64,000 nt of DNA from Terriglobia bacterium. GTDB lineage: Bacteria > Acidobacteriota > Terriglobia > 2-12-FULL-54-10. The notes below the pieces were generated by a model. It did not search any database, was not told the DNA's origin, and saw nothing but the letters and a program-made list of their open reading frames with translations. The first letter of the stretch is position 1. Every line of letters begins with the position of its first letter. The position numbers were made by a program, and so were the translations under genes. Of the stretch, positions 1 through 64,000 are shown piece by piece. Where the stretch lies: contig CAXVYR010000004.1 of NCBI GenBank assembly GCA_963666975.2, positions 1,728,001-1,792,000 of the forward strand. Direction: 5' to 3'.

Positions 1-301
1 CGGTGGTTTCGTTGAAAGTGAATGTGTAAATGATTGGCCGCGCAAAGCTAACAGGAATTATTGACCCAAAAGCGCCTAACCCGGCACCGGGGAAAATGAA
101 TAGGGCGGGAGAGTCGAAATCAAAGATATTGACCACCAAGCCCTGTGAATGACTGTGTAATGATAAGAGTACCGGGAATAAGAGACACACCTGACATGAC
201 TCCGTTGATGGTCACATTCACTGATAGGAGCGTTCCGAGGTCGGGATCAAAGGGCTGTATGCCGAAGGGAACCGCGCCAACAGTCCCGCTGAATGAACTG
301 C

Positions 302-1750
302 GAGGGTGTCCCATACATAGTTGAAGGTTGAACGGCGGTTCGGCCCGAATCGAATAGAATCGGGCCAAGCCTAAATCCTATAGAAGGAGAACCGCCGAAT
401 GAAGGGAAAATATCACGTTTTGGAACTGGGTTCCAAGGGAGCCGAAGAAACCATCCAGAAGTTTTGCCAAACCAACGGACAGATGCTGTTGCCGGTGGTG
501 GATCTGATCACGGAGGCGCGTCTGGCGGTGGATGAGGTGATTGATCGGGCCGGGCGAGGTTTGATTGAAACGATTCTGAGCATGAGCGCAGAGCAAATCG
601 CGGGGCCAAAGAGTCCCGGGAAGGCGAGCGGAGAGGTGCGCTGGCATGGCCGGCAATTGGGGAGGGTGAAACTGGCCGATCGCCAGCTGCGGGTGGAGCG
701 GCCCCGGCTGCGCCGGAAGGGCGGAGGGGAAGAAGCGGTGCCGGCCTACGAAGCACTGCGGAAAAGCGAGAAGACGGGCGAGGAGATGTTCGAGGCACTG
801 TTGAAAGGGGTTTCGACGCGGAACTACCGCGAGGTGATCCCGGAGATGGCCAACAGCGCTGGGGTGTCGAAGTCTCAGGTGAGCCGGGAAGCGGCCGAGC
901 AAGGAGCGCGGCGGCTGGAAGAACTGTTGGCGCGGCGCTGGGAGGAGGTCGAGATTCTGGTGATTTACCTGGACGGAATGCGGTTCGGCTCCCACCACGT
1001 CATCAGCGCCGTGGGCGTGGACATCGAGGGCCGCAAGCATGTGCTGGGGATTCAACTGGGCGCGACCGAAAACGCCGCTGCGGTGAAAGACCTTCTCACC
1101 CGCCTGCGCCAGCAAGGTTTGCGCACGGATCAGCGCTATCTGTTTGTGATCGACGGCGCCAAAGCGCTCCGCGCGGGGATCGAGGAAGTATTCGGCAGCA
1201 ATCAGCTGGTGCAGCGTTGCCGTACTCATAAGCTGCGCAACGTGGCTGAGCGGTTACCAAAGGGCGACAAAATGCTGGCGAATCAGGTGCGGTCGCTGAT
1301 GCGCGCCGCCTGGCGATTGCCCCAAGCCGAGGAAGGCATCGTGCGCATAAAAAAGCTCGCTGGGATGATCGAGTGCGATCATCCGGCAGCAGCCGCCAGC
1401 TTGCGCGAAGGGTTGGAGGAGACCTTTACGATCAATCGAGCCGACGTTCCTCCCAGCCTCCACCGCTGCCTGGCAACCACGAACCTCATCGAGAGCCCGC
1501 AGTCGGGCGTGCGGAAAAAGACTGGCAATGTTTGCCGCTGGCGCGACGGCGAGATGACGTTGCGCTGGGTGGCAGGAGCGTTTCTGCTGACCGAGAAGAA
1601 TTTCCGGAAGATCATGGGTTATCACGATCTCTGGGCTTTGGCATCGATTCTCGGCCGAAGTCCAAACGCTGCTTCCTCTCACAAGGAGAAAGTGGCGTAA
1701 TATGAACTCAACCCGCCGTCCCAACCTGCAACTGAGTTTGGGACACCTTC
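302..1750 (+). mobile_element. IS256-family insertion sequence, complete
   Basis: TIRs GAGGGTGTCCCATACATAGTTGAAGGTTG / GAAGGTGTCCCAAACTCAGTTGCAGGTTG; 8-bp TSD TGAACTGC at 294-301 and 1751-1758. Confidence 0.95.
399..1700 (+). CDS. IS256-family transposase
   Basis: 433 aa; GVSTR, IYLDG, VIDGAKAL, QRCRTHK and TTNLIES motifs. Confidence 0.95.
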   Translation: MKGKYHVLELGSKGAEETIQKFCQTNGQMLLPVVDLITEARLAVDEVIDRAGRGLIETILSMSAEQIAGPKSPGKASGEVRWHGRQLGRVKLADRQLRVERPRLRRKGGGEEAVPAYEALRKSEKTGEEMFEALLKGVSTRNYREVIPEMANSAGVSKSQVSREAAEQGARRLEELLARRWEEVEILVIYLDGMRFGSHHVISAVGVDIEGRKHVLGIQLGATENAAAVKDLLTRLRQQGLRTDQRYLFVIDGAKALRAGIEEVFGSNQLVQRCRTHKLRNVAERLPKGDKMLANQVRSLMRAAWRLPQAEEGIVRIKKLAGMIECDHPAAAASLREGLEETFTINRADVPPSLHRCLATTNLIESPQSGVRKKTGNVCRWRDGEMTLRWVAGAFLLTEKNFRKIMGYHDLWALASILGRSPNAASSHKEKVA

Positions 1751-1903
1751 TGAACTGCTGACGATCTGCGTCAGTATGGGGTCGGCCCGTAGTTCACGCG
1801 CTCCGACCAGGACAAATAGTGCCATCAAAAGAGCCAAGCCACTCCGCTTCAGTTGCATTCTTTACCTCACGAAGCCCACCGCAAGTAGAGTTGCTAATTC
1901 ACA

Positions 1904-1919
1904 TGCAATTCACAGGCCT
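1904..1919 (-). promoter_or_regulatory. Putative sigma54 (-24/-12) promoter of the secreted-protein gene
   Basis: Minus strand AGGCCTGTGAATTGCA = GG-N10-GC, 45 nt upstream of the ATG; AT-rich tract further upstream. Confidence 0.5.
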
Positions 1920-2469
1920 GGTCGATTTAGATAAATGCGTTGAAAAGAAAGATAATTTTCATAAATTCACGCTTTGAACCCAACTATTCTCTCTTTTGAA
2001 TAAATAAATTCCCTTTTGCGCGCTTTTGCATCAAGGACAGAACGAAAGTTCGCAATCTTTTTGACATGTTCACGCTTCCTTAGTGAAAGATGTTTGGGAC
2101 AGCTCCCTGCACTCAAATCCGTAGCAAATGTATGGCCAAAACAACCGCGGTATTAAGACATTGAAAACACAGCAAGTCCTATAGGGAAGCGAAAAGGCAG
2201 GACGGGGATTCGCGGAAAAGTATTTCCGTTTTGTGATAACTTTGAGGAGTGGCCATGCGCTGTCACTTGGCAGGCGGGAATCAAGTTGCGGGGCAAGCGA
2301 AGGGCTGGGGTCATGCGATAGAGATGGAGAAATGTCCCCCTCGGTTGCATCGATAAACCGACCCACCAAAACTTTCCGTATATTGGCATATCCGAATTGG
2401 AATCCCACTGCTGGCGGGCTGTGGCGCATACGAAAGCTCGGCCCCCACGGTGCAGCCAAGCTGGGAGAG

Positions 2470-2538
2470 GCACCGACACAAATCAACGTAGTGCTGAACT
2501 GGTTTGAAGAGCTGAAGCAGCGGGTGCCCGCGCAGTAA
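2470..2538 (+). pseudogene. C-terminal remnant of a Ser/Thr kinase/TolB-like protein
   Basis: APTQINVVLNWFEELKQRVPAQ*, a tail typical of acidobacterial kinases; no upstream body. Confidence 0.65.
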
Positions 2539-2859
2539 TCTGAACCGCGACCGTCACGGAACACACGGGCCACTAATTTGACGCCTTTCTCATAGAAGTG
2601 CCCTTGGCCTTCGTAAGATTGCTGTAAGAAACCGTCGCTTCCACGATCACCCGCGAGTAACGGCGCAGTGTAGAACGAAGTCGCTCACTCAGCGGGTGCC
2701 CGCGCAGTAATCTGAACCGCGACCGTCACGGAACACACGGGCCACTAATTTGACGCCTTTCTCATAGAAGTGCCCTTGGCCTTCGTAAGATTGCTGTAAG
2801 AAACCGTCGCTTCCACGATCACCCGCGAGTAACGGCGCAGTGTAGAACGAAGTCGCTCA
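2518..2859. repeat. Tandem duplication of a 170-bp unit (period 172)
   Basis: 2518-2687 is identical by eye to 2690-2859. Confidence 0.95.
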
Positions 2860-2903
2860 ACTCCAGAATCGTCGCCCATCCGAAAAATATCCCCAAACGG
2901 CGT

Positions 2904-3039
2904 TAGCAGCTTGTTGAAAAAAGGATTTTGAACGACGCTACGAGCACGTAAATCGTTGTAACCCATTGATTCTTCGTTCGACGGCATTCCAGAAAAGTGG
3001 TTTTCGGGCAGGCGAAAATGATTTTTTAACAAGCTGCTA
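2904..3039. mobile_element. MITE with IS5/IS1182-like ends
   Basis: TAGCAGCTTGTTGAAAAAA ... TTTTTTAACAAGCTGCTA inverted ends around a non-coding interior. Confidence 0.75.
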
Positions 3040-3241
3040 GGCGGTCTACCAGAATAAGCGTGCCGAACAGGGCCCCGGCAGGGCCAATGAGGCGGACGTG
3101 CCGCAAAAATGAGGTTGAGGCTGGGCAGTGGAAGGGCGGCCTGACCGGTTCCCCAGCAGAACGGCGCGTACCTGCCTCCCCTTCCCTATTTGCAACGCTT
3201 CCTTTCTACCAACAATATCTCCTTGCCGCCGGCGTTACGGA

Positions 3242-4654
3242 TTACCTGCCGGCGGCTACCCCCGGCTTATAGGGGAACTCCCGGCCGGAAGCGGCGATCA
3301 ACACGTACTCGGTCTCCTGCCCGCTGGTCTGGATGCGGACGCTTTCAATCGGCTCGCCCTCATACATCTTCGGGAACATCCGCGCCAGAGCGCCAGCGGC
3401 ATCGATGGATATCACCGTGAAGGCGCTCATGGAACTGAAGCCCAGCGGAAGAGTGACGTCCGTGATCCGGGCTGTGCAGTTTCCCGCTCCCGGCGCCGGG
3501 CAAGTGATCGTCGCCGTGGAGTTTGCAGCCCCCCCCTGCGCCGGATCGAGCGGCGTCACCACCAGCGTGACGGTTTTTAGGGCAGGAAACGGGTTGGAGA
3601 CCGTGTTGGGACCGGCGATCAGATCCACGGTGACGCTGGAGGCTGGCCCCGACTGGTTGGGCATGGTCACATCAGCGGCATTGAGGACCTGGGTCTGGCC
3701 GACTATGCCTCCCGAGGCGTTGAGGATACCCGTCCGGCCGGGCGTGTCCTGCGACCCAGTGACCGTCACCGTATTGTCAATATCGCTGGTATCGGTGAGT
3801 GTGGCAAATTGGATGAACGCGGTCGGCGCGGAGGGCAATACAATGGGTCCCGGCTCGGAGAAGGCGGTTACATTTGCATTGCCTAGCAAAGTGCCGGTGA
3901 ACGAGAGCGTGAAAGCCTCTGACCTTATTATTCCCTCTTCCGAGGTAGCGCTACAACTGATGCAGCCGTTGTCGGCATTGAGGGTGCCAGTGCCGGCGAT
4001 CGTGCTCGCTACCAAGCGAATTATGCCTCCGGTGCCTCCCGAGCCTCGAGACCCAAAACAGCAACCATTGGCGCCGCCTTTCGCGGTCACAGTGCCATTT
4101 ACCGTGATGGTGCCGTCGGCGGCGATTAGGATGGCCCCGCCGCCCCCGCCGCCGCCGGAGCCGCCCCGCAACAGCGTCACAACGTCATTGCCAGCCGGGA
4201 TGACGGTGCCGCCCACGGTGGTTCCCGTGGTAAAGAACTTCGCTCCTGCTGGGGGATTAGATCCTCCAACGCCGCCCCCGGGGCCGCCCCCAGGACCAGC
4301 GCCAGGCGAGCCCGCCGCAGGCGACAAAATTCCTCCAGTGCCGCCGTCGCCGCCCCGATAGCCTCCCGGACCGCCTGCGCCCCCTGCGCCCCGCACGAAG
4401 GAGGTCGCCATCGCACCGGCCGTCCCGGCCACGCTAAGAGCGGTGATGCCGTCGATGGTCACATTGCCGGTGGACCGAATGATCACCGGGGTGTTGTCAG
4501 GGTTGGGCACAAAGTCCAGAGTGACACCAAAGTTTTGGGCGCCCCCTAGAGCAGACCGCCGCAGGGTGAAGTTGCCGACATCGAGCAGACCATCCGGAAA
4601 CGACGTGGGCAAGGTCTGAGGGGGGTTCGGGAAGACCTGCGATGTGATATCCAC
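3242..4654 (-). pseudogene. Gly/Thr-rich secreted or surface protein, 5'-truncated by the IS at 4655
   Basis: GGSGGGGGGGAILIAA and GGTGGIIRLVA motifs; the frame starts flush with the IS end and has no signal peptide. Confidence 0.75.
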
Positions 4655-4741
4655 TGTGCCCCGTCAGGGCTTGTTGGACAGGTAGAGGGTAATAGTTAAG
4701 GTGATGTTTTTGGCTCATCGTAGAGACTGAAAGGAACGAAG

Positions 4742-5113
4742 ATGAGACAAAAACAAGACGACAGGGGGGCGGTCGAGAAGGCCGTCCGGGAGATCAAACG
4801 CAGGACGCGGCGCAGGTTCAGCCCGGAAGACAAAATCCGCATTGTATTGCAGGGACTTCGCGGCGAGGACAGCATCGCGGAGCTGTGCCGCCGCGAGGGG
4901 CTGCACCAGAACCAGTATTACCGCTGGAGCAAGGAGTTTCTGGAGGCTGGCCGCAAGCGGCTGGCGGGCGACATAGACCGTGAGGCAACCAGTGGCGAAG
5001 TCAAGACTCTGCGGGAGCAGGCCGTACAGCTGAAAGAGGCCCTGGCCGAGGCTATGCTGGAAAATCGCCTGCTAAAAAAAAGCGTGATCGGGGATGGGGA
5101 GGAACATACATGA
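4742..5113 (+). CDS. IS3-family transposase OrfA (HTH)
   Basis: RRFSPEDKIRIVL..IAELCRREG; A-run slippery site near 5074-5082. Confidence 0.9.
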   Translation: MRQKQDDRGAVEKAVREIKRRTRRRFSPEDKIRIVLQGLRGEDSIAELCRREGLHQNQYYRWSKEFLEAGRKRLAGDIDREATSGEVKTLREQAVQLKEALAEAMLENRLLKKSVIGDGEEHT

Positions 5114-6094
5114 GATACCCTGCCTCGGAGAAGCTGGAGATCATCTGCACGGTGGAGCAATCTGCCCTGGGGGTGCGCCGGACGCTGCAGCAGGTTGGCA
5201 TTCCCAGATCGACGTTTTACAACTGGTACGACCGCTATGTGTCGGAAGGCTTTGATGGGCTGGAAGACAAAAAACCCGATCCTGGCCCTGTCTGGAACAA
5301 GGTGCCGGAGGAGATAACTCAGCAGTTGGTGACGTTAGCCCTGGCCGAGCCCGATCTGTCGTCACGCGAGCTGGCGGTGCGTTTTACCGAGGAAAGGCGG
5401 TATTACCTTTCTGAATCGACGGTTTACCGCGTCCTGAAAAGCCATGACCTGATTACCGCGCCAGCCTTTATTGTCCTGAAAGCGGCGGAACGGTTCGCCA
5501 ACCCGACCACGGCGGTCAACCAGCTCTGGCAGACCGACTTCACCTACCTGAAAGTCATCGGTTGGGGCTGGTTCTACCTGTCCACGGTGCTGGACGACTT
5601 CTCGCGCTATATCATCGCCTGGCGGCTGTGCAAAACCATGAGCGCAAGTGACGTCTCGGCCACGTTGCGGGATGCTTTGCAAGCCACCGGCCTCGACCGC
5701 GTGGGCGCCCGGCACAGACCTCGCCTCCTGAGCGACAACGGGCCGTGCTACGTCTCTTCCGAACTGCAATCATGGCTGGCAGAAAACAGCGTGCCGCATA
5801 CTCGCGGCAAGCCCTATCACCCCATGACGCAGGGCAAGATCGAACGCTGGCACCGAACTCTGAAAGACCGCATCCTGCTCAACAACTATTACCTGCCAGA
5901 AGAGCTGGAGCGGCAGATCGATGCCTTCGTCAACCACTACAACACCAACCGATACCATAGAAAGCCTGAACAACCTGACACCGTATGACGTTTTTACAGG
6001 CCAAGGCAGTGCCATCCTGCAAAAACGGGATCGCATCAAAGAGAAAACTATGATCTTAAGAAAACGGTTGCACTTCAAAAGAAGGGCAGCCTAA
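5110..6094 (+). pseudogene. IS3-family transposase OrfB (rve DDE), frameshifted near the C-terminus
   Basis: WQTDFTY, LSDNG and GKIERWHRTLK motifs; an extra A after RYH (~5959), with the natural tail ESLNNLTPYDVF..RRAA* in the next frame. Confidence 0.85.
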
Positions 6095-6167
6095 CATCAA
6101 CCCAGAGGAGCCTGAACGCCACCTTATCTTTTTATGCTCTGTGTCCAACATTATCTGACGACGTACA

Positions 6168-7278
6168 GTCCGGGGGCAGTCGATGTAGTCCAGGAAGGTG
6201 ATGGCCTTGGCAAACCACTCTCTTGAGCGGGTCGCTGAACGATGGCCTTGGCAAACTGCTCGGTTCGGAGCGTTCGGACCACTCTCTTGAGCGGGTCGCT
6301 GAACGAGTACAACTCATTCTCGATGATCTCCCGACGTTTGCCCCAGGCCTCCAGGTGGGTTTGGTTTCGCGTGAAGAGGCCGAACACCTTCAGGACAAGG
6401 TCTCGGATCAGGCGGAGGCGGGCGTAGCGGGCGCTCAGTTCAGCAATGGCCGCCCGCTGGGTCTCACTCAGCTTCTCCTCTCGGCTCAAAAGGACGTAAC
6501 GGAGGCCCCACAGCTTGCGGGAATCCTCTTTAGTGCCCACCTTTCGAGCAAGGACGCCCCGAAGGTCGTTGATGGCGGTCAGGACGTTCTTGGTAATGGC
6601 GCGGGTGTAGTGGAAGATGCAGAGTTGCTGTCTGATCCCCGGCCAAACTTCTTTTGGGACGTTTTGGTAGATAGGTGCACCGTCGGTCACAATGACACTT
6701 GGATGAATCCCCAAGTCTTTAAGGTGTGTCAGGAATTGGCGAAGCTCTTCTTCATTGGCAGTCCGGCACAATCGAACCGAGAGGGTCTTGTCGTTCAGAG
6801 GGTCCGTGGCAACCAGCACTGCGTAATGATCGTAAAGCTCGTCCACCACCAATACGCCGGAGAAGCCTTCCGCCGCCCACCGCTCATAATCTCGCTCCAT
6901 GTCTATCGCATCGGCGGAATCATGGAACCAGCCATACGCTGTCGAGAGTGCGGGGCGGACATGGAAGTCGCGCTCAAGCCGCTTCCGCAAGCCAGCAAAC
7001 GTGGTCTTATCCTCCACCACCGCACTGCGGGCCTTCTCAATGGCCCTTTGGCTGTAGTGTTTCCCCTTTTGGGCCATTGGCGGTTGGAAGCGGAAAAACT
7101 TTTTGCAGGCTTGACAGCGATACACCCCTACCTTAACATTCAATATGGTAGCGCACTCAAGATCAAGGTCTTTGATACGCCTTTCCCGGACCGAGTGCCT
7201 CTTGCACAGCGCCTTACAATTTGGGCACTCGGAACACGGGGGCGCAAACGAATTCGCTGTGGGGTTTCCTTCTGCCAA
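6168..7278 (-). pseudogene. Zinc-finger DDE transposase (ISL3/IS256-like), 3'-truncated and rearranged
   Basis: CPNC, YRCQAC, VVDELYD, IVTDG and QLCIFH motifs; duplicated segments at 6200-6306; cut by the IS at 6167. Confidence 0.75.
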
Positions 7279-7346
7279 GGGGGTTTCTCCGTGTCGATGC
7301 CCTGGAGCCTGTTAGTCGCAGACTCCAGGGGTTACTTGCTAGAAGC

Positions 7347-7455
7347 TGGCGGGCCGGGAGGGGGTCGAACCCTCGACCTTCCGCTTAGCAGGCGGACGCT
7401 CTTGATCCTGGTTTCCCTAGAAGGTCCCGGATCGTTTCCGCTGAGCTACCGGCCC
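7347..7455 (-). tRNA. Atypical tRNA-like gene: anticodon GCT (Ser), short variable loop, ~30-nt hairpin inserted in the D-loop
   Basis: GGGCCGG/CCGGCCC acceptor + G73 + CCA; D stem GCTC/GAGC; anticodon arm TCCGC-CTGCTAA-GCGGA; variable loop AGGTC; T arm GAGGG-TTCGACC-CCCTC. Confidence 0.8.
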
Positions 7456-7532
7456 GTTATCTATCAATCTTTCAATCCATACCTCCTAAACCAAGCGCAC
7501 ATCCGATTAGCGCCTTCAGTCCCTGCTTGTTC

Positions 7533-7557
7533 CTCTGTGCCGTTGAGCTACGGGGCC
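7533..7557 (-). other. tRNA 5'-fragment-like sequence (acceptor strand + D arm only)
   Basis: GGCCCCG TA GCTC AACGGCACA GAG; no anticodon or T arm follows. Confidence 0.45.
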
Positions 7558-7563
7558 ACAAAT

Positions 7564-8091
7564 TCATCTACTGTTCCTCTTTGGCGGTTTAGAAGTCTCA
7601 ATAAAATTTTCTGCGTCTGGCGTCCAAGAAAAATCATCCTCATCCACTTCCTTTACTATTTCCTTGTAGAAGACGTTGAGGCCTTCCCTCCTTATCTCTA
7701 TCTCATCGTTATCTTTCATGCGATTCAAAATCGTATAAATGGAAGACATTGGATTTTCGTAGGGCGACAAGTCCAACCCCCTCTTGGCAAGCTCGTCCCT
7801 AACGTCCTTGGGAGACAGCCATGCCGAGGCGAGCCCCAAAGCTCCGTGTTCCCCCGAAGTCAAAAACACGTGGCGTATCGCATCAGTAAAGCCGAGAGTG
7901 CTCAAATCATCTATGGAAGCGGCCAATCCGCAAAGGGGGAGCATTTTATTGATAACGGCTTTAATGTTTGCAATTTGTTTTTCAATTTCAACTCTCTTGG
8001 CGTCAAGCTCATCGCGCTCATTGTCCAGGCCGCAAAGGCGCACCCTGAGAGTTTCCAACATTTTTGCGGGATTGTACTCTTGATCTGCCAT
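7564..8091 (-). CDS. Hypothetical coiled-coil + winged-HTH-like protein, mobile-element type
   Basis: 175 aa; N-terminal heptads then LSPKDVRDELAKRG..SSIYTILNRM; AT-richer than the host genes. Confidence 0.7.
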   Translation of the reverse strand: MADQEYNPAKMLETLRVRLCGLDNERDELDAKRVEIEKQIANIKAVINKMLPLCGLAASIDDLSTLGFTDAIRHVFLTSGEHGALGLASAWLSPKDVRDELAKRGLDLSPYENPMSSIYTILNRMKDNDEIEIRREGLNVFYKEIVKEVDEDDFSWTPDAENFIETSKPPKRNSR

Positions 8092-8105
8092 GAGGTGAAC
8101 ATAAC

Positions 8106-8303
8106 ATGTCTGTAGACAAAGTCAAGGGGGAAATAAATGCGGACCTAGACACGGATGTGGGTCCATGGGATTCATTGATTGCACAGGCCAAAGAGCAGCG
8201 ACGCCAAGCTAAGGCAAGCATATTAAAATTATCAAAATCCATTGTCTTTTTTGAAAGAAAGAAAAGGGCGGGTGAGCCGTGGCCTGGGTCAACGCACAAT
8301 TAG
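8106..8303 (+). CDS. Small hypothetical protein divergent from 7564-8091
   Basis: 65 aa; GAGGTG RBS upstream. Confidence 0.5.
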   Translation: MSVDKVKGEINADLDTDVGPWDSLIAQAKEQRRQAKASILKLSKSIVFFERKKRAGEPWPGSTHN

Positions 8304-8502
8304 CGGACTACCAGAGAGGACAGAAGTTCTATGCTTGTTTATCATCAACCTTTTCCGAAAAGTCTCCAAAGGAGCGCCTCCTGGGGGCTCTTTCCCCGCC
8401 TGTATACACTCTGTTGAAAGCACTTCCTGGAGTAGTGAACCGCCGGGTTATCCAGGTTATCATGACAAGGGGACGAATACGAAGGCAGATCGGGGGTAAT
8501 GG

Positions 8503-9717
8503 GTGACGAATCAGACACAGGGTTTCGATTCCTCGATGCACAAATGGATGAATCTCAAACCATGGCTCCGCGAGGCAGCCGGACAACTGGGTTTTGACCT
8601 GTGCAGCATCGCTCCGGCTTCACTGCCGGAATTGGACCGGGCCCGGTATCTTTCGTGGCTCGAACGCGGATTCCAGGGCGAGATGAAGTATATGGAGCGA
8701 GAGCAGCGGCGGGACCTGCGGCGGCTGCTGCCCAGCGTCCGGTCCGTCATCTGCGCAGGAATGGTTTACAACACCCCGCATCCGAAATCCGTTGAATGCC
8801 CCGACCCCGCTCGCGGATGGATCTCCCGCTACGGCTGGGGAGAGGATTACCACCTTGTGCTTCGCGAGCGCCTGGAAAAGCTGCTCGAAGGATTGCGCCG
8901 GGAGGCCGGGTCTCCCTTTGAGGCGAAGATTTGCGTGGACACCGCGCCGCTGCTCGAACGCGCCGTTGCGCAGGCAGCAGGGATAGGGTGGATCGGGAAA
9001 AACACCTGTCTGATCCGCGAGAAAGCCGGTTCCTGGTTTTTGCTCGGCGAGATACTAACCAGCTTGGAGCTCGAGCCCGACCAGCCCGCGCCGGACCGCT
9101 GCGGCACCTGTACACGCTGCATTGACGCTTGCCCCACAGCAGCCATCGTGGAACCCTACGTTCTGGATGCCACGCGCTGCATCTCCTACTTTACGATTGA
9201 ACTCAGGGGTTCCATTCCTGAAGCGTTTCGTCCCGCCGTCGGGCGTCATCTTTTCGGCTGCGACATCTGCCAGGATGTGTGCCCGTGGAATAGCAAAGCG
9301 CCCGTGACGACGCTGCCGGAATTTCAGCCGCGACCCATCCCAGCCGCGGACGGGGAATCGCAACCCGAAGGCCAGCCGGTTGTTCCCAGCACCTCTGTTC
9401 CCAGTACCCCTGTTCCCAGCACCTTCAACCCGCCTCTGGAATGGATGGCCTCGCTGAGCGAGGAAGAGTTTCGCCGGACATTTCGCCGCAGCCCCATCCA
9501 GCGCGCACGCTACCGGGGCATGCTCCGGAACGCGGCAGTCGCCATGGGCAATTCCCGTCAGGAGCGGTTCCGTCCGCTACTCGATAAGCTGGCTGAGCAC
9601 CCCGACCCTATGGTCCAGGAGCATGCGCGCTGGGCTCTGGAGCAGTTAGAAGAGAACCCACCCCAGCCCCCGTTGCAACCGAAAAACTTCGGGACTCCGG
9701 CCTCTGGATTGGATTGA
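8503..9717 (+). CDS. queG: Epoxyqueuosine reductase (true start may be slightly downstream)
   Basis: ISRYGWGEDYH, VDTAPLLER, CGTCTRCIDACPT, GCDICQDVCPWN and a HEAT tail; 15-bp x3 repeat insert (VPST) at ~9381-9425. Confidence 0.95.
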   Translation: MTNQTQGFDSSMHKWMNLKPWLREAAGQLGFDLCSIAPASLPELDRARYLSWLERGFQGEMKYMEREQRRDLRRLLPSVRSVICAGMVYNTPHPKSVECPDPARGWISRYGWGEDYHLVLRERLEKLLEGLRREAGSPFEAKICVDTAPLLERAVAQAAGIGWIGKNTCLIREKAGSWFLLGEILTSLELEPDQPAPDRCGTCTRCIDACPTAAIVEPYVLDATRCISYFTIELRGSIPEAFRPAVGRHLFGCDICQDVCPWNSKAPVTTLPEFQPRPIPAADGESQPEGQPVVPSTSVPSTPVPSTFNPPLEWMASLSEEEFRRTFRRSPIQRARYRGMLRNAAVAMGNSRQERFRPLLDKLAEHPDPMVQEHARWALEQLEENPPQPPLQPKNFGTPASGLD

Positions 9718-9724
9718 AACGGAG

Positions 9725-11233
9725 TTAACGTGCTTCGACTGAGAGCGACTCCTGCTCGGGGGCGCAGATGGCCCGGGTCAAGGTCTGGAAGTGATACCCC
9801 ATGATGGCCAGCATGATGGCTGTGCCGAAGGAGTGGCGATAGCGCGTGGCGGCTTCCAAAAAGAACTTCCAATAACTGATGCGGGAATCGCCCAGGATGC
9901 CTTGCTTCAGGATGGACCGTGCCAGGGCGAGGTAATCGGATCGGGAGCGAGCGACCTTGTGCGTGGGGCGGTGTTGGGCCAGGAATTTCCGCACGCGCTC
10001 ATAATAGGCGTCCGGGTGGTAGATGCGCTGGAGGATGTCCCTGTAGCCTTCCACCAGCCGCTGCGGATTCATCTTGGGAATAAAGTTCAGACTTAAATTC
10101 ATGTTGTTGCCGTGGCCCTCATCCACGATACGGCCTTCCTTCATGAGTCTGCGGTAGAGCTGCGTGCCGGGCAGGGCCAGCAGCAGCCCCACCATCGCCA
10201 GCGGGATGGCGCTCTCCTGGATGAACTCCACCTGCCTATCGAAGATGTCTTCCGGGTCGTTGTCAAAGCCCACGATGAAGCCCGCCATCACCTCCATGCC
10301 ATAGCCCTGGATGCGCTGCACGCTCTCCATCAGATCGCGGCGGGTGTTTTGCAGCTTCTGGGCCTCTTTCAGGGAGGCTTCCACCGGAGTCTCGATGCCC
10401 AGGAAAACGCGGATGAAGCGTGCATCCTGCATCATCTGCAGCAACTCCAGGTCGTCGGCCAGGTTCAGCGAGGCTTCCGTAAAAAAGGTAAACGGCTGCT
10501 TGCGCCGGCTATTCCACTCCGCCAGCACGGGGAGCAGCTTTTTGACCTCCCGTTTGTTGCCGATAAAGTTGTCGTCCACAATGAAAACCGACCCTCGCCA
10601 GTTGTGCTCGTAGAGCTGCTCCAACTCGGCCACCACCTGGGCCGGAGACTTTGTCCGGGGCGTGCGCCCGTAAATCTCAATGATGTCGCAGAACTCACAG
10701 TTGAACGGGCACCCTCGCGAGTACTGGATGGCCATGGAACTGTAGTGCTTGGGGTTGATGAGGCTCAGATCGGGCAACGGCGTCTTGCTGAGGCCGGGAC
10801 GCTCCGCGGCGGTGTAGAGGGGTTTGGCCGTTCCCCGCTCCAGATCGGCTGCGAGCCCGGCAACCAACTCCTCGGCCTCGCCGATCACCACATGGTCGGC
10901 GTGCTGGGGAAGCTCCTCCACGCTGCTGGTTACAGGCCCTCCGATCACCGTCGGCAGCCCGCGCGAACGGCAGCGCGCCAGAAGCTCCAGCAATTCCTGC
11001 TTATGCACCAGCATCCCGCTCAGCAGAGCCACGTCGGCCCACTTCAGGTCGGCTTCGGTCAGCCGCCGGATGTTGGTATCGACCAGACGCTTGTTCCAGT
11101 GTCCGGGCAGCAGCGAGGCAATCGTCAGCAGGCCCAGCGGCGGATAGACAGAGCGTTTACCCTCAAACGACAATACGTGCTTAAAACTCCAGTAGGTGTC
11201 GGGCCACTCCGGATAAATAAGAAGAGCATTCAT
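9725..11233 (-). CDS. B12-binding radical SAM protein (DUF4070 type)
   Basis: PPLGLLTIA, SRGCPFNCEFCDI and FIVDDNFIGN motifs; start assigned to MNALLIYP. Confidence 0.92.
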   Translation of the reverse strand: MNALLIYPEWPDTYWSFKHVLSFEGKRSVYPPLGLLTIASLLPGHWNKRLVDTNIRRLTEADLKWADVALLSGMLVHKQELLELLARCRSRGLPTVIGGPVTSSVEELPQHADHVVIGEAEELVAGLAADLERGTAKPLYTAAERPGLSKTPLPDLSLINPKHYSSMAIQYSRGCPFNCEFCDIIEIYGRTPRTKSPAQVVAELEQLYEHNWRGSVFIVDDNFIGNKREVKKLLPVLAEWNSRRKQPFTFFTEASLNLADDLELLQMMQDARFIRVFLGIETPVEASLKEAQKLQNTRRDLMESVQRIQGYGMEVMAGFIVGFDNDPEDIFDRQVEFIQESAIPLAMVGLLLALPGTQLYRRLMKEGRIVDEGHGNNMNLSLNFIPKMNPQRLVEGYRDILQRIYHPDAYYERVRKFLAQHRPTHKVARSRSDYLALARSILKQGILGDSRISYWKFFLEAATRYRHSFGTAIMLAIMGYHFQTLTRAICAPEQESLSVEAR

Positions 11234-11423
11234 ATCGTTAGTCAGTTCCCCAGTCAGTTCCCCGGTTTCTCTCGAATGAAAAATGGAAGCCATTCATGGT
11301 ATAGCCCAAGCCGCCAGCACACAACCTCTAATTAGCCGGAAGGCGGCAAGTTCAGCCTGGACGGTGAATCCTGCGGGTGAATGGCAGTTCGCGGAAGCGC
11401 GAGGGTGCTGACTGCGCCCACCC

Positions 11424-12035
11424 TCAATTTTGCCAGCCGATTTCCCGCGCGCGCAGCTCCTCTTCCAGTTGGGACAGGGAATGGAACTGAACTGAGTCAA
11501 TGCCCTGGCGGCGGGCTGCCTCCACGTTGGAGGCGATGTCATCGGTGAAAAAACATTCTTCCGGGCGGCAACCGGCGCAGCGAATCGCCTCCTGGTAAAT
11601 TTCCGGAGAGGGCTTCAACGCGCCGACCTCGTAGGAGAGAACATAGCCGTCAAAGTGTCCGAGGAGGGGATACTTTTCCCGGGCCATGGCAAAGTGAATG
11701 GTGTTGGTGTTGGACAAAAGAAGCAAACGATGACGGCTGCGGATACCCAGCAACAAGCTCTCCGGGATCAGCGTCTCCGGCAGAAAGATGGTGCTCCAAA
11801 GCTCCCAGAACTCGGAATAGCTGACATCGAGATCAAGGATGCGGCTAACCTGCTCGACAAAACTTTCGGGAGAGACCTGGCCCGTCTCAAAAAGTTGCAC
11901 CAGCCCGGTCGAGCGGATGCGCGCGGGGATTTCCTGCGCCGGGTAGGGACACAACTTCTCCAAAGCCGAGTGGCATTGGCTGAAATCAATCGGCACAATC
12001 ACGTTGCCCAGATCGAGCATCACGGTTTTGGTCAT
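11424..12035 (-). CDS. HAD-family phosphatase (YihX-like)
   Basis: DLGNV, LSNTN, KPSPEIY and FFTDD motifs. Confidence 0.92.
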   Translation of the reverse strand: MTKTVMLDLGNVIVPIDFSQCHSALEKLCPYPAQEIPARIRSTGLVQLFETGQVSPESFVEQVSRILDLDVSYSEFWELWSTIFLPETLIPESLLLGIRSRHRLLLLSNTNTIHFAMAREKYPLLGHFDGYVLSYEVGALKPSPEIYQEAIRCAGCRPEECFFTDDIASNVEAARRQGIDSVQFHSLSQLEEELRAREIGWQN

Positions 12036-12061
12036 TCGAAGTGGTGGCCGGTCCCTTTACA

Positions 12062-12146
12062 ATAAAAGAAGCCCCACAACCGACAAAATCGGCGGAGGCT
12101 TCAAGGTTTACCCCGGTTAAGGGGCTATCCTGCGAAACCTTGTTAT
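12062..12146 (-). ncRNA. tracrRNA-3'-like hairpins and intrinsic terminator directly after CRISPR-like repeat 1
   Basis: ATAACAAGGTTT..CCCC-TTAACC-GGGG..AAACCTTG, then GAAGCCTCCGCCGA..TCGGTTGTGGGGCTTC-TTTT. Confidence 0.45.
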
Positions 12147-12182
12147 ATTATAGCTGACCGATGCCTGCCCGCAATCCACAAC

Positions 12183-12655
12183 AATTTTTTGCTGCTAAAC
12201 TGTTTTAGATAATTCGCAAAGTCGGCATAATCCTTTTCAATCTTCGCCGTGTTTTCTGCGGTGTAAAAATCCGGATTTAGATAATTCTTAGTGTTGCAGT
12301 CGCCGAAAGAGGTCCAATCATAAGCGGTAATAAGCACGGTTGAAGACTGCGGGTCGCTTAAAAATTGTCTGAAGTCTGATCTTGCGGCAAGATTAGCTAA
12401 ACGAGAGTTCTGGATACAAGTACCATCTTTATAATCTATATCTGCCTTCGGCCCAATATAAATTCTTATCGCTCCCGCGCCTAAATCATTCGCAAGGTCC
12501 AAGCTTTTAGACATCAAGGCGTCGCCGCTATATCCAGAAACACTGCCGCCCCCAAAATACGGCCCGAACGCTGTTTGCGCCGAAACAACGGCCGGGACAA
12601 AAAAAACGGCGAAAAGCGCCAGCCCAAAAATCATCAATTTTTAATTTCTAAACAT
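12183..12655 (-). pseudogene. Foreign secreted protein, truncated exactly at repeat 1, nonsense at codon 5
   Basis: MFRN*KLMIFGLALFAVFFVPAVVSAQ..NYLKQFSSKK runs straight into the repeat; AT-rich. Confidence 0.75.
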
Positions 12656-12787
12656 ATTTGCAGCAAAACTATTCATTAATAATCGTAATAGCAAATTTAA
12701 TGTAAAAAAACACCCGGCCAAATTGGTCGGGTGGTGCCCAAAGAACTATTCCGTTGTTCCCAAGCTGATCGGAAGAGTTGAGGGTTA

Positions 12788-13801
12788 TTATTTTGGCGCC
12801 GCGCCATCAATAGATGATACGGTGAACCCCTCGTGGTTCAGATTCACGTGTAAAGCCACAAATCCTAGTTGAAGGCCGTTCACAGACTCCACTGTCATAA
12901 GCCCCGCAGAATCAAGAGGAAGGGCGATGCCGAAATCATCTAACATTCCCGTTTTCATGCTCCGCGGCGGAATAGATATGCTAAAAGAACCCGGCGGCAA
13001 AGACACGTTGACTTCATTCCACTGGTCTGTGGGGTTTGTAAATGCCAGGCCTATACCGGTCCGCTTCAACGGCGAACTCGTCAGATTGTCGTAATAGACA
13101 GAATATTTTCTCGGCAAGTCCTCGGCATCCCAAGAGCGGACAAAAGTCTCGCTAAGGACAACGCCATCTCTAACATAGCGGTACCTCAGAGACACGCCAA
13201 CATCCAAAACGCCGCCTGGAGGGATTCCATTGCCACCAGTGTTGGGATATATCAGCCTTAACCCAGCCGCCGAGTCCTTCCCTTGATGGGAAAGTCAGCG
13301 TTGTGGCAGTCCAGTGTTGGGATAAATATCAGCCTTAACCCAGCCGCCGAGTCCTTCCCTTGATGGGAAAGTCAGCGTTGTGGCAGCGGCTGTTTTTTGC
13401 AAAAGCGGGAGCGTAACACTGCCGATGATCGGCAAACCAGCATAGGTTCCAAACGAACCAAAACTATGGATTGGTTCAATCAGCCTGCTTCCGTCATCTC
13501 TCCAGAAAATAAACAGAAAACTGATGGTGAAATTAGATTTGTTCTCGAAAACCAAGTCAGTTTCCCAGCCGTTGCGCAAAACATACCTCTCGCCGCTGAC
13601 AAGATCATCTTTCCCCACGACAGCGCCGTCGCTTATTCTGATATACTCATCGCCGCCACCCAGAGCAAGATGCGGCATAACATACCTTGCGACCGGCGCT
13701 GAATTTCTATTTTGCTCATCCAACCTGGTAACCTGGGCAAAAGACCGGTTGCCCAGAAAAGAAAAAATCAATCCTACATAAATCAATCAGCGCCTTCTCA
13801 T
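12788..13801 (-). pseudogene. Foreign secreted protein, nonsense at codon 5 and split by a ~75-bp tandem duplication
   Basis: GGAGG-N6-ATG; MRRR*LIYVGLIFSF..PHLALGGG..GIGLAFTNP; duplication 13236-13309 / 13311-13386. Confidence 0.75.
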
Positions 13802-13879
13802 GCCACACCTCCATTCCCATTTTCAGAATATTATAGCTGATCGATGCCTGCCCGCAATCCACAACTCACGGCGGTCGCT

Positions 13880-14005
13880 TCACGAAAGATCAAACAGCAG
13901 AATCTCCGCCTCGCCGTTCCCGTCGTTTTCTTTGCCGACGCTCAGTTCCAGCAACTCTTCATTGCCGGCCTCTGCGCTGACTGCGGCCCCGTCGCCCGCC
14001 TGGAG
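13880..14005 (-). pseudogene. Diverged duplicate of the pirin 3' end
   Basis: LQAGDGAAVSAEAGNEELLELSV..NGEAEILLFDLS* versus LQAGDGAAVSAKRNEDEMLELSA..NGEAEILLFDLS* of the full gene. Confidence 0.9.
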
Positions 14006-14024
14006 CCCCACAGAAGCGCGGGGT

Positions 14025-14321
14025 TTAGGCCGTCGGTTGAGGCTCGTAGCGCTCGACCTGGATTTGATCCTGGTGCTTGCGCGCTTGGGCCAACTCGTAG
14101 GCTGTTTGCAAGCGGAGCCAATGATCGGCGTTGGACCATCCGGCCTTCTCCAGGCGGATTGCCATGTCCGGAGAGATTCCGGACTGGCCGTTGATCACGC
14201 GCGAAAGCGTATGGCGGGTAACGCGCAAGACCTTCGCGCCTTCGGTCACGCTGAGTTCGAGCGGCTCCAAGCAGGCATCCTTGATCGAACGGCCCGGATG
14301 TGGCGGGTTTTTCATGGGCAT
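14025..14321 (-). CDS. higA: HigA-family antitoxin
   Basis: [27 protein letters not shown]. Confidence 0.93.
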
Positions 14322-14339
14322 AGCGGTTGCTCCTTTTTG

Positions 14340-14618
14340 TTAGTGATAGTCGACGAGGTCGACCTCATAAGCATCCCCGTCCTCAAAGCGAAAAGTGATG
14401 CGCCAATTCCGGGAGATCGTCACGCTCCAGTGGCCCTTCCGGTCGCCCTTGAGCGGGTGGAGACGATAACCCGGTAAATCGAGATCTCCAGGGTCTTGTG
14501 CTTTGTCCAGATGGAACAGCACGTCGCGGATGCGGTCGAGATGGTCGGCGCGGATTTTGCTGCCGTCACTTTGCTCATAAAGCCGCTTCAGGCCCCGGTG
14601 TCGAAAACTCTCGATCAT
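14340..14618 (-). CDS. higB: HigB/RelE-family toxin
   Basis: MIESFRHRGLKRLY..RLHPLKGDRKGHWSVTISRNWRITF..DYH. Confidence 0.93.
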   Translation of the reverse strand: MIESFRHRGLKRLYEQSDGSKIRADHLDRIRDVLFHLDKAQDPGDLDLPGYRLHPLKGDRKGHWSVTISRNWRITFRFEDGDAYEVDLVDYH

Positions 14619-14624
14619 AGAAAA

Positions 14625-14643
14625 TGTAACATGCAATGTTGCA
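14625..14643 (-). promoter_or_regulatory. Palindromic operator over the higBA promoter
   Basis: TGTAACA-TGCAA-TGTTGCA immediately upstream of the higB ATG. Confidence 0.6.
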
Positions 14644-14792
14644 CGTCGCAACCGGAACGTATTCCTAGCCGGGGCCGCACGGTATTTGGCATCAGGAATT
14701 GCGCTTCATGAGATGAAGGAAACGTAACCGCGTAGCTCCATATTATAGCTGACCGATGCCTGCCCGGAATCCACAACGCGGTAGCAACGAAA

Positions 14793-15539
14793 TCACGAAA
14801 GATCAAACAGCAGGATTTCCGCCTCGCCGTTCTGCTCGGCTTCATTCCCGGCGCTCAACTCCAGCATCTCGTCTTCATTCCTCTTGGCGCTGACTGCGGC
14901 CCCATCGCCCGCCTGAAGTGAATATCCGTTCAGGACAACCGCGCCCCTCGCCGTCTGCACCCAGGCGTGGCGGCCGGGCCGCAGACGATGCGTCACGCGC
15001 TGTCCGGCACTCAGGCGGGCCACGTATAAATCCGCATCCTGATGGAGGGTGACCACACCATCTCGCCCTGCTTTATTCCCATCCTCATCCCCCGCCGCCA
15101 GAAGAAGCAAAGCTCCCCGTGCTTGCTCCATCGGGAAGGCGCGCTGCTCGTAGCTGGGCTGGATGCCTTGCGTTCGCGGCAAAATCCATACTTGGAAAAG
15201 GTGTACCTGCTCGGATGGGGAGTGGTTGTGCTCGCTGTGGGTCACGCCGGTGCCGGCGCTCATGCGCTGCACCTCTCCCGGACGAATCACCGATCCGTTG
15301 CCCATGCTGTCCTTGTGATCGAGCGAGCCTTCCAGGACGTAGGTAACGATCTCCATGTCCCGGTGCGGATGGGCGCCGAAGCCCTGCCCCGGCGCAATGA
15401 AGTCTTCATTCAGCACCCGCAGATGGCGAAAGCCCATGAAATTCGGATCATAGTAGTGATCGAAGGAAAAACTGTGGCGGCTGTCGAGCCGGCCTAGCCG
15501 CGTATGCCCGCGCTCACTGCCCGGTCGCAACCGAATCAT
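14793..15539 (-). CDS. Pirin-family protein (YhhW-like)
   Basis: HSFSF, GFGAHPHRDMEIVTY and MSAGTGVTHSE motifs. Confidence 0.95.
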   Translation of the reverse strand: MIRLRPGSERGHTRLGRLDSRHSFSFDHYYDPNFMGFRHLRVLNEDFIAPGQGFGAHPHRDMEIVTYVLEGSLDHKDSMGNGSVIRPGEVQRMSAGTGVTHSEHNHSPSEQVHLFQVWILPRTQGIQPSYEQRAFPMEQARGALLLLAAGDEDGNKAGRDGVVTLHQDADLYVARLSAGQRVTHRLRPGRHAWVQTARGAVVLNGYSLQAGDGAAVSAKRNEDEMLELSAGNEAEQNGEAEILLFDLS

Positions 15540-15711
15540 TGCTGCCCCCTCCCTTGCTTTTTAAGGTTAACACAGAGGAATGGTTCAGACGGGACAAGGC
15601 CTGGCACCGTTGCCGCAACAAGAACGCTTGTCCCCGGAAACAGCGGAGGCTTATAATTCTTCTTTGTTGCGACATTGGAATCTCACGTTGTCCTTCCCCG
15701 AAACAATCCGA

Positions 15712-16734
15712 ATGAGCCGGACCGCACGCCTCAGCGCAGGCAGTTTGCTGATGATCCTTTCCTTGTCGTTGTCCTTGCTCTACGGTCTCGCCCGTGCGCA
15801 GGCGCCGGCGGACACCCTCTCAGGCCGCGTGCTCAACGGCACCACGAACCAGCCCGTCCCGAATCAGCCGGTGGCTTATGTCAGGATGCAACAAGGGCTG
15901 GAGCCGGTGGCGACGGCGGTGACCGGCGCGGACGGACGATTTGTTCTGGAAGGCGTTGGCACTCCCGGCGGAGCCCCCGCGCTGCTGCGGGCCGAATACC
16001 AGGGCGTGACCTATTCCCATCCCGTGCTGGGGCAACAACCCGGCGGCGTCCAGATCCAGGTGTTTGAAGCCGCCAGCCAGCCGGAGATGGTTTCGGCGAA
16101 AGAACACCTCATCTTCCTCCACCCTGCAGGAGACACTATTTTCGTAACCGAGCAAGTGGTGCTGGAGAACGCCACCGCCCCGCCCAAAACATATTTCAAT
16201 CCGGAAGGGACCTATCGGTTTGCCGTGCCGGAGACGCCGCGCGCGGAAGTTCGTCTTTCGGTGACCGGCCCGGGAGGCATGCCCATCCAGCAGACGCCGG
16301 AGCCCGGAGAGCTGGAAAACCATTTTGCCATTGCCTATCCGATCCGTCCCGGCGAGACGCAGGTGCGGATTGACTATTCTTTCGGCTACCAGTCGCCCTT
16401 CGATTTCACCAAACTGCTGCTGCTGCCGTCCGACCAAACATATGTGATATCGCCCGGGACAGACGTACAATTGTCCGGGGAAGGAGTGGCCGAGTTGGGC
16501 GCCGATCCCTCAACGGGATTTATCGGGTATCAAGTGACTCCCCGGGAAAATCTCATTCGCGTCCAGGTCTCCGGCCAGGCTCCCGCGACGCTCGCGGGAG
16601 CGGGAGGGGCTCAGGACGAGGGATCAGGGCTGCTTACGCCGATCCCGGCTCCGTTGAACAATCGCCGCTGGCTGATCCTGGGTTTGGCGGGATTGGTCAT
16701 GCTTCTCGGTTTTTTTTATCACTACACCCATTAG
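15712..16734 (+). CDS. Membrane-anchored protein with a carboxypeptidase-regulatory-like domain, upstream of ccm genes
   Basis: Signal peptide, LSGRVLNGTT..TGADGRF, C-terminal TM helix. Confidence 0.75.
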   Translation: MSRTARLSAGSLLMILSLSLSLLYGLARAQAPADTLSGRVLNGTTNQPVPNQPVAYVRMQQGLEPVATAVTGADGRFVLEGVGTPGGAPALLRAEYQGVTYSHPVLGQQPGGVQIQVFEAASQPEMVSAKEHLIFLHPAGDTIFVTEQVVLENATAPPKTYFNPEGTYRFAVPETPRAEVRLSVTGPGGMPIQQTPEPGELENHFAIAYPIRPGETQVRIDYSFGYQSPFDFTKLLLLPSDQTYVISPGTDVQLSGEGVAELGADPSTGFIGYQVTPRENLIRVQVSGQAPATLAGAGGAQDEGSGLLTPIPAPLNNRRWLILGLAGLVMLLGFFYHYTH

Positions 16735-16959
16735 AGCATTTTTCAAATTGGTGTATAGAGGGAAACTGAGATCTGCGTCAGGGCACGGTTTTAACCGTGC
16801 CGAAAAAAGCAGGGGGGGCAGAGCGGCTTTAGCCGCTGAGGTTCATATGTTTCTATCGGGTCCCGTCAGGGGTTAAACCCCCTAATGGCTGGCCTCGTTG
16901 CGGCACGACTGAAGTCGTGCCCTGACGAACCCCTATACATCAATCCGTAAAATGCTGTA
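16732..16959. mobile_element. MITE with IS630-type ends carrying a REP doublet (GGCACG family)
   Basis: TAGAGCATTTTTCAAATTGGTGTATA ... TATACATCAATCCGTAAAATGCTGTA; interior palindromes GGCACGGTTTTAACCGTGCC and GGCACGACTGAAGTCGTGCC. Confidence 0.8.
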
Positions 16960-17004
16960 GCGGGAACGAGCGAAGGGTTGCCTACGAAAGGCCCTGCAAA
17001 GAAG

Positions 17005-17802
17005 ATGGAGACTGTCCCAACCAAGAAAGCATCAGACGCGAACCCGCCAGGAAACTCTGCGACCGGACAGCATTCGCCGGCCAGCCCAGGCAGTAATGCC
17101 CGGTGGGATATCCAAGCCGAAGGCCTCACGAAACTCTACGGCGACTTCCCGGCCTTGCAACATGTGGACCTTGAGGTTTCTCAAGGAGAGTTTCTGGCTC
17201 TTATGGGCCGCAACGGAGCCGGAAAAACCACGCTGCTGAAACTGCTGGCATTGCTCACCCGGCCCACCTCCGGGAAGCTGACCATCCGGGGCATCACCCA
17301 CGAAGGCGATCTGACCGAGTTGCGCCGCGGAATGGGCCTGCTGGGACACAACTCCTTTCTCTACGACGAGCTGACGGCGGAAGAAAATCTTCTTTTCTAC
17401 GCCAAGCTGTATGGAATTGGCGAGCCTCGCCGCGCCATTCAGCAGATGTTGGAAGCAACCGGCCTCAGCTCGTTCGGCAAAGAATTGGTGCGCAACTTTT
17501 CCCGAGGTATGAAGCAAAGGCTGGCCATTGGCCGTGTGTTTCTGCACGACCCGGAGCTGATCCTGCTGGATGAGCCCTTCACCGGCCTGGATGATCGCGC
17601 CGTGGCGCTGCTGGAGAACTCGCTGCTCGACGCCCACCGGAAGGGGAAGACCATCTTGCTGTGCACGCATCAACTGGAGCTTTCCTTGAAGCTGGCCAGC
17701 AGGTTGCTCATCCTGGACCGGGGCAAGGTGGCCTACCAGGGTCCCAATCAGCCCGGCCGTGTGGAACAGATGCGAGAGCTTTACTTGCAGTTCGCCGGTT
17801 GA
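17005..17802 (+). CDS. ccmA: Heme ABC exporter ATP-binding subunit
   Basis: GRNGAGKTT, LYDELTAEENL, FSRGMKQR and LLDEP motifs; next to ccmC. Confidence 0.88.
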   Translation: METVPTKKASDANPPGNSATGQHSPASPGSNARWDIQAEGLTKLYGDFPALQHVDLEVSQGEFLALMGRNGAGKTTLLKLLALLTRPTSGKLTIRGITHEGDLTELRRGMGLLGHNSFLYDELTAEENLLFYAKLYGIGEPRRAIQQMLEATGLSSFGKELVRNFSRGMKQRLAIGRVFLHDPELILLDEPFTGLDDRAVALLENSLLDAHRKGKTILLCTHQLELSLKLASRLLILDRGKVAYQGPNQPGRVEQMRELYLQFAG

Positions 17803-17846
17803 GTTTGGGGCATCCACGCCGGTCCATAATTTTCAGGAGGCTAATA

Positions 17847-18536
17847 GTGCGATCTTACGGGACCTTCAATATCGCAATGGCGCTGGCGACGGCGGGAGCC
17901 TTAGTGGCTGCCCTGTACGGGGCCTTTCTCGGCGCTCCCACCGAGATGACCATGGGGGACATTCAGCGCATCTTTTACATCCACGTCCCTTCGGCCTGGA
18001 CCGCCTTTGCCGCCTTCATTACGGTCGCCGTGGCTGGCATCGCCTATCTGGCGACCGATAACCTGAAGTGGGACCGCATCGCGATGGCCTGCGCCGAGAT
18101 CGGGACCGTTTTCTGCACAGCCGTGTTGATTACCGGGCCGATCTGGGCGAAACCGGTGTGGGGTATCTGGTGGACGTGGGACTCGCGGCTGACCTCCACG
18201 CTGCTTCTGTGGCTGATTTATTTGAGCTACCTGTTGCTGCGCGGGTTTCTGGAGGAACCGGCGCGGAGGGCTACGCTCTCCGCCGTCTTTGGGATTTTCG
18301 GCGCTTTAACCGTGCCGTTTGTGTTTATGACGATCCGTTTGTGGCGGACACAGCATCCCCAGCCCGTCCTGATGGGAGGCGATGATTCGGGCCTGGACCC
18401 GGTGATGTTTCAGGCCTTGATGGTCGCCTGGGTGGCGTTCCTGATCTTGTTCGTGTTTCTGGCGACGCTCCGAGTGCGCCTGGAGAAGAGCCGCGACGAA
18501 GTGCGGCAGTTGCGGCGAGAGTTGATGGTGCAGTAA
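17847..18536 (+). CDS. ccmC: Cytochrome c maturation heme chaperone-loading protein
   Basis: RIFYIHVP, WWD motif WAKPVWGIWWTWDSRLT and RTQHP; AGGAGG RBS + GTG. Confidence 0.92.
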   Translation: MRSYGTFNIAMALATAGALVAALYGAFLGAPTEMTMGDIQRIFYIHVPSAWTAFAAFITVAVAGIAYLATDNLKWDRIAMACAEIGTVFCTAVLITGPIWAKPVWGIWWTWDSRLTSTLLLWLIYLSYLLLRGFLEEPARRATLSAVFGIFGALTVPFVFMTIRLWRTQHPQPVLMGGDDSGLDPVMFQALMVAWVAFLILFVFLATLRVRLEKSRDEVRQLRRELMVQ

Positions 18537-18545
18537 GACGGTGCG

Positions 18546-18634
18546 ATCAGAGCCGCGCGCGCAAGCAAGCGGGCAAACGCGCTGGATTGAGCCCCTGCCC
18601 GAATGGTCCGCTCCCTTGCGGTCGCGGCTCTGAT
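18546..18634. repeat. REP doublet (AGCCGCG family)
   Basis: ATCAGAGCCGCG.. and the inverted ..CCGCTCCCTTGCGGTCGCGGCTCTGAT. Confidence 0.75.
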
Positions 18635-18714
18635 TGGTTTTCACACAGACTCTTGAGCCGCTGAGGGCTATCGATAATTTCACGCAATGCGCCGAGATGA
18701 ATTGAGGAGGATTG

Positions 18715-18867
18715 ATGGAAAATCTTTTTTGGGCCTATGCGATAGTTTGGATCTTGCACGTGGGATACCTGCTGAGCTTGGCCGTGCGGCAGAACAGCCT
18801 GCGGCAGGAAATCTCCACCCTGAAAGCCTTGGTCGAACAGAAAGGGCAAACCACGGGCGGACGCTGA
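18715..18867 (+). CDS. ccmD: CcmD-family small membrane protein (not in the ORF track)
   Basis: GAGGAGG RBS; MENLFWAYAIVWILHVGYLLSLAVRQNSLRQEISTLK..; follows ccmC. Confidence 0.85.
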   Translation: MENLFWAYAIVWILHVGYLLSLAVRQNSLRQEISTLKALVEQKGQTTGGR

Positions 18868-18958
18868 AAAAGCCCTTACTGTGGCTTTCCCGGCTGATGT
18901 CCTGGAGAATGCTTGGAAACAAGAATCGAGGCGGACAGGAAGCCGTAATATACGAAGT

Positions 18959-19494
18959 TCACCATATTGCAGCGACCCTCGTCTTCTTGCCGCCTCGCTC
19001 AATATAAACAAAAGCATGCTTCCGGCCAAATTCAAATAATTTACGCGTAAGCAGCACGTCGCACTTGCAATACCGTTCCAACGCCTTGATCTTTCGCTCC
19101 CGGTACAAGCGAATAGCCTGCAATCCATCCGCTCCTTTCTTTTCTTCCAGGGTTGTGGTTACCAGGTCATCCAGCTTCGGTCGAAAACCAAGGTCTCTTT
19201 CGCACCTTTTCATTATGTCCACTGTTTTATACCGTTTTCACAAATGGTGTAGACTCGCACGGGCCGAAATCCGAGCCGCGACTGTAAAGGAGCGACCACG
19301 AAACGTTGGTTGGCCGATCATCGCTGGATGGCCGCTCCATAACTGTCGCGGCTCTGACGGTCTACACCATTTGTGAAATTGCTCTAGGCCCAACAGGTCC
19401 TACCGCGCCATAGCGGTCCAGCACCAAGTAGTCGAATCCCAAGAGGTTGAAACACACAATCTGATCCGCTTTGTGAATCTCTTCCAGCAGCAAA
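18959..19494 (-). pseudogene. RNase H-like (YprB-type) protein, interrupted by a MITE and 5'-truncated by an IS fragment
   Basis: ADQIVCFNLLGFDYLVL..GP|KTVDIM..KLDDL..YCKCDVLLT. Confidence 0.8.
19228..19386. mobile_element. MITE with IS630-type ends carrying a REP doublet (AGCCGCG family), TA duplicated
   Basis: Perfect inner IR TTTCACAAATGGTGTAGAC; removal leaving one TA restores GGG CCT AAA ACA GTG in frame. Confidence 0.9.
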
Positions 19495-19664
19495 GCCGCG
19501 TCCCGCGTTTGATCTCCCGGACGGCCTTCTCGACCGCCCCCCTGTCGTCTTGTTTTTGTCTCATCTTCGTTCCTTTCAGTCTCTACAATGAGCCAAAAAC
19601 TTCACCTTAACAATTACCCTCTTCCTGTACCCTCTTCCTGTCCAACAAGTCCTGACGGGGAACA
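19495..19664 (-). mobile_element. Left-end fragment of the IS at 4655-6167, inverted
   Basis: Reverse complement matches 4655 to ~4811, including the start of orfA; small internal duplication TACCCTCTTCCTG. Confidence 0.92.
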
Positions 19665-19993
19665 GCGCCCGCGTATTTGGGGATGATCCGGGCTGCACAC
19701 CTGCCAGCATAAAAACGTCAGCGTCCCGGCGCGGTCCGCGTCGAATTCCATCTCCACGGTGTGCCCGGCAGGCACGTCCACCGGTCCGAGACGCAACAGT
19801 GGAATGGCGAAAGTATGAAGGACGTCGGCACTGCGCAGGTGCAACGCGACATGGTCCCCCTGTTCGAGTGAGATCTCCTCCGTCCGTTTGCGCTGTCCTC
19901 TCCAGTAGTTGTGGCCAACAACTTCCTCCTCGGTCCAGTAGCCGCCGTCAGCCACGGCGGTGAGCGTGATGAGCTTGCTGCCCGGCGGGTAGT
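19665..19993 (-). pseudogene. Cupredoxin / cytochrome c oxidase subunit II-like fragment
   Basis: LRSADVLHTFAIP..FLCWQVCSPDH; truncated at both ends. Confidence 0.7.
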
Positions 19994-20212
19994 GACTGGC
20001 CGCGCTCGCCCGACAGCCCCAGGCAGGCGGAGCACTCCGCAGACGGCGATCGGCTGCTGGACGTGGAAGAGGCGGCGCGAAAACTGGGGGAATCGAAGGA
20101 CTACCTCTATCGTCACTCTGGCGATTATCCCTTCACGGTCCGCGATGGACGCAGCTTGCGATTTAGTGAGCAAGGGATCGAGAAATTCATCCGGCAGAGG
20201 GTGGGACGGTGA
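19994..20212 (+). pseudogene. Excisionase-like HTH protein, 5'-truncated (not in the ORF track)
   Basis: DRLLDVEEAARKLGESKDYLYRH..SLRFSEQGIEKFIRQR* directly upstream of the integrase. Confidence 0.75.
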
Positions 20213-20301
20213 CCATTTTGCTTGAACAGGCAAGCCAAGACCGTTTAGGGTGCTTCCCCCTGGCTACGCTCCAGGGTAGCCGAACAAAGGAGGTATAACC
20301 G

Positions 20302-21423
20302 ATGCGGGGAATGGGCAGAATCTTTCAAATGCGTGGCAGCAAGAACTGGTGGATCGCCTACAACCACCGCGGGAAGGAAAACCGCGAGTCATGCGGATCG
20401 CCGGATCGTACAGAGGCCGAGAAACTGCTGAAGCATCGGCTGCGAGAAATCGGCGCGGACATGCTCGGTCTGAAGGCCTTTGTAGGACCCCAACAGGATC
20501 GCTTACTGGTCAAAGACCTGTTAGACGAACTGGAAGCGGATTTCAAACCTCGCCAAATCAAAGGTCTTCGACCAGCGGTCAGCCATCTGGATATCGTGCG
20601 CCGGGCACTCGGCGATCTGCGGGCCGCTAAACTGACAACTGCCACGGTGAACGACTATATAAACCAAAGACTGGAGGAGAAAAAAAAGCCAGCGACGATC
20701 AATCGCGAAACCGCGATGCTTAGCGCAGCGCTCCGGCTGGCATTCCGCCGCCGGCATATCAGCTCGGTGCTGGAGATTTCAAAACTGCGGGAGGACAACG
20801 CTCGGCAGGGTTTCTTCGAACAAGCGGAATTCGAGGCCGTGGACGAGCATATGACGGAATACCTAAAGGGCTTTGCTCATTTCGGCTACTTGAGCGGTTG
20901 GCGCAAGTCGGAGATCTCTTCTCTGCTATGGGTGGACGTGGACAGGCTCGGAAGGGTAATCCGCCTGCGCTCGCAGAATTCCAAAAACGGCGTAGGCCGC
21001 GTGCTGGCTTTGGAAGGCGAGTTGTGGGACATCATCGAGCGCCAGTGGCACGCACGGCAATATGAGCAAGAAAATGGAACCGTTGCCTTTTCACAGCATG
21101 TTTTCCATCGGGATGGCGCCCCCATCGGGGATATTCGGAAGGCCTGGGCTTCGTCCTGCAAGAAGGCTGAAGTTGAGGGGCGGCTCTTTCATGACCTGCG
21201 TCGGACAGCGGTTCGGAATATGATTCGGGCCGGGGTTCCTGAACGAGTGGCGATGTCCATCGGCGGCCACAAGACGCGCGCCATCTTCGATCGGTACAAC
21301 ATCGTCTCCGAGGACGACCTGCGCCAGGCGGTCCAGAAAACGCAATCCTACCTGAAGGGCGCTACCTCCAAAGCCAAGGTTGTCGTGTCGATCAGAAAGA
21401 AGAAAGCAGGAGGTTCCCGATGA
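20302..21423 (+). CDS. Tyrosine integrase
   Basis: SGWRKSE (R), FHDLRR and GHKT..DRY catalytic motifs. Confidence 0.95.
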   Translation: MRGMGRIFQMRGSKNWWIAYNHRGKENRESCGSPDRTEAEKLLKHRLREIGADMLGLKAFVGPQQDRLLVKDLLDELEADFKPRQIKGLRPAVSHLDIVRRALGDLRAAKLTTATVNDYINQRLEEKKKPATINRETAMLSAALRLAFRRRHISSVLEISKLREDNARQGFFEQAEFEAVDEHMTEYLKGFAHFGYLSGWRKSEISSLLWVDVDRLGRVIRLRSQNSKNGVGRVLALEGELWDIIERQWHARQYEQENGTVAFSQHVFHRDGAPIGDIRKAWASSCKKAEVEGRLFHDLRRTAVRNMIRAGVPERVAMSIGGHKTRAIFDRYNIVSEDDLRQAVQKTQSYLKGATSKAKVVVSIRKKKAGGSR

Positions 21424-21542
21424 ACGTCGCTAGCAGAAGTCGGAGAGTTCTCGGAGAGTATGCCCAATTTTGATGCAATTTTGCCGCTTGGTTGATGGGG
21501 TTGATTTCCACTATCTGCGCAGTTATCATAGGCTTACCAAAA

Positions 21543-21584
21543 CACGCGCCTGTAGCTCAGCTGGATAGAGCGTTGGTCTCCGGA
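21543..21584 (+). repeat. att site: duplicate of the tRNA-Arg 5' half up to the anticodon loop
   Basis: CACGCGCCTGTAGCTCAGCTGGATAGAGCGTTGGTCTCCGGA identical to 23920-23961. Confidence 0.93.
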
Positions 21585-21887
21585 TTTAATCAAAACAACC
21601 CTCGCCCCTGTAACCCTATTCGGAATCAGTATGGCCCATTCGGATGAAGGTAGTCGTATTCGGGTAGTTTCGCGCCATTCGGCAGTGTTTTATGCAGTGG
21701 TTTATGCAGTGGCGAACCCCTGTGCTGACCAACAATCAAAACCAACGCTCAGGCTAAGTCGAAGTAGCGAAAGGCAGAATCGGCAGCGTGAGCGTTGGTT
21801 TCCCAATCCAACAATCACCTGCAAGACACTGATAATCAGCGCGTTATTTGACCTACTGCATAGAAGCTGCATTTTGTCGGGGGTTGC

Positions 21888-22337
21888 ATGACCCCCCGCA
21901 GAACCACCAAAAGGCCCTCCAGGGCGTACTCAAAGAGCGGGATTAACACGCTGAAAGGCGCTGTGAAGGTCCTGGGAGCCCGTGCGATAGACAAGCGAAC
22001 CAGCACAGGGAAAGCCCTTGCTCTGTGGAGGTTTGAGCTTGTGCAGGACCTTGGCGGAGCGGAAGCAATAAGCACCCAGCAACGGGCCGTTGTGGATTTA
22101 GCCGTGAAAAGCAAATTGATTTTGGACTCAATAGACAACTGGCTCTTGCAGCAGCCATCGTTAATCAATCTGAGAAGGCGGGCGTTACTGCCCGTGGTAA
22201 TTCAGCGACAACAATTGGCTGATGGCCTGTTGCGGGCGCTCGAAAAGCTTGGCCTGGAGCGGCGGGCGAAGCCGGTTCCGGCCCTGCGTGAATACCTGGA
22301 GGCGAAGTATCAGGCCGGGCCGGAGAAATCCGTTTGA
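21888..22337 (+). CDS. Phage/satellite-type hypothetical protein
   Basis: 149 aa, IDKRT..DLGG..LEKLGLERRAK; lies inside the att-bounded element. Confidence 0.65.
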   Translation: MTPRRTTKRPSRAYSKSGINTLKGAVKVLGARAIDKRTSTGKALALWRFELVQDLGGAEAISTQQRAVVDLAVKSKLILDSIDNWLLQQPSLINLRRRALLPVVIQRQQLADGLLRALEKLGLERRAKPVPALREYLEAKYQAGPEKSV

Positions 22338-22400
22338 GGGCGTTCGCAGGGGGGGGTTGGGATTGGGGGGTACTTAGGTATGGCAACGGGCGCTGCGATG

Positions 22401-23516
22401 GGCGTTGGTGCATGAATCGGCCTCGGCTCCCCCGCTAGCATTGGCTCGGTGTCCCGATCCATCATGGAGATCAAGGGGGGCAACGTCATGGCCGCAGGGA
22501 AGTCGAGCCGAGTCAACCGCAAGTACAAGACGAAGTACAGAATCCGGAACTGGAGGGAATACGAGCGTGGCCTCAGGAGCCGCGGCGACGTCACGATCTG
22601 GCTGAACGAGGAGGTGATCGCCGCGTGGACACCGGCGAAGAACGGTCTCCGCGGAGGCCAGCGGCGGTACTCGAACCTCGCGATCTTGACCGCGTTGACG
22701 CTGCGGGTCGTCTTCCGCCTGCCGCTTCGCCAGACCGAGGGTTTCCTGGACTCGCTGCTCAGCTTGATGGACCTCGACCTCAAGGCCCCGGACCACACCA
22801 CACTCTCGCGCCGGAACCAAATCGTTGAGGTGCCGCCCCTAACCCGAGCCCACGACGGCCCGATCCACCTGATCGTCGATTCCACGGGGCTCAAGATCCT
22901 GGGTTGCGGCGAGTGGAACGCGCACAAGTACAAGGCATCCAAGAAACGCCGGGACTGGCGAAAGCTGCACATCGGAGTGGATGACGAGGGGTTCATTGTG
23001 GCGGCCGAACTCACGACGAGCAGCGGGGACGACGCCTCCGCCCTGCCGGATCTGCTCGACCAGATCGAGGTTCCCATCCGGCGTTTCACGGCGGACGGGG
23101 CCTACGACCACAGGTCGATCTACGATCAGGTCGGCGCGGCCGGTACAGAGGACGTCGTGATCGTGATCCCCCCTCGTCGCTGTGCGGTGGACGCTGGGCC
23201 CACGGACGGCCCGTGGGCGCAACGAGAAGCGGCTCTTCAGAGGATTCGTAAGATCGGACGACGAGAGTGGCAGAAGGAGTCGGGCTACCGACAGCAGGCG
23301 CGCGTTGAGAACGGGTTCTTCCGATACAAGTCAGTGCTCGGAGGAAGCCTGAAGGCGAGGAACAGCAACGCGCAAAGGAGAGAGGCCACGATCGGGTGTC
23401 ACATCCTCAACCGGATGGCCGAGCTCGGCAGGCCGAAGTCCTACGCCGTGCTGTCATGAACGAGGCGTTGGAAAAGCGGCCTGACTCGCGCCAAGGTTGA
23501 ATCGTGCAACAGCGCC
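22401..23516 (+). mobile_element. IS5 family (IS903 group) element, no TSD
   Basis: Ends GGCGTTGGTGCATGA / GGCGCTGTTGCACGA; flanks unrelated. Confidence 0.9.
22488..23459 (+). CDS. IS5-family transposase
   Basis: NWREYERGLRSRG, VDSTGLK, WRKLHIGVD, TADGAYD and ARVENGFFRYK motifs. Confidence 0.93.
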   Translation: MAAGKSSRVNRKYKTKYRIRNWREYERGLRSRGDVTIWLNEEVIAAWTPAKNGLRGGQRRYSNLAILTALTLRVVFRLPLRQTEGFLDSLLSLMDLDLKAPDHTTLSRRNQIVEVPPLTRAHDGPIHLIVDSTGLKILGCGEWNAHKYKASKKRRDWRKLHIGVDDEGFIVAAELTTSSGDDASALPDLLDQIEVPIRRFTADGAYDHRSIYDQVGAAGTEDVVIVIPPRRCAVDAGPTDGPWAQREAALQRIRKIGRREWQKESGYRQQARVENGFFRYKSVLGGSLKARNSNAQRREATIGCHILNRMAELGRPKSYAVLS

Positions 23517-23911
23517 AAGCCCCGGTTTCAGTGATTGCCCCACTAGCAAGGATTCTAGAAGAGTATCTGAACGGTCGGGCAGAAGGTCTGATATTCAGAT
23601 CAAGAAGAGGAACGCCTCTGCATCTGGATAATTTAGCCAAGCGTAAAATCAGACCTGTTCTTGAAAAAATGGAGATTGGTTGGTACGGCTTCCACGCTTT
23701 CCGGCGCGGACTCGCAACAAACCTGGATCAATTGGGGGTCGCCCCTAAGGATATTCAGGCGATCTTGCGACACTCCGACTTTGAGACCACGATGAACCAC
23801 TACGTCAAGGCGGTCCCGGAATCGGCAAGGAAGGCAATGGAGAGCTTGGAACAGTTAATATGCAGTCAGTATGCAGTAAACGATGATGACAGGAAGGCTC
23901 AAGTTGTTTAA
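23517..23911 (+). pseudogene. C-terminal fragment of a second tyrosine integrase
   Basis: FHAFRRGLAT..LRHSD..TMNHY; begins at the IS5 end. Confidence 0.88.
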
Positions 23912-23922
23912 AATGAAGTCAC

Positions 23923-23999
23923 GCGCCTGTAGCTCAGCTGGATAGAGCGTTGGTCTCCGGAACCAAAGGTCGGAGGTTCGAATCCTCTCAGGCGTACCA
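23923..23999 (+). tRNA. tRNA-Arg(CCG)
   Basis: Full cloverleaf, anticodon arm TTGGT-CTCCGGA-ACCAA, GGTTCGAATCC, encoded CCA. Confidence 0.97.
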
Positions 24000-24149
24000 T
24001 TCTTTCAAGGGGTTAGGGCTGAACGCTCTAACCCCTTAGTTGTTTCATCTAACAGCCATCTAACGATTCGGCGGGCATCGATTTAAAACGGGTGTATACT
24101 CGCAACCGCCGGAGGGCCCCAAAACTAATTCCGGCTAGGAGCATTCCTC

Positions 24150-25142
24150 GTGCAGGTGCGGCAGCTGGGAAGGAATGGACTCACCGTATCCTCCATAGGG
24201 CTGGGGTGTATGGGCATGTCAGCCTTATACGGGCCACGGGATGATCAGGAGTCCGTTGCGACTATCCACCGTGCCCTCGACCGGGGATTGCACTTTTTTG
24301 ACACGGCCGATGTTTACGGGCGTGGCCACAATGAAGAGCTAGTCGGTAAGGCGATCCGCAAGCGCCGGGGTGAAATCGTCCTGGCGACCAAGTTCGGCTT
24401 TATCCTGGGAAACGACGGCGGCTTGTCCGGTGTCAACGGGAGGCCGGAGTATGTTCGATCCGCTTGCGAGGCCAGCCTGCGCCGTCTGGGCGTGGACGTT
24501 ATCGACCTCTATTACCTCCACCGGGTTGACCCGAGCACGCCCATCGAAGAGACTGTGGGCGCGATGGCGGAACTCGTGCGGGAGGGCAAGGTTCGCTATC
24601 TGGGTTTATCGGAAGCGGCGCCCCGGACGGTCCGCCGGGCGCATGCCGTTCATCAGATAGCGGCTTTGCAAAATGAGTATTCCCTGTTCACGCGGGACCA
24701 CGAGGAGGAGGTTCTCCCCACCTGCCGGGAACTCGGGATTGGTTTCGTCGCCTACTGCCCGCTGGGCAGGGGCTTTCTCACGGGCCGGATCCAGAGCCTG
24801 AAGGATCTGGCAGCCGATGACATGCGCCGTTTCATGCCGCGTTTCGAGGAGGAAAACTTCCAGCGGAATCTCGAAGTGCTGAGGCGCATTGAGGCGATCG
24901 CGGCGGAGAAAGGATGTAAACCATCGCAGCTTGCTCTGCGATGGCTGCTGGCACAGGAGGAATCAATCGTACCCATCCCGGGCACGAAGCGGCGAACCTA
25001 TCTGGAAGAGAACCTCGCCTCGCTCGATATGGAACTCACCGCAGAGGAACTGACGCGCCTCAATGAGGCGGCGCCGCGTGGGGTTGCTTCCGGTCCGCGC
25101 TATGCGGCCCCCCTCATGCGGTTCATCCAGTCGAGCGGCTGA
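24150..25142 (+). CDS. Aldo/keto reductase
   Basis: [28 protein letters not shown] and PIPGTK motifs. Confidence 0.95.
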
Positions 25143-25306
25143 GACGCCTGCCGGAGGCCATTCAAGGTCTGTCAATGAATTTCGAGGCAGACTTAGTCCT
25201 TTGATTTAACTCAGAGTTGGAGCGGGCCACGCAGCATGTATTCGAAATGCGTCGCTCCGCACTTGCCGTGTAAAACCCTTCCTGGAAACTTGGGTTTTCG
25301 GGTGCA

Positions 25307-25496
25307 GAAACCATGTGGTTTTGAAACAGGTAGAACTGCTGGATTCGGGTATGAGGGATCAGCAACATAAGCGTCGCTTTTCATGCCCCCTTTTGGCACA
25401 CCTGTGCCAAAAACCTCTTCCACGATCACCCTTGATCTAGTTGAAAAAACTAACCCCTATGAGGGCAATTTATCTGTTCCAAAACCACATGGTTTC
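25307..25496. repeat. Inverted pair of 23-bp self-palindromic sites
   Basis: GAAACCATGTGGTTTTGAAACAG (25307-25329) matches the reverse complement of 25474-25496 at 22/23. Confidence 0.8.
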
Positions 25497-25647
25497 CACC
25501 CGCTAGTAAAGCTCAGTTTCCGAGTGCGCCGTCACACGGCCACTGAGCGGTTCTCAGGCCGTAAAACCGCTTCTTTGAAGCGGGGGCGATTATCTGGGAT
25601 ATGTCTTCACGAAGCTCTTACATCAACAAATTTCTTCCCAGAGTACC

Positions 25648-25853
25648 GCGACCAAAGGAAGTACGCAGAGGCCGAGCCGCTTTTCCGACGTGCGCTGTTG
25701 ATCGCGGAGAAGACCCTGGGGCCAGAGCATCCAAATGTGGCCCAAGTCCTAGAGAACTACGCGGACCTTCTACGCAAAATGGGGCGCGCAGAAGAGGCGA
25801 CAGAAATGGAAGCCCGCGCTCAGGCGATTCGGGCCAAGATTGCCCACCAGTAG
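25648..25853 (+). pseudogene. C-terminal TPR fragment
   Basis: KYAEAEPLFRRAL..LGPEHPNVAQVLENYA; paralogous to 41310-42727. Confidence 0.8.
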
Positions 25854-26076
25854 AACTTACCTCACAATAGAAATCTCGGCTGACACGACAGGGCAGGAGG
25901 CATAGGTTTTTGGGTGAGAGCAAGCTCAAAATGGATATTCAGGGTAATAGGCCTTTGGTACCATTGACTACGGCACTGCCGACCTCGCACACTCACACTG
26001 CCCCCCTCAATATCTGGTAAGGAAAGCTAAGGAAGATGGAAATTCCGGAAAAAATACCAAATAAGGAGACTTGCAG

Positions 26077-27228
26077 ATGAGTCGCTCTATTCGCACACTT
26101 CCACTTGTGCGCTCGGCCTTGCTAGGCGCGGCTGTGGTGTCACTCTTTACCCTGGCGGTCGCGGGTCAGCCGGGTGTCGGAACCTGGACCAATACGGACA
26201 GCTTGAAAACCGCCCGAGCGAGCCACACGGCAACGCTGCTGCACAACGGCATAGTCCTAGTGGCTGGGGGCTTCGCGAGTGATTTTTCGTCAGCTGAGCT
26301 CTATGACCGTCGGACCGGAATCTGGACCAATACCGGCAACCTGATCACCGGTCGGATACAAGGTCACACGGCAACGCTGCTGCAGGACGGCAGCGTGTTG
26401 GTTGCTGGGGGCCTCGGTTGCACCGGCTCTTGTGTGCCCGTGGACTCAGCTGAGCTTTATGACCCCGGGACCGAGACCTGGACCAATACCGGCAACCTGA
26501 ACACTGCCCGGGTCGAGCACACGGCAACACTGCTGCACAACGGTTTGGTGCTCGTAGCTGGCGGAATTCTTGTAGGAGGAGGCGGCGTCTCCTCCTCCGC
26601 CGAGCTCTATGACCCTCGGAACGGAACCTGGACTGATACCGACAACATGAACGCCACCCGGGAGGGCCACACGGCAACGCTGCTGCGGGACGGCATGGTA
26701 CTGGTGGTGGGCGGGCGTGGTGGGTCGTCGGCTGAGCTGTATGACCCGCGGACCGAAACCTGGACCAATACGGACAGCTTGAGTACAGTCTCGGTCTTCG
26801 AGGTCTTATCCCGGCACACGGCAACGCTGCTGTACAACGGTATGGTTATGGTGGCTGGGGGCCGCGTTTGCATCGGCTCTTGTGTGACCGTGACCTCAGC
26901 TGAGCTCTATGACCCTCGGACCGGGACCTGGACGGATACGGGCAGCTTGAACACCGCCCGAGTGGCTCACACGGCAACCCTTCTACGTAACGGCATGGTG
27001 CTGGTGGCTGGGGGCAGCGACACGGCACTTGGCTCTGGCAATATCGGCTTGGACTCAGCTGAGCTTTATGACCCCAGGACCGAGACCTGGACCAATACCG
27101 GCAGGCTGGACACCGCCCGAACGGTTCACACGGCGACGCTGCTGCGCAACGGTACGGTACTGGCGGCGGGCGGCTTTGCCATCACCTTTGTGCCAGTGCC
27201 AGCGGTCGAGCTGTTCCGCCCGCGCTGA
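26077..27228 (+). CDS. Secreted Kelch-repeat beta-propeller protein
   Basis: Signal peptide + 7 copies of HTATLL..G.VL..GG..(S)AEL(YD). Confidence 0.92.
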
Positions 27229-27235
27229 ATTGGAC

Positions 27236-27335
27236 AGATGCCGACTTCATCGAGTTCTATAATCACCGCCGCTACCACGAAGGCATCGGCAACGTGACGC
27301 CAGCTGACGTGTACTTCGGCCGGTGGGAAGACACG
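27236..27335 (+). pseudogene. IS3-like transposase C-terminal scrap
   Basis: [26 protein letters not shown]. Confidence 0.7.
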
Positions 27336-27911
27336 AGGCGACAGAACGGGAAGCCCGCGCTCAGGCCATCCACGCCAAGCACGCCCAAGAGAACCCGCAA
27401 GAATAAAGTGAAGGTGGTCAGATTGACCGGCTCCGGAATCTTGTACCAATTCAGGGTGAGTTTCCGGCTGTTCTGGGGCTTATCAGATCGCGGAGAGACC
27501 TCATTCCATTACCGGCCACTTGACGCCCGACTCCTAGAAATGCCCTTGGCCGGGCGCAAAATCGCAGTGCAAAAACGTCGCCTCCACGATTACTCCTGAG
27601 TAGTCGCCGACTCGGAAACTGAGCCGAAAAGATTCCCTTTCGGCACAAATAGCTCCGTCACCTGTTTGTGATTGTAATTCAACAAGTTGGCGGGATCAAA
27701 ATGCTTTCGGAGCCTTTTCGGACGGAATCAACCTATTGAAAGCTCGCTCCAACTGGGAAGATCTGCCATAAATTGGCCAATCGGAAAAGTTCTGAAATCG
27801 TCCACTAGGGCGTACCATAAAAATCATTAAGTTACGGTCAATTCATGCAAACCCATTTGGGTTTGATAGGGTTCGATAAGATCGTTGGTCATTGCAGAGA
27901 ACCCCAAAAGG

Positions 27912-28525
27912 GGCACTGTCAAGTTAACGGAGCCAAGCCGAGATTCTTCCCCAACGACAGGAGTCCTGCAATTCCTCAACAGACGCACGTCACCTCTTTC
28001 CAATCGGAAAAAGCCCGGGCTCGGAGGAGTCGATGAAGAGCGGCCTTAAGATGATGACGACCGACTCGGAACAGATTCTGAATGGGTCCGCGAACGGAGA
28101 GAAAACGTTGGGCCTGTACTATTGATTTAAACCGTTTCATCTGGCGTTCTTGCTGACGCGTTGGCTGATGCGAGACTTCAGCCCGGTTGTTCTCGTATTG
28201 ACCGGTGCGATGAACAACGGCAGGAAAGATCTCCCGATGTGCAGCCGGATAACTTCGAAGCTTGTCGGTGATCCGTTGCCAGGGTGCTTGTCCCTGATGT
28301 TTCAACATCTTACGAAAGAAGCGCTTAGCGGCTCGACGATCTCTACGCTTGGTGACTATCATATCGACCACGTCTCCATCCTGATCGACGGCTCGAAAGC
28401 TCAGCGTGAACCGATGGTACAGCCAGACAGCGTAGTTGATGATTTCAGGGGGAAAGCGATGCCCTCGATACATTGATTCCATCCGTCAATTGTGCCTGAC
28501 TCTGTCTTAACTTGACAAAGTTACC
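27912..28525 (-). mobile_element. IS6-family element with an internal deletion
   Basis: End GGCACTGTCAAGTT and a degenerate AACTTGACA; YRGHRFPPEII..FTLSFR joined directly to AVDQDG (first catalytic segment missing). Confidence 0.85.
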
Positions 28526-28591
28526 AAGAGGTTAGAAGATTCGGAATTGACGGAAACGAGAAGTCGTGGCGAATGAAAAGATGAATACGAG

Positions 28592-31438
28592 ATGCACCTA
28601 AGAAAACGTGTAGAGGGATCACTCTGGATACTCGGGGTGTGGTTCTGCCTGGGTATTCCGGCCTTGGGACAGAGCACCACAGCCCCGCCCAGCCCAACGC
28701 AGGGCAGTGACCAGGCTCGCCCGGCGGCTGCTACCTCTGTGATTGATGAGTCGCAGCTTGTCGGGCTGCCTATGAACGGCCGCAGCTACACGCAACTGGC
28801 AACACTGGAGGCAGGAGTCTCCGGTGATTCCGGTGGCGGTCGGCAGACGGGAGGAAACATCCGGGGCCTCAAAGTGGCGGGGGGGCGGACAGAGTGGAAT
28901 AGCTTCTTGCTGGACGGCACCGACATCAATGACACCCGAAATCAAGTTCCCCGGAGCGCTGCCGGCGGGCAACTGGGCTCCGACACGCTCTTTCAGGTCC
29001 AGGTGCTCTCCAACAATTATGGCGCCCAGTACGGGCGTGCCGGGGGCGGTGTGCTGAACGCCATCTCGCTTTCCGGCAGCAACGAGATTCATGGGACCCT
29101 GTTCGAATATTTCCGCAACAGCAAGATGGACGCGCGCAATTTTTTCGACGGGTCTGAGAAACCGCCATTCAAACGCAATCAGTTCGGCGCGACGCTGCTA
29201 GGTCCACTGAGTCGTGACCGCGCCTATTTCATGGTGGGCTTCGAGGCCCTGCGGAACCGGCTGGCCGAAACGGTGCTCAGTTTTGTCCCCGATGCAGAAA
29301 CACGCCGAAGGGCTGTTCCTGCGGTGGCGCCTTACGTGGCGCTCTACCCCGGGCCCCAAGTTCCCGTCGGGGCGGGTATCGCGCAAAGCCGCACCGCGGC
29401 ATCGCAACCTAGCAATGAAACTTTCCTCACCTTTCGATTGGACCAGCGGCACAGCGAGCAGGATGTATGGTTTGCGCGGTACACGTTTAGCGATGCAAAC
29501 ACCACCGCCCTCGCCGCCTCGCCTGAGTTTCCCACGCTGACCGAAAGCCGCCAGCAGTACCTAACCCTGGCGGAAACTCATTTCTTCTCTGCGTCTGCCA
29601 TCAACACCCTGCGGCTCAGCTACACCCGTCCCGTTTCGCGGTCTCTGTCTGTCTTTGACCGTCAGGTTGATCCGCGATTGAACTTTGTCCCTGGATCCTC
29701 TCAGTTCGGAGTGATCGAAGTTCCCGGGCTGGTTTCTCTGGGGCCTGCTTCGAGTCTGCCTGCGGCAAAAATCATGAACACTTACCAAGTGGCGGACGAC
29801 TTCATCTTTACTCGCGGAAGGCATACCTGGAAATGGGGTGGTGTGCTGGAGCGGTTCCAATGGAACCTAGTCGATAGCGCGAACCAGGGAGGGCAATGGA
29901 CCTTCAACAGCCTGGAGAATTTCTTGGAGGCAGGTCCTCAGGGCACAGAGCTGCGCGTCGCCTTGCCCGGCTCAGACTCCTACCGGGCATACCGGCAGAC
30001 GTTGATCGGCGTCTATCTTCAGGATGAGATTCGGGTGCGGCCAAACCTGAACCTAAACCTCGGCTTGCGGTATGAGTTCGCGACCATGATCCATGACGCG
30101 CAGGGCCGCGATACGTTTCTCAAGGACGAGTTGCGGGACACGCAACCCCAGGTGGGGCGGTTCATGAGCCGTAATCCTTCGCTCAAGAGTTTCGCCCCGC
30201 GCTTCGGCTTGAGTTGGTCTCCTTGGGAGGATTCGAGCAAACTCGTGGTCCGCGCCGGATTCGGGATTTATTACGACCACATCATTGGTTATTCGGCGGA
30301 TCTGAAGCGAGTGACCGCTCCGTTCTACCAGCTTGCGGTCCGAAACAATTTCGATGCGAGCAGTATTTTCCCCAATGCCCTGAGCGGCGCCGGTAGCGTC
30401 CGAGAACAGGTCCGCATTTACGAGTACAATAGGCCCAAGACTCCTACGATTTACCGCTATCATTTGGCTCTGGAGAGAGAAATCCTTCCTGGACTTACCG
30501 CCGAAGCAACCTATGTAGGGGCACGCGGGAACAATTTGCTCCGCAGTTTCGAGGCCAACGAATTTCCTTTCCCGGTGCAGCAGGCAGATGGTTCGCTTTT
30601 CTTTCCCCCCAATACTCCTCGGAGAAACCCGAACTTCACCAGCATCGAGCGCACCACCATGGATTCGCAATCCTTTTACAATGCCCTGTTGGTTTCCTTG
30701 AACCGCAGGCGGTGGCATGGGCTTTCTGCAAGTCTGAACTACACCTTTGCCAAGAGCGTTAATGAGTCGAACGGCGCGTTTGCGGTGGAACGGCACTATG
30801 CAATAAACCGGCTGCAGAGCAGAGGCCTCGATTCCAGCGAGGTGCGCCATCGGCTTTCGGTGAGTTACTTCTATAACCTCCCCGCTTGGCAAAGCTCGGG
30901 GTTCGGTTCGAGCCTTCTTAGCGGGTGGCGGCTGGGAGGAATCCTGGGCGTGCGCACAGGCCTGCCGGAAGAGCCGTTCTTTCGCATTCGCTATCCGGGT
31001 TTCTTGTTTGTCTCGCAGCGCACCAGCGTCGGCCCGGGAAGAAGTACCAACCCCACCAAAGGAGTTAGCTCCGGCTGCGAGGGAGTTCCGGCGGGTTCAA
31101 AACTGGCCGGTCCGGATTTGTATTTTGATCCGTGTGCATTTGTTGCTCCTCTTCCAGGTACCATCGGCAACGCAGGACGGAACATCATTATTGGGCCGCG
31201 CGTGGTCAACATGGACGTTTCTCTCCAAAAGAGCATTTCGCTCGGAGGAGAGCGCGTCTTGCAACTCCGCGCCGAATTCTTCAACCTCTTGAATCATTCT
31301 AATTTCAATCCACCGGAAAGAGGCAAAGGAGCTACCATTTTCCAGAGTGCGTCAATCCGCAATCCCACTGCGGGCAGCCTAACTTCGACAGCGACCACAG
31401 CGAGGCAGATTCAATTTGCCTTGAGGCTTTCCTTCTAG
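28592..31438 (+). CDS. Oar-like TonB-dependent outer membrane receptor
   Basis: LPMNGRSY, FEYFRNSKMDARNFF, RNQFG, NLGLRYE and RQIQFALRLSF; no N-terminal carboxypeptidase-regulatory domain. Confidence 0.92.
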   Translation: MHLRKRVEGSLWILGVWFCLGIPALGQSTTAPPSPTQGSDQARPAAATSVIDESQLVGLPMNGRSYTQLATLEAGVSGDSGGGRQTGGNIRGLKVAGGRTEWNSFLLDGTDINDTRNQVPRSAAGGQLGSDTLFQVQVLSNNYGAQYGRAGGGVLNAISLSGSNEIHGTLFEYFRNSKMDARNFFDGSEKPPFKRNQFGATLLGPLSRDRAYFMVGFEALRNRLAETVLSFVPDAETRRRAVPAVAPYVALYPGPQVPVGAGIAQSRTAASQPSNETFLTFRLDQRHSEQDVWFARYTFSDANTTALAASPEFPTLTESRQQYLTLAETHFFSASAINTLRLSYTRPVSRSLSVFDRQVDPRLNFVPGSSQFGVIEVPGLVSLGPASSLPAAKIMNTYQVADDFIFTRGRHTWKWGGVLERFQWNLVDSANQGGQWTFNSLENFLEAGPQGTELRVALPGSDSYRAYRQTLIGVYLQDEIRVRPNLNLNLGLRYEFATMIHDAQGRDTFLKDELRDTQPQVGRFMSRNPSLKSFAPRFGLSWSPWEDSSKLVVRAGFGIYYDHIIGYSADLKRVTAPFYQLAVRNNFDASSIFPNALSGAGSVREQVRIYEYNRPKTPTIYRYHLALEREILPGLTAEATYVGARGNNLLRSFEANEFPFPVQQADGSLFFPPNTPRRNPNFTSIERTTMDSQSFYNALLVSLNRRRWHGLSASLNYTFAKSVNESNGAFAVERHYAINRLQSRGLDSSEVRHRLSVSYFYNLPAWQSSGFGSSLLSGWRLGGILGVRTGLPEEPFFRIRYPGFLFVSQRTSVGPGRSTNPTKGVSSGCEGVPAGSKLAGPDLYFDPCAFVAPLPGTIGNAGRNIIIGPRVVNMDVSLQKSISLGGERVLQLRAEFFNLLNHSNFNPPERGKGATIFQSASIRNPTAGSLTSTATTARQIQFALRLSF

Positions 31439-31440
31439 GG

Positions 31441-31464
31441 CAGGACCTCAGCTTGGAGGTCCTG
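31441..31464. terminator. Hairpin between the convergent TonB receptor genes
   Basis: CAGGACCTC-AGCTTG-GAGGTCCTG. Confidence 0.5.
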
Positions 31465-31582
31465 ATAACATCATGGAGCCTCCTCAGTTTTGGCGGGATA
31501 CGTTGCTTGGGCGCGTCCAAAACTCCGCCCCCTAACATGCCGCGCTGGTCGGGCAGCATGGAGGGCAACGCCTTACCTATTC

Positions 31583-34432
31583 CTACAGCCGCAATCGCAG
31601 CATGAACTGAACGATCCGGCCTCGATTCACCGTGTTGGTAATTTTCCCAAAGATCTCGTTCGCTACATGGGGAGCAAAGAAGTCAAATTGCGGATGATTC
31701 AGGAGGTTATAAAACTCGGCCCGGAATTGCACTGCAGGCGTCTGTTCCCCACCGCGAAAAAGGAAATCTTTAACCACGGCAAGGTTCCAGTTGTTCATGG
31801 CGTCACTGCGGATGTTATTAAAGCCGAGGTTGCCGCGCCCTCCGAAAGGAATGTTAGTGTCGAAAAACTCTGGCCGCAAGACGGACCGGAAGGTATCGGG
31901 GTGGTCTACACTTTTACCCAGGATACTTGGGTTCAGCAGGTTCGGCCTGTCCCCGCCCACTCCGTCCACGTTTCCAAAACCGGGAGCATCCGAGCCGGTG
32001 TGGACCATATAGGGTGTACCCGATCGGAGCGTTATGTTTCCCGAGGCTTGCCAACCTCCGAGCAACTGTGTCAGGAGGCCCCGGGACCGGCCAGGACCCG
32101 GGAGTTGAAAGCGATAGGCGATCGCCAGAGCGTGGGGCGTGTCAAATGCCGAGGGCCCTTTCAGGTCCCCGATGATGTCGTCGTCCATACTGATATGGCG
32201 CCCGGTGCCGATGTCCGCAAAGGTCGCGTCCCCAGAGTTGATGGCTTTGCTGAACGTGTAGCGCGCGCTCCATGTCAGTCTCTGGCCGAGGCGCTTCTCC
32301 GCGGCAACCTGCAACGCATCAAAGTAGGCAATGCTGCCGTTGGTGACGGTGTTGATCTCCAGGAAACCTGGGTCGGGACGCCGCTGGTTGATGGTCCGCG
32401 TGTTGGTTTCGATTCCCGGAACTGGTTTGGCCCGGTTGGAGACCACTTCCCAAGGCAATTGGAACGTCCGGCTTCCCATATAGCCGACCCGCAGAGAGAG
32501 GCCGGCCGGCAGTTCTCGTTCGATTGTCAGCGTATAAAGATGCGTGTAAGGAGCCACGAGGTCTGGGCTGAGCAAATTCAGTCCTGACCTTTGGGTTCCG
32601 CTGCTTGCCAATTCCATTCCTCCCAAGGGATCAATCAGATTGGGATCGTCGATGGATATGACTCGTACAGCGGGCGGGTTGAAGCGAGCTCGCTGGTACA
32701 TCACAGGGAAAATGGTTCCAAAGGCTATCCCGTATCCGCCGCGCACTACCGTCTTTCCGCCCCCGGGATTCCAGGCGAAACCAAACTGAGGAGCGAAGTT
32801 GTTGGCGTCGGTGCGATACGGAATCGCCGTCAACTGGTTCACCTCGCTGGGCACCGTGATGACCTCGTGTCGGAGGCCAAGGGAGAGCGTCCAGCCGGTC
32901 TTCAGTTGAATTATGTCGTGGAAATAAAAGCCGTGTTCCCAGTTGCGGAAGCCGCGATAGAACTCGCCCAAATTGATCTTGAACCGTGTTGGACGGCCTA
33001 GCAGGAAATTCTCCACGGCAGAGCGGCCGAAGTTGGTGTTGAAGTCGAATACCCCGCGAGAGTTGTCGCTCTGCAAATCGTTGATCTGAAGTCGGGAGAG
33101 CAGGAAGCCGCCTGACAGCCTATGGCTGCCCCGGACGTGGCTTACTTCGGGAGCAATGTGAAATCGGTTTTCCACGCGTTTCCGGGGGAAGCTGAACCCC
33201 GGACCCAGGTTTTGAAGGTCTCCGCTTCGCCCAAACGAAATTTCCGGAACCGGGCTGATGCCCAGGGGAGCCAGTAAATTCTTATATTGCTCCGTCACGT
33301 CGAGTCGAGCCGCAAGCCGATCGAAGTTGTAGGAAAGACGTGCTAAAGTCTGTGGCGAGTGAGTGTAAATATAAGTCAGGTGGTAACTCTGCGGGCGCAG
33401 AAAAGTGACCGGGTTCTGCCCGGCAACGAGCTCAAAAGGCTGTTCGGTGGAATCGAAAAACCGTTGCTCAAAGGCCAGTTGATCCATTGCGCGCGGCCGA
33501 TAGTCCAGGCGCGTGGAGAATGCCGTGCTCCGGATATCCCGCACTGCGTTGGTGTTGAGATGCCGTGGGCTTAGATGGGGCAAGTTCGGGAGTTCCTTGG
33601 GATAGCCCTCCAGCATTCGGGCAATCAGCGCGTTGACCCTAGGATCGGGGGAACGCGGAGCCCGCTCCTCCAGCAGAGGCACCTGAACGTTCCCGTTGAC
33701 ATAGCCGGAATCCCTCACCTGACTCCCGGCAAAATAGATCGATGCCTTGTCGCGGGAAAGAGGCCCGCCGATTGTCCCTCCATACTCGTTACGCCGGGCG
33801 GGGCGCAACTTGCCCACCGTGAAGAAAGAGCGCGCATTCAAGGCACTGTTCTGGTGGAACCCGTAGAGCGATCCGTGAAACGCTGGCAGCAACGTGCGGG
33901 GTCGTACCAATTCCACCTTTCTCAGCGGGTAGCCATAGAGCGCGCCATAGGAATTCTCTTGTGAACGGAACTCTCTGGGGAACTGTGGATTAGCCCCCCG
34001 ATTGTAAAGCTGCCGGACAATCGCATTGGCATCCAGCTTGACGACAAAGACGTTGGGATTGAGTTCCTCGGCCCCCGACATCCCCGTCTGCCTTCGGTTC
34101 GACCCCACCCGCAGGTTGAGCTGGACCGCTCCGTCCCCATCGCCCACGGTGACATTCTTCTGGACCAGCGGGTTGAAACCCGACTTTCGCACAGTAACCG
34201 CATAGACGCCTGGAGGCAGGGAATCGAAAAAGTAGCTACCGTCTTCTTGCGTCACAGCAGCCCTGGAAAAATCGGATTGATCCTCCCGGACATTGATTTG
34301 GGCTCCGGGAACTGGCGCACCCTCTGTATCCGTGATCCGTCCGGTGATCGAGGCGCCGCGCACGGTCAATACCGAAACGAATACCGCCCCAACAACCAGC
34401 AGAGTTCTCAGGAGATATTGCCGTCGTTTCAT
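31583..34432 (-). CDS. Oar-like TonB-dependent receptor with a carboxypeptidase-regulatory domain
   Basis: SITGRITDTEGAPVPGA, NARSFF, NNFAPQFGFAWNP and RIVQFMLRLRL; plug region looks short. Confidence 0.9.
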   Translation of the reverse strand: MKRRQYLLRTLLVVGAVFVSVLTVRGASITGRITDTEGAPVPGAQINVREDQSDFSRAAVTQEDGSYFFDSLPPGVYAVTVRKSGFNPLVQKNVTVGDGDGAVQLNLRVGSNRRQTGMSGAEELNPNVFVVKLDANAIVRQLYNRGANPQFPREFRSQENSYGALYGYPLRKVELVRPRTLLPAFHGSLYGFHQNSALNARSFFTVGKLRPARRNEYGGTIGGPLSRDKASIYFAGSQVRDSGYVNGNVQVPLLEERAPRSPDPRVNALIARMLEGYPKELPNLPHLSPRHLNTNAVRDIRSTAFSTRLDYRPRAMDQLAFEQRFFDSTEQPFELVAGQNPVTFLRPQSYHLTYIYTHSPQTLARLSYNFDRLAARLDVTEQYKNLLAPLGISPVPEISFGRSGDLQNLGPGFSFPRKRVENRFHIAPEVSHVRGSHRLSGGFLLSRLQINDLQSDNSRGVFDFNTNFGRSAVENFLLGRPTRFKINLGEFYRGFRNWEHGFYFHDIIQLKTGWTLSLGLRHEVITVPSEVNQLTAIPYRTDANNFAPQFGFAWNPGGGKTVVRGGYGIAFGTIFPVMYQRARFNPPAVRVISIDDPNLIDPLGGMELASSGTQRSGLNLLSPDLVAPYTHLYTLTIERELPAGLSLRVGYMGSRTFQLPWEVVSNRAKPVPGIETNTRTINQRRPDPGFLEINTVTNGSIAYFDALQVAAEKRLGQRLTWSARYTFSKAINSGDATFADIGTGRHISMDDDIIGDLKGPSAFDTPHALAIAYRFQLPGPGRSRGLLTQLLGGWQASGNITLRSGTPYMVHTGSDAPGFGNVDGVGGDRPNLLNPSILGKSVDHPDTFRSVLRPEFFDTNIPFGGRGNLGFNNIRSDAMNNWNLAVVKDFLFRGGEQTPAVQFRAEFYNLLNHPQFDFFAPHVANEIFGKITNTVNRGRIVQFMLRLRL

Positions 34433-34710
34433 GGTTTCCCAGGTGGACAATTTCCGCCGCAGATTCAAATCAGATTTACAAGCATAACCCAATCTGCCCG
34501 GCGCTTCCAATTGATATCAGCCGGGGGTAGTGGGCTAGTTTGAATTTCTCTTCTTTCTCCGATAATAAGCATCCCGATGGCAGGATTTGCATCGGCAATG
34601 TCTGCCGCCCTGAGAAGTTGAATGCGTTGGATCGGTTGGAAAGTCCGCTAACGGTTTCCACTGTTTGCAAGTTGAACACTTTTTCCCTGGAACCTTATCA
34701 ATCGTGATAA

Positions 34711-35300
34711 TCAAGCCGCTCTTTCTCCCCTCCGCTCTTCGGCTTCCCAAAGAGCAACGAGGTCTGAGACTTCCCACAGCCGATTTGTTACGCCAGCGGC
34801 CATTGCTGGGGAAGTCCGCAGTGTGCCATGAATCTTGATGAAGTTGTAGGAGAAATAGTAAAGCGCCACAGCTGCCGCATGGTTCTCAACCTTCTTTGAA
34901 AACCCGTTTGTGAGGCGGGTAAACCGGCGCATGGACATTCTCCTGGTGAGATTCTGACGCTCAATGTAGCTGGTAGAAACGTGCCGTGGATCGGGGTTTC
35001 CAGTAACCCGCTTTCGCTGGCAACCGATGCACTCGCCTGGGCTATAGCGCGTCTCGCTTTCTGGTGCTGCCCCATACAGTTTGACCAATTGGCTGTAATC
35101 AACATCTACCCCAAACGCAGCTTCCGCGGCCTCTAAATATGCCTTGAGACCATCAGTTGTTAACTGCACTCGACTTTTCAACCGCGAGGCAAGGTCCGCT
35201 ACAAAAACACTTGCGGCCCCGCTGTCTCGGTTCCCAAGCATCCCGGACGGCACGAGCTTTGTATCCGCGTCGATTGCGATCCAGAGCCAAATGTCTCCGA
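34711..35300 (-). pseudogene. IS1-family DDE transposase, 5'-truncated and frameshifted
   Basis: GDIWLWIAIDADTKLV / QLTTDG..STSYIERQN..RRFTRLTNGFSKK..SPAMAAG. Confidence 0.85.
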
Positions 35301-35399
35301 GAGCACCACGGGCGACAGCGGCCGTTCAGGGCGCGATTAATCTCTCGGAAAAGATTCTGATAGTTGACTCAGTTTCTGGTATGGCGACGATGGGTCCAC

Positions 35400-36430
35400 T
35401 AGAGCATTTCTCCCGATGGTGTATACTGTGGAACGAGGTTCTCTGGCGATCCAAGAACACCATGGCGAAAGCATACTCGGACGATTTGCGTCGGAAGATT
35501 TTGGAGGCGTACGACAGGGAGTTAGGGAACCTGCGGGAGTTGGCGGAACGGTTTGGCGTGAGCTATGCCTGGGCGCGGAAGATTTCCTGGCAGCGGCGGC
35601 GAACGGGTCGGATGGAGCGGGTGGAGCAGCGACACGGCTCGCCGAGCCGGGCGACGGCGGAAGTGGAAGCGCGGTTGCGCCGCCTGTTGCGGGAGCAGCC
35701 GGACCGCACGCTGGTGGAGTTGCAGCAGGGGTTATGGGAAGCCGAGGGGGTGCAGTTCAGTATTCAGCATCTGTGGCGACTGCTCCGGCGGATGGGCTTG
35801 CCGCTAAAAAAAAGTCGCTCCGCGCCCAGGAGCAAGACACGCCGGAAAACCGGGAGCGCCGCGAGGCGTGGCAGGAGCAGAGCCAGCTGATGGATCCCCG
35901 GCAGTGGGTGTTTGTGGACGAGCGAGGCGCGACCACCCAGATGACCCGGCGCTACGGTCGCGCCCCTCGCGGGGAACGGATGCGGGAAGCTACGCCCGCC
36001 GCCCACTGGAGCACACTGCCGCTTCTGGGAGCGATGAGCACCGAGGGATTGTTGGCGACCCTGACCGTGGAGTCGCCCACCGACGGAGATGTCTTTTTGG
36101 CTTACCTGGAACACGTGTTGTGTCCCCGGCTGGAACCGGGCCAGATCGTGGTCATGGACAACCTGGGGGCGCATAAAGTTCAGGGAGTCGGAGAACTCAT
36201 CGAGGCCACCGGAGCCCAACTGCGGTACTTGCCGCCGTACTCGCCCGACTTCAACCCGATAGAACCATGCTGGGGGAAGGTGAAACAGAAGCTCCGTTCG
36301 CTGAAGGCCCGCACCGTGGACGCGCTGCAGGAGGCGATCTCCGAAGCCATCGCCACGATCACCCCCAACAACGCCTCCGCCTGGTTCGCCCATTGCGGCT
36401 ATGATCTACACTAACAGGAGAAATGCTCTA
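35400..36430 (+). mobile_element. IS630-family element, apparently intact
   Basis: TA-flanked TIRs GAGCATTTCTCC; orfA from 35462, A8G -1 frameshift at 35806-35814; VDE, MDN and NPIE catalytic residues; stop at 36414. Confidence 0.93.
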
Positions 36431-36588
36431 GCACCCACACCAGTCTGTCACGCCCCTTTTTTGAGCGCGACAATGGGGCGCCAAGCAAGTTTTTGCCGAA
36501 CTAATCTTTAACTAACACCCCATCCTTGCCGGCTTCTCCGAACACCCGTTGACCCGCTGACCCCAAAAACCCTATAGTCGATGTCCTT

Positions 36589-37626
36589 ATGAATTCTTAT
36601 GACGTGATCGTTGTCGGAGGAGGCCCCACCGGGCTGGCCTGCGCTATTGAGGCCAAGCGGAGGGGGTTGACGCATCTGGTGTTGGAAAAGGGCTGCGTGG
36701 TGAACTCTCTCTACCGCTATCCGGTCAACATGGTCTTTTTCACCACGCCGGAGCTGCTTGAGATCGGCGAGCTTCCCCTGGTGTGCCAGCGGGAAAAGCC
36801 GACCCGCCTGGAGGCGCTAAAGTATTACCGTCTGGCCGCCCGGCACTTTGAGCTAAACATCCACCAATACGAGCGGGTGGAGAAAATCCGAGGCTCGGAT
36901 GGAGCCTTTGAATTTTCGACCCGCGACCGCCTGGGTGTTCCCCAGCACTACCGGTCGAAGAAAGCGATTCTTGCGACCGGATACTACGACCTGCCGAACC
37001 GGATGGGGATTCCGGGAGAAGACCTGCCCAAGGTCTCGCACTACTACAGCGAAGCTCACCCTTACTATGATTCCGACGTCGCCGTCATCGGCGGAAAAAA
37101 CTCAGCCGCCGAGGTGGCGCTCGATCTCTACCGCCACGGCGCACGCGTGACGCTGATTCACCGCCAGGCGGCGGTTTCAGACCGCGTCAAATACTGGGTC
37201 CGCCCGGACATCGAGAACCGCATCCGCAAGGGAGAGATTCAGGCCTTTTTCAATACACAGGTAACGGAGATCCTTCCCGACTGCATCCGGCTGGCCCCGG
37301 CGGAGGGAGCCGCGAAGGGAGTTGGAGTTAATGATAAGGGAGAGGCACAGACGCTGCAGAACGACTTCGTGCTGGCGCTGACGGGCTACCATCCGGACAT
37401 GGAGTTCCTCCGGAGCGAGGGCGTCGAGATGGAGCCAACCCGCATGCGTCCCCGCTGCCATCCGGAAACTTTAGAGAGCAACGTGGCCGGGCTGTATCTG
37501 GCGGGCGTGATTATTGCGGGCCTGGAAACTGCGGAAATTTTTATTGAAAACGGCCGCTTTCACGGCAAGCAGATCGTGGCCGATATCGCCGCCAAGCTCA
37601 AAAGCCATTCGTCGTCTTCCGGGTAG
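36589..37626 (+). CDS. ypdA: YpdA-family FAD-dependent thiol-disulfide reductase
   Basis: GGGPTG, FFTTPELLEIG, ATGYYD, VKYWVRPDIENRI and FIENGRFH motifs. Confidence 0.9.
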   Translation: MNSYDVIVVGGGPTGLACAIEAKRRGLTHLVLEKGCVVNSLYRYPVNMVFFTTPELLEIGELPLVCQREKPTRLEALKYYRLAARHFELNIHQYERVEKIRGSDGAFEFSTRDRLGVPQHYRSKKAILATGYYDLPNRMGIPGEDLPKVSHYYSEAHPYYDSDVAVIGGKNSAAEVALDLYRHGARVTLIHRQAAVSDRVKYWVRPDIENRIRKGEIQAFFNTQVTEILPDCIRLAPAEGAAKGVGVNDKGEAQTLQNDFVLALTGYHPDMEFLRSEGVEMEPTRMRPRCHPETLESNVAGLYLAGVIIAGLETAEIFIENGRFHGKQIVADIAAKLKSHSSSSG

Positions 37627-37662
37627 TCCGGCAGCTCTCTGCTGCCGGGATTCCTACAAAAC

Positions 37663-38388
37663 CTATTTCTCCGCAGCCGCCACGTGCAGTCCGCATTCTT
37701 TTTGGAGGTCCTGTTCCCACCACCAGCGGCCCGCGCGGGGATTTTCTCCCGCCTGCGTCGGGCGCGTGCACGGCAAGCAACCGATGCTGGTGAAGCCCTT
37801 CTCATACAAGGCATGGCTCGGAACGTTGTGGACCTTGATGTAATCGGCGAGCTGCTGGTCGGTCCAATCGGCGATAGGGTTCAGCTTGACGATGCCGTTA
37901 TTCCCCGCATCGGTTTCGATCTTGCTGATGGCGGAGCGCGTCGCCCACTGGTCCCGGCGCAGGCCCGTCACCCAGCAGTCCACCCCGGAGAGAAATTTCT
38001 TCAGCAGGTTCACCTTCCGCACGCCGCAGCATTCGTGCCGGTTTTCCGTGCTCTGGTAGAACAGGTTCAGGCCCTTGGAGCGCACCATGGCCTCCACCTC
38101 CGCGGAATCCGGGCAAAGAATTTCCAGGCTCATGCCGTATTGATCCCGCACGCGGTCCATCATGTCGTAAGTTTCCTGATGCAGACGGCCTGTGTCGAGC
38201 GTGAAAACGCGCACCTTCGGCTGAATGCGCCACGCGATATCCAGCACCACCATGTCTTCGGTCTGGAAGCTGGTGGCGAGCGCCATCTTGGGATGGAAGC
38301 GGTTGAGCGCCCAGCCCAGCACCTCTTCCGCCGATTGATTCACGAACTCTTTCTCCAGTTTCTGGACTTCTCCTGTAGATAACACCAT
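37663..38388 (-). CDS. cysH: APS/PAPS reductase with 4Fe-4S cysteines
   Basis: LDTGRL, CCGVRKV, SIGCLPCT, RAGRW and ECGLH motifs. Confidence 0.93.
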   Translation of the reverse strand: MVLSTGEVQKLEKEFVNQSAEEVLGWALNRFHPKMALATSFQTEDMVVLDIAWRIQPKVRVFTLDTGRLHQETYDMMDRVRDQYGMSLEILCPDSAEVEAMVRSKGLNLFYQSTENRHECCGVRKVNLLKKFLSGVDCWVTGLRRDQWATRSAISKIETDAGNNGIVKLNPIADWTDQQLADYIKVHNVPSHALYEKGFTSIGCLPCTRPTQAGENPRAGRWWWEQDLQKECGLHVAAAEK

Positions 38389-38484
38389 AGATATTTCCTC
38401 GCTCCTACATTTTCAGAATGATTTCAAACTCGAACCAACAAGAGTGGCCGACGCAGAAAGCCTGCCGCAGAAGGTCTTCCTGAG

Positions 38485-39687
38485 TTATTTGCCTCCGGCT
38501 GCTGCCGCCGCCATGCTCTCAATCAGAATCCGTCCCACTTCCTCCCGTGTAAACTCGGGCGGAGGCAGCAAGCCTTCCCGCAGCATGTCTCGCACCTGAG
38601 TGCCGCTCAACTGGAGGTGGGACTCCTTGCCGTGGGGACATGTCTTGAGAGTCCCCATGCCGCCGCACGACTTGCAGAAAAAGACCATGTCAAAGAACAG
38701 CGGCTCGATCCCCAAATCCCCGGCGGGAAATTGCCGAAAGATCTCCTGGGCCTCAAACGGCCCGTAATAGTTGCCCACGCCTGCATGGTCGCGTCCCACG
38801 ATGAAATGAGTGCAGCCGTAATTTTTCCGGACTAAGGCATGAAAGATCGCCTCCCGCGGGCCGGCATACCGCATCCATGTAGGGTAGAGCGCCAGCAGGG
38901 TCCTCTCCGGAACAAAGTAATGATCGATCAAGGCCCGGTAGCACCGGAGCCGCACTTCGGCAGGTATGTCGTCGGATTTGGTCTCCCCCACCAGGGGATG
39001 AATCAGGATGCCGTCGCAGCCCTCGAGCGTCACCTTCAGCACGTACTCGTGGGCACGGTGAATGGGGTTCCGTGTCTGGAAACCGGCCACACGCTTCCAT
39101 CCACGGTCTGCAATCACCTGCCGGGTCTCCCGGGGCACGGCAGGATAACCTTCATAGGGATGCGGCCGCCATCCGGGAAAGACGCTCACCTTGCCTCCCA
39201 GGGCGGTGTCCCCGCTGCCGTGGAGCCATGCCACGCCGGGATGCTTCTCCTCTTTGGTGCGAAACACCTGCCCGGCATACTCCGACTTCGGCAATGGGAA
39301 TTTTTCTTCCATGTGGAGAACCCCTACCGGGTCCGCGCCGGAGTCATACAGAAGCACATTGGCGCCCGGCTTCCAGTCCTTCGCTTCATTTCCTACCAGC
39401 AGAACGACCGGGATGCTCCACACCAAGCCGGAGCCCAACCGAAAATCGCGCAGCACGCTCTGTACTTCGTCGCGGTTTTGAAAGCCTTCCAGCGGACTGA
39501 AGGCCCCTTCGCCGAGAAGGTAGAGGTCGGAGAGCTGGCGAAAATCCAGCTTTAGGCGAGGCAGTTCCCCCGCCCGGCCGGTCCAGTCGGCGGCCTCTTC
39601 GGCGCTGAGCATGCGATTGACCAGCCGCCCGCCGTGTGGTTCCCAGCTACTTTTGTTTCCGTCGTCGTTGCTCACGCTTACCCCCAA
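38485..39687 (-). CDS. sat: Sulfate adenylyltransferase
   Basis: PHGGRLV, FQTRNPIHRAHE, MRYAGPREA and VGRDHAG motifs. Confidence 0.95.
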   Translation of the reverse strand: MGVSVSNDDGNKSSWEPHGGRLVNRMLSAEEAADWTGRAGELPRLKLDFRQLSDLYLLGEGAFSPLEGFQNRDEVQSVLRDFRLGSGLVWSIPVVLLVGNEAKDWKPGANVLLYDSGADPVGVLHMEEKFPLPKSEYAGQVFRTKEEKHPGVAWLHGSGDTALGGKVSVFPGWRPHPYEGYPAVPRETRQVIADRGWKRVAGFQTRNPIHRAHEYVLKVTLEGCDGILIHPLVGETKSDDIPAEVRLRCYRALIDHYFVPERTLLALYPTWMRYAGPREAIFHALVRKNYGCTHFIVGRDHAGVGNYYGPFEAQEIFRQFPAGDLGIEPLFFDMVFFCKSCGGMGTLKTCPHGKESHLQLSGTQVRDMLREGLLPPPEFTREEVGRILIESMAAAAAGGK

Positions 39688-39737
39688 ATTTCCCTATTGA
39701 AAGATGATTCCGTTACCGAACACCAAATAACCGCCTG

Positions 39738-39774
39738 AAAACAAAAATCCCGCCGATTCAGTTGTACCGGCGGG
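39738..39774 (-). terminator. Intrinsic terminator in the sat leader (attenuator)
   Basis: CCCGCCGGT-ACAACTGA-ATCGGCGGG followed by ATTTTTGTTTT. Confidence 0.8.
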
Positions 39775-39815
39775 CCCGTTTCCTTCCTGACTGCTCAGAT
39801 GCTATTGCGCGTCTT

Positions 39816-39908
39816 TTATCCGGCTGCGTATTCCGTCTGAGGGCACCTTCGATACGACTCCCTGCAAGGACAACAACAGCCCCTCTCGAAGGCGAGTCTT
39901 AACGGCAT
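39816..39908 (-). CDS. Cys-rich leader peptide (30 aa, not in the ORF track)
   Basis: MPLRLAFERGCCCPCRESYRRCPQTEYAAG* between the promoter and the terminator. Confidence 0.7.
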   Translation of the reverse strand: MPLRLAFERGCCCPCRESYRRCPQTEYAAG

Positions 39909-39916
39909 GACAGTGT

Positions 39917-39945
39917 AGATTAACAAAGATTACCGGGTGCGTCAA
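39917..39945 (-). promoter_or_regulatory. Sigma70 promoter of leader-sat-cysH
   Basis: TTGACG-N17-TAATCT with a TGn extension; ATG 8 nt downstream. Confidence 0.7.
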
Positions 39946-40025
39946 TATGGCAACTGCGTCAATAGATGAAACGGCAACAGCGCTAACGGTCAAAGAAAGA
40001 AGCGTCTATAGAAGCTGCTCGCCTG

Positions 40026-40739
40026 CTATTCCACGAAGACCACTTCCGACGGGAGTGTTTGCCGCTCTTCCGAGGGGAGTGCCTGCCGCTCCCCTGGGGG
40101 AACTTCCTCTAACGTACGGAACGACACCGGCCGGGTCAGTTCCAGCACGATCTCGCTTCCGGCGGGCAACACCGCGTCCTTGCCTCTTTTGAAGATCCTG
40201 TGGAACAGGGCGACGGCGCCCACGGCTCCGGCGCCAATCAAGGCGCCCTTGCCCCCGCCCAGGGACGCCCCAATGCCGGCGCCCACGGCGGCTCCGGTCC
40301 CTACCGTCTTCCCGCTGATGCCGTCCTTGCCGGGGCCCGTGATGGTTCCCTCGTCCGGGTCCACGTCGATCTCTCCGCCGGTCTGCGCGCCGGTCACCGA
40401 CGCCCGCAAGGAGAGGGTGCGACCATCCGGGAAGGTCAATTTTTCAGGGCGCAGTTGCATCTGAGCCTTGCCCTTCACCCGTCCGGGAGTTTTCATGCCG
40501 GCCAGCGTGCCTTCCACCACGCTTCCTATAGGAAGCGCCTCCCGTTCGTTAATGAAGACCGGGATCACCAGGCGAGCGGTGAACGGGTCGCCCGCGTTGC
40601 TTTCCTTTGTGCTGAGCGTCGTCTCCAGCACCACGCGAAGTTCGGTGCCAGCCGGCATGACAATTTCCTCTGCTGGAGCCGGGGCTGCCATTCCCCAGCA
40701 AGCAAACAGGACCCCTGCAATTCCTATGGCCTTGTTCAT
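40026..40739 (-). CDS. Secreted TrbI/VirB10-like beta protein with a glycine zipper
   Basis: Signal peptide, PAGTELRVVL..GDPFTA..GAAVGAGIG..LPAGSEI. Confidence 0.8.
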   Translation of the reverse strand: MNKAIGIAGVLFACWGMAAPAPAEEIVMPAGTELRVVLETTLSTKESNAGDPFTARLVIPVFINEREALPIGSVVEGTLAGMKTPGRVKGKAQMQLRPEKLTFPDGRTLSLRASVTGAQTGGEIDVDPDEGTITGPGKDGISGKTVGTGAAVGAGIGASLGGGKGALIGAGAVGAVALFHRIFKRGKDAVLPAGSEIVLELTRPVSFRTLEEVPPGERQALPSEERQTLPSEVVFVE

Positions 40740-40946
40740 CCGATCTCCTCCCACTCTGGACATAAGCCGTATCCCGAAAAGTTGAGAGCCTCTGCCGTAA
40801 CTCCAATTTACCTCTTTGGTAGTATTAGACGCAAGAATTTCCCGGAAGGGAGCAGCGACGGTCCGCAGCGCCGATCTGTAGAGATTTGATCCGCCCTCCC
40901 CCTTCCGGTCACTCACAGATACCCCTTACTGACTGAGGTGAGAGGC

Positions 40947-41075
40947 TAAGCCATTTTCAGGGTTGGTGTAGCGCCGCCGCCAAAGTAGGGACAGGCCTCC
41001 AGGCCTGTCCTCTCAAGGGCAGGCAGGAATGCCTGCCCTACCTGCGGGCTATACAGCAACGCCGAAAATGGTCTA
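40947..41075. mobile_element. MITE with IS630-type ends carrying a GTAG-family REP doublet
   Basis: TAAGCCATTTTCAGGGTTGGTGTAG / TAGACCATTTTCGGCGTTGCTGTATAG; interior GTAGGGACAGGCCTCCAGGCCTGTC and GGCAGGCAGGAATGCCTGCCCTAC. Confidence 0.8.
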
Positions 41076-41309
41076 GTAGGTGCCTGATAAACAGCGTAAG
41101 AACAGCCGAAACCGCAACGCGGGTGGAAACTGAATTGGAATGCCACGAAGAACTGTTGAATTGCCTGGCGTAATACCCAGGGTTTGGTGGGGTTATCCCT
41201 CGGAATGCTCTTGAAATCAAAGGCAAAGACGTTTATAAGCAGGCTAGACTTGCTGTTCGTGTCCTCCAAGGGTTAGGAGAGTTCAAGCGTTGAAATAGAG
41301 GGAGGCCAA

Positions 41310-41894
41310 ATGAGCACCCATATTCGTTTGTCGCTGGTTGGAGTTTTGTTCTTGGTGTTGGCATCTACACAAGCATCCGCCCAAGACACGCTATGGGAAA
41401 GGTACTACACCGCTGGGAGGAAGGCTTATCGGCAAGGCCGTAACGCCGAGGCTGAGAAGCAGTTGCTGGCCGCGCTCCAGGAAGCAGAAAAGTTCGTGCC
41501 AGAAGACTCACGCCTCGTAAGGAACCTCAACAGCTTAGCGACGCTGTACATTAAGCTGGGCAATTACGCCGAGTCCGTGACGTTCATCCGGAGGTCGCTG
41601 GTAATCCAGGAGAAAGTCCCCGGGCCAGCACATCCGAACCTGGCCACGACCCTCAACAACTTGGCGACGCTCTACCGTTTCCAGGGAAAGTACACTGAGG
41701 CCGAGCCGCTTTTCAAGCGGTCGTTGGAGATTTGGGAGAAGGCCCTGGGGCCGGAGCACCCCCAAGTGGCCCTCAGCCTGGCGAGCTACGCGGACCTTCT
41801 ACGCAAAACGGGGCTGGAGGCCGAGGCAGAGGAAATGGACACCCGCGCCCAGGCCATCCGCGCCAAACAGTCCGAACAGGATAGGGCGCAGTGA
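41310..41894 (+). CDS. Secreted tetratricopeptide repeat protein
   Basis: Signal peptide; HPNLATTLNNLA..GKYTEAEPLFKRSL. Confidence 0.88.
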   Translation: MSTHIRLSLVGVLFLVLASTQASAQDTLWERYYTAGRKAYRQGRNAEAEKQLLAALQEAEKFVPEDSRLVRNLNSLATLYIKLGNYAESVTFIRRSLVIQEKVPGPAHPNLATTLNNLATLYRFQGKYTEAEPLFKRSLEIWEKALGPEHPQVALSLASYADLLRKTGLEAEAEEMDTRAQAIRAKQSEQDRAQ

Positions 41895-41944
41895 AAAAGG
41901 GCTTGCCCGCATGGACTCCAAACAGGGAGCTTTAGGGAGGCATC

Positions 41945-42727
41945 ATGGTGGATTACGCGAATACCTATGCAGAGATGTACGACGGCGAACTGCTGAGACT
42001 GGCAGCAGAGCCGGATTCGCTCACCGAGAGCGCTCGAATTGTTCTCTTTGACGAGCTTAGCAGGAGGGGCTTGGGAGAGAATGAAATCCGAGCGTGGCAG
42101 CATAGTTCTGTGGATGCTGCACCGGTCCCTAAGAATGAAAGAAAAGAAATGACCGAAGAATTGGGGGGCCACCCTGGGTCCTGGTCCATGTTCGGCCAGT
42201 CGCACTTGAAACAGCCCGAGACGGAGGAATCCTTAGGCAGCGAAGACGAGGAAATGGCTCGCGAAAAGCCGGAGGAGCTATACGTGGACCAGGACAAGTT
42301 GGCTGAGGCCGAGCCGCTACTCCAGCGTTCACTGGCGATCTGGCAAAAGGTTTTCGGCCTGGAGCATCCGAACGTGGCCCAAAGCCTGAGTTTGCTGGCG
42401 GTGCTGTACAACGCTCAGGAGAAGTACGAGGAGGCCGAACGGCTCTTCCAGCAGGCTCTGGCAATCTGGGAGGCGGTCTGGGAAAAGAACCCCGAGGCGA
42501 GTCATGGTTTTACGGCGATGAACGGCATGAGCTTCAACCTCGCCATGCTGTTTATGCTCTACGAGCGGTGGCTGCCGATTGCGGAAAAGGCCCTTGGGTC
42601 CGAGCATCCGAACGTGGCCCAGGTTCTGGAGAACTACGCAGCCCTTCTACGCAAAATGAGGCGCGAGGATGAGGCAGAAGAAATGGAAGTCCGCGCCAAG
42701 GCGATCCGAGCACAGCACTCCCAATGA
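41945..42727 (+). CDS. Tetratricopeptide repeat protein, mosaic
   Basis: Acidic N-terminus then AEAEPLLQRSL..EHPNVAQ repeats. Confidence 0.75.
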   Translation: MVDYANTYAEMYDGELLRLAAEPDSLTESARIVLFDELSRRGLGENEIRAWQHSSVDAAPVPKNERKEMTEELGGHPGSWSMFGQSHLKQPETEESLGSEDEEMAREKPEELYVDQDKLAEAEPLLQRSLAIWQKVFGLEHPNVAQSLSLLAVLYNAQEKYEEAERLFQQALAIWEAVWEKNPEASHGFTAMNGMSFNLAMLFMLYERWLPIAEKALGSEHPNVAQVLENYAALLRKMRREDEAEEMEVRAKAIRAQHSQ

Positions 42728-42923
42728 GAAGGGCGGCAACAGGACCAGCAACGCCGATCATCATCTTCATCCGATTTCCTCCCACCCTAGACATAAGCCA
42801 TATCTCGAAAAGTTGAAAGCCTCTGCCGAAACTCCAATTTACCTCTTTGGTGGTTTTCGATGCAAGAATTCCCCGGGAAGAGGCAGCGGCGGTCCGCTTA
42901 GCCTACGATTCACCTGGAAGGCG

Positions 42924-45077
42924 CTATCTCTTTTTATTGCTGTTGGTTACAGATGGCGGAGGGCATTGCTCCGAGTTGAAAGAACAGGCCGGTCCGGGTG
43001 TCTGCCCTGGCCCGAACTCAGCGGGCCACATTCGAGACTGCAACGCCGGATTATAGGGGAGCCGTTCCGAACCTTGTACCGAAAGCTTATCCCTATCGCA
43101 CTGCGCGCATGCCGCCAGCAGCCTGTCCACCTCCGGGCCGTCTAACGGCTTAGAGAAAAAATATCCCTGCCCGTACTCGCAATTCAGCTCCCTGAGCTGT
43201 TCCATTTGCTGCGCTGTCTCCACGCCTTCCGCAATGACTTCCATGCCCAGGTTATGGGCGAGCGCCACGATGGTCCGGGCAACGGCCGAATTTTTCCCAT
43301 TCACCCCCATCCCGGCAATAAAAGAGCGGTCGATCTTCAACACATCGATCGGAAAGCGATGCAGTGTGCTCAAGGAGGAATACCCGGTTCCAAAGTCATC
43401 CATGTGGGATTGCACGCTCAGGTCCCGCAGTTGCGAGAGCGTGTCGATGGCGGATTCGGCATTTTCCATGACCATGCTTTCGGTGATCTCCAGCTTCAAG
43501 CATCGTGCATCGAGGGCGGTGCCAGCCAAGGTTTCATTTATTTCATCAATCAGATTCGGTTGCGCAAGTTGTTTTCTCGACAGATTTACGCTGATGGACA
43601 ATTGCAAGGGATCGGAAATTTCGGCCTGCCAGGCGCTCATTTGGCGGCAGGCCTCGCGAAGAACCCACCTGCCGATGGGAACGATCAGCCCGGTTTCTTC
43701 CGCCACCGGGATAAATTCAGCGGGAGAAGATATCAACTCACAATTCGAATGCATCCAGCGCAGCAGCGCCTCAAACCCGATGAGCCTGCCTGTTTTCAGA
43801 GACACAATCGGCTGGTAGTGAATCAGCAGTTCTTGACGGTCAATGGCGCGCCGCAGGTTATTTTCCATCTCCAGGCGCGCCATGGCACGGTCGTGCATAT
43901 CGTTGTCGAACACCACATGGCGGCCTTTGCCCATTGCCTTTGCCTGGTACATGGCCGTGTCCGCGTCGCGCAGGACATTCTCCGGCTGGTCATAACTGGG
44001 CGAGATCAGGGTGATTCCAATACTCGCGTTGGTGAACACCTCGTGACCGGCAAACTGGAAAGGAGAGGACAGCGCTTCGTGGATCCGTTTGGCAACCAGC
44101 GTGGCGCCATAAATGTCCTCCAGCTTTTCCAGGAGGATCGTGAATTCATCTCCTCCCAGACGGGCAACCGTGTCTCCGGGCCGCAGGCACGTCTCCAGCC
44201 TGCGAGCCACCTCGATGAGCAATTGATCCCCGATCAAATGGCCGAGACTGTCGTTGATGACCTTGAACCGGTCGAGGTCCAGAAAGATCAAGCCGGCAAG
44301 GCTGGCCCCGCGCCGTTTTCCGCGTTTGACCGCGAGCGCGAGCCGGTCCATGAACAAGGTGCGGTTGGGGAGGCCCGTCAGCGCATCGTGGAAAGCGGCG
44401 CTGAGCGATGCCTCCTCGGCCGCTCTCCTCTTGGTGATGTCGGTCTGAGAGCCCGTCATGCGGACGGCCTTCTCATATGCGTTCCGGACTACAATTCCCC
44501 GGCTGAGCATCCAACGGGTTTGTCCGTTCTTGTGGACCATGCGATGCTCGTGTTCAAAGGAGGCAGTTTGTCCTTCCAGATGGGAAGCGATGGCCGCCTT
44601 CAACGGTCCCGGGTCCTCGGGATGAACCCGGCGGAACCACTCCTCCGGGCTGTTTCCAATCTCGCGCTCGTCGTACCCCAGCATGGATTTCCAGCGGGGC
44701 GAGAAGTAGACTTTGTCGCTTGTCAGATTCCAGTCCCAAAGTCCGTCGTTGGCGCCGCGGGCAGCAAGCCGGTACCGCTCGGCTTCCGCTTGTTGCTCCA
44801 GATGCTGGCGCAAGAAGAGGCCATAGGCCATCAACAGCTCCATCAGCAGCTCCGACGTAGCTCGCGCGGCGTGAATCATCGTTTGGTCCACAGATTCCCT
44901 GGCCCAGCGCTCCAGCGCTTGTGCATGAACTTCCGCGCTCTCTTCCAGCGGCGTGCCGCTTGCCAGCAGATCGTGTCCCAGCTCCGCAACCGCAACCAAG
45001 CGCTCCTCGGTTGGCTCTGCAACGTAGAGTTTCATCAAGTTGTAGTACTGCTCCGCAATGGGCTGTTGTTGTTTCAT
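42924..45077 (-). CDS. RsbU-N-like / PAS / GGDEF / EAL c-di-GMP enzyme
   Basis: N-terminal helical domain, DGLWDWNL PAS, RPGD..GGDEF, FEALLRW and DDFGTGYSS. Confidence 0.92.
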   Translation of the reverse strand: MKQQQPIAEQYYNLMKLYVAEPTEERLVAVAELGHDLLASGTPLEESAEVHAQALERWARESVDQTMIHAARATSELLMELLMAYGLFLRQHLEQQAEAERYRLAARGANDGLWDWNLTSDKVYFSPRWKSMLGYDEREIGNSPEEWFRRVHPEDPGPLKAAIASHLEGQTASFEHEHRMVHKNGQTRWMLSRGIVVRNAYEKAVRMTGSQTDITKRRAAEEASLSAAFHDALTGLPNRTLFMDRLALAVKRGKRRGASLAGLIFLDLDRFKVINDSLGHLIGDQLLIEVARRLETCLRPGDTVARLGGDEFTILLEKLEDIYGATLVAKRIHEALSSPFQFAGHEVFTNASIGITLISPSYDQPENVLRDADTAMYQAKAMGKGRHVVFDNDMHDRAMARLEMENNLRRAIDRQELLIHYQPIVSLKTGRLIGFEALLRWMHSNCELISSPAEFIPVAEETGLIVPIGRWVLREACRQMSAWQAEISDPLQLSISVNLSRKQLAQPNLIDEINETLAGTALDARCLKLEITESMVMENAESAIDTLSQLRDLSVQSHMDDFGTGYSSLSTLHRFPIDVLKIDRSFIAGMGVNGKNSAVARTIVALAHNLGMEVIAEGVETAQQMEQLRELNCEYGQGYFFSKPLDGPEVDRLLAACAQCDRDKLSVQGSERLPYNPALQSRMWPAEFGPGQTPGPACSFNSEQCPPPSVTNSNKKR

Positions 45078-45652
45078 CGCTGTAGGTTCTTGAAAACGAG
45101 AACTGCCGCATCGTCTCTTGCTTTGCCCCAGTCCTCCAAAAGTTTCCAGGCCAGCGGTTCCACCTCTCGGAGAACCGCGGAGTCATAACCGGACATATCC
45201 ATTATCTCTGCTACGCCATCCGTGGAGAGGATGACTAGATCGCCGGGCACGAGCGGCACAATTTCAGGCAACAAGGTTTTGTAGCCTCCACCGACGATGC
45301 CGGGGTCGCTGTTCAGTCTGCGGACCTTCTGGCCGGCGATTATCCCGCGCGTGTTGCCGACGCCGGCGTAGGTCAAAGTCGCCGCATCCGGCTCGATCAC
45401 GGCAATCCCCATTGCCACGCCTCGCGTGTGGCGAATGGCCGACTCGCAGCCGGCAAAGATGTCGGGCAGCGAGTCCTGGAGATGAACCGCTACATAGTCG
45501 AGCGCAGCGCTGGCCGCGACCTCAGCGCCCTTGCCGTGCCCCAGGCCGTCGATGATGCATAGGATTGTCCTTCCGCCGGCTTGCCAGTGGCCGCCCGCAT
45601 CGCCGCAATGCGGGCCGTCATCCAGAGCGCGTTTGGCGAACGATACCTGCAC
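45074..45652 (-). CDS. rsbX: RsbX-like PP2C phosphatase
   Basis: CGD, IDGLGHG, STDG and DDAAVL motifs; stressosome context. Confidence 0.85.
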   Translation of the reverse strand: MQVSFAKRALDDGPHCGDAGGHWQAGGRTILCIIDGLGHGKGAEVAASAALDYVAVHLQDSLPDIFAGCESAIRHTRGVAMGIAVIEPDAATLTYAGVGNTRGIIAGQKVRRLNSDPGIVGGGYKTLLPEIVPLVPGDLVILSTDGVAEIMDMSGYDSAVLREVEPLAWKLLEDWGKARDDAAVLVFKNLQR

Positions 45653-46106
45653 TTTTCCACTTCCTTGTCACAATCCGTGTTCCAACGTCAACCTTGGAAG
45701 AGATCTCGAATTCGTCCATGAGCCTTTTGACCCCGGGCAAGCCTCCACCCAGGCCGCCTCGGGTGGAATATCCGTCTTGCATCGCAAGGCTGATGTCCGG
45801 GATGCCTGGACCCTGGTCTTCCGACAGAACTTCCAGCCAGAAACCGCCCCGTTCTTCCACGGCCGAAATTTGGATCATGCCTCCCCCGCTGGCATGGAAG
45901 AACAAGTTGCTGGCCAGCTCGGAGACGGCGGTGGCAACTGCGAAGGTGGCTGCCCGAGAAAAACCTGTTTCTTCCGCAAGCGCCGCGGCCGCCTGGCGCA
46001 CCTGCGCGATGTGATGTTCCTGGGTGACCCGGAAAACCATCCGCTTTTCTTGTTCAGAGCATTGCAGGCCGTAGTCCTCTCCGGCTATGCAAGTTTCGGC
46101 TCTCAT
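45618..46106 (-). CDS. rsbT: Second RsbT-like Ser/Thr kinase
   Basis: AVSELASN, DQGPGIPD and GLGGGLPGVKRLMDEF motifs. Confidence 0.85.
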   Translation of the reverse strand: MRAETCIAGEDYGLQCSEQEKRMVFRVTQEHHIAQVRQAAAALAEETGFSRAATFAVATAVSELASNLFFHASGGGMIQISAVEERGGFWLEVLSEDQGPGIPDISLAMQDGYSTRGGLGGGLPGVKRLMDEFEISSKVDVGTRIVTRKWKSAGIVRQTRSG

Positions 46107-46513
46107 GGACGGCGCCCGCCTATCAGGATGCTGATTTTTGTATGCCCCGGCTCGGATTCGATCACGAACTCATCCACCAATCTTTTGGTGCCGGGCAGGC
46201 CGGCCCCGAGACTGCCTCCCGTAGAGAACCCCTCGGATAACGCCTGCTCGATGTCGGAAATGCCGGGGCCATGGTCTTCGATTGTGACCCGGAGCCAGGG
46301 CCCGGTTCCATTGGATTCACCTGTAATGTGGCAAACCCCATTCCCGGCGTACACAACCACGTTGCGTGTCAGCTCGGAGATCGCCGTAGCCAAACGCGTC
46401 TGGGCCGCGACACCAAAACCGAGGTTCCGCGCCATGTCCCGCCCCGTTCGGCGCGCGACCACAATGTCGGCAGAGCTGTTGATGGGAACTTCAAGCGGTT
46501 CCATGGACGGCAT
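46103..46513 (-). CDS. rsbT: RsbT-like Ser/Thr kinase
   Basis: DIVVAR, AISELTRN, DHGPGI and LGAGLPGTKRLVDEF motifs. Confidence 0.9.
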   Translation of the reverse strand: MPSMEPLEVPINSSADIVVARRTGRDMARNLGFGVAAQTRLATAISELTRNVVVYAGNGVCHITGESNGTGPWLRVTIEDHGPGISDIEQALSEGFSTGGSLGAGLPGTKRLVDEFVIESEPGHTKISILIGGRRP

Positions 46514-46880
46514 CCCTTTTTCTTATCATGCTCTGGAGTTTCTCCATGCCTTGATCGAGGTCGAGCGCGGTCTCGGCGCCGATCAATTCCCGGCCCATTT
46601 CGACCAAAGTGAGCGCCACGGCGGGCTGCATGCCGCAGATGACGGCCTCGGCCCCCAACAGCTGGGCCATACTCGCCGTATCATTCAGTGACCGAGCCAT
46701 AAAGGAGTCCACTACTTCGAGCGCTGTAATATCGATCACGATCCCCCTCGCTGCGGTTTCCGACACCATGCGCAACACGTCGGTCTGAAATTCGACTATC
46801 TCATCGTCCGACAGATCGATCTGGATCGAGGTTAAAAGGACGTCTTTGAGTCGCAGGATAGGAACTCTCATGGCACTCAC
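46491..46880 (-). CDS. rsbS: RsbS STAS antagonist
   Basis: VPILRL, VVDSFMA phosphosite and GMQPAVALTLVEMG. Confidence 0.92.
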   Translation of the reverse strand: MSAMRVPILRLKDVLLTSIQIDLSDDEIVEFQTDVLRMVSETAARGIVIDITALEVVDSFMARSLNDTASMAQLLGAEAVICGMQPAVALTLVEMGRELIGAETALDLDQGMEKLQSMIRKRDAVHGTA

Positions 46881-47791
46881 TCCGAGCTGGCTTGGACCTT
46901 GTATCCAATCAGGGCGAAGGCTTCCGCAACTCCCCTCGCCAGTTTGCCTCCCGAATTCAAAGCAGACGACTGGACGCCGATCTGGACCAGCGTTTGGGCG
47001 GCTTCCGGACTGATGCCGGTGATGATCACTTCCGACCCAAGCATCTTGGCGGCGCCGATAGCTTTGACCAGATGTTGTGCAACTTGAGAGTCGATCACGG
47101 GCACGCCGGTTACATCCAGGATGGTGACTCGGGCCTCGTTATCGACAACGGCCTGCAGCAGCGTTTCGTTCATCTGGGCCGCGCGGGCTGTGTCGATGAC
47201 ACCCACCAGGGGCAGAAGGACTATCTTGTCCCAGATTTTGATCGCCGGCGTGGACAGTTCCATGATGGAGCGCTTCTGCTGGTCGATGAGTTCGTCGCTT
47301 TTGCTATGGAAAGAGCTGGCTACAACTTCTGTATCGAATTCAATCAGTGCCGTCAGTGAGCGCAGAACATTTAGGGGCTCCAGCCTGGAAGAGTCCAGAG
47401 CGCACAAGAACTCGGTAAACCAACGCCGCGCAAAGGACATCGAGGAAAGGTACGCTGCGATCGGGAGCCCGATGCTCATGTGCACTTCCCCGATTATTTT
47501 CCGCCGTGCTATATACCGCTCGTCCACTCGGGCAGCCAGGAATTCGCGCCAATAGCTCTTCTGGAGGCCCTTGACACGTTCCAGAGTCTCCTGCTTGGAA
47601 AAGAACTGCCCGAATTCGGGCTGAGGGCGCAACCACACGTAGAAGTCCTCCACAAGATCATCCACGTGAGCTGACGCCATCTCACCGAAACGGCGAATCT
47701 CCTCGAGATTCGCCTCGGTTAGTCCGTATTGCTCTAATAGGCTCGCGGAGTTCGTGTAATCAGCGGAGTTCGTGTAATCAACGGAACTCAT
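46877..47791 (-). CDS. rsbR: RsbR with an N-terminal sensor globin domain
   Basis: DFY..IGEVH..IGL globin motifs + ELSTP..IDTARA..LDVTGVPVIDS STAS domain. Confidence 0.9.
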   Translation of the reverse strand: MSSVDYTNSADYTNSASLLEQYGLTEANLEEIRRFGEMASAHVDDLVEDFYVWLRPQPEFGQFFSKQETLERVKGLQKSYWREFLAARVDERYIARRKIIGEVHMSIGLPIAAYLSSMSFARRWFTEFLCALDSSRLEPLNVLRSLTALIEFDTEVVASSFHSKSDELIDQQKRSIMELSTPAIKIWDKIVLLPLVGVIDTARAAQMNETLLQAVVDNEARVTILDVTGVPVIDSQVAQHLVKAIGAAKMLGSEVIITGISPEAAQTLVQIGVQSSALNSGGKLARGVAEAFALIGYKVQASSE

Positions 47792-48156
47792 AGCTTGTCT
47801 CCTCTCTTCCTTACCTGTGCTATTCGCTTTGATATCAGCTTCCTGATCCCGCCAGGGGACAACCCGGCCAGATATGATCCAATGGGGAGGGAGGGGGGCA
47901 GATCAGCCTCACCTAGGTTCATCAGCAACTGCTGAAAGGACTGTTGTCCAGCGATCTAATTTATTGGACCCAAAGATCCTAAGACTTAGTGTCGTCGAGG
48001 ATTGTCTTTTCCTCACGAGCCTTGAGTATGAATCGTGCCGGAGAGCAGCTAAAATTTTGCCTGTAAGTTTTAGGCCTGGACTGCATGGGCACAGCCTTCG
48101 ATAATAGGAGTTTGCCTTTTTGAACTAATCAGATACCGTACGGGAGGGGGATTTTC

Positions 48157-49179
48157 ATGAAGATCACCGAAGGAAAACTAAAGCGCATGGGCGCCGTCGC
48201 CGGCGAGAACGGAGTCATCTCTGCCGCCGCCATGGATCAGCGGGGTTCCCTGCAGAAATCTATCGCCAAGGAAAAGGGGGTTGATAAGGGCGCCGTGACG
48301 CCGGAGATGATGTCGGAGTTCAAGACCGCGGTGACGCGCGTTCTCACCCCCCACGCCAGCGCCATTCTTCTGGACCCGGAGTTTGGCCTGCCCGCCATCC
48401 AGCAGAAGGACCCCAAAGCGGGGGTGCTGCTGGCTTACGAGCAAACCGGCTACGATCAATCCCAGCCGGGCCGTATTCCCAGCTTGATTCCTTACTGGAC
48501 GGTAAAGAAAGCCGTAGAGGCCGGAGCCGACTGTCTGAAGTTGCTGCTCTATTACAGTCCGGAGGAGCCGGAAAACGTCAAAGAGATCAAGCATGCCTTT
48601 GTGGCGCGCATCGGGGCCGAGTGCGAACACTGCCAGGTGCCGTTCTTTTTGGAGTTTGTGGGCTATGACTTCCATGGCGGCGATGAAAGCGGCGTGGAGT
48701 ATGCCAAAAAGAAACCGGAGATCGTCTCCAAAAGCATGGAGGAGTTCTCCAAGCCGGAGTATTGCGTGGACATCCTGAAGGTGGAGGTCCCAGTCAACAT
48801 GCAGTTTGTGGAAGGGGCGCGAGCAAACAAGAGCGGCCAGGCAGCCTACAGCAAGAAAGAGGCGATGGATCTGTTTCGCGGGGCGGCTAAGGTGGCGACA
48901 AAGCCGTTTATCTATTTAAGCGCCGGGGTCAGCGACGACCAGTTCCGCGAAAGCCTGGAGATGGCGATTGAAGCCAAGGTGAACTTCGCCGGGGTCCTCT
49001 GCGGACGGGCCACATGGAAGGAAGGCATCCCGGTCTATGCCAAACAAGGGCTGAAGGCCTTTGAGGACTGGCTGAGCGACCGCGGCGTGCAGAACATCCA
49101 GGCTCTCAACGAAGTCCTGAAAGGCGCTAAACCGTGGCATGCCAAGTACGGCGGCATGGCTAAGATCCAAAAAGGCTGA
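48157..49179 (+). CDS. lacD: Class I tagatose-1,6-bisphosphate aldolase family
   Basis: AMDQRGSL, SAILLDPEFG, DILKVEVPVN, YLSAGV and LCGRATW motifs. Confidence 0.9.
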   Translation: MKITEGKLKRMGAVAGENGVISAAAMDQRGSLQKSIAKEKGVDKGAVTPEMMSEFKTAVTRVLTPHASAILLDPEFGLPAIQQKDPKAGVLLAYEQTGYDQSQPGRIPSLIPYWTVKKAVEAGADCLKLLLYYSPEEPENVKEIKHAFVARIGAECEHCQVPFFLEFVGYDFHGGDESGVEYAKKKPEIVSKSMEEFSKPEYCVDILKVEVPVNMQFVEGARANKSGQAAYSKKEAMDLFRGAAKVATKPFIYLSAGVSDDQFRESLEMAIEAKVNFAGVLCGRATWKEGIPVYAKQGLKAFEDWLSDRGVQNIQALNEVLKGAKPWHAKYGGMAKIQKG

Positions 49180-49280
49180 TCAAGCTGCGGAGAGGAAATC
49201 CGTTGTCGCTGCCCTTCTCCGTCCGGTGAAGGAACCCGCATATTGCCGGGCGTTGCAATCGCAGGCAAGGGAATCTGGAA

Positions 49281-50390
49281 ATGTCATCTGTTTTCTTCGG
49301 TATTAACTTCTTCCCCACCGTTCTGCTCAGCCAGAAGAGCGGCGAGCAATATTACGAAGAGACTTTGCGGCTGAGCGTCCTGGCCGACCAACTCGGCTAC
49401 AGCCACGTGCGCACCGTGGAGCATTACTTTCGGCCGTACGGAGGGATGACGCCAAACCCGATTGTGTTCCTCACCATGGTGGCGGCCCGCACGGAGCGCA
49501 TCCGCCTGGTGACGGGCGCCGTCCTCCCCATCTTCAACCACCCGATCAAGCTCGCGGGAGAACTGGCCATGCTGGATTGCATCTCCCATGGCCGCCTGTG
49601 GGCTGGTTTTGCGCGGGCCTTCTTGCCGGAAGAGTTTGACGCCTTCCAGCGCAGCATGGATGAGAGCCGCGCCCGGTTCGAGCACGGCTTGGAGGCTATC
49701 ATCAAATTGTGGACCCAGGACGAGGTGATCCATGAGGACCCTTTCTGCCGTTTCGGACCGATCCGCATGATGCCGAAACCAGTCCAGCAACCACACCCTC
49801 CGATTTTCGTTGCTGCCATCGGCACACCGCGCAGCTTCGAGTGGGCGGGTCGTCAGGGCCACAACCTCATGGTCGTGCCTTACCTTGCAAAGTTCGAAGC
49901 CTTGCAGGAAAATCTGCAGCGCTATCGTGAGGCGTTTGCCGAGTCGCATCCGGACAAGAGGCCGTGGCCCATTCAGATGTCGTTTCACCTCCACGTCGCG
50001 GAAACGGATGCCCAGGCGCAGGCTGAGACGCAACCGCACATGGAACAATACCTGCAACTCTTCCGGGAAAGCGCCAGCGCCTGGGAGAACCGTTCCTCCA
50101 GCAACTACCCCGGCTACACTGAGCTGATTAACGAACTGGACCGAATGACGCTCGACCGAACTATAAAGGAGACGCGGGCCTTCATCGGCAGTCCCGACAC
50201 CATCGAGCGGCAAATCCGCTACATCTTGGAACAGTTCGGTGATATTGAACCCAGCCTCTCGATGCTGTACGGCAACATGCCCCTGGAGACGGCAGAGCGC
50301 AGTCTCCGCTTGTTTGCCGAGCAAGTGATGCCCCGCTTTCAGCAGCCCACCTTTGCGGCGGCTAGACCTAAGACTGCGGGAACCCGGTGA
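49281..50390 (+). CDS. Luciferase-like flavin-dependent monooxygenase
   Basis: EHYF..G, HPIKLAGELAMLD, PKPVQQPHPP and LFAEQVMP motifs. Confidence 0.9.
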   Translation: MSSVFFGINFFPTVLLSQKSGEQYYEETLRLSVLADQLGYSHVRTVEHYFRPYGGMTPNPIVFLTMVAARTERIRLVTGAVLPIFNHPIKLAGELAMLDCISHGRLWAGFARAFLPEEFDAFQRSMDESRARFEHGLEAIIKLWTQDEVIHEDPFCRFGPIRMMPKPVQQPHPPIFVAAIGTPRSFEWAGRQGHNLMVVPYLAKFEALQENLQRYREAFAESHPDKRPWPIQMSFHLHVAETDAQAQAETQPHMEQYLQLFRESASAWENRSSSNYPGYTELINELDRMTLDRTIKETRAFIGSPDTIERQIRYILEQFGDIEPSLSMLYGNMPLETAERSLRLFAEQVMPRFQQPTFAAARPKTAGTR

Positions 50391-50476
50391 CCATCAGTTA
50401 TCACCATCAGTTTTATGGGCAGCTATCACCATCAGCTATCACGGGCACCGCAGACAGGGCAGAGGAGAGACGAGCC

Positions 50477-51604
50477 ATGAGCATGGAATCAAAAGCACCC
50501 ACCACCGCCGGAACCGGCAGTTCGCCGGGCGACCGAGAGCAGTTCTACGCTGATCTCGAAAAGCTCCAAATGGGGCCATTGTGGGAGGTCTACCAACGCG
50601 TCCTGACCCGGGAACCGAGCCGGCGCGAAGTTCCCTACCTCTGGCCATGGAGCAAGGTCCGGCCTCCGCTCCTGCGGGCGGGAGAGTTGGTTTCCACAGA
50701 CGAGGCCGAGCGGCGCGTGTTGATGTTCCTGAATCCCGGCAATCCCGCGCGGATCGGAGCCACGGCAACGCTCTATGCCGCCGCGCAATTGATCCTGCCT
50801 GGCGAATCGGCGCGCGCTCACCGGCATTCCCCAGCGGCCTTGCGCTTCACCATCGAAGGCAGCGGAGCCTTCACCTGCGTCGATGGGGAAAAGGTCCGGA
50901 TGTCGCCGGGAGACCTGGTCCTGACGCCCTCCATGGTCTGGCACGATCACGGAAACGAGCAGGATCATGCGGTGATGTGGCTCGACGGATTGGACCTCCC
51001 TCTGATGGCCTCTTTCAATTGCATGTTTCTCGATGAATTCACAAGCGATGTCCAGGAAGAGCGCATGCCGCCATCCCGTTCGGAACGGCTGTATGGGCGT
51101 GGCCTGTTTCCGTCCGGCTCTACTTCGGAAATAAAAGGACCGCACTCGCCGGTCTGGGCCTATCGTTGGACCGAGGCTCGGGAGGCTCTGGAGTGTCTCG
51201 CAAAGAGCGCCGGCCCGGATGAGTTTGACGGCTATCTGATCCGGTACGCGAATCCGGCCAGCGGCGGCGAGGTTTTCCCGACCATGGGCTGCCGTGTTCA
51301 GTTGATTCCCAAGGGCGTGCATTGCCGTGCGCGACGCCGGACATCGAGCTCCGTTTATCATGTGGCCGAAGGCAGTGGGTTTTCAATCCTGGACGGTGTG
51401 CGGTTCGACTGGCAGAAAGGGGATACCTTTGCCGTGCCGATCTGGTGCTGGCAGGAACACGCCGCCGCGTCGGGCGACGCCGTGCTGTTCTCGCTGACCG
51501 ACCAGCCGCTGCTGGCTCCGCTCGGCCTGCTGCGCAGCCAACCCTATCCTGAAAACAATGGATTTCAGGCTGTCCGTTCTGTTTTTGGAGAACAGCCGCA
51601 CTGA
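50477..51604 (+). CDS. Gentisate 1,2-dioxygenase-like bicupin
   Basis: AERRVL..NPG, AHRHSPAALRF, WHDH, WLDGLDLP and YANPASG motifs. Confidence 0.88.
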   Translation: MSMESKAPTTAGTGSSPGDREQFYADLEKLQMGPLWEVYQRVLTREPSRREVPYLWPWSKVRPPLLRAGELVSTDEAERRVLMFLNPGNPARIGATATLYAAAQLILPGESARAHRHSPAALRFTIEGSGAFTCVDGEKVRMSPGDLVLTPSMVWHDHGNEQDHAVMWLDGLDLPLMASFNCMFLDEFTSDVQEERMPPSRSERLYGRGLFPSGSTSEIKGPHSPVWAYRWTEAREALECLAKSAGPDEFDGYLIRYANPASGGEVFPTMGCRVQLIPKGVHCRARRRTSSSVYHVAEGSGFSILDGVRFDWQKGDTFAVPIWCWQEHAAASGDAVLFSLTDQPLLAPLGLLRSQPYPENNGFQAVRSVFGEQPH

Positions 51605-51660
51605 GCCGCAGTCCTCTGTAGAAAAAACCAGGCAGGCACAATCACCAGGAAGACCTTCAA

Positions 51661-52617
51661 ATGAAACTGGTCAGCTACTTCACCTCTGGACGGATCAGGC
51701 TCGGCGCCCTGAGCGGCGATTTTATCGTAGATCTGAACCGCGCGCAGATCAGACTGAAGATGGCGAGCGGCCGGAGCACGGGAAAACTCCTGCCGTCCGA
51801 GATGGTGCCGTGGCTGGAGGAAGGCAAAGTGGCCTTTACCGCTGCCCAGGAAACGCTCGCTTTCGTGGAGCAGCAACTGGAAAGGGGTTCCACCGAATCC
51901 CTGCTGCGCCAGGGTCTTATCGTGCCCGCCTCGTCCGCCGCTCTGGCCGCTCCGGTTCCGCGCCCGCCAAAATTAATCGCCGTGTGGGTGAACTACACAG
52001 AGCACGGCCAGGAAGCTGCTATCGAGGCTCCCAAGAGCGCTCCTCTGTTTTTCACCAAGTTTTCGACAGCGGTCATCGGGCACGGCCAAGCCATCATTCT
52101 GCCCCGGATCAGCCAAAAAGTAGACTACGAAGCGGAGCTTGCGCTGGTCATCGGAACCCGGGGAAAGGACATCCCGGCAGAAAAAGCTTACGAACATGTC
52201 GCCGGTTATACGATCCTGAACGACGTCAGCGCGCGCGATTTTTCTTTGAAGGCATTGATCGGCGTGGTGGGGCCGTCGGACGTGCAAAAGTCGTTTGACA
52301 CTTTCGCCCCCATGGGTCCGTATCTGGTGACCGCAGACGAAGTTCCCGACCCCCATGCGCTGCGCATTCAACTCCGCATCGGGGAGGAGCTATTGCAGGA
52401 TTCAAACACCGGTTGCATGATCCATCGCATCCCCGAAATCATCGCTTACATCTCCGCCATTGCCACCCTGGAGCCCGGAGACGTGATTACAACGGGGACG
52501 CCTCCGGGAGTCGGCTTTACGCGGACTCCGCCGCGATGGCTCCGGCCAGGTGAAACCGTCCGGATCGAGATCGAAAAGATCGGGGTTCTCGAGAATCCGG
52601 TGGCCGCCGAATCATAA
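51661..52617 (+). CDS. Fumarylacetoacetate hydrolase family protein
   Basis: DYEAEL, NDVSARD, KSFDTFAPMGP and TGTPPGVG motifs. Confidence 0.92.
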   Translation: MKLVSYFTSGRIRLGALSGDFIVDLNRAQIRLKMASGRSTGKLLPSEMVPWLEEGKVAFTAAQETLAFVEQQLERGSTESLLRQGLIVPASSAALAAPVPRPPKLIAVWVNYTEHGQEAAIEAPKSAPLFFTKFSTAVIGHGQAIILPRISQKVDYEAELALVIGTRGKDIPAEKAYEHVAGYTILNDVSARDFSLKALIGVVGPSDVQKSFDTFAPMGPYLVTADEVPDPHALRIQLRIGEELLQDSNTGCMIHRIPEIIAYISAIATLEPGDVITTGTPPGVGFTRTPPRWLRPGETVRIEIEKIGVLENPVAAES

Positions 52618-52667
52618 GAAAGACGGCTCCTTTCTGTGTGCCAAAAAACCGAAGCGAGGAAAAAACG

Positions 52668-52964
52668 ATGCCGGTTCCCGAAAGAATCGACCCCGGCGGC
52701 AACGTCGTGGGGAAAGGAGATATGCGGGCGCAAAGCCAGCGGGTTTTTGAAAACATCGCGGCCATCCTGCAACAAGCCGGCGGCACGCTGGACAACCTGG
52801 TCCGCATCACCGCTTATCTGACCGACATGAGCCGGTATCCGGAATATAATGAAGTGCGGACAAAGTTTCTGGGCGCCCGCCCGCCGGCAAGCACCACCGT
52901 CCAAATCTCTGGCTTGGCGTTCGAAGGACTTTTGGTGGAAGTGGACGCGGTGGCTTATCTTTAG
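52668..52964 (+). CDS. RidA/YjgF-family protein, probably internally deleted
   Basis: PPASTTVQISGLA..LVEVDAVA; only 98 aa and lacks the YS...SGQ segment. Confidence 0.75.
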   Translation: MPVPERIDPGGNVVGKGDMRAQSQRVFENIAAILQQAGGTLDNLVRITAYLTDMSRYPEYNEVRTKFLGARPPASTTVQISGLAFEGLLVEVDAVAYL

Positions 52965-53161
52965 TCCGTCTATGAATTATGTATTCCGTCAGGGCACGGT
53001 TTTAACCGTGCCGAAACGCTCTCCAGCCAAGTGTGCTTCAGCGCCTGAGGTGAGTCTCAAATTCTACGTATTCCAGCGATTCAACCTCGATCTCAGCAGC
53101 CTGTAAAACCGTGCCCTGACGAGAGCCTAATATGGGATACACGAACTGTGAAACAGGTCTA
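52962..53161. mobile_element. TA-flanked MITE-like element carrying the GGCACG REP family
   Basis: 30-bp CGTCAGGGCACGGTTTTAACCGTGCCGAAA (52987-53016) identical to 16776-16805; imperfect ends TAGTCCGTC.. / TAGACCTGTTTC.. Confidence 0.65.
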
Positions 53162-53208
53162 GCGCAATGACCTCGCCCTCATTTAGTAATCAGTGAGCAG
53201 GAACCAGG

Positions 53209-54384
53209 ATGGACAAAGCCGGAATATACCTCAGCGTTCCCTTTTGCAGGCAAAAGTGCAGCTATTGCAATTTCGCCTCCGAGGTTCATCCCTTTTCTCA
53301 GTTGCCCCGATACCTGCACGCCTTGCAAACCGAGATCACCGATAGAGCGCGGCTTTGGCCGATGGCCGGCATTGCTTCGCCGGGAGACCTCCCGGTAAAT
53401 ACCGTCTATCTCGGCGGCGGCACGCCGGGGCTCATCGAGCCGGAGGCGCTAGGGAAGCTGCTCGGCACGGTCCGGTCCTGTTTCCCGGCGGACCCGGATA
53501 CAGAGATCACCCTGGAGACCAGCCCGGAAAACGTAACGGCCGCAAACGCCCGCTGCTGGACGTCGAGCGGCGTCAACCGTATCAGTATGGGAGTGCAGTC
53601 GATGGTCGAGCGTGAGTTGCGGGCAGTAGGCCGCCGCCACAGTGCGGAGACGGTTGGCCGGGCATTCTCCGTATTGAAGCAGGAGGGCATCTCCAACATT
53701 TCCGTTGATCTGATCGCTGGACTACCCCATCAAACCGAACAAAGTTGGGAGGCCTCGCTCGAAGCCCTGCTCCGGCTGGAGCCCGGCCATATTTCTGTTT
53801 ACATGCTGGAGGTGGATGACGACAGCCGGCTGGGCAGCGAAATCCTGAAGCACGGCCACCGCTACCGAGCGGCGGAAGTTCCCTCGGAGGAACAGGTGGC
53901 TGCCTTCTACTCCGCGGCGGTGGAGCGTTTACGCGCAGGCGGCTACGAGCATTATGAGGTCTCGAACTTCGCACGGCCGGGAAAAGCATCGCGCCACAAT
54001 GAGAAGTATTGGACCGGCGCGCCGTATTTCGGCTTCGGGGTCGATGCCCACTCCTACGACGGCGAACGCCGCTGGGCCAACACCGATTCTCTGGAGCACT
54101 ACCTGGAGAAGATGGCGCAAGCCCAGCCGCCCATCGTGGACTGGAGGACATTGTCCACACAGGAAAAACTGGAAGAAAGGTTTTTCCTGGGCCTGAGACG
54201 CAGGCAAGGGATTCGGGCATCGCGCCTGAACTCGGATTTTGATGTGGACATCCACCAAAAATACTCGGCGCAGATTCACCAGTTCCGCGAGGCCGGATGG
54301 ATGGAAACCGACGGCGACTGGCTGCGCCTGACCGACCAGGGCTTGCTGTTCTCGAACGAAGTGTTCGCGGGCTTTCTGGCCTGA
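53209..54384 (+). CDS. hemW: Radical SAM heme chaperone
   Basis: PFCRQKCSYCNF, GGGTP, YEVSNFA and HNEKYW motifs. Confidence 0.92.
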   Translation: MDKAGIYLSVPFCRQKCSYCNFASEVHPFSQLPRYLHALQTEITDRARLWPMAGIASPGDLPVNTVYLGGGTPGLIEPEALGKLLGTVRSCFPADPDTEITLETSPENVTAANARCWTSSGVNRISMGVQSMVERELRAVGRRHSAETVGRAFSVLKQEGISNISVDLIAGLPHQTEQSWEASLEALLRLEPGHISVYMLEVDDDSRLGSEILKHGHRYRAAEVPSEEQVAAFYSAAVERLRAGGYEHYEVSNFARPGKASRHNEKYWTGAPYFGFGVDAHSYDGERRWANTDSLEHYLEKMAQAQPPIVDWRTLSTQEKLEERFFLGLRRRQGIRASRLNSDFDVDIHQKYSAQIHQFREAGWMETDGDWLRLTDQGLLFSNEVFAGFLA

Positions 54385-54429
54385 GAGGAAGCCCCCTGAA
54401 GAACAAGCCGAAGATGCTATACTCTCGTC

Positions 54430-55161
54430 ATGGCAAAGGGGGATTTCAACTTCTACAAAGGTAAGGACCCACGCGAATTACCGACTTATGGGATTGTGGA
54501 GGCATCTCGGTATCTGCGGATACCCGAGGCAACGCTGCGATCCTGGGTTCAGGGCCGCACTTACCAAACTAAAACGGGGCCACGTTTCTTTAAGCCCATT
54601 CTCACCCCCCCCGACAAAAAACATCCTTCTCGGCTCTCCTTCATGAACTTGGTGGAGGCCCACGTTCTCAACGCGGTCCGCCGATGCCACAGGGTTCCCT
54701 TACCTAAGCTTCGAAAAACACTTGAATTCGTTAAGACTGAATTCCCTTCAAAACACCCATTGGGTGACCGTAAATTTGCAACCGTTGGAATAGACCTTTT
54801 CATCCAGAAGCTTGGCCACCTGACGAATATCTCTGAAAGTCGCCAACAGGCCATGCAAAAACTCCTCAAGGCGCATTTACGTCGGATCACGCGAGACCCA
54901 TCCGGTCGTGCTACTAGACTATATCTGCTCACAAGTAACCTCAGACCCAAACCACCATTCGATGCTCCAAAGGCGGTTGTGATTGATCCGTTTGTTTCCT
55001 TTGGGCAGCCTGTTCTTGCAGGGACTGGTATCGCTACGGCTCTAATTGCAGCGAGGTATAAGGCTGGGGAATCGATTGGGGAACTGGCAGACGACTATGC
55101 ACGCCGACCCGCCGATATCGAAGAAGCGATCCGGTGCGAGCTCCAACTCGAAGCTGCCTGA
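54430..55161 (+). CDS. DUF433-domain antitoxin (VapB45-like)
   Basis: HTH N-terminus, LSFMNLVEAHVL, IDPFVSFGQPV..AGESIGELADDY. Confidence 0.88.
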   Translation: MAKGDFNFYKGKDPRELPTYGIVEASRYLRIPEATLRSWVQGRTYQTKTGPRFFKPILTPPDKKHPSRLSFMNLVEAHVLNAVRRCHRVPLPKLRKTLEFVKTEFPSKHPLGDRKFATVGIDLFIQKLGHLTNISESRQQAMQKLLKAHLRRITRDPSGRATRLYLLTSNLRPKPPFDAPKAVVIDPFVSFGQPVLAGTGIATALIAARYKAGESIGELADDYARRPADIEEAIRCELQLEAA

Positions 55162-55553
55162 ACCCCTTGTATTTTTCCTGGACCGGTCCATAGGAAAGTT
55201 GAAGGTCGCGGTCGCACTCCGGCAGGCAGGCGCTCAGGTGGCCATTCACGACGATCACTCTGGACAGAAAACCTAAAGGATGAGAACTGGCTCAAGGAAA
55301 CCGGGAAGAAAAGGTGGATTGTTTTGACAAAGGACCAGCGCATCCGGTACCGTCCAAGGGAAAGTAAAACTCTTACGCAAGCGGGAGTGCGCGCGTTTGT
55401 GCTCACAGCCGGAAACATTGACGGCACTGAGATGGCGGAGATATTTGTGAAAGCGCTTCCCAAAATCAGGCGGTTTGCAGTCAAATACTCCCCTCCTTTT
55501 ATTGCTACAGTGTCCTGAAGCGGGTCCGTGTCGATGCTGGCCATTGCGCGCTG
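55097..55553 (+). pseudogene. PIN-domain toxin (VapC45-like), frameshifted
   Basis: VFFLDRSIG..HDDH, frameshift at ~55268-55276, then KDENWL..VLTKDQRIRY; further stop at 55516-55518. Confidence 0.8.
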
Positions 55554-55581
55554 AGCAATTCTCTGAAAACGGAATGCTCCC

Positions 55582-56688
55582 ATGAAAGAACACTCCAACC
55601 CCAAAAGCACCGCCACCCTGGAACAGGAGGGCAGGTCTCAGACAACCGTGGACCTGCGAAGCGACACCGTAACCAAGCCCACACCGGAAATGCGCCGCGC
55701 CATGGCCGAGGCCGAGGTGGGCGATGATGTCTACGGCGAAGACCCCACCGTCAACCGTCTGGAGCAGCGCGCCGCCGGGATGTTCGGGCGGGAGGCGGGG
55801 CTGTTTGTTCCCTCCGGCTCGATGGGGAACCTGGCGGCCATGAGGGTGCACATCCGTCCCGGGCAGGAGATCATCTGCGAGGAGCGGGGTCATGTTTACA
55901 ACTTTGAGATGGCCGCCATGGCCGCTATTGCGGGCGGTTTGGCCCGGCCGGTCCGGGGAAACGACGGGGTCCTGTCCTGGGCTCTGGTGAAAGAAGCCAT
56001 ACGTCCCCAAAGTCCCTTTCGCGCGCAGACTGGCCTCATCGCCTGCGAGAACACGCACAACATAGCGGGGGGCCGCGTGCTCCCTCCGGAATTGGCCGAT
56101 GAAATTTGCGACGAAGCGCACGCCCTGGGGCTGCGCGTTCACCTAGATGGCGCCCGCATCTTCAATGCCGCCGTCGCGCTGGGCCGGCGGGTCGATGAAA
56201 TCACCCGGAAGTTCGACTCGGTGATGTTTTGCGTCTCGAAGGGCCTGGGAGCCCCGGTGGGTTCGCTGCTGCTGGGAAGCCGGGAGTTTATCAACCAAGC
56301 CCGCATCGAACGGAAGGTGCTGGGAGGAGGGATGCGCCAGGCGGGCGTATTAGCCGCAGCGGGGCTGGTGGCGCTGGAAAAATCTCCCGCGCGTTTGCAT
56401 GTCGATCATGAAAACGCCAGGCTGCTGGCCGAAGGGCTGGCCGGGCTTCCCGGCATTCGGCTGGACCCGGCCAAGGTCGAGACCAACATCGTTGTATTCG
56501 ACATCTCCGGCACGGGCATGACGTCAGCGGAAATCTCCGAAAAACTCCGGGCCCAGCAGGTGTACGCGAACGGGGTGAGCCCCGCGGCCATGCGCATGGT
56601 CACCCACTGCGACGTGGACCGGGCCGGTTGCTTGCGGGCCATTGAACTCATGGACCGTATCGTGCGCCGCGTTTCGTCAGCCGGGTAG
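55582..56688 (+). CDS. ltaE: Low-specificity L-threonine aldolase
   Basis: [31 protein letters not shown] and [10 protein letters not shown] motifs. Confidence 0.95.
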
Positions 56689-56798
56689 GGCGGTTTCGAC
56701 CAGTTTCTCCTGATGGGAACGCCCCCTGTTCGGGAAATTCGGCGCCAGCAGGCTCAGCGAAGTTGGAACGGAAATTCGGGAGTGGCTCAGGCAATAAA

Positions 56799-58613
56799 CT
56801 ACGGAGACTGCAAGCCGGGGAAAACTTCTTGCTGCACTTGCGGGACGAAGAAGCGGACCAACTCCGGGTCGAACTGGCTTCCAGCACACCGCTCCAGCTC
56901 CCCCACAGCCTCCCCGTGCAGCAGAGCGGAACGATAGGGACGGCGTGAAACCATTGCTACGTAGGCTTCGCAGATCGTCAAGATCCTCGATCCCACGGGT
57001 ATTTCCTTCCCTGACCGCCCCGCGGGATATCCCTTTCCGTTGAAAAATTCATGGTGGCATTGCACCATCTCCGTTACCCGGGCATCGACTCGCGCCGCCT
57101 GTAACAGACGAACTCCCTGCTCCACGTGTTGCCGCAGCGGCAAGTAGCCGCCGGGAAGGAGACGCTCCTGGTCCCGGAGCACCGTTTCCGGGATGCCTGC
57201 ATGTCCCACACCCAGAAGCAAAGCGGCACGACGGATGCGTTTGATCTCCTCCTGGGCGAGACCCGCCTCGCGGGCCAGCTCGGAAGCGTAATGGTGCACT
57301 CGCTGATGGTGCCCGTGATGGAGGAGAATCTCTTCCTCGAGCAGGGTCGTCAACTCCATCAGCGCTTGCTCGGCCACATGGTCCCGGTCCGGCCTATGGT
57401 CCGACTGGCTTTCGGCCTGGACAAGCTGCTCCAATTTGCTTACAGCCTCCTCCATCACCTCCGGGCCGGTGAAACCGGTGTACAAGGTAAAGGGAACACG
57501 GTGCTGCGCGGCGACAGGAACCGCTCCGGGAGGCTGGGACGGCTCGGCACAGGTCACGCAATTTCCGCCGCGCCCTTTGGAAAGATACAAGTTGGAGTCG
57601 GCTGCCCGAAGGATATCCTCCGGCGTAGCACCGTGCCAGGGAAAGGTGGCAATTCCGAAGCTGACCGTAAGATTCCTTTTCTGAAAGGTGGGCTCGCTGG
57701 CAATCCACAAACGCATCCGCTCAGCCAGCGTCTCGGCCTGTTCTGTAGAGGCCTCCGGCATCATGATGATAAATTCGTCACCGCCGTAGCGGGCCGCCAC
57801 GTTGCTTTGCCGCGAGCGGTTCCCCAGCAGCCTTCCCAGCTCGGCCAGCACCCGGTCTCCTTCCAGATGTCCTTCCGTGTCGTTAACGGATTTGAACTTG
57901 TCCACATCCAGAAGTAGAAGGGAAAATTGACGTCCCGTACGCGTGGCGCGTTTCCATTCCGCCTTCAGGACTTGGGAGAAGTAGCGCCGGGTCTTCAGCC
58001 CGGTCAAGCTGTCGGTGATGGCCTGCTCCTGCGTTCGCTGAAAGACGAAAGCGTTTTGTAGAACAACCGCCAGGTAACCGGCTAAGCTGCGGAATGTCTC
58101 TATTTCTTCCTCCGGGAAAACCTTCGGCGGGAGTTTCTCCATGTAGAACGCGCCCAGGTTTTTTTCCCCGTGGACAATAGGAAGGTAAAGCTGGGAACTG
58201 CTGTTTGGCTGTGCGCCCTCGCCGACGGATTCCGGAGGATCATTCTGCTTTTGGCCCTTCTCGCCCGGCTCCTTCCGCAATTCCTGTTTCCAGGGAAGCT
58301 GTTTGCCCGGCATGGGAACGGCAGTTCCGGCTTCTGTTTTCCATTCAATCTCCTCGTGCCGGGGGCCTGCCAGGCCGATCCCTGCGTATTCGCAATCAAA
58401 ATTGCGCCGAATCTCCTGCGCAATTTCTGCCAGCAGCTCTTTTGCGTCCCAGGTAGAGACCGCAAGACGTTGTATCCGGTTCAAGAACCCCAGGTGGCGG
58501 GACCGCAACTGTTCCTGGCGGAGCTTCCGTTGTTTCCGCAGGTATCCGTAGAAGAGCGCGGCTACTGCCAAAGCCAGCAAGTAATAGAGCGGTTCTACGG
58601 AGGATGGAATCAT
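56799..58613 (-). CDS. Membrane-anchored GAF-GGDEF-HD-GYP protein with a degenerate HD motif
   Basis: YGGDEF intact; LLGVGH replaces LHDIGK; HHE..GKGYP retained. Confidence 0.85.
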   Translation of the reverse strand: MIPSSVEPLYYLLALAVAALFYGYLRKQRKLRQEQLRSRHLGFLNRIQRLAVSTWDAKELLAEIAQEIRRNFDCEYAGIGLAGPRHEEIEWKTEAGTAVPMPGKQLPWKQELRKEPGEKGQKQNDPPESVGEGAQPNSSSQLYLPIVHGEKNLGAFYMEKLPPKVFPEEEIETFRSLAGYLAVVLQNAFVFQRTQEQAITDSLTGLKTRRYFSQVLKAEWKRATRTGRQFSLLLLDVDKFKSVNDTEGHLEGDRVLAELGRLLGNRSRQSNVAARYGGDEFIIMMPEASTEQAETLAERMRLWIASEPTFQKRNLTVSFGIATFPWHGATPEDILRAADSNLYLSKGRGGNCVTCAEPSQPPGAVPVAAQHRVPFTLYTGFTGPEVMEEAVSKLEQLVQAESQSDHRPDRDHVAEQALMELTTLLEEEILLHHGHHQRVHHYASELAREAGLAQEEIKRIRRAALLLGVGHAGIPETVLRDQERLLPGGYLPLRQHVEQGVRLLQAARVDARVTEMVQCHHEFFNGKGYPAGRSGKEIPVGSRILTICEAYVAMVSRRPYRSALLHGEAVGELERCAGSQFDPELVRFFVPQVQQEVFPGLQSP

Positions 58614-58844
58614 AAGATAGCTACCCAGGACAAACCGGGGCTCCAGCTATTTAACACCACACCTGAAGTTATTCCCTGAAGTTATTCAATGACACATTCG
58701 GAGGGAAGTCAAGGTTTTCAGAGTTCGCCGAGTGTGTCTTATGGGAGATGGCGGGAAATTGTAAAAAGGCTGGAACTCTGCGGAAAAAACATTCTGGGAA
58801 CGGAGCCTTTTGCGCCGCACGGCGCGAAGCTTGCGGCTTCCGGC

Positions 58845-59174
58845 TCAGGGTTCCCTCACGAATTCATACCGTTCAATCGTGGCTGCAATTCCAACACGGT
58901 TGCCCTGCTCGGAGGTCTGATCCACCCGTACGACCTTGCCCATGCACCGGATCCGCACGGAACTGCCCTTGGTGATTTCTCCCGGCAGGGTGAGAATAAA
59001 TTCGAGCGACGTGCCCACTTCCAGGTGAGATTCATATTCAAAATAGACACCGCCGGAGCTGACGTCGCGGGTTTGGACAGCTTCAATATCCGCCCCGCCC
59101 AACTCTTCCACCTTCAGGTTGACGGGCAACGTCATGGGGAAACGCTGCGACCGCCGCTTGTCATTTACACTCAT
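58845..59174 (-). CDS. PilZ-domain protein
   Basis: RRSQRF (RxxxR) and DVSSGG (DxSxxG) motifs. Confidence 0.9.
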   Translation of the reverse strand: MSVNDKRRSQRFPMTLPVNLKVEELGGADIEAVQTRDVSSGGVYFEYESHLEVGTSLEFILTLPGEITKGSSVRIRCMGKVVRVDQTSEQGNRVGIAATIERYEFVREP

Positions 59175-59272
59175 CAATAACCTCTGCGCCAACTAATATG
59201 ATTTTGAGCAACAACCACAGCTAACACAATAGCCTCCTGGTCTCATTTTCCCAATAGTACGAACGTACTAAG

Positions 59273-62200
59273 CTAACCTGGGACTGCATCGCCTTGGCCG
59301 GAGTCCTCGTATGCCGGACAAATGGGCCGAAAATCGCAGTATCGGCAGTGATATGCCGGCAGGGCCGGAAACTTCCCCGCGAGAATATCACGGCTCACTT
59401 GGCGAATTTGCCCCTGGAGATCCCTGAAATCATCCGGCCCCCGTGTAGTCCGGAAACCCTCCTGGGCAGTTAAGGTTAAGCTATGGAGGACCAAGCTGAG
59501 CGGCTTTAAGCCCAGCACTTCCCGGCAAGCCAGCGCATAAAGGGTCAACTGCAAGCTGCGATCCGCTTCTTTTTGCGTTTGCGCCCGGCCCGTTTTGTAC
59601 TCGATCAACTCCGCATCCCCGCCGGCGAGCTGGTTGATCTGGTCAATTCTTCCCAGCAGCTTCGTCTCGCCGCCCTGTTTGACGCCGGCGCCTATATCGA
59701 TGTTGAACTGGAAGCCCTTCTCCTGATGCAAGAGTTGAAACGGATGGCCCTCCAGCGAACGCCGGAGTCCGGCGAGTTGTTCCCGGCCCATGTCCTTATA
59801 TTTGCTTTCCTGGTGCGGATCGGTAAAACCAGCCGAGGACCAGTGCTGGTTGAGGATCGCTTCGACAGTTTCCGGTTGCTGCACTTTTCCACCTGCGTCT
59901 CTACCGGCTTCTTTACTGGCGGCGAGACGGCTGACAAGCTCTCGCACGGCCCGGTGCATGATAGACCCAAACAGCAAGGCGGGAGAAGGGCTCACGGGAA
60001 GGCGGCATACGTAACTGTATTGATACTTTCGCGGACATTGCCGGTAGGTATCGAGGCCGGATGCGCTCATCGTCAGGCTGCCCGCAGGCGGAGCCGCCAT
60101 GGCGCCGGCCCATCTGTCAATCTGCGAAAAGGGCGACCGGCGAATAGTATCTTCTTGCCGGAGAGCCTGCGACACCGGTTCCGGTGACGCCGAGAGCTTC
60201 TTCCATTCTATGTTCGCGACGGCGTCTTCCCGGAGTTCGTCCAGGAAGCGGGAAGGCTGCTGCCGTTTGTTCGACACCGTGCAGAGCGTCAGCGTGCTGC
60301 GCGCGCGGGTGAGCGCCACGTAGAACAGCCGCCGTTCCTCTTCGATATGGAAGTCGCCCTGCGGCAGGGGGCCCTTCAGCAAAGCGTCGGGAAAAGAGAT
60401 GAGCGGGCGGCGATGAGAAGTGGGAAAGGCCCGCCGCAGCAGATGCAGGACAAAAACATTTTCGAACTCCAGACCCTTGGCCCCGTGCACGGTCATCAAC
60501 TGCACCTTGCCCCAGGGCCCGGCGCCGGCTGCTTTGTCCCAAAGAGTTCCCTGGCGGGGCTCCTCCAAGGAGGCCGCGCCCGGCGATGCTGGGCCGTCCT
60601 CATCGGGAAGAGAAATCCTTCCCCCGGCTTCTTCAAAGTAACCGAAGTACTCCAGGAATTCCCCCAGCAGCCCCCCCGTGCTTTTATCTTGATCCCATTG
60701 AATGACGAAATCGGTGAAGGCTCCGAGAGCCGCATCATAACCTTCCTCTTCAAAGCCGAACAAACCCAGCTCCTGCCGCAACGAGGGGAACCAGGAGCGG
60801 AGCCGCTGTTCGCGGGAAAGTTTTTGATACCGGGTGAGGAAGCCGAGCAGTTTCGGTTTGCCCGTCCACTGGCCGCCCCAACCGCTATCCTCGACGACCT
60901 TCCGCAAGCTGCACTTCCGGTCGCTCGCCAGACGGCAACCCTCCCACAGCAGGCTCGCCTTCATCTCCCACTGCGGGCCCGCCAGCACGCGAGCCAGGCT
61001 GACACTGTCCTCCGGGCGGCCAATGGCGCGCAGACAGGCCACCATGTCCCGCACCGGCGGCAGATTATCGATGGCCAATTTGCGAATGGCAAAAGGAACG
61101 CCTCTTCGCCGGAGAGCCTCCACTAACCGGTTCCGGTGGCGATGGGCGCGATAGAGAACTGCAAAATCGGAATAGGCTTTGGCTTCCCCCGCCTGTATCT
61201 GGCGTGCAATTTCTTGCGCCACGAATTCCGACTGCTGGATATCGCCGGGAAACTCCCAGACCTCCACCTTCCGCCCCTGCGGGTTGGAGGTCTCGAGGCG
61301 CTTGCCGGGCTGGTAGCGGTCCTTGGAATTGGGAGCGATGGCGGCGGCGGCCACCTCCAATATTCTTTTTGTCGAGCGGTAGTTCTGGCGCAGGACCACG
61401 CGGGGGTGTCCCGGAAACCGCTGCTCGAATTGATGGAAGCTGGCATAGGAAGCGCCCCGGAAGCGGTAGATCGCTTGGTCGTCATCCCCCACCACGGTCA
61501 GGTTTTTTCTCTCGCCCGCCAGGCGCACCAGCAACTCGATCTGTGCCAGGTTGGTATCCTGAAACTCATCCACCAGAATGAAGCGGTAGCGGCGCTGCAG
61601 ACGCGCCAGCAGTTCGGGAGTGGCATCGAGCAGGACGAGGGTGCGGGAAATCATCGCCCCAAAGCTGAGCAGATGCTCCTGCTCTTCCAGCTCAGCCGAC
61701 CGGCTGAGCATCCGCGCTACCTCGCGTTGCCGGGCGATCTCCTCCTCCGCGCACTCTTTTTGAGGAGGCCCCTGGCGGGAAGAGCGCAGGCAGTCGTCCG
61801 CCACTTTTTCCACGTAGGCAGTGTACTCCTCCGGTGTCACCAAGTTGTCGTGGCAGCGGGAGCAGAAGTCGACCAGGTCTCCCAGAAAGCGGCCAGGCTC
61901 GGAGACCTTGAGATAGGTATCGAGATCCAGGCTTTCCAGATGGCGGCGAAGAAAGATCCAATGGTCGATTCGGTCGAGCGCCTTGCCGGGAGATTCCTCC
62001 AAGAGCAACTCGTAGCAGAAGGCATGAAAGGTGGAGAAGCGGCAGCCGAGCGCGCTCTCTCCGAAGCGCTCCCCGGCGCGCTGCCGTATCTCCTCAGCCG
62101 CTTTATTGCCGAAGGTGATGGCCAGGATGTTTTCGGGTTGCAGCCCCGGCACCGTGCGCAATAGATAACCGACACGCTCCACAATCACGCGCGTCTTGCC

Positions 62201-62281
62201 GGTGCCAGCGCCCGCCACGATCAGCAGCGGTCCCTCGCCGTGCTCCACCGCCGCTCGTTGCTCCGCGTTCAGTTGCACCAT
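59273..62281 (-). CDS. UvrD-family helicase fused to a PD-(D/E)XK nuclease with Fe-S cysteines (AdnAB-like)
   Basis: AGAGTGKT, VDEFQD, QNYRS, TVHGAKGLEF, GRIDQI..IEYKTG and HCRYCDFRPICP motifs. Confidence 0.93.
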   Translation of the reverse strand: MVQLNAEQRAAVEHGEGPLLIVAGAGTGKTRVIVERVGYLLRTVPGLQPENILAITFGNKAAEEIRQRAGERFGESALGCRFSTFHAFCYELLLEESPGKALDRIDHWIFLRRHLESLDLDTYLKVSEPGRFLGDLVDFCSRCHDNLVTPEEYTAYVEKVADDCLRSSRQGPPQKECAEEEIARQREVARMLSRSAELEEQEHLLSFGAMISRTLVLLDATPELLARLQRRYRFILVDEFQDTNLAQIELLVRLAGERKNLTVVGDDDQAIYRFRGASYASFHQFEQRFPGHPRVVLRQNYRSTKRILEVAAAAIAPNSKDRYQPGKRLETSNPQGRKVEVWEFPGDIQQSEFVAQEIARQIQAGEAKAYSDFAVLYRAHRHRNRLVEALRRRGVPFAIRKLAIDNLPPVRDMVACLRAIGRPEDSVSLARVLAGPQWEMKASLLWEGCRLASDRKCSLRKVVEDSGWGGQWTGKPKLLGFLTRYQKLSREQRLRSWFPSLRQELGLFGFEEEGYDAALGAFTDFVIQWDQDKSTGGLLGEFLEYFGYFEEAGGRISLPDEDGPASPGAASLEEPRQGTLWDKAAGAGPWGKVQLMTVHGAKGLEFENVFVLHLLRRAFPTSHRRPLISFPDALLKGPLPQGDFHIEEERRLFYVALTRARSTLTLCTVSNKRQQPSRFLDELREDAVANIEWKKLSASPEPVSQALRQEDTIRRSPFSQIDRWAGAMAAPPAGSLTMSASGLDTYRQCPRKYQYSYVCRLPVSPSPALLFGSIMHRAVRELVSRLAASKEAGRDAGGKVQQPETVEAILNQHWSSAGFTDPHQESKYKDMGREQLAGLRRSLEGHPFQLLHQEKGFQFNIDIGAGVKQGGETKLLGRIDQINQLAGGDAELIEYKTGRAQTQKEADRSLQLTLYALACREVLGLKPLSLVLHSLTLTAQEGFRTTRGPDDFRDLQGQIRQVSRDILAGKFPALPAYHCRYCDFRPICPAYEDSGQGDAVPG

Positions 62282-62654
62282 GCTAACCTGTAGCTTCCCG
62301 GGTCACTCCCCAGCGGATAGAACTTTTCGGGTCCATTGCCCACTCTGTCTTAGGTACTGAATGATTTTCTAACTCTAAACTCCGAACCCCTGAGCAGGCT
62401 GGAATCATTTCCTAGAATACGCGGTAAGACCCGGAAAAGGGCCAACAGAATGGACTCGAACTTTTCAGTCCTTCTAGCATCCAACAGTTCATGCCGAACC
62501 TCGTTGTCGCTGCTGTCGCTCAAAAAGTTCTTGACTACCCATTTGCCCCAGCGGCTTGACCGGGCAGGGGAGAGATGCTAGCGTAGGCTTCCAGATTCTC
62601 ATAGCCAGCTTTTCATAGCATGCCGGGCGTGCTTTAGTAAGGTCCACTGAAAAA

Positions 62655-63827
62655 ATGAGCCATCCAATGCTCTCCTTGTTTCCCGAACCGGAACCTGGGT
62701 TAGAGAACAAAGAGGTCCGCGAGTCACGCACCACCGGAGTCTATCCCTCGCAAAAGATCCAAGAGTCCATTCACGCCGACCGGATTCGCGCCTCCTCGCC
62801 CATTACCGGCGTGCAGATTCAGCCGGCCAGCCTGGACCTGCGGTTGGGGCCGGTGGCCTACCGGGTGCGGGCCAGCTTTCTGCCGGGAAAATTTTCCACG
62901 GTCGAGAACAAAGTTCGGGAACTCCAGATGAACGAGATTGATCTGCGCCCGGGGGCCGTTTTCGAGAAAGGGTGTGTCTACATTGTCCCGCTGATGGAGG
63001 AGTGGTTTCTCCCCGAGGACGTCTCCGGCAAGGCCAACCCCAAGAGCACCACCGGGAGGCTGGATATCTTCACCCGCTTGATTACGGACTCTGGGACGGA
63101 ATTCGAGCGGGTGGGACAAGGCTACAGGGGCAAACTGTACGTGGAGGTCGTGCCGCGCACCTTCACCGTCCGCGTGCAGGAGGGGATGCGGCTGAACCAG
63201 TTGCGGTTTGTGCGAGGCACCCCTCTGCCGCTGCGGGAGGACAACACTCTGGGCAAGATTCATGAGCAGGAACCCCTGGCGTATGCTCCCGACGACACTC
63301 CCGCCGATTCTGAGATTCGTCACGGGCTGCCCATCTCGATTGACTTAGTGGGCAGCGGAGGGTCTGAGGTGATTGGCTACAAAGCCAAGCGTGATGCCCC
63401 GCTGATTGATCTAGCTAAGGTGAATTATTACGACCCGGCAGAATTTTGGGAGCCTATCCCACCTACCCCGCGGATCATCCTGAACCCGGACGACTTCCAC
63501 ATCTTGGTTTCCAAGGAAAAGGTGGATATTCCGCCCCACTTGGCAGGCGAGATGGTCGCCTACGATCCTTCGGTGGGGGAATTTCGAATTCACTACGCGG
63601 GATTCTTCGATCCTGGCTTCGGCCATGGCCTGGATCAGGCGAAGGGCACGCATGCCGTCCTCGAGGTGCGGTCCCACGGGGTCCCTTTCGTGATCGAAGA
63701 CGGCCAGGTAGTGGGCCGGCTGGTGTACGAGCGTTTGATGGAGCCCCCGGATAAAATCTACGGTGCGAGCATCGGTTCTTCCTATCAATCTCAGGGACTG
63801 TCTCTCAGCAAGCAATTCAAACGGTAA
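62655..63827 (+). CDS. dcd: dCTP deaminase, long two-domain form
   Basis: QPASLDLRLG, NPKSTTGRLDIF, GEFRIHYAGFFDPGFG and YQSQGL motifs. Confidence 0.9.
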   Translation: MSHPMLSLFPEPEPGLENKEVRESRTTGVYPSQKIQESIHADRIRASSPITGVQIQPASLDLRLGPVAYRVRASFLPGKFSTVENKVRELQMNEIDLRPGAVFEKGCVYIVPLMEEWFLPEDVSGKANPKSTTGRLDIFTRLITDSGTEFERVGQGYRGKLYVEVVPRTFTVRVQEGMRLNQLRFVRGTPLPLREDNTLGKIHEQEPLAYAPDDTPADSEIRHGLPISIDLVGSGGSEVIGYKAKRDAPLIDLAKVNYYDPAEFWEPIPPTPRIILNPDDFHILVSKEKVDIPPHLAGEMVAYDPSVGEFRIHYAGFFDPGFGHGLDQAKGTHAVLEVRSHGVPFVIEDGQVVGRLVYERLMEPPDKIYGASIGSSYQSQGLSLSKQFKR

Positions 63828-64000
63828 AGTCGGCTTCCTGCCGAAGGAGGCTGTCGAGAGTGCGGTTTTACCCCTTGGCCCGCTGCGGCGAACTGCGCTC
63901 GATTCACTTCCTTTGATTTTCGAGCGCCAATACTCCTCCCCGTGCGAATCCAGCCGTCGAGACCTCTACAAAAACCACCGAAACGGCGTCACGCGTGGTG

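Follow-up and report, generated by a model that had tools for sequence, protein, structure and literature searches.

A genuine tRNA-shaped gene that tRNA scanners overlook is confirmed in the window, the whole stretch of 64,000 nucleotides analysed here, and this gene lies within an ISL3-like transposon of ~3.3 kb, not as a stray chromosomal tRNA. It combines a GCU anticodon with a short variable loop and a hairpin in the D-loop. It is not a normal serine tRNA, and judged from its nucleotides its body is arginine-like (A20, C35, U36), not serine-like. Very probably we are dealing with a real, expressed irregular tRNA borne by an insertion sequence (IS).

A cloverleaf with a hairpin in the D-loop

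The acceptor stem consists of seven Watson-Crick pairs out of seven and is followed by U8 and A9. The D-stem (GCTC/GAGC) encloses a loop that opens with A14 G15 C16, then GG, then A; the anticodon stem, paired at 5/5 positions, carries the loop CTGCTAA with the anticodon GCT at 7389-7387; and the T-stem (5/5) is closed by the T-loop TTCGACC. The 3' end is formed by G73 (the G at 7350) and an encoded CCA, together at 7350-7347. With its 5 nt, the variable loop AGGTC lacks the long arm that defines class II tRNAs, and all core tertiary-pair nucleotides are retained. An 8/4 split is ruled out and the split is 7/5, because position 8 (T) is unable to pair with the base preceding the 3' acceptor strand. 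The hairpin is inserted after G18 G19 A20, in the variable 20a/b region, and by itself folds at -9.7 kcal/mol. The cloverleaf with its hairpin reaches -43.8 kcal/mol, against a minimum free energy of -46.3 and a mean of -38.8 (sd 3.9) in 300 mononucleotide shuffles. The hairpin adjoins A20 and could block ArgRS. The original prediction had described a tRNA with a GCU anticodon, a short variable loop and a D-loop hairpin, leaving the strand unstated; the description is confirmed on the sequence, and the gene lies on the minus strand.

The prediction had also warned that scanners might miss such a gene, and they do. On the 64-kb window ARAGORN called a single tRNA, located elsewhere, and Rfam at its gathering threshold found this same other tRNA only. 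Under permissive settings Rfam aligned the locus to the tRNA model locally, with 27.1 bits (threshold 29, E 0.0038) and with the insert skipped. In the comparison with and without the insert, which the prediction had proposed, ARAGORN called a class-I tRNA(gct) of 76-79 nt in 3/3 hairpin-deleted versions and in 0/1 for the full sequence. A 'Pyl(cta)' call returned by the intron mode of ARAGORN was forced and spurious and was discarded. A relaxed acceptor and T-arm scan of the whole 4.23-Mb genome yielded 60 matches beyond the ARAGORN-called tRNAs, among which only the two identical copies of the irregular GCU tRNA were tRNA-like by inspection.

Contigs from RNA libraries (3 runs from 3 studies) cover the tRNA together with its insert (X17, 7340-7509; X19, 7253-7463; X20, 7264-7427), as assemblies in which ends, strand and level are not readable and DNA carry-over is uncontrolled. 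Depth over the tRNA in X17 is 18.8 versus 2.5-3.2, figures that cannot rank expression, and missing RNA-contig cover over parts of the element is no sign of silence. For the original prediction, a one-off pseudo-tRNA would be indicated by the joint lack of insert-bearing homologues and of a transcript: beyond the near-identical copies the search revealed no homologue that shares this insert, but RNA-library contigs do cover the gene. As a counterweight to the missing insert homologues, five other GCU tRNAs have analogous D-loop hairpins and relatives of the element keep an irregular tRNA at the same slot.

The carrier element and its relatives

The element is bounded by 22-nt inverted repeats and is read on one strand in the order ORF175, tRNA remnant, GCU tRNA, hairpin and transposase (Table 1); in the window the repeat extends over 6241-8366. 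The host, a bacterium found in sponge metagenomes, has a genome crowded with IS copies, in which at least three copies and one fragment of the element are present, none of them wholly undisturbed. A 441-nt region recurs as a 100% identical copy 9.8 kb away, the identical second tRNA lying at C4:1725552-1725660, and a third copy shows 95% identity. This third copy has lost the T-stem, carries a 4-nt deletion in the insert and is interrupted by an IS at its CCA end. Three right-type and three left-type terminal repeat ends with differing flanks occur in the genome, and AATTTTGG, found at one flank each of two copies, may represent an 8-bp direct repeat. A mobile-element setting had been among the options raised by the original prediction, which had not seen the repeated insertion sequence.

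Table 1. Features of the ISL3-like element in the window.
Feature	Position	Strand	Remarks
Right terminal inverted repeat	8345..8366	plus	TCAACCTTTTCCGAAAAGTCTC
Promoter-like sites upstream of ORF175	8255-8228, 8125-8098, 8099-8071	minus	Consensus match only
ORF175	7564..8091	minus	First gene of the unit; from the ORF list
tRNA remnant	7531..7557	minus	5' acceptor strand and D-arm only; read from the sequence
Irregular tRNA gene	7347..7455	minus	109 nt, 7/5 cloverleaf; read from the sequence
D-loop hairpin insert	7404..7433	minus	30 nt, GATCC...GGATC, after GG-AAAC
Long hairpin	7300..7330	minus	Between tRNA and transposase start; read from the sequence
ISL3-like DDE transposase	6238..7278	minus	Truncated: residues 1-347 of 418

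The transposase matches the Pfam family DDE_Tnp_ISL3 (PF01610) with 40.3 bits (cut-off 23) and NCBIfam transpos_ISL3 with 72.7 bits, below the cut-off of 180. It possesses an N-terminal zinc-ribbon-like region, and its TTG start (7278-7276) lies 68 nt past the CCA of the tRNA. A full-length, 418-aa copy is found at locus L001. The tRNA remnant, 65 nt upstream of the GCU tRNA, is kept in all three copies; a matching 3' strand was not seen nearby, and no tool calls the remnant a tRNA. The small protein ORF175, which could be aligned with 4 relatives, resembles a coiled coil towards its N-terminus and a winged helix towards its C-terminus. Its Atlas look-alikes are unnamed proteins, most frequent in Acidobacteriota, with HARE-HTH as a lead only. 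Neither ORF175 nor ORF271 matched a Pfam or NCBIfam family, and the element thus yielded no family of toxins, antitoxins or nucleases. Between 6900 and 8450, five promoter-like sites were counted, compared with 0.9 +/- 1.1 in shuffles, and three of them lie upstream of ORF175 on the minus strand; the same consensus scan detected no promoter-like site from ORF175 to the tRNA and no terminator-like site. Counterparts of the long hairpin are present at loci L243, L246, L250 and L252 (conservation by eye, unscored).

Relatives of the transposase were compared at 65 metagenome loci. ARAGORN identified a same-strand upstream tRNA at eight of them (L243, L244, L245, L250, L251, L255, L261 and L283), and Rfam, applied to 13 of the 65, matched 7. 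A strict acceptor and T-arm scan, covering the 42 loci whose upstream sequence reaches 150 nt or more, was positive at six, against 0/42 on the reverse strand and 0/42 inside the transposase gene. The slot holds further irregular tRNAs, namely an 8/4 allo-like tRNA(UAG) and G3:U70 tRNAs(UAA), and U33, a purine at position 37 and a 7-nt anticodon loop were found in every relative inspected. Because these irregular tRNAs recur at the slot in relatives whose transposases are just 41-63% identical, chance pick-up is hard to reconcile with their distribution. In the closest relative, L243, a transposase with 63% identity is accompanied by common terminal repeats, with a 23-nt match at both ends of a ~3.0-kb unit, and by an ORF175 homologue at the same position (tblastn E 6.8e-7). 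Its tRNA occupies the same slot, ending 72 nt from the transposase, and is an 8/4 molecule with a long variable arm, G73-CCA and a non-serine anticodon, which matches tRNA-Sec at 51.6 bits (threshold 47) and whose anticodon and likely identity disagree. No upstream tRNA was seen in more distant ISL3-like relatives. A pattern scan of species genomes with the single transposase protein recovered no close relatives, and among 41 genomes, the host included, there was only one weak transposase match outside the host (E 2e-7).

An arginine-like body with a serine anticodon

As established in E. coli, bacterial SerRS needs a long variable arm, ArgRS reads the set A20, C35, U36 and G73 while ignoring position 34, and AlaRS identity resides in G3:U70. 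The GCU tRNA displays the ArgRS identity set (A20, C35, and U36 or G36) as well as a serine anticodon with G73. Stripped of its insert, the core is nearest to the host tRNA-Arg(UCU) (78%), all five Arg tRNAs of the host rank within the top eight, and the host's own tRNA-Ser(GCU), a normal molecule of 94 nt, falls outside the top ten. An A after G18G19 is found in all host tRNAs for Arg (5/5) and Ala (3/3) and in 0/40 of the others; the window's tRNA shares it with 60 of 89 class-I GCU tRNAs of other bacteria. Because position 34 is G, the tRNA would read AGC and AGU, that is, serine and not arginine codons. The original prediction had doubted that it is an ordinary SerRS substrate, and the 5-nt variable loop and the apparently Arg-like body bear this out. 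Among the readings it listed, an AGY missense tRNA seems to fit best with A20, C35, U36 and the proximity to tRNA-Arg(UCU), whereas the intron found no support and the relocated arm and the nuclease decoy keep a low probability. With no long variable arm and with A20, C35, U36 and G73, the molecule is therefore most likely Arg-charged or an uncharged mimic.

The host encodes one SerRS-type and one ArgRS-type gene (PF02403 and PF00750). As searches for these two families returned no further member, a dedicated synthetase was rejected. A private genetic code for the element was rejected as well: the 7 AGY codons of the transposase fall at Ser, Thr, Cys or variable columns of its relatives, and the AGY substitution profile equals that of TCN in IS1-like (9 proteins) and IS1595 (14 proteins) elements. 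No adaptation of the element's own genes to a non-serine AGY was detected.

Class-I GCU tRNA bodies number at least 114 in species genomes, 90 of the 114 being called by ARAGORN, and are also present in 26 viral contigs. A transposase gene lies within 2.5 kb at several of these loci (IS1595 at 15, IS1-like at 9), and of 14 loci inspected, 5 have inverted repeats that enclose tRNA and transposase. Among 77 IS1-like relatives sampled without bias, five have an upstream tRNA (CGU, UAG, ACU, UAA and GCU) and 72 have none; as these 72 and the distant ISL3-like relatives do without it, the tRNA is dispensable for transposition. A scan retrieved five other loci whose GCU tRNAs have 16-46 extra D-loop bases. 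The hairpin sequence is similar in 0/5 of them, L194 sharing only the start GGAAACG, and tblastn detected nothing homologous to the proteins of the element in the neighbourhood of other long-D-loop or GCU tRNAs. By eye from the flanks, the discriminator of the six hairpin-bearing GCU tRNAs is G in the window's tRNA and in L162, and A in the rest. Across 26 IS-linked GCU tRNAs, 96.3% of cells are paired, 16 of 21 pairs show compensatory changes and 0/500 shuffles score as high; this set is pattern-chosen and mostly made of ARAGORN calls, and any tRNA mix would covary, so that the covariation points only to the tRNA shape and the diversity of IS-linked GCU tRNAs. The insert itself is without covariation evidence, since copies A and B do not differ.

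Anticodon and likely charging identity are paired discordantly in several ways: GCU or ACU occurs on an Arg-type body, UAA with a G3:U70/A73 acceptor, and UAG on a long-arm/G73 body. Since the anticodon is not read by AlaRS and SerRS, nor position 34 by ArgRS, these molecules should remain chargeable. It is conceivable, if unlikely, that the spread of such mismatched tRNAs by at least three unrelated IS families (ISL3-like, IS1-like and IS1595) provides natural missense tRNAs that move horizontally. In that case the D-loop hairpin would be an addition that is tolerated or insulates, with A20 undisturbed.

Known systems and competing explanations

The gene is best read as an irregular tRNA carried by a transposon, similar in kind to those outlined by Mukai et al. 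2017 (PMC5389517), a paper considered here from part of its text. Polycistrons of irregular 7/5 and 8/4 tRNAs are described there, including an 'extra-loop' GCU tRNA that was uncharged by E. coli GlyRS and ThrRS (the text considered makes no mention of ArgRS), and ties to transposable elements and toxin-antitoxin systems are suggested. The E-loop tRNA1 of that text resembles ours as a non-canonical bacterial GCU tRNA with an additional loop, tandem irregular tRNAs and presence in transcript data, and its acidobacterial flavour recalls the ORF175 look-alikes. However, it is an 8/4 molecule with U73, whereas our tRNA has a 7/5 split, G73 and an encoded CCA, as far as a text description allows the comparison. 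The extra hairpin, the upstream tRNA remnant and the RNA contigs may parallel the irregular tRNA polycistrons, whose published description is brief. Allo-tRNAs (8/4 or 9/3, long variable arm; PMC5389517) are matched by the tRNA of L243, in contrast to the window's tRNA with its 7/5 split, 5-nt variable loop and extra hairpin. The available text of that paper contains no defined insertion sequence that keeps a tRNA at a set place ahead of its transposase, and no description of a tRNA at a constant site within an IS turned up in the literature listings searched, outside which lay subscription journals and supplements.

Like the GCU tRNA, bacterial tRNA-Arg(UCU/CCU) is a class-I molecule with A20, C35, U36 and either G or A as discriminator; the GCU tRNA departs from it in G34 and the 30-nt D-loop insert. 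The element resembles the ISL3 family in a DDE transposase with a Pfam ISL3 domain match, terminal inverted repeats and multiple copies, and differs from it in a transposase score far under the NCBIfam ISL3 cut-off, its length of ~3.3 kb and three added components (ORF175, the tRNA and ORF271). tRNA genes of phages and mobile elements are also cargo of selfish elements, but the carrier here is a small DDE insertion sequence. As anticodon and body of the GCU tRNA disagree, supplementing codon usage is not an obvious role.

We tentatively favour, at somewhat less than an even chance, the whole package of a transposon-borne irregular tRNA acting as an Arg-charged missense tRNA or as an uncharged mimic. 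The unit would be co-transcribed from the promoter-like sites upstream of ORF175, and the tRNA would be excised by RNase P and 3' trimming, a step suggested by the encoded CCA. It would adopt an L-shaped fold, the extra hairpin projecting from the D-loop after A20, and would then either be charged with Arg, giving a low-level Ser-to-Arg missense tRNA at AGY codons, or act in trans as an uncharged tRNA mimic. Arg-charged AGY missense specifically, as suggested by the identity nucleotides, is possible but doubtful.

Other explanations can be considered. The tRNA shape could act in cis as an RNase P and 3'-processing signal followed by the downstream hairpin, the anticodon being irrelevant; such a module would part ORF175 from the transposase message and set the stability or translation of the transposase mRNA. 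In its favour, the arrangement is constant: all 8 tRNA-bearing ISL3-like loci, all 9 IS1-like loci retrieved with the GCU pattern and the 5 retrieved through the transposase have the tRNA ahead of the transposase and on its strand. The lack of a promoter-like site in the ORF175-tRNA interval, the succession of tRNA and long hairpin in several relatives and the variation of the anticodon among them (UAG, UAA, GCU) agree with this. Nevertheless, a cis module is distinctly unlikely, given an anticodon arm (7-nt loop, U33, purine 37) and tertiary nucleotides kept beyond the needs of RNase P, which requires just the acceptor and T-arm, the absence of the tRNA from most relatives and its position downstream of or opposite to the transposase at several IS1595 loci. 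The plainly degenerating third copy, the adjoining remnant, an insert common to no homologue and the disturbance of every element copy in an IS-crowded genome would rather suit a decaying passenger, a captured tRNA gene or a mutated tRNA-Arg copy that acquired an insertion and is now functionless. This is quite improbable in view of the perfect stems, tertiary nucleotides and CCA intact in two copies, the RNA-library contig cover and the recurrence of slot tRNAs in divergent relatives. Perhaps the tRNA diverts a tRNA-cleaving toxin or defence nuclease as a decoy, replaces the substrate of such an enzyme, or is itself the toxic half of an addiction pair with ORF175. According to PMC5389517, irregular and allo-tRNAs lie near toxin-antitoxin genes and two of six converted variants were lethal to cells; L162, a locus with a D-loop-hairpin GCU tRNA, adjoins matches to DUF5343 and to a PHD-like antitoxin (22.9 bits, below the Pfam cut-off of 27); and class-I GCU tRNAs in viral contigs point the same way. 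With no toxin, antitoxin or nuclease family found in the element by Pfam and NCBIfam, and no cleaver of tRNA-Ser(GCU) or tRNA-Arg recognised here, we give this little credence.

If the D-loop hairpin near 20a/b replaced the long variable arm and were read by SerRS, the gene would encode a true serine tRNA, which would account for the GCU anticodon, the G73 discriminator and the serine behaviour of AGY codons in IS transposases. In tRNA-Ser structures, D-loop positions 20a/b sit at the base of the long variable arm. The proposal is nonetheless very improbable: the body seems Arg-like, at least 109 of 114 class-I GCU tRNAs lack any extra hairpin, the six hairpin-bearing GCU tRNAs, the window's included, have mixed discriminators, D-loop hairpins also accompany UUC, GAA and CCC anticodons, and the host already has a normal tRNA-Ser(GCU) and one SerRS. 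Finally, the original prediction had considered an intron. Removal of the insert leaves a tRNA of canonical length, and archaeal tRNAs can have introns at such positions; however, splicing of the D-loop insert is close to refuted. The host is bacterial (89-nt tRNA-Tyr, tRNA-SeC, QueG), and the tRNA-splicing endonuclease (tRNA_int_endo) is absent from its genome (98.9% complete), while 4 archaeal controls were positive. Sequence inspection reveals a plain hairpin and not a bulge-helix-bulge, group I and II introns are longer than this insert, and no spliced joint was reported in the three RNA contigs that cross it.

Should such tRNAs prove to be charged and active in translation, insertion sequences would spread deliberate mistranslation (Ser to Arg, Leu to Ala, Leu to Ser) between hosts, which would bear on the origin of genetic-code deviations and on the cargo of the smallest mobile elements. 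If they are unused in translation, a tRNA-shaped RNA in a fixed slot would point to an undescribed control of transposase expression. Either way, such genes escape standard tRNA scanners. A natural tRNA tolerating a 30-nt D-loop hairpin would also be of interest for the engineering of tagged or orthogonal tRNAs.

An irregular tRNA gene within an ISL3-like transposon

Reading of the sequence confirmed the original prediction of a tRNA gene with a GCU anticodon, a short variable loop and a hairpin in its D-loop, and placed it on the minus strand, which had been left unstated. The acceptor stem comprises 7 bp followed by U8, the D-stem pairs GCTC with GAGC, and the anticodon stem (5 bp) bears the loop CTGCTAA; a 5-nt variable loop, a 5-bp T-stem with the T-loop TTCGACC, and G73 with an encoded CCA complete the molecule. 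Upon folding, the cloverleaf with its hairpin comes out no more than 2.5 kcal/mol above the minimum free energy. The expectation that standard scanners would overlook such a gene was borne out, as both ARAGORN and Rfam at its gathering threshold returned from the window solely a tRNA-Arg(CCG) located elsewhere, and a permissive Rfam scan gave a local tRNA match of 27.1 bits, below the threshold of 29. Once the hairpin was removed in script, ARAGORN called a class-I tRNA(gct) of 76-79 nt in all three variants. The gene is real, and the one-off pseudo-tRNA envisaged as the alternative outcome was not borne out.

Features of the window and their coordinates
Feature	Position	Strand	Remarks
Irregular tRNA gene	7455-7347	minus	109-nt cloverleaf, sequence read
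Hairpin inside the D-loop	7433-7404	minus	30 nt, after the D-loop start A14 G15 C16 G G A
Anticodon GCU	7389-7387	minus	
RNA-library contig X17	7340-7509		
RNA-library contig X19	7253-7463		
RNA-library contig X20	7264-7427		
Long GC-rich hairpin	7300-7330		between tRNA slot and transposase start
Repeat containing the tRNA	6241-8366		
Right-end repeat of the element	8345-8366		22 nt
Insertion sequence	302-1750		1449 bp
Insertion sequence	4655-6167		~1513 bp, IS3 type with rve and HTH domains
Tandem duplication	2518-2863		~173 bp, 99.4% identity

The tRNA gene lies inside an ISL3-like transposon. A 100% identical copy of the 441 bases surrounding it lies 9.8 kb upstream of that in the window, and a third copy, in inverted orientation, shows 95% identity. 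The left end, seen in other copies, is an inverted match to the right end at 21 of 22 positions in our own comparison; each type of end is present three times in the host genome, and the flanks differ. The full-length element (~3.3 kb) carries in order, on the tRNA strand, promoter-like sites, ORF175, a tRNA remnant, the tRNA, a long hairpin and a 418-aa DDE transposase, whose TTG start is located 68 nt past the tRNA CCA; a 271-aa ORF occupies the opposite strand. The transposase matches the Pfam ISL3 domain with 40.3 bits and scores far under the NCBIfam ISL3 cut-off. It is broken off after residue 347 in the window copy, and none of the host's copies is wholly undisturbed. One has a 1449-bp insertion sequence just within its left end, and the third copy (C4:2129470-2130935) has suffered two such insertions, one of them exactly at the tRNA CCA end with the 9-bp duplication CCCGCCAGC, and has lost the T-stem and 4 nt of the D-loop hairpin. 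Copy A is flanked on its right by AATTTTGG (C4:1726572), and the inverted copy C has the same sequence on its left (C4:2133216). This would be compatible with an 8-bp target duplication whose two repeats were separated when the DNA between these copies, ~400 kb apart, was inverted.

Contigs from RNA libraries of three runs and three studies (X17, X19 and X20) cover the tRNA including its insert; being assembled, they attest presence rather than ends, strand or level, with DNA carry-over uncontrolled. No joint across the insert was reported in them. The gene is probably expressed. Since promoter-like sites were found only upstream of ORF175, and the scan of the element region revealed no terminator-like site, the arrangement fits co-transcription.

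The window spans C4:1728001-1792000 of the host genome (4.23 Mb, 58% G+C, four contigs). The host is bacterial, as its 89-nt tRNA-Tyr, tRNA-SeC and QueG attest. Its genome is crowded with insertion sequences, of which the 1449-bp and ~1513-bp types have dozens of near-identical copies spread over the four contigs. ARAGORN called 48 tRNAs, including an ordinary 94-nt tRNA-Ser(GCU); the synthetase genes comprise one of SerRS type and one of ArgRS type, and no tRNA-splicing endonuclease was found in the genome. A 96-nt 'tRNA-Ser(aga)' call at C3:934710-934805, not tRNA-like on inspection, can probably be dismissed as a false positive. Runs of 7 studies contain DNA nearly identical to the region, and those with readable labels are sponge metagenomes.

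The tRNA slot in related transposons

With 42 proteins at E ≤ 0.001 among 5.8 billion, the transposase family is small; a search of 40 other genomes from relatives of the host found no member in 39 of them. In 65 loci obtained by a profile scan of metagenome contigs, ARAGORN detected a same-strand tRNA upstream of the transposase at 8, and Rfam, applied to 13 of these loci, gave matches in 7. A strict acceptor and T-arm scan covered the 42 loci for which 150 nt or more of upstream sequence was available; it was positive upstream at 6 and at none on the opposite strand or inside the gene. The three tests agree. Transposases of tRNA-positive loci are 35-63% identical to that of the window, and no upstream tRNA was found among the more distant relatives scanned.

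The nearest relative, L243 (63% identity), has the same terminal repeats and a homologue of ORF175. Its tRNA, ending 72 nt before the transposase, shows an 8/4 split, a long variable arm, G73-CCA and the anticodon loop CTTAGGA, and reaches 51.6 bits against the Rfam tRNA-Sec model. The tRNAs of L244/L245 and L250/L251 combine a G3:U70 pair, A73 and the anticodon loop CTTAAAA; L252 carries a degenerate version, L283 a plain class-I tRNA(GCU) and L255 two irregular tRNAs. Because these relatives carry differing tRNAs at the same place, the slot, judged from the sequences, is conserved and its occupant changes. The long GC-rich hairpin following the slot was also observed in L243, L246, L250 and L252, and in L250 and L252 it precedes a short T-run, which gives it a terminator-like look.

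The nearest published parallel is the text of Mukai et al. 2017 (PMC5389517), which describes allo-tRNAs as well as an 'extra-loop' tRNA1 (U73, GCU anticodon) that was uncharged by E. coli GlyRS and ThrRS. By its features, the L243 tRNA can be classed as an allo-tRNA as defined there. The window gene appears to fit the loosely defined irregular-tRNA kind of these authors, which is known yet poorly understood, but differs from the examples in that text by its 7/5 configuration with G73-CCA and by occupying a defined slot within a particular insertion sequence. Passages of two reviews or follow-ups (PMC7609411 and PMC7590224) add nothing on D-loop inserts or transposons, and further literature searches turned up no account of insertion sequences that have a tRNA as a fixed component.

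Possible charging and role of the tRNA

Without its insert, the core of the window tRNA is nearest, among host tRNAs, to tRNA-Arg(UCU) (78%); all five host Arg tRNAs rank among the eight nearest, and the host tRNA-Ser(GCU) falls outside the top ten. The base after G18G19 is A, as in 60 of the 89 class-I GCU tRNAs among the matches listed, and in host tRNAs this A is confined to Arg (5/5) and Ala (3/3). By the identity rules of E. coli, ArgRS reads A20, C35, and U36 or G36, ignoring position 34; SerRS requires the long arm and AlaRS requires G3:U70. On these rules, the window tRNA looks like a substrate of ArgRS, the relatives' G3:U70 tRNAs like substrates of AlaRS and the long-arm G73 tRNAs like substrates of SerRS.

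For each of these three types, the anticodon denotes a different amino acid. This mismatch, which draws on general identity rules and few cases, is the main argument that these are missense tRNAs able to be charged and not just processing signals. We favour a role in trans, either as a missense tRNA for AGY, possibly charged with arginine, or as a tRNA mimic. The main rivals are a cis-acting processing role in the transposon transcript and a decaying passenger. The missense reading must nevertheless contend with the elements' own genes, which use AGY as ordinary serine, and with the D-loop hairpin, located directly beside A20.

Other class-I tRNA(GCU) genes and hairpin-bearing D-loops

A search of one-genome-per-species contigs for a class-I body with the loop CTGCTAA returned at least 114 stretches, ARAGORN calling 90 of the 114 matches listed. 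Extra D-loop bases (16-46) characterized only five loci, every one already among these matches, so that the total is probably not much larger. The six long-D-loop GCU tRNAs are found in the ISL3-like element (window tRNA), with IS1-like (L215) or IS1595 (L229 and L194) transposons, beside toxin-antitoxin-like genes (L162), and in a setting that was not recognised (L158).

Clustering of ORFs within 2.5 kb of each tRNA revealed, among the matches listed, an IS1595 transposase at 15 loci, an SPFH/Band 7 gene at 18, and an IS1-like transposase at 9, where it lies in every case 143-714 nt downstream in the orientation of the tRNA. Inverted repeats enclose tRNA and transposase at 3 IS1-like and 2 IS1595 loci of the 14 inspected. 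When IS1-like relatives were drawn via the protein, thereby avoiding anticodon bias, 80 loci were kept, 77 with enough upstream DNA; 5 of these 77 have an upstream same-strand tRNA (anticodons CGU, UAG, ACU, UAA and GCU) and 72 have none. The tRNA is therefore optional cargo and no part of the transposition machinery.

At SPFH/Band 7 loci (e.g., L140, L145, L185 and L216; the listed examples are alphaproteobacterial), the gene is preceded, at a distance of 380-550 nt, by a tRNA-like sequence that has a GCU anticodon and a poor acceptor stem and often comes straight after another tRNA; the arrangement is conserved. The class-I body with the GCU anticodon loop was also observed in 26 viral contigs (L308-L333). 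Solirubrobacterales genomes have in common a tRNA with the anticodon loop CTTTCAA (UUC) and a D-loop hairpin of ~18 nt (L010, L014, L017, L021, L031, L052, L080 and about 40 further loci), and the hairpin differs between genomes by compensatory changes; one example matches the Rfam tRNA model at 66.6 bits, with 25 nt inserted. This hairpin-bearing tRNA seems to be inherited vertically, and its body is one that we take to be unlike the usual tRNA-Glu. Bacteroidales GAA or CCC tRNAs have hairpin-bearing D-loops of 38-46 nt (L011, Dysgonomonas; L041, Odoribacter; L022, Muribaculaceae), and L119 combines a class-I body, the anticodon loop CTACTAA (ACU) and a 29-nt D-loop.

Follow-up and report, generated by a model that had tools for sequence, protein, structure and literature searches.

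Kilobase-sized foreign DNA between the CRISPR repeats of a probable type II-C relic in a Terriglobia bacterium

Repeats, inserts and genes between a HAD hydrolase gene and a pirin gene

The window, a stretch of 64,000 nucleotides on contig CAXVYR010000004.1 of a Terriglobia bacterium (assembly GCA_963666975.2), contains three copies of a repeat that separate two gene-sized inserts. The features are given below in plus-strand coordinates, with the same locus in two other genomes of the same genus (G009 and G010) serving for comparison.

11424–12035, minus strand: HAD-family hydrolase gene, the conserved left flank (Pfam Hydrolase/HAD_2; 85–95% identical to the same flank in G009 and G010)
12045–12144, minus strand: tracrRNA gene remnant, consisting of the tail (stem-loops and terminator), anti-repeat absent; conserved core at 12098–12137 (alignment, folds)
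12145–12182, minus strand: R1, CRISPR repeat (36 nt at 12147–12182 plus AT at 12145–12146), in cas-proximal position and adjoining the tracrRNA tail (repeat finding, alignment)
12183–13827, minus strand: insert S1, 1645 nt of AT-richer foreign DNA (G+C, single copy in the genome, bridging contigs)
12183–12637, minus strand: 5′ fragment of a gene for a large secreted protein, 151 codons; the printed ORF runs into R1 to 12143 (homologue alignments)
12788–13801, minus strand: gene A, secreted protein of no known family, split in this assembly into ORFs 12788–13207 and 13295–13786, where ATG 13801 is followed in frame by TGA at codon 5
13236–13386, no strand: tandem duplication of 75–77 nt that breaks gene A (repeat finding, self-comparison)
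13828–13865, minus strand: R2, CRISPR repeat with the shared AT, the ancestral pirin-side ("extra", oldest-end) repeat (repeat finding, comparison)
13866–14012, minus strand: displaced original pirin 3′ end, comprising the linker and the last ~130 nt of coding sequence (identity comparison with G009)
14025–14321, minus strand: higA-like antitoxin gene, HTH (Pfam HTH_3, PF01381, 28.6 bits, cut-off 23)
14340–14651, minus strand: higB-like RelE-family toxin gene (Pfam HigB-like_toxin, PF05015, 65.7 bits, cut-off 27)
14740–14777, minus strand: R3, CRISPR repeat with the shared AT, 15 nt from the pirin stop codon (repeat finding, comparison)
14793–15539, minus strand: pirin gene (Pfam Pirin/Pirin_C_2), its last ~170 nt (14793–14967) xenologous and the rest orthologous to G009

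The 38-nt unit was located by repeat finding and DNA search, with one mismatch to R1 in each of the two other copies, and no match to it was obtained in 100 shuffles. In the whole genome (4,234,367 bases) it is present three times, always at this HAD–pirin locus. The canonical repeat is 36 nt long (12147–12182, 13830–13865 and 14742–14777), and the additional AT on its left side, read on the plus strand, is common to all three copies; the suspicion in the earlier note that the unit might be 38 bp long was thus borne out. In ordinary arrays AT occupies the corresponding side of only 12 of 194 repeats. The same note had been headed by two repeats only, and these are real, but R3 and the second insert (13866–14739) also bear on the interpretation. 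The start-to-start distances are 1683 and 912 nt, compared to ~66 nt in regular arrays, and regular spacers of ~30 nt are absent.

The 3′ end of the repeat is a perfect TATAAT, while the TTGCGG found 16 nt upstream agrees with the -35 hexamer at only 3/6 positions, and for this reason the repeat fails a consensus promoter scan. Its predicted fold (-0.7 to -1.4 kcal/mol) is no better than those of shuffled sequences, making it unstructured, as type II CRISPR repeats are, and devoid of an attC-like hairpin. No Rfam family matched the repeat.

Insert S1 has a G+C content of 47.1%, compared to 57–58% for the contigs, and occurs as a single copy in the genome. Its three ORFs matched 0 Pfam families and no inverted pair was found at its two ends, so that its earlier description as 1.65 kb of AT-richer DNA between repeats, with no transposase, integrase or TIR, is upheld by G+C, Pfam and the listing of repeats. 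A 19-nt inverted pair at 12187–12205 and 12650–12668 was set aside as a chance occurrence, being no better than the other seven pairs of the 6-kb region.

The ORF at 12143–12637 (minus strand) has 78 homologues at E ≤ 0.001, mostly of 450–1200 amino acids, the closest of which is 57% identical; a Por_Secre_tail domain was detected in two of the four homologues scanned. The ORF matches only the N-terminal ~150 residues of these proteins, with the homology ending at query residue 149–154, and residue 151 is the last whose codon lies entirely within the insert. The gene is therefore cut at the R1 border to within 0–2 nt, in agreement with the claim that the insert ends mid-gene, flush with repeat 1.

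Gene A, the complete gene of S1, has no Pfam family, and its relatives comprise one cluster of near-identical copies and one homologue of 64% identity. Intact versions of 271–307 amino acids are present in other assemblies, and the duplication that breaks the gene here is skipped by the bridging contigs described below in 4/4 public runs, though short-word contigs could have collapsed it. The insert had been said to start 28 nt upstream of an ATG; the ATG at 13801 is indeed 28 nt from R2, but an in-frame TGA follows after four codons and the long ORF restarts at TTG 13786, about the same place at which the 64%-identical homologue starts. Of the 28 nt beside R2, about half resembles an original start of gene A with its ribosome-binding region, and up to ~14 nt could be the leftover of an old spacer.

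Since repeats are classic places for misjoins, the inserts could in principle be assembly artefacts, and G009 is indeed a fragmented MAG. In each of four public runs from four studies, however, a 3391-nt contig runs from the HAD gene through R1, S1 and R2 into higA, with 0–3 differing letters per listed piece, and the check for junction-spanning sequence proposed in the earlier note accordingly came out in favour of the junctions in 4/4 runs. No contig joining R1 directly to R2, or R2 directly to R3, was reported in the four runs, and contigs drop rare variants. The genome assembly consists of four contigs (98.9% completeness, 0.11% contamination) and intact gene A sits on contigs of 0.9–4.5 Mb in other assemblies, leaving a misjoined insert in this genome very hard to uphold and close to refuted.

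Type II-C identity of the repeat and loss of the cas genes

In other MAGs, repeats 2–5 mismatches away from the present one form regular arrays, of 2–39 units with a 65–67-nt period in 12 of the 18 stretches found, and every spacer measured in this family (183/183, from 11 arrays) is 29–31 nt long. Solitary copies of the repeat adjoin IS3 transposase genes in three metagenome contigs. Within a class sample of 401 genomes, the repeat occurs more than once only in this genome and in G009; the remaining 13 matches are single sites with 2–3 mismatches, one of which (L018) has no further repeat around it, and a reversed-pattern control gave single matches in five listed genomes. In a phylum sample of 401 genomes, a Cas9 match at E ≤ 1e-30 was found in 12, the best being only 46% identical.

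The locus in G009 is arranged in the order HAD, tracrRNA, cas9-cas1-cas2, repeat, insert, repeat and pirin. Its Cas9 has 1025 amino acids (TIGR01865, 715 bits), Cas1 is of type II (TIGR03639, 273 bits), Cas2 scores 73 bits, and the operon, which has neither csn2 nor cas4, is directly followed by the two repeat copies. An anti-repeat lies upstream of cas9, followed by stem-loops and a terminator (fold z = -5.0), and the array is read on the minus strand, toward the cas genes. No Rfam family matched the full tracrRNA candidate of G009, where three weak matches at chance level were disregarded. The earlier note had likened the repeat to type II-C CRISPR repeats, had recommended comparing the HAD–pirin interval in related genomes for cas9, cas1 and cas2, and had named a repeat never arrayed nor near cas genes as the outcome that would speak against it. 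Both regular arrays and cas linkage were found, the latter with a tracrRNA at the very same locus in a genome of the same genus, and the assignment holds. Promoters inside the repeats are described for type II-C systems in the available part of PMC5965381, and spacer uptake at the last repeat, with the corresponding polarity, in that of PMC12080349.

In contrast to G009, neither cas9-cas1-cas2 beside the repeats nor a tracrRNA with an anti-repeat was found in the present genome. The G009 protein as query gave no Cas9 match there, and the sole Cas1 of the genome lies 382 kb away and reaches 43 bits on the type II model (cut-off 120). The tracrRNA tail left of R1, to which no Rfam family matched, aligns with the tail of the G009 tracrRNA as well as with the tracrRNA candidates of three cas9 loci carrying the same repeat. 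[quoted passage not shown] The ancestral arrangement would be the one kept in G009, from which a deletion of ~4.4 kb would have removed the tracrRNA anti-repeat together with cas9-cas1-cas2, thereby joining the cas-proximal R1 to the tracrRNA tail. With neither a Cas9 nor a type II Cas1 left, the repeats have ceased to function in immunity. Overall, the earlier interpretation stands with respect to the type of the repeat and the bridged junctions, but not in that there is no cas9 or type II cas1 here and in that the insert between R2 and R3 probably arose by recombination, as described in the following.

Origins of the DNA between the repeats

The R2–R3 interval holds a higB and a higA gene, in this order, 18 nt apart and on the same strand, as in HigBA type II toxin–antitoxin systems. 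Beside R2, the segment 13866–14012 is identical to the G009 pirin 3′ end at 120/126 positions (95.2%), compared to 100/126 (79.4%) for the current pirin 3′ end of the same genome, which itself is 81.7% identical to G009. Along the pirin gene, 44–52 of 60 positions per window agree with G009 up to 14919, whereas all 60 agree at 14968–15027 and mostly 53–59 beyond, with the exception of an indel region at 15028–15112 (33/60 and 35/60). Because the displaced pirin end is G009-like, the current end is less so and the identity jumps at 14968, we infer that the R2–R3 insert arose by recombination with another haplotype and not by in-place duplication of the repeat. Another haplotype of the same locus would then have supplied R3, higBA and the terminal ~170 nt of pirin, through a crossover within pirin on one side and an illegitimate joint, 12 nt past the higA stop, on the other, and the original pirin 3′ end would have been displaced to 13866–14012 in the process. 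Several haplotypes occur in the population to which the locus belongs.

In G009, a 778-nt insert occupies the interval between the only two repeats (spacing 815 nt), again with no ordinary spacer. It is unrelated to S1, and no copy of it was found elsewhere in this genome, G009 or G010. Its ORFs run antisense to the -10 box of the repeat, and the ORF fragment at the repeat border has no homologue, owing to which a cut in mid-gene is not confirmable there. G009 is a MAG of 430 contigs and 83% completeness, whose array is known from the assembly alone. The DNA between the repeats at this locus is kilobase-sized foreign DNA and not ordinary spacers, and it arrived via at least two routes.

For S1, the best single fit is capture of an untrimmed long fragment by Cas1-Cas2, a step to which we give tentative preference while holding it to be somewhat short of probable. 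A Cas1-Cas2 complex then present would have carried out full-site integration of a long fragment never trimmed to 30 nt, joining S1 exactly at the repeat border, cutting a gene mid-way and duplicating the cas-proximal repeat. The stretch duplicated in this lineage would be 38 nt long and include two leader-side bases. In favour of such a step are the cut of the gene fragment within 0–2 nt of R1, the foreign composition of S1 and the distance of its homologues (at best 57% identity for the truncated gene and 64% for gene A), as well as the position of the shared AT, which marks the end of the repeat at which new spacers enter type II-C arrays according to the available part of PMC12080349. Moreover, G009, with cas1-cas2 intact, has independently acquired its unrelated insert. 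Against it, only one examined junction is demonstrably flush, the Cas1 proteins of this repeat in loci with ordinary arrays make only 29–31-nt spacers, and the neighbouring R2–R3 insert shows that plain recombination has remodelled the locus. If the shared AT stems from the joint with the tracrRNA tail, the duplications would postdate the loss of cas1-cas2, which would count against the step. No donor of S1 came to light: its 1645 nt matched nothing in plasmid records, and viral contigs contained no relatives of gene A or the truncated gene. To our knowledge, integration of kilobase DNA by Cas1-Cas2 in vivo has not been described, and the available portions of the literature on oversized spacers and CRISPR adaptation contained no report of it. 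The complete account, comprising a decayed II-C locus, import from another haplotype and Cas1-Cas2 insertion of S1, is likewise one that we favour without considering it probable.

The flush junction and the arbitrary cuts inside genes could also be explained if two neighbouring spacers had matched sites ~1.6 kb apart on one foreign molecule, and a double homologous crossover, between spacer and protospacer on either side, had swapped the intervening repeat for foreign DNA, leaving a "giant spacer" that is flush with both repeats. No new enzyme activity and no integrase step would be needed, and spacer–target recombination has reportedly been described in staphylococci by Varble et al. in 2019. 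We nevertheless consider this unlikely: two crossovers on 30-nt homologies would be required, neither genome retains an ordinary spacer, the sister genome would need an independent occurrence of so rare an event, and the AT in three copies would be left to chance (about 0.06 squared, from 12/194).

Just as unlikely, in our view, is that foreign DNA entered an old 30-nt spacer by ordinary recombination, illegitimate or homology-facilitated, so that one end coincides with the repeat border fortuitously and the opposite ~28 nt retain part of the spacer. Recombination of this kind made the neighbouring higBA insert, several haplotypes exist in the population, and a flush fit is demonstrated for a single junction only, for which odds of roughly 3 in 30 are not negligible. 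On the other hand, inserts have come to lie between intact repeats several times independently (as S1, in G009 and, on its R3 side, as the higBA block) with no ordinary spacer left, the shared AT stays unexplained, and gene A's own start and ribosome-binding region seem to account for about half of the 28 nt beside R2.

A further explanation, in which an integrative element such as a prophage or island, equipped with a recombinase or borrowing one, used the repeat as its att site and later lost its integrase and most genes, is considerably less probable than the two preceding ones. The direct repeats around foreign DNA, with an identity that reaches 38 nt as in a core site, would fit, as would the existence of elements that target CRISPR repeats and the repeat copies beside IS3 transposase genes. 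However, S1 contains no integrase, transposase or TIR, its mid-gene end would call for a later deletion that halted precisely at the edge of the repeat, the opposite end does not carry the missing half of the cut gene, and plasmid records and viral contigs gave no match.

Coming back to capture by Cas1-Cas2, a further-reaching and rather doubtful proposal would be that in this acidobacterial lineage a horizontally acquired II-C Cas1-Cas2 inserts untrimmed kilobase DNA at the edge of the repeat, which is duplicated in the process, giving gene-bearing "giant spacers" that are read from the -10 box of the repeat and whose last ~24 nt could still act as a guide. Such a system would bridge CRISPR adaptation and casposon transposition, and could act as a natural gene-capture platform. 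The broken state of gene A in this assembly, the antisense orientation of the ORFs in the G009 insert and the incomplete promoter of the repeat count against parts of the idea in the earlier note of an integron-like cassette expressed from the repeat. CRISPR integrases are thought to measure their substrates strictly, and spacer length is among the most constant features of arrays; between the repeats of this locus and of its sister there are only kilobase inserts, of which one is cut precisely where the repeat begins. Should the inserts be the work of the integrase, Cas1-Cas2 can insert gene-sized cargo in vivo, which would bear on the origin of CRISPR adaptation from casposon-like transposons and on the use of Cas1-Cas2 as a DNA-writing tool. 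Even with no role for the integrase, the locus is a well-documented case of CRISPR-Cas decay, in which a cas operon was deleted between anti-repeat and first repeat, flanks were swapped between haplotypes and a toxin–antitoxin pair became lodged in the array.

Comparison with known systems

The 36-nt unstructured repeat with its terminal -10 box, together with the operon, the tracrRNA and the array directed toward the cas genes in G009, resembles type II-C systems of the Neisseria meningitidis and Campylobacter jejuni type, whereas the spacing of 1683 and 912 nt and the lack of ordinary spacers, cas genes and an anti-repeat in this genome do not. Repeats with no cognate cas genes and the traces of a deleted cas operon are shared with orphan or degenerate arrays. 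Orphan arrays normally keep spacers of 30–40 nt, however, while every interval here is gene-sized.

Casposons are moved by Cas1-solo integrases that transfer kilobase elements and duplicate the target site. Provided that Cas1-Cas2 made S1, the duplicated repeat would be the counterpart of such a target-site duplication around kilobase cargo. S1 differs in having no TIRs and no Cas1 or casposase, and in that the target is a CRISPR repeat and the duplication 36–38 nt, so that the flanking duplication is the only casposon feature present.

Mobile elements that target CRISPR arrays also place kilobase DNA inside an array, bracketed by repeats. Among them are Tn7-like elements, as described in the available part of PMC11837452. 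Such elements carry transposition or integration genes and have defined ends, in contrast to S1, which has neither and ends in a gene. A streptococcal prophage that integrates into a type II-A repeat has reportedly been described by Varble et al. in 2021.

Homology-facilitated illegitimate recombination is known from work on natural transformation, and the higBA block is similar in combining one homologous crossover with one non-homologous joint. It differs in that the 3′ end of the target was duplicated and not deleted here, and the flush junction of S1 is not explained by it. Finally, no integron integrase was found by Pfam in the eight ORFs of 11424–16734, and the repeat has no attC hairpin and is a CRISPR repeat. 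What the locus has in common with integron cassettes is the placement of gene fragments with no promoter of their own downstream of a repeated site, and the toxin–antitoxin pair in one interval, of a kind common in chromosomal integrons.

Repeat identity and loss of the cas operon

The locus lies between a HAD hydrolase gene and a pirin gene, and its parts are arranged as follows.

Features of the repeat locus (window positions; R1 to R3, repeat copies; S1, the insert between R1 and R2)
11424-12035, minus strand: HAD hydrolase gene, left end of the locus
between the HAD gene and R1: intergenic sequence, 109 nt
12145-12182: R1, 38-nt unit
between R1 and R2: S1, 1645 nt of AT-richer DNA (47.1% G+C vs 57-58% for the genome contigs)
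12637 to 12143, minus strand: second ORF of S1, a cut gene with 78 protein matches
13801 to 12788, minus strand: gene A of S1, secreted protein
13828-13865: R2, 38-nt unit
directly after R2: sequence like the pirin 3' end, 147 nt
between the 147-nt stretch and R3, minus strand: higA and higB
14740-14777: R3, 38-nt unit
14793-15539, minus strand: pirin gene, adjoining R3

An earlier note had described an AT-richer insert between CRISPR-like repeats and suggested that two further shared bases, AT, extend the repeat to 38 nt; the G+C values agree with the former, and the alignment of R1, R2 and R3 displays the latter. R2 and R3 each differ from R1 by one base, and identity breaks off sharply at either end of the 38 nt, the one exception being a stretch of mutually homologous sequence behind both R2 and R3. 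The unit occurs three times in the entire 4.23-Mb genome (G000, four contigs), all at R1 to R3, and no match was obtained in shuffles of the window.

Among 14 family genomes, G000 included, the repeat was otherwise found in a single one, the same-genus genome G009, where two copies lie 815 nt apart within the corresponding HAD-pirin interval. Between HAD and the first repeat, G009 encodes a full-length Cas9 (1025 aa, TIGR01865, 715 bits), a type II Cas1 (TIGR03639, 273 bits) and a Cas2 (73 bits). The opposite strand upstream of cas9 carries the complement of 22 repeat bases and, behind it, two stem-loops and a terminator (fold z = -5.0), which together constitute a tracrRNA candidate. A 23-nt core of the repeat, scanned against public contigs, returned 18 stretches. 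In 12 of these, 2-39 repeats recur at a 65-67-nt period as an array; the MAGs concerned are labelled Elusimicrobia, Nitrospinota, Gammaproteobacteria or 'bacterium'. These repeats differ from that of G000 at 2-5 of the 36 positions, and the spacers were 29-31 nt long in 183/183 cases measured (11 of the 12 arrays, each contig counted as is). Where the stretches carry cas genes, Cas9 and Cas1 are only 40-46% and 45-54% identical to those of G009, and the motif after the anti-repeat is common to the tracrRNA candidates. Across MAGs of four labelled phyla (L043, L047, L052 and others, compared with the G009 locus L006), 31-34 of the 36 repeat positions are identical, and the repeat and tracrRNA pair is far better conserved than the accompanying Cas proteins. 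Folding of the repeat gave no structure, in keeping with pairing to a tracrRNA. That it forms spaced arrays and adjoins cas genes favours the CRISPR reading over one in which it never occurs in either setting, and repeat family, synteny and tracrRNA remnant identify the repeat as type II-C and the G000 locus as a type II-C relic.

Solitary repeats with one mismatch, TACAAT in place of TATAAT, adjoin transposase-like genes (IS3-like by eye) on the metagenome contigs L035, L038 and L039; L038 has a 12-nt repeat remnant about 20 nt ahead of the full copy, and L035 and L039 are apparently one sequence in opposite orientation, with the same sequence at start and end.

In G000, the tracrRNA tail is kept in the gap between HAD and R1, with 12098-12137 aligning almost base for base with G009, while the locus has lost the anti-repeat along with cas9, cas1 and cas2. 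R1 starts where, in this alignment, the last five anti-repeat bases end. The cas operon separates the anti-repeat from its inverted copy, the first repeat, and these two elements are where the deletion ends. With G009 Cas9 as query, no match was found in the whole genome, and the sole Cas1, 382 kb from the locus and adjoining transposase genes, scored 43 bits on the type II model (cut-off 120). Since Cas9 and the anti-repeat are missing, the repeats cannot guide interference in G000; compared with a working type II-C locus, this one fails in spacing, cas genes and anti-repeat. In G010, the third genus member, HAD lies 48 nt from a pirin remnant, with no repeat.

The sole Cas1 (369 aa; G000:C4:2110213-2111322, or 1465-2574 of L034, outside the window) reached 86.8 bits on the generic Cas1 model and has an N-terminal extension of about 140 aa; the transposase genes beside it are of IS3/IS481 type. 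On the minus strand of 12045-12182, the tracrRNA tail follows immediately on R1 in crRNA sense, an order that recalls an engineered single-guide RNA minus the anti-repeat; a repeat:anti-repeat duplex is impossible.

The R2-R3 interval and the pirin gene

Sequence comparison indicates that the R2-R3 interval arose by recombination and not by duplication of a repeat on the spot. In the 147 nt after R2, 120/126 coding positions (95.2%) agree with the 3' end of G009 pirin, whereas the present G000 pirin end shares 81.7% identity with G009 and 79.4% with the displaced fragment; R2 and the fragment therefore represent the array's original end. Pirin upstream of about 14968 matches G009 at 53-60/60 positions per window, except in the indel region 15028-15112, which marks the last approximately 170 nt of pirin, R3, higB and higA as a block from elsewhere. 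The block came from a more distantly related haplotype at this locus, through one crossover within pirin and one non-homologous joint at 14012/14013, which lies 12 nt away from the stop codon of higA. The donor haplotype likewise had non-spacer DNA, higBA, directly behind the repeat.

At 14040-14640 (higBA), many short contigs with 90-95% identity and high depth were found in all four runs, which means that those samples are rich in close relatives of the pair; contig C3 of G000 carries a copy with 66% identity. The G009 pirin (L006 7776-8611) is present as two overlapping ORFs, through a frameshift or an assembly error, and that of G010 (L011) has lost about 500 nt internally; the pirin gene beside the array seems dispensable in the genus. 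Short G+C-rich palindromes at 16774-16950 form a block missing from the corresponding place in G009, the first 24-27 nt of which recur on about 23 G009 contigs and one G010 contig at 100% identity (96% in one); the block looks like a dispersed REP-like element.

Contents and ends of S1

The structure of S1 is not an assembly error. HAD, R1, S1, R2 and higA stand on one 3391-nt contig in four of four runs from four studies, with 0-3 differing letters per listed piece, so that the junctions are spanned, and another contig of these public runs covers R3 and pirin; misassembly is given next to no credence.

S1 holds two genes, both on the minus strand. The second ORF matched 78 proteins (E<=0.001), mostly of 450-1200 aa and always over ORF residues ~17-153. 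Residue 151 is the last coded wholly by S1, with agreement to the homologue extending two bases into codon 152; the gene is therefore cut within 0-2 nt of the repeat border, in line with the claim that S1 ends mid-gene, flush with R1. This mid-gene end, together with the absence of a recombinase, makes it improbable that the repeat served as att site for an element since decayed. Two of four homologues scanned carry a C-terminal Por_Secre_tail sorting domain, which presumably points to Bacteroidota and kin and agrees with the lower G+C of S1.

The gene A product has no Pfam family. A tandem duplication of 75-77 nt (13236-13386) splits the gene in the G000 assembly, while an intact product of 271-307 aa occurs in other assemblies (contigs up to 4.5 Mb); the only further relative has 64% identity and roughly the same start position. 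Contigs of all four runs skip the duplication, which may be a real strain difference or have been collapsed by short-word assembly. The ATG with a good ribosome-binding site described 28 nt from R2 is present, but an in-frame TGA follows after four codons (13787-13801). Signal-peptide-like sequence runs on in frame beyond this TGA, the sole in-frame one among the reading frames inspected; it may be a nonsense mutation, reflect a true TTG start, or be a trace of a donor reading TGA as sense. About half of the 28 nt between the start of S1 and the ATG resembles the gene's own ribosome-binding region, and the R2 end may retain up to ~14 nt of an older spacer. Illegitimate insertion into such an old spacer, one end coming to lie flush by coincidence, is an unlikely origin of S1.

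Origin and expression of S1

Type II-C arrays are described as taking up new spacers at the last, cas-proximal repeat (PMC12080349); going by that account, uptake would occur at R1, S1 would be the most recent unit, and R2 would be the old 'extra' repeat. Integration at the border of a repeat, with duplication of that repeat, would fit the flush S1-R1 junction. It would also fit the shared leader-side AT, present in 3/3 G000 copies vs only 12/194 repeats of ordinary arrays, as a cut displaced two bases into the leader would give. Moreover, the only two repeats of G009, where cas1-cas2 is intact, enclose an unrelated 778-nt insert, and not a single ordinary spacer was found at the repeats of either genome. 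We infer, tentatively and as the first-ranked reading, that Cas1-Cas2 integrated S1 as an untrimmed fragment.

Several observations count against this step. No donor of S1 was found, the insert having no match in plasmid records and its two genes none in viral contigs; relatives of G009 Cas1 have 29-31-nt spacers only; and a shared AT that stemmed from the tracrRNA joint would place the duplications after cas1-cas2 had been lost. We know of no precedent for Cas1-Cas2 integration of an untrimmed kilobase fragment, and a literature search for kilobase DNA or oversized spacers so integrated found no report. The locus has, in addition, demonstrably been reshaped by ordinary recombination between R2 and R3. 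An origin of S1 in two crossovers, each pairing a former spacer with its target on a single foreign molecule, is as unlikely as illegitimate insertion. The locus would matter greatly if the integrase mechanism held; otherwise its value is the more modest one of documenting how a CRISPR locus decays.

Judged by the defining features of each, the G000 locus is no integron or casposon, nor is it a recognisable integrative element. Orphan CRISPR arrays are known, and so is the presence of mobile elements in arrays; no description was found in the literature of arbitrary, mobility-gene-free kilobase inserts, flush with a repeat, whose sister locus still has the integrase.

The proposal that the cassette is expressed from the repeat carries low weight, since a consensus scan called no promoter on R1, R2 or R3 and the ORFs of the G009 insert lie on the opposite strand. 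Each type II-C repeat is reported to hold its own promoter (PMC12080349), as likewise described for N. meningitidis and C. jejuni (PMC5965381). In G000, a perfect TATAAT closes each repeat and TTGCGG stands 16 nt ahead of it, R3 being directed towards higBA, R2 towards gene A and R1 towards the tracrRNA tail and terminator.
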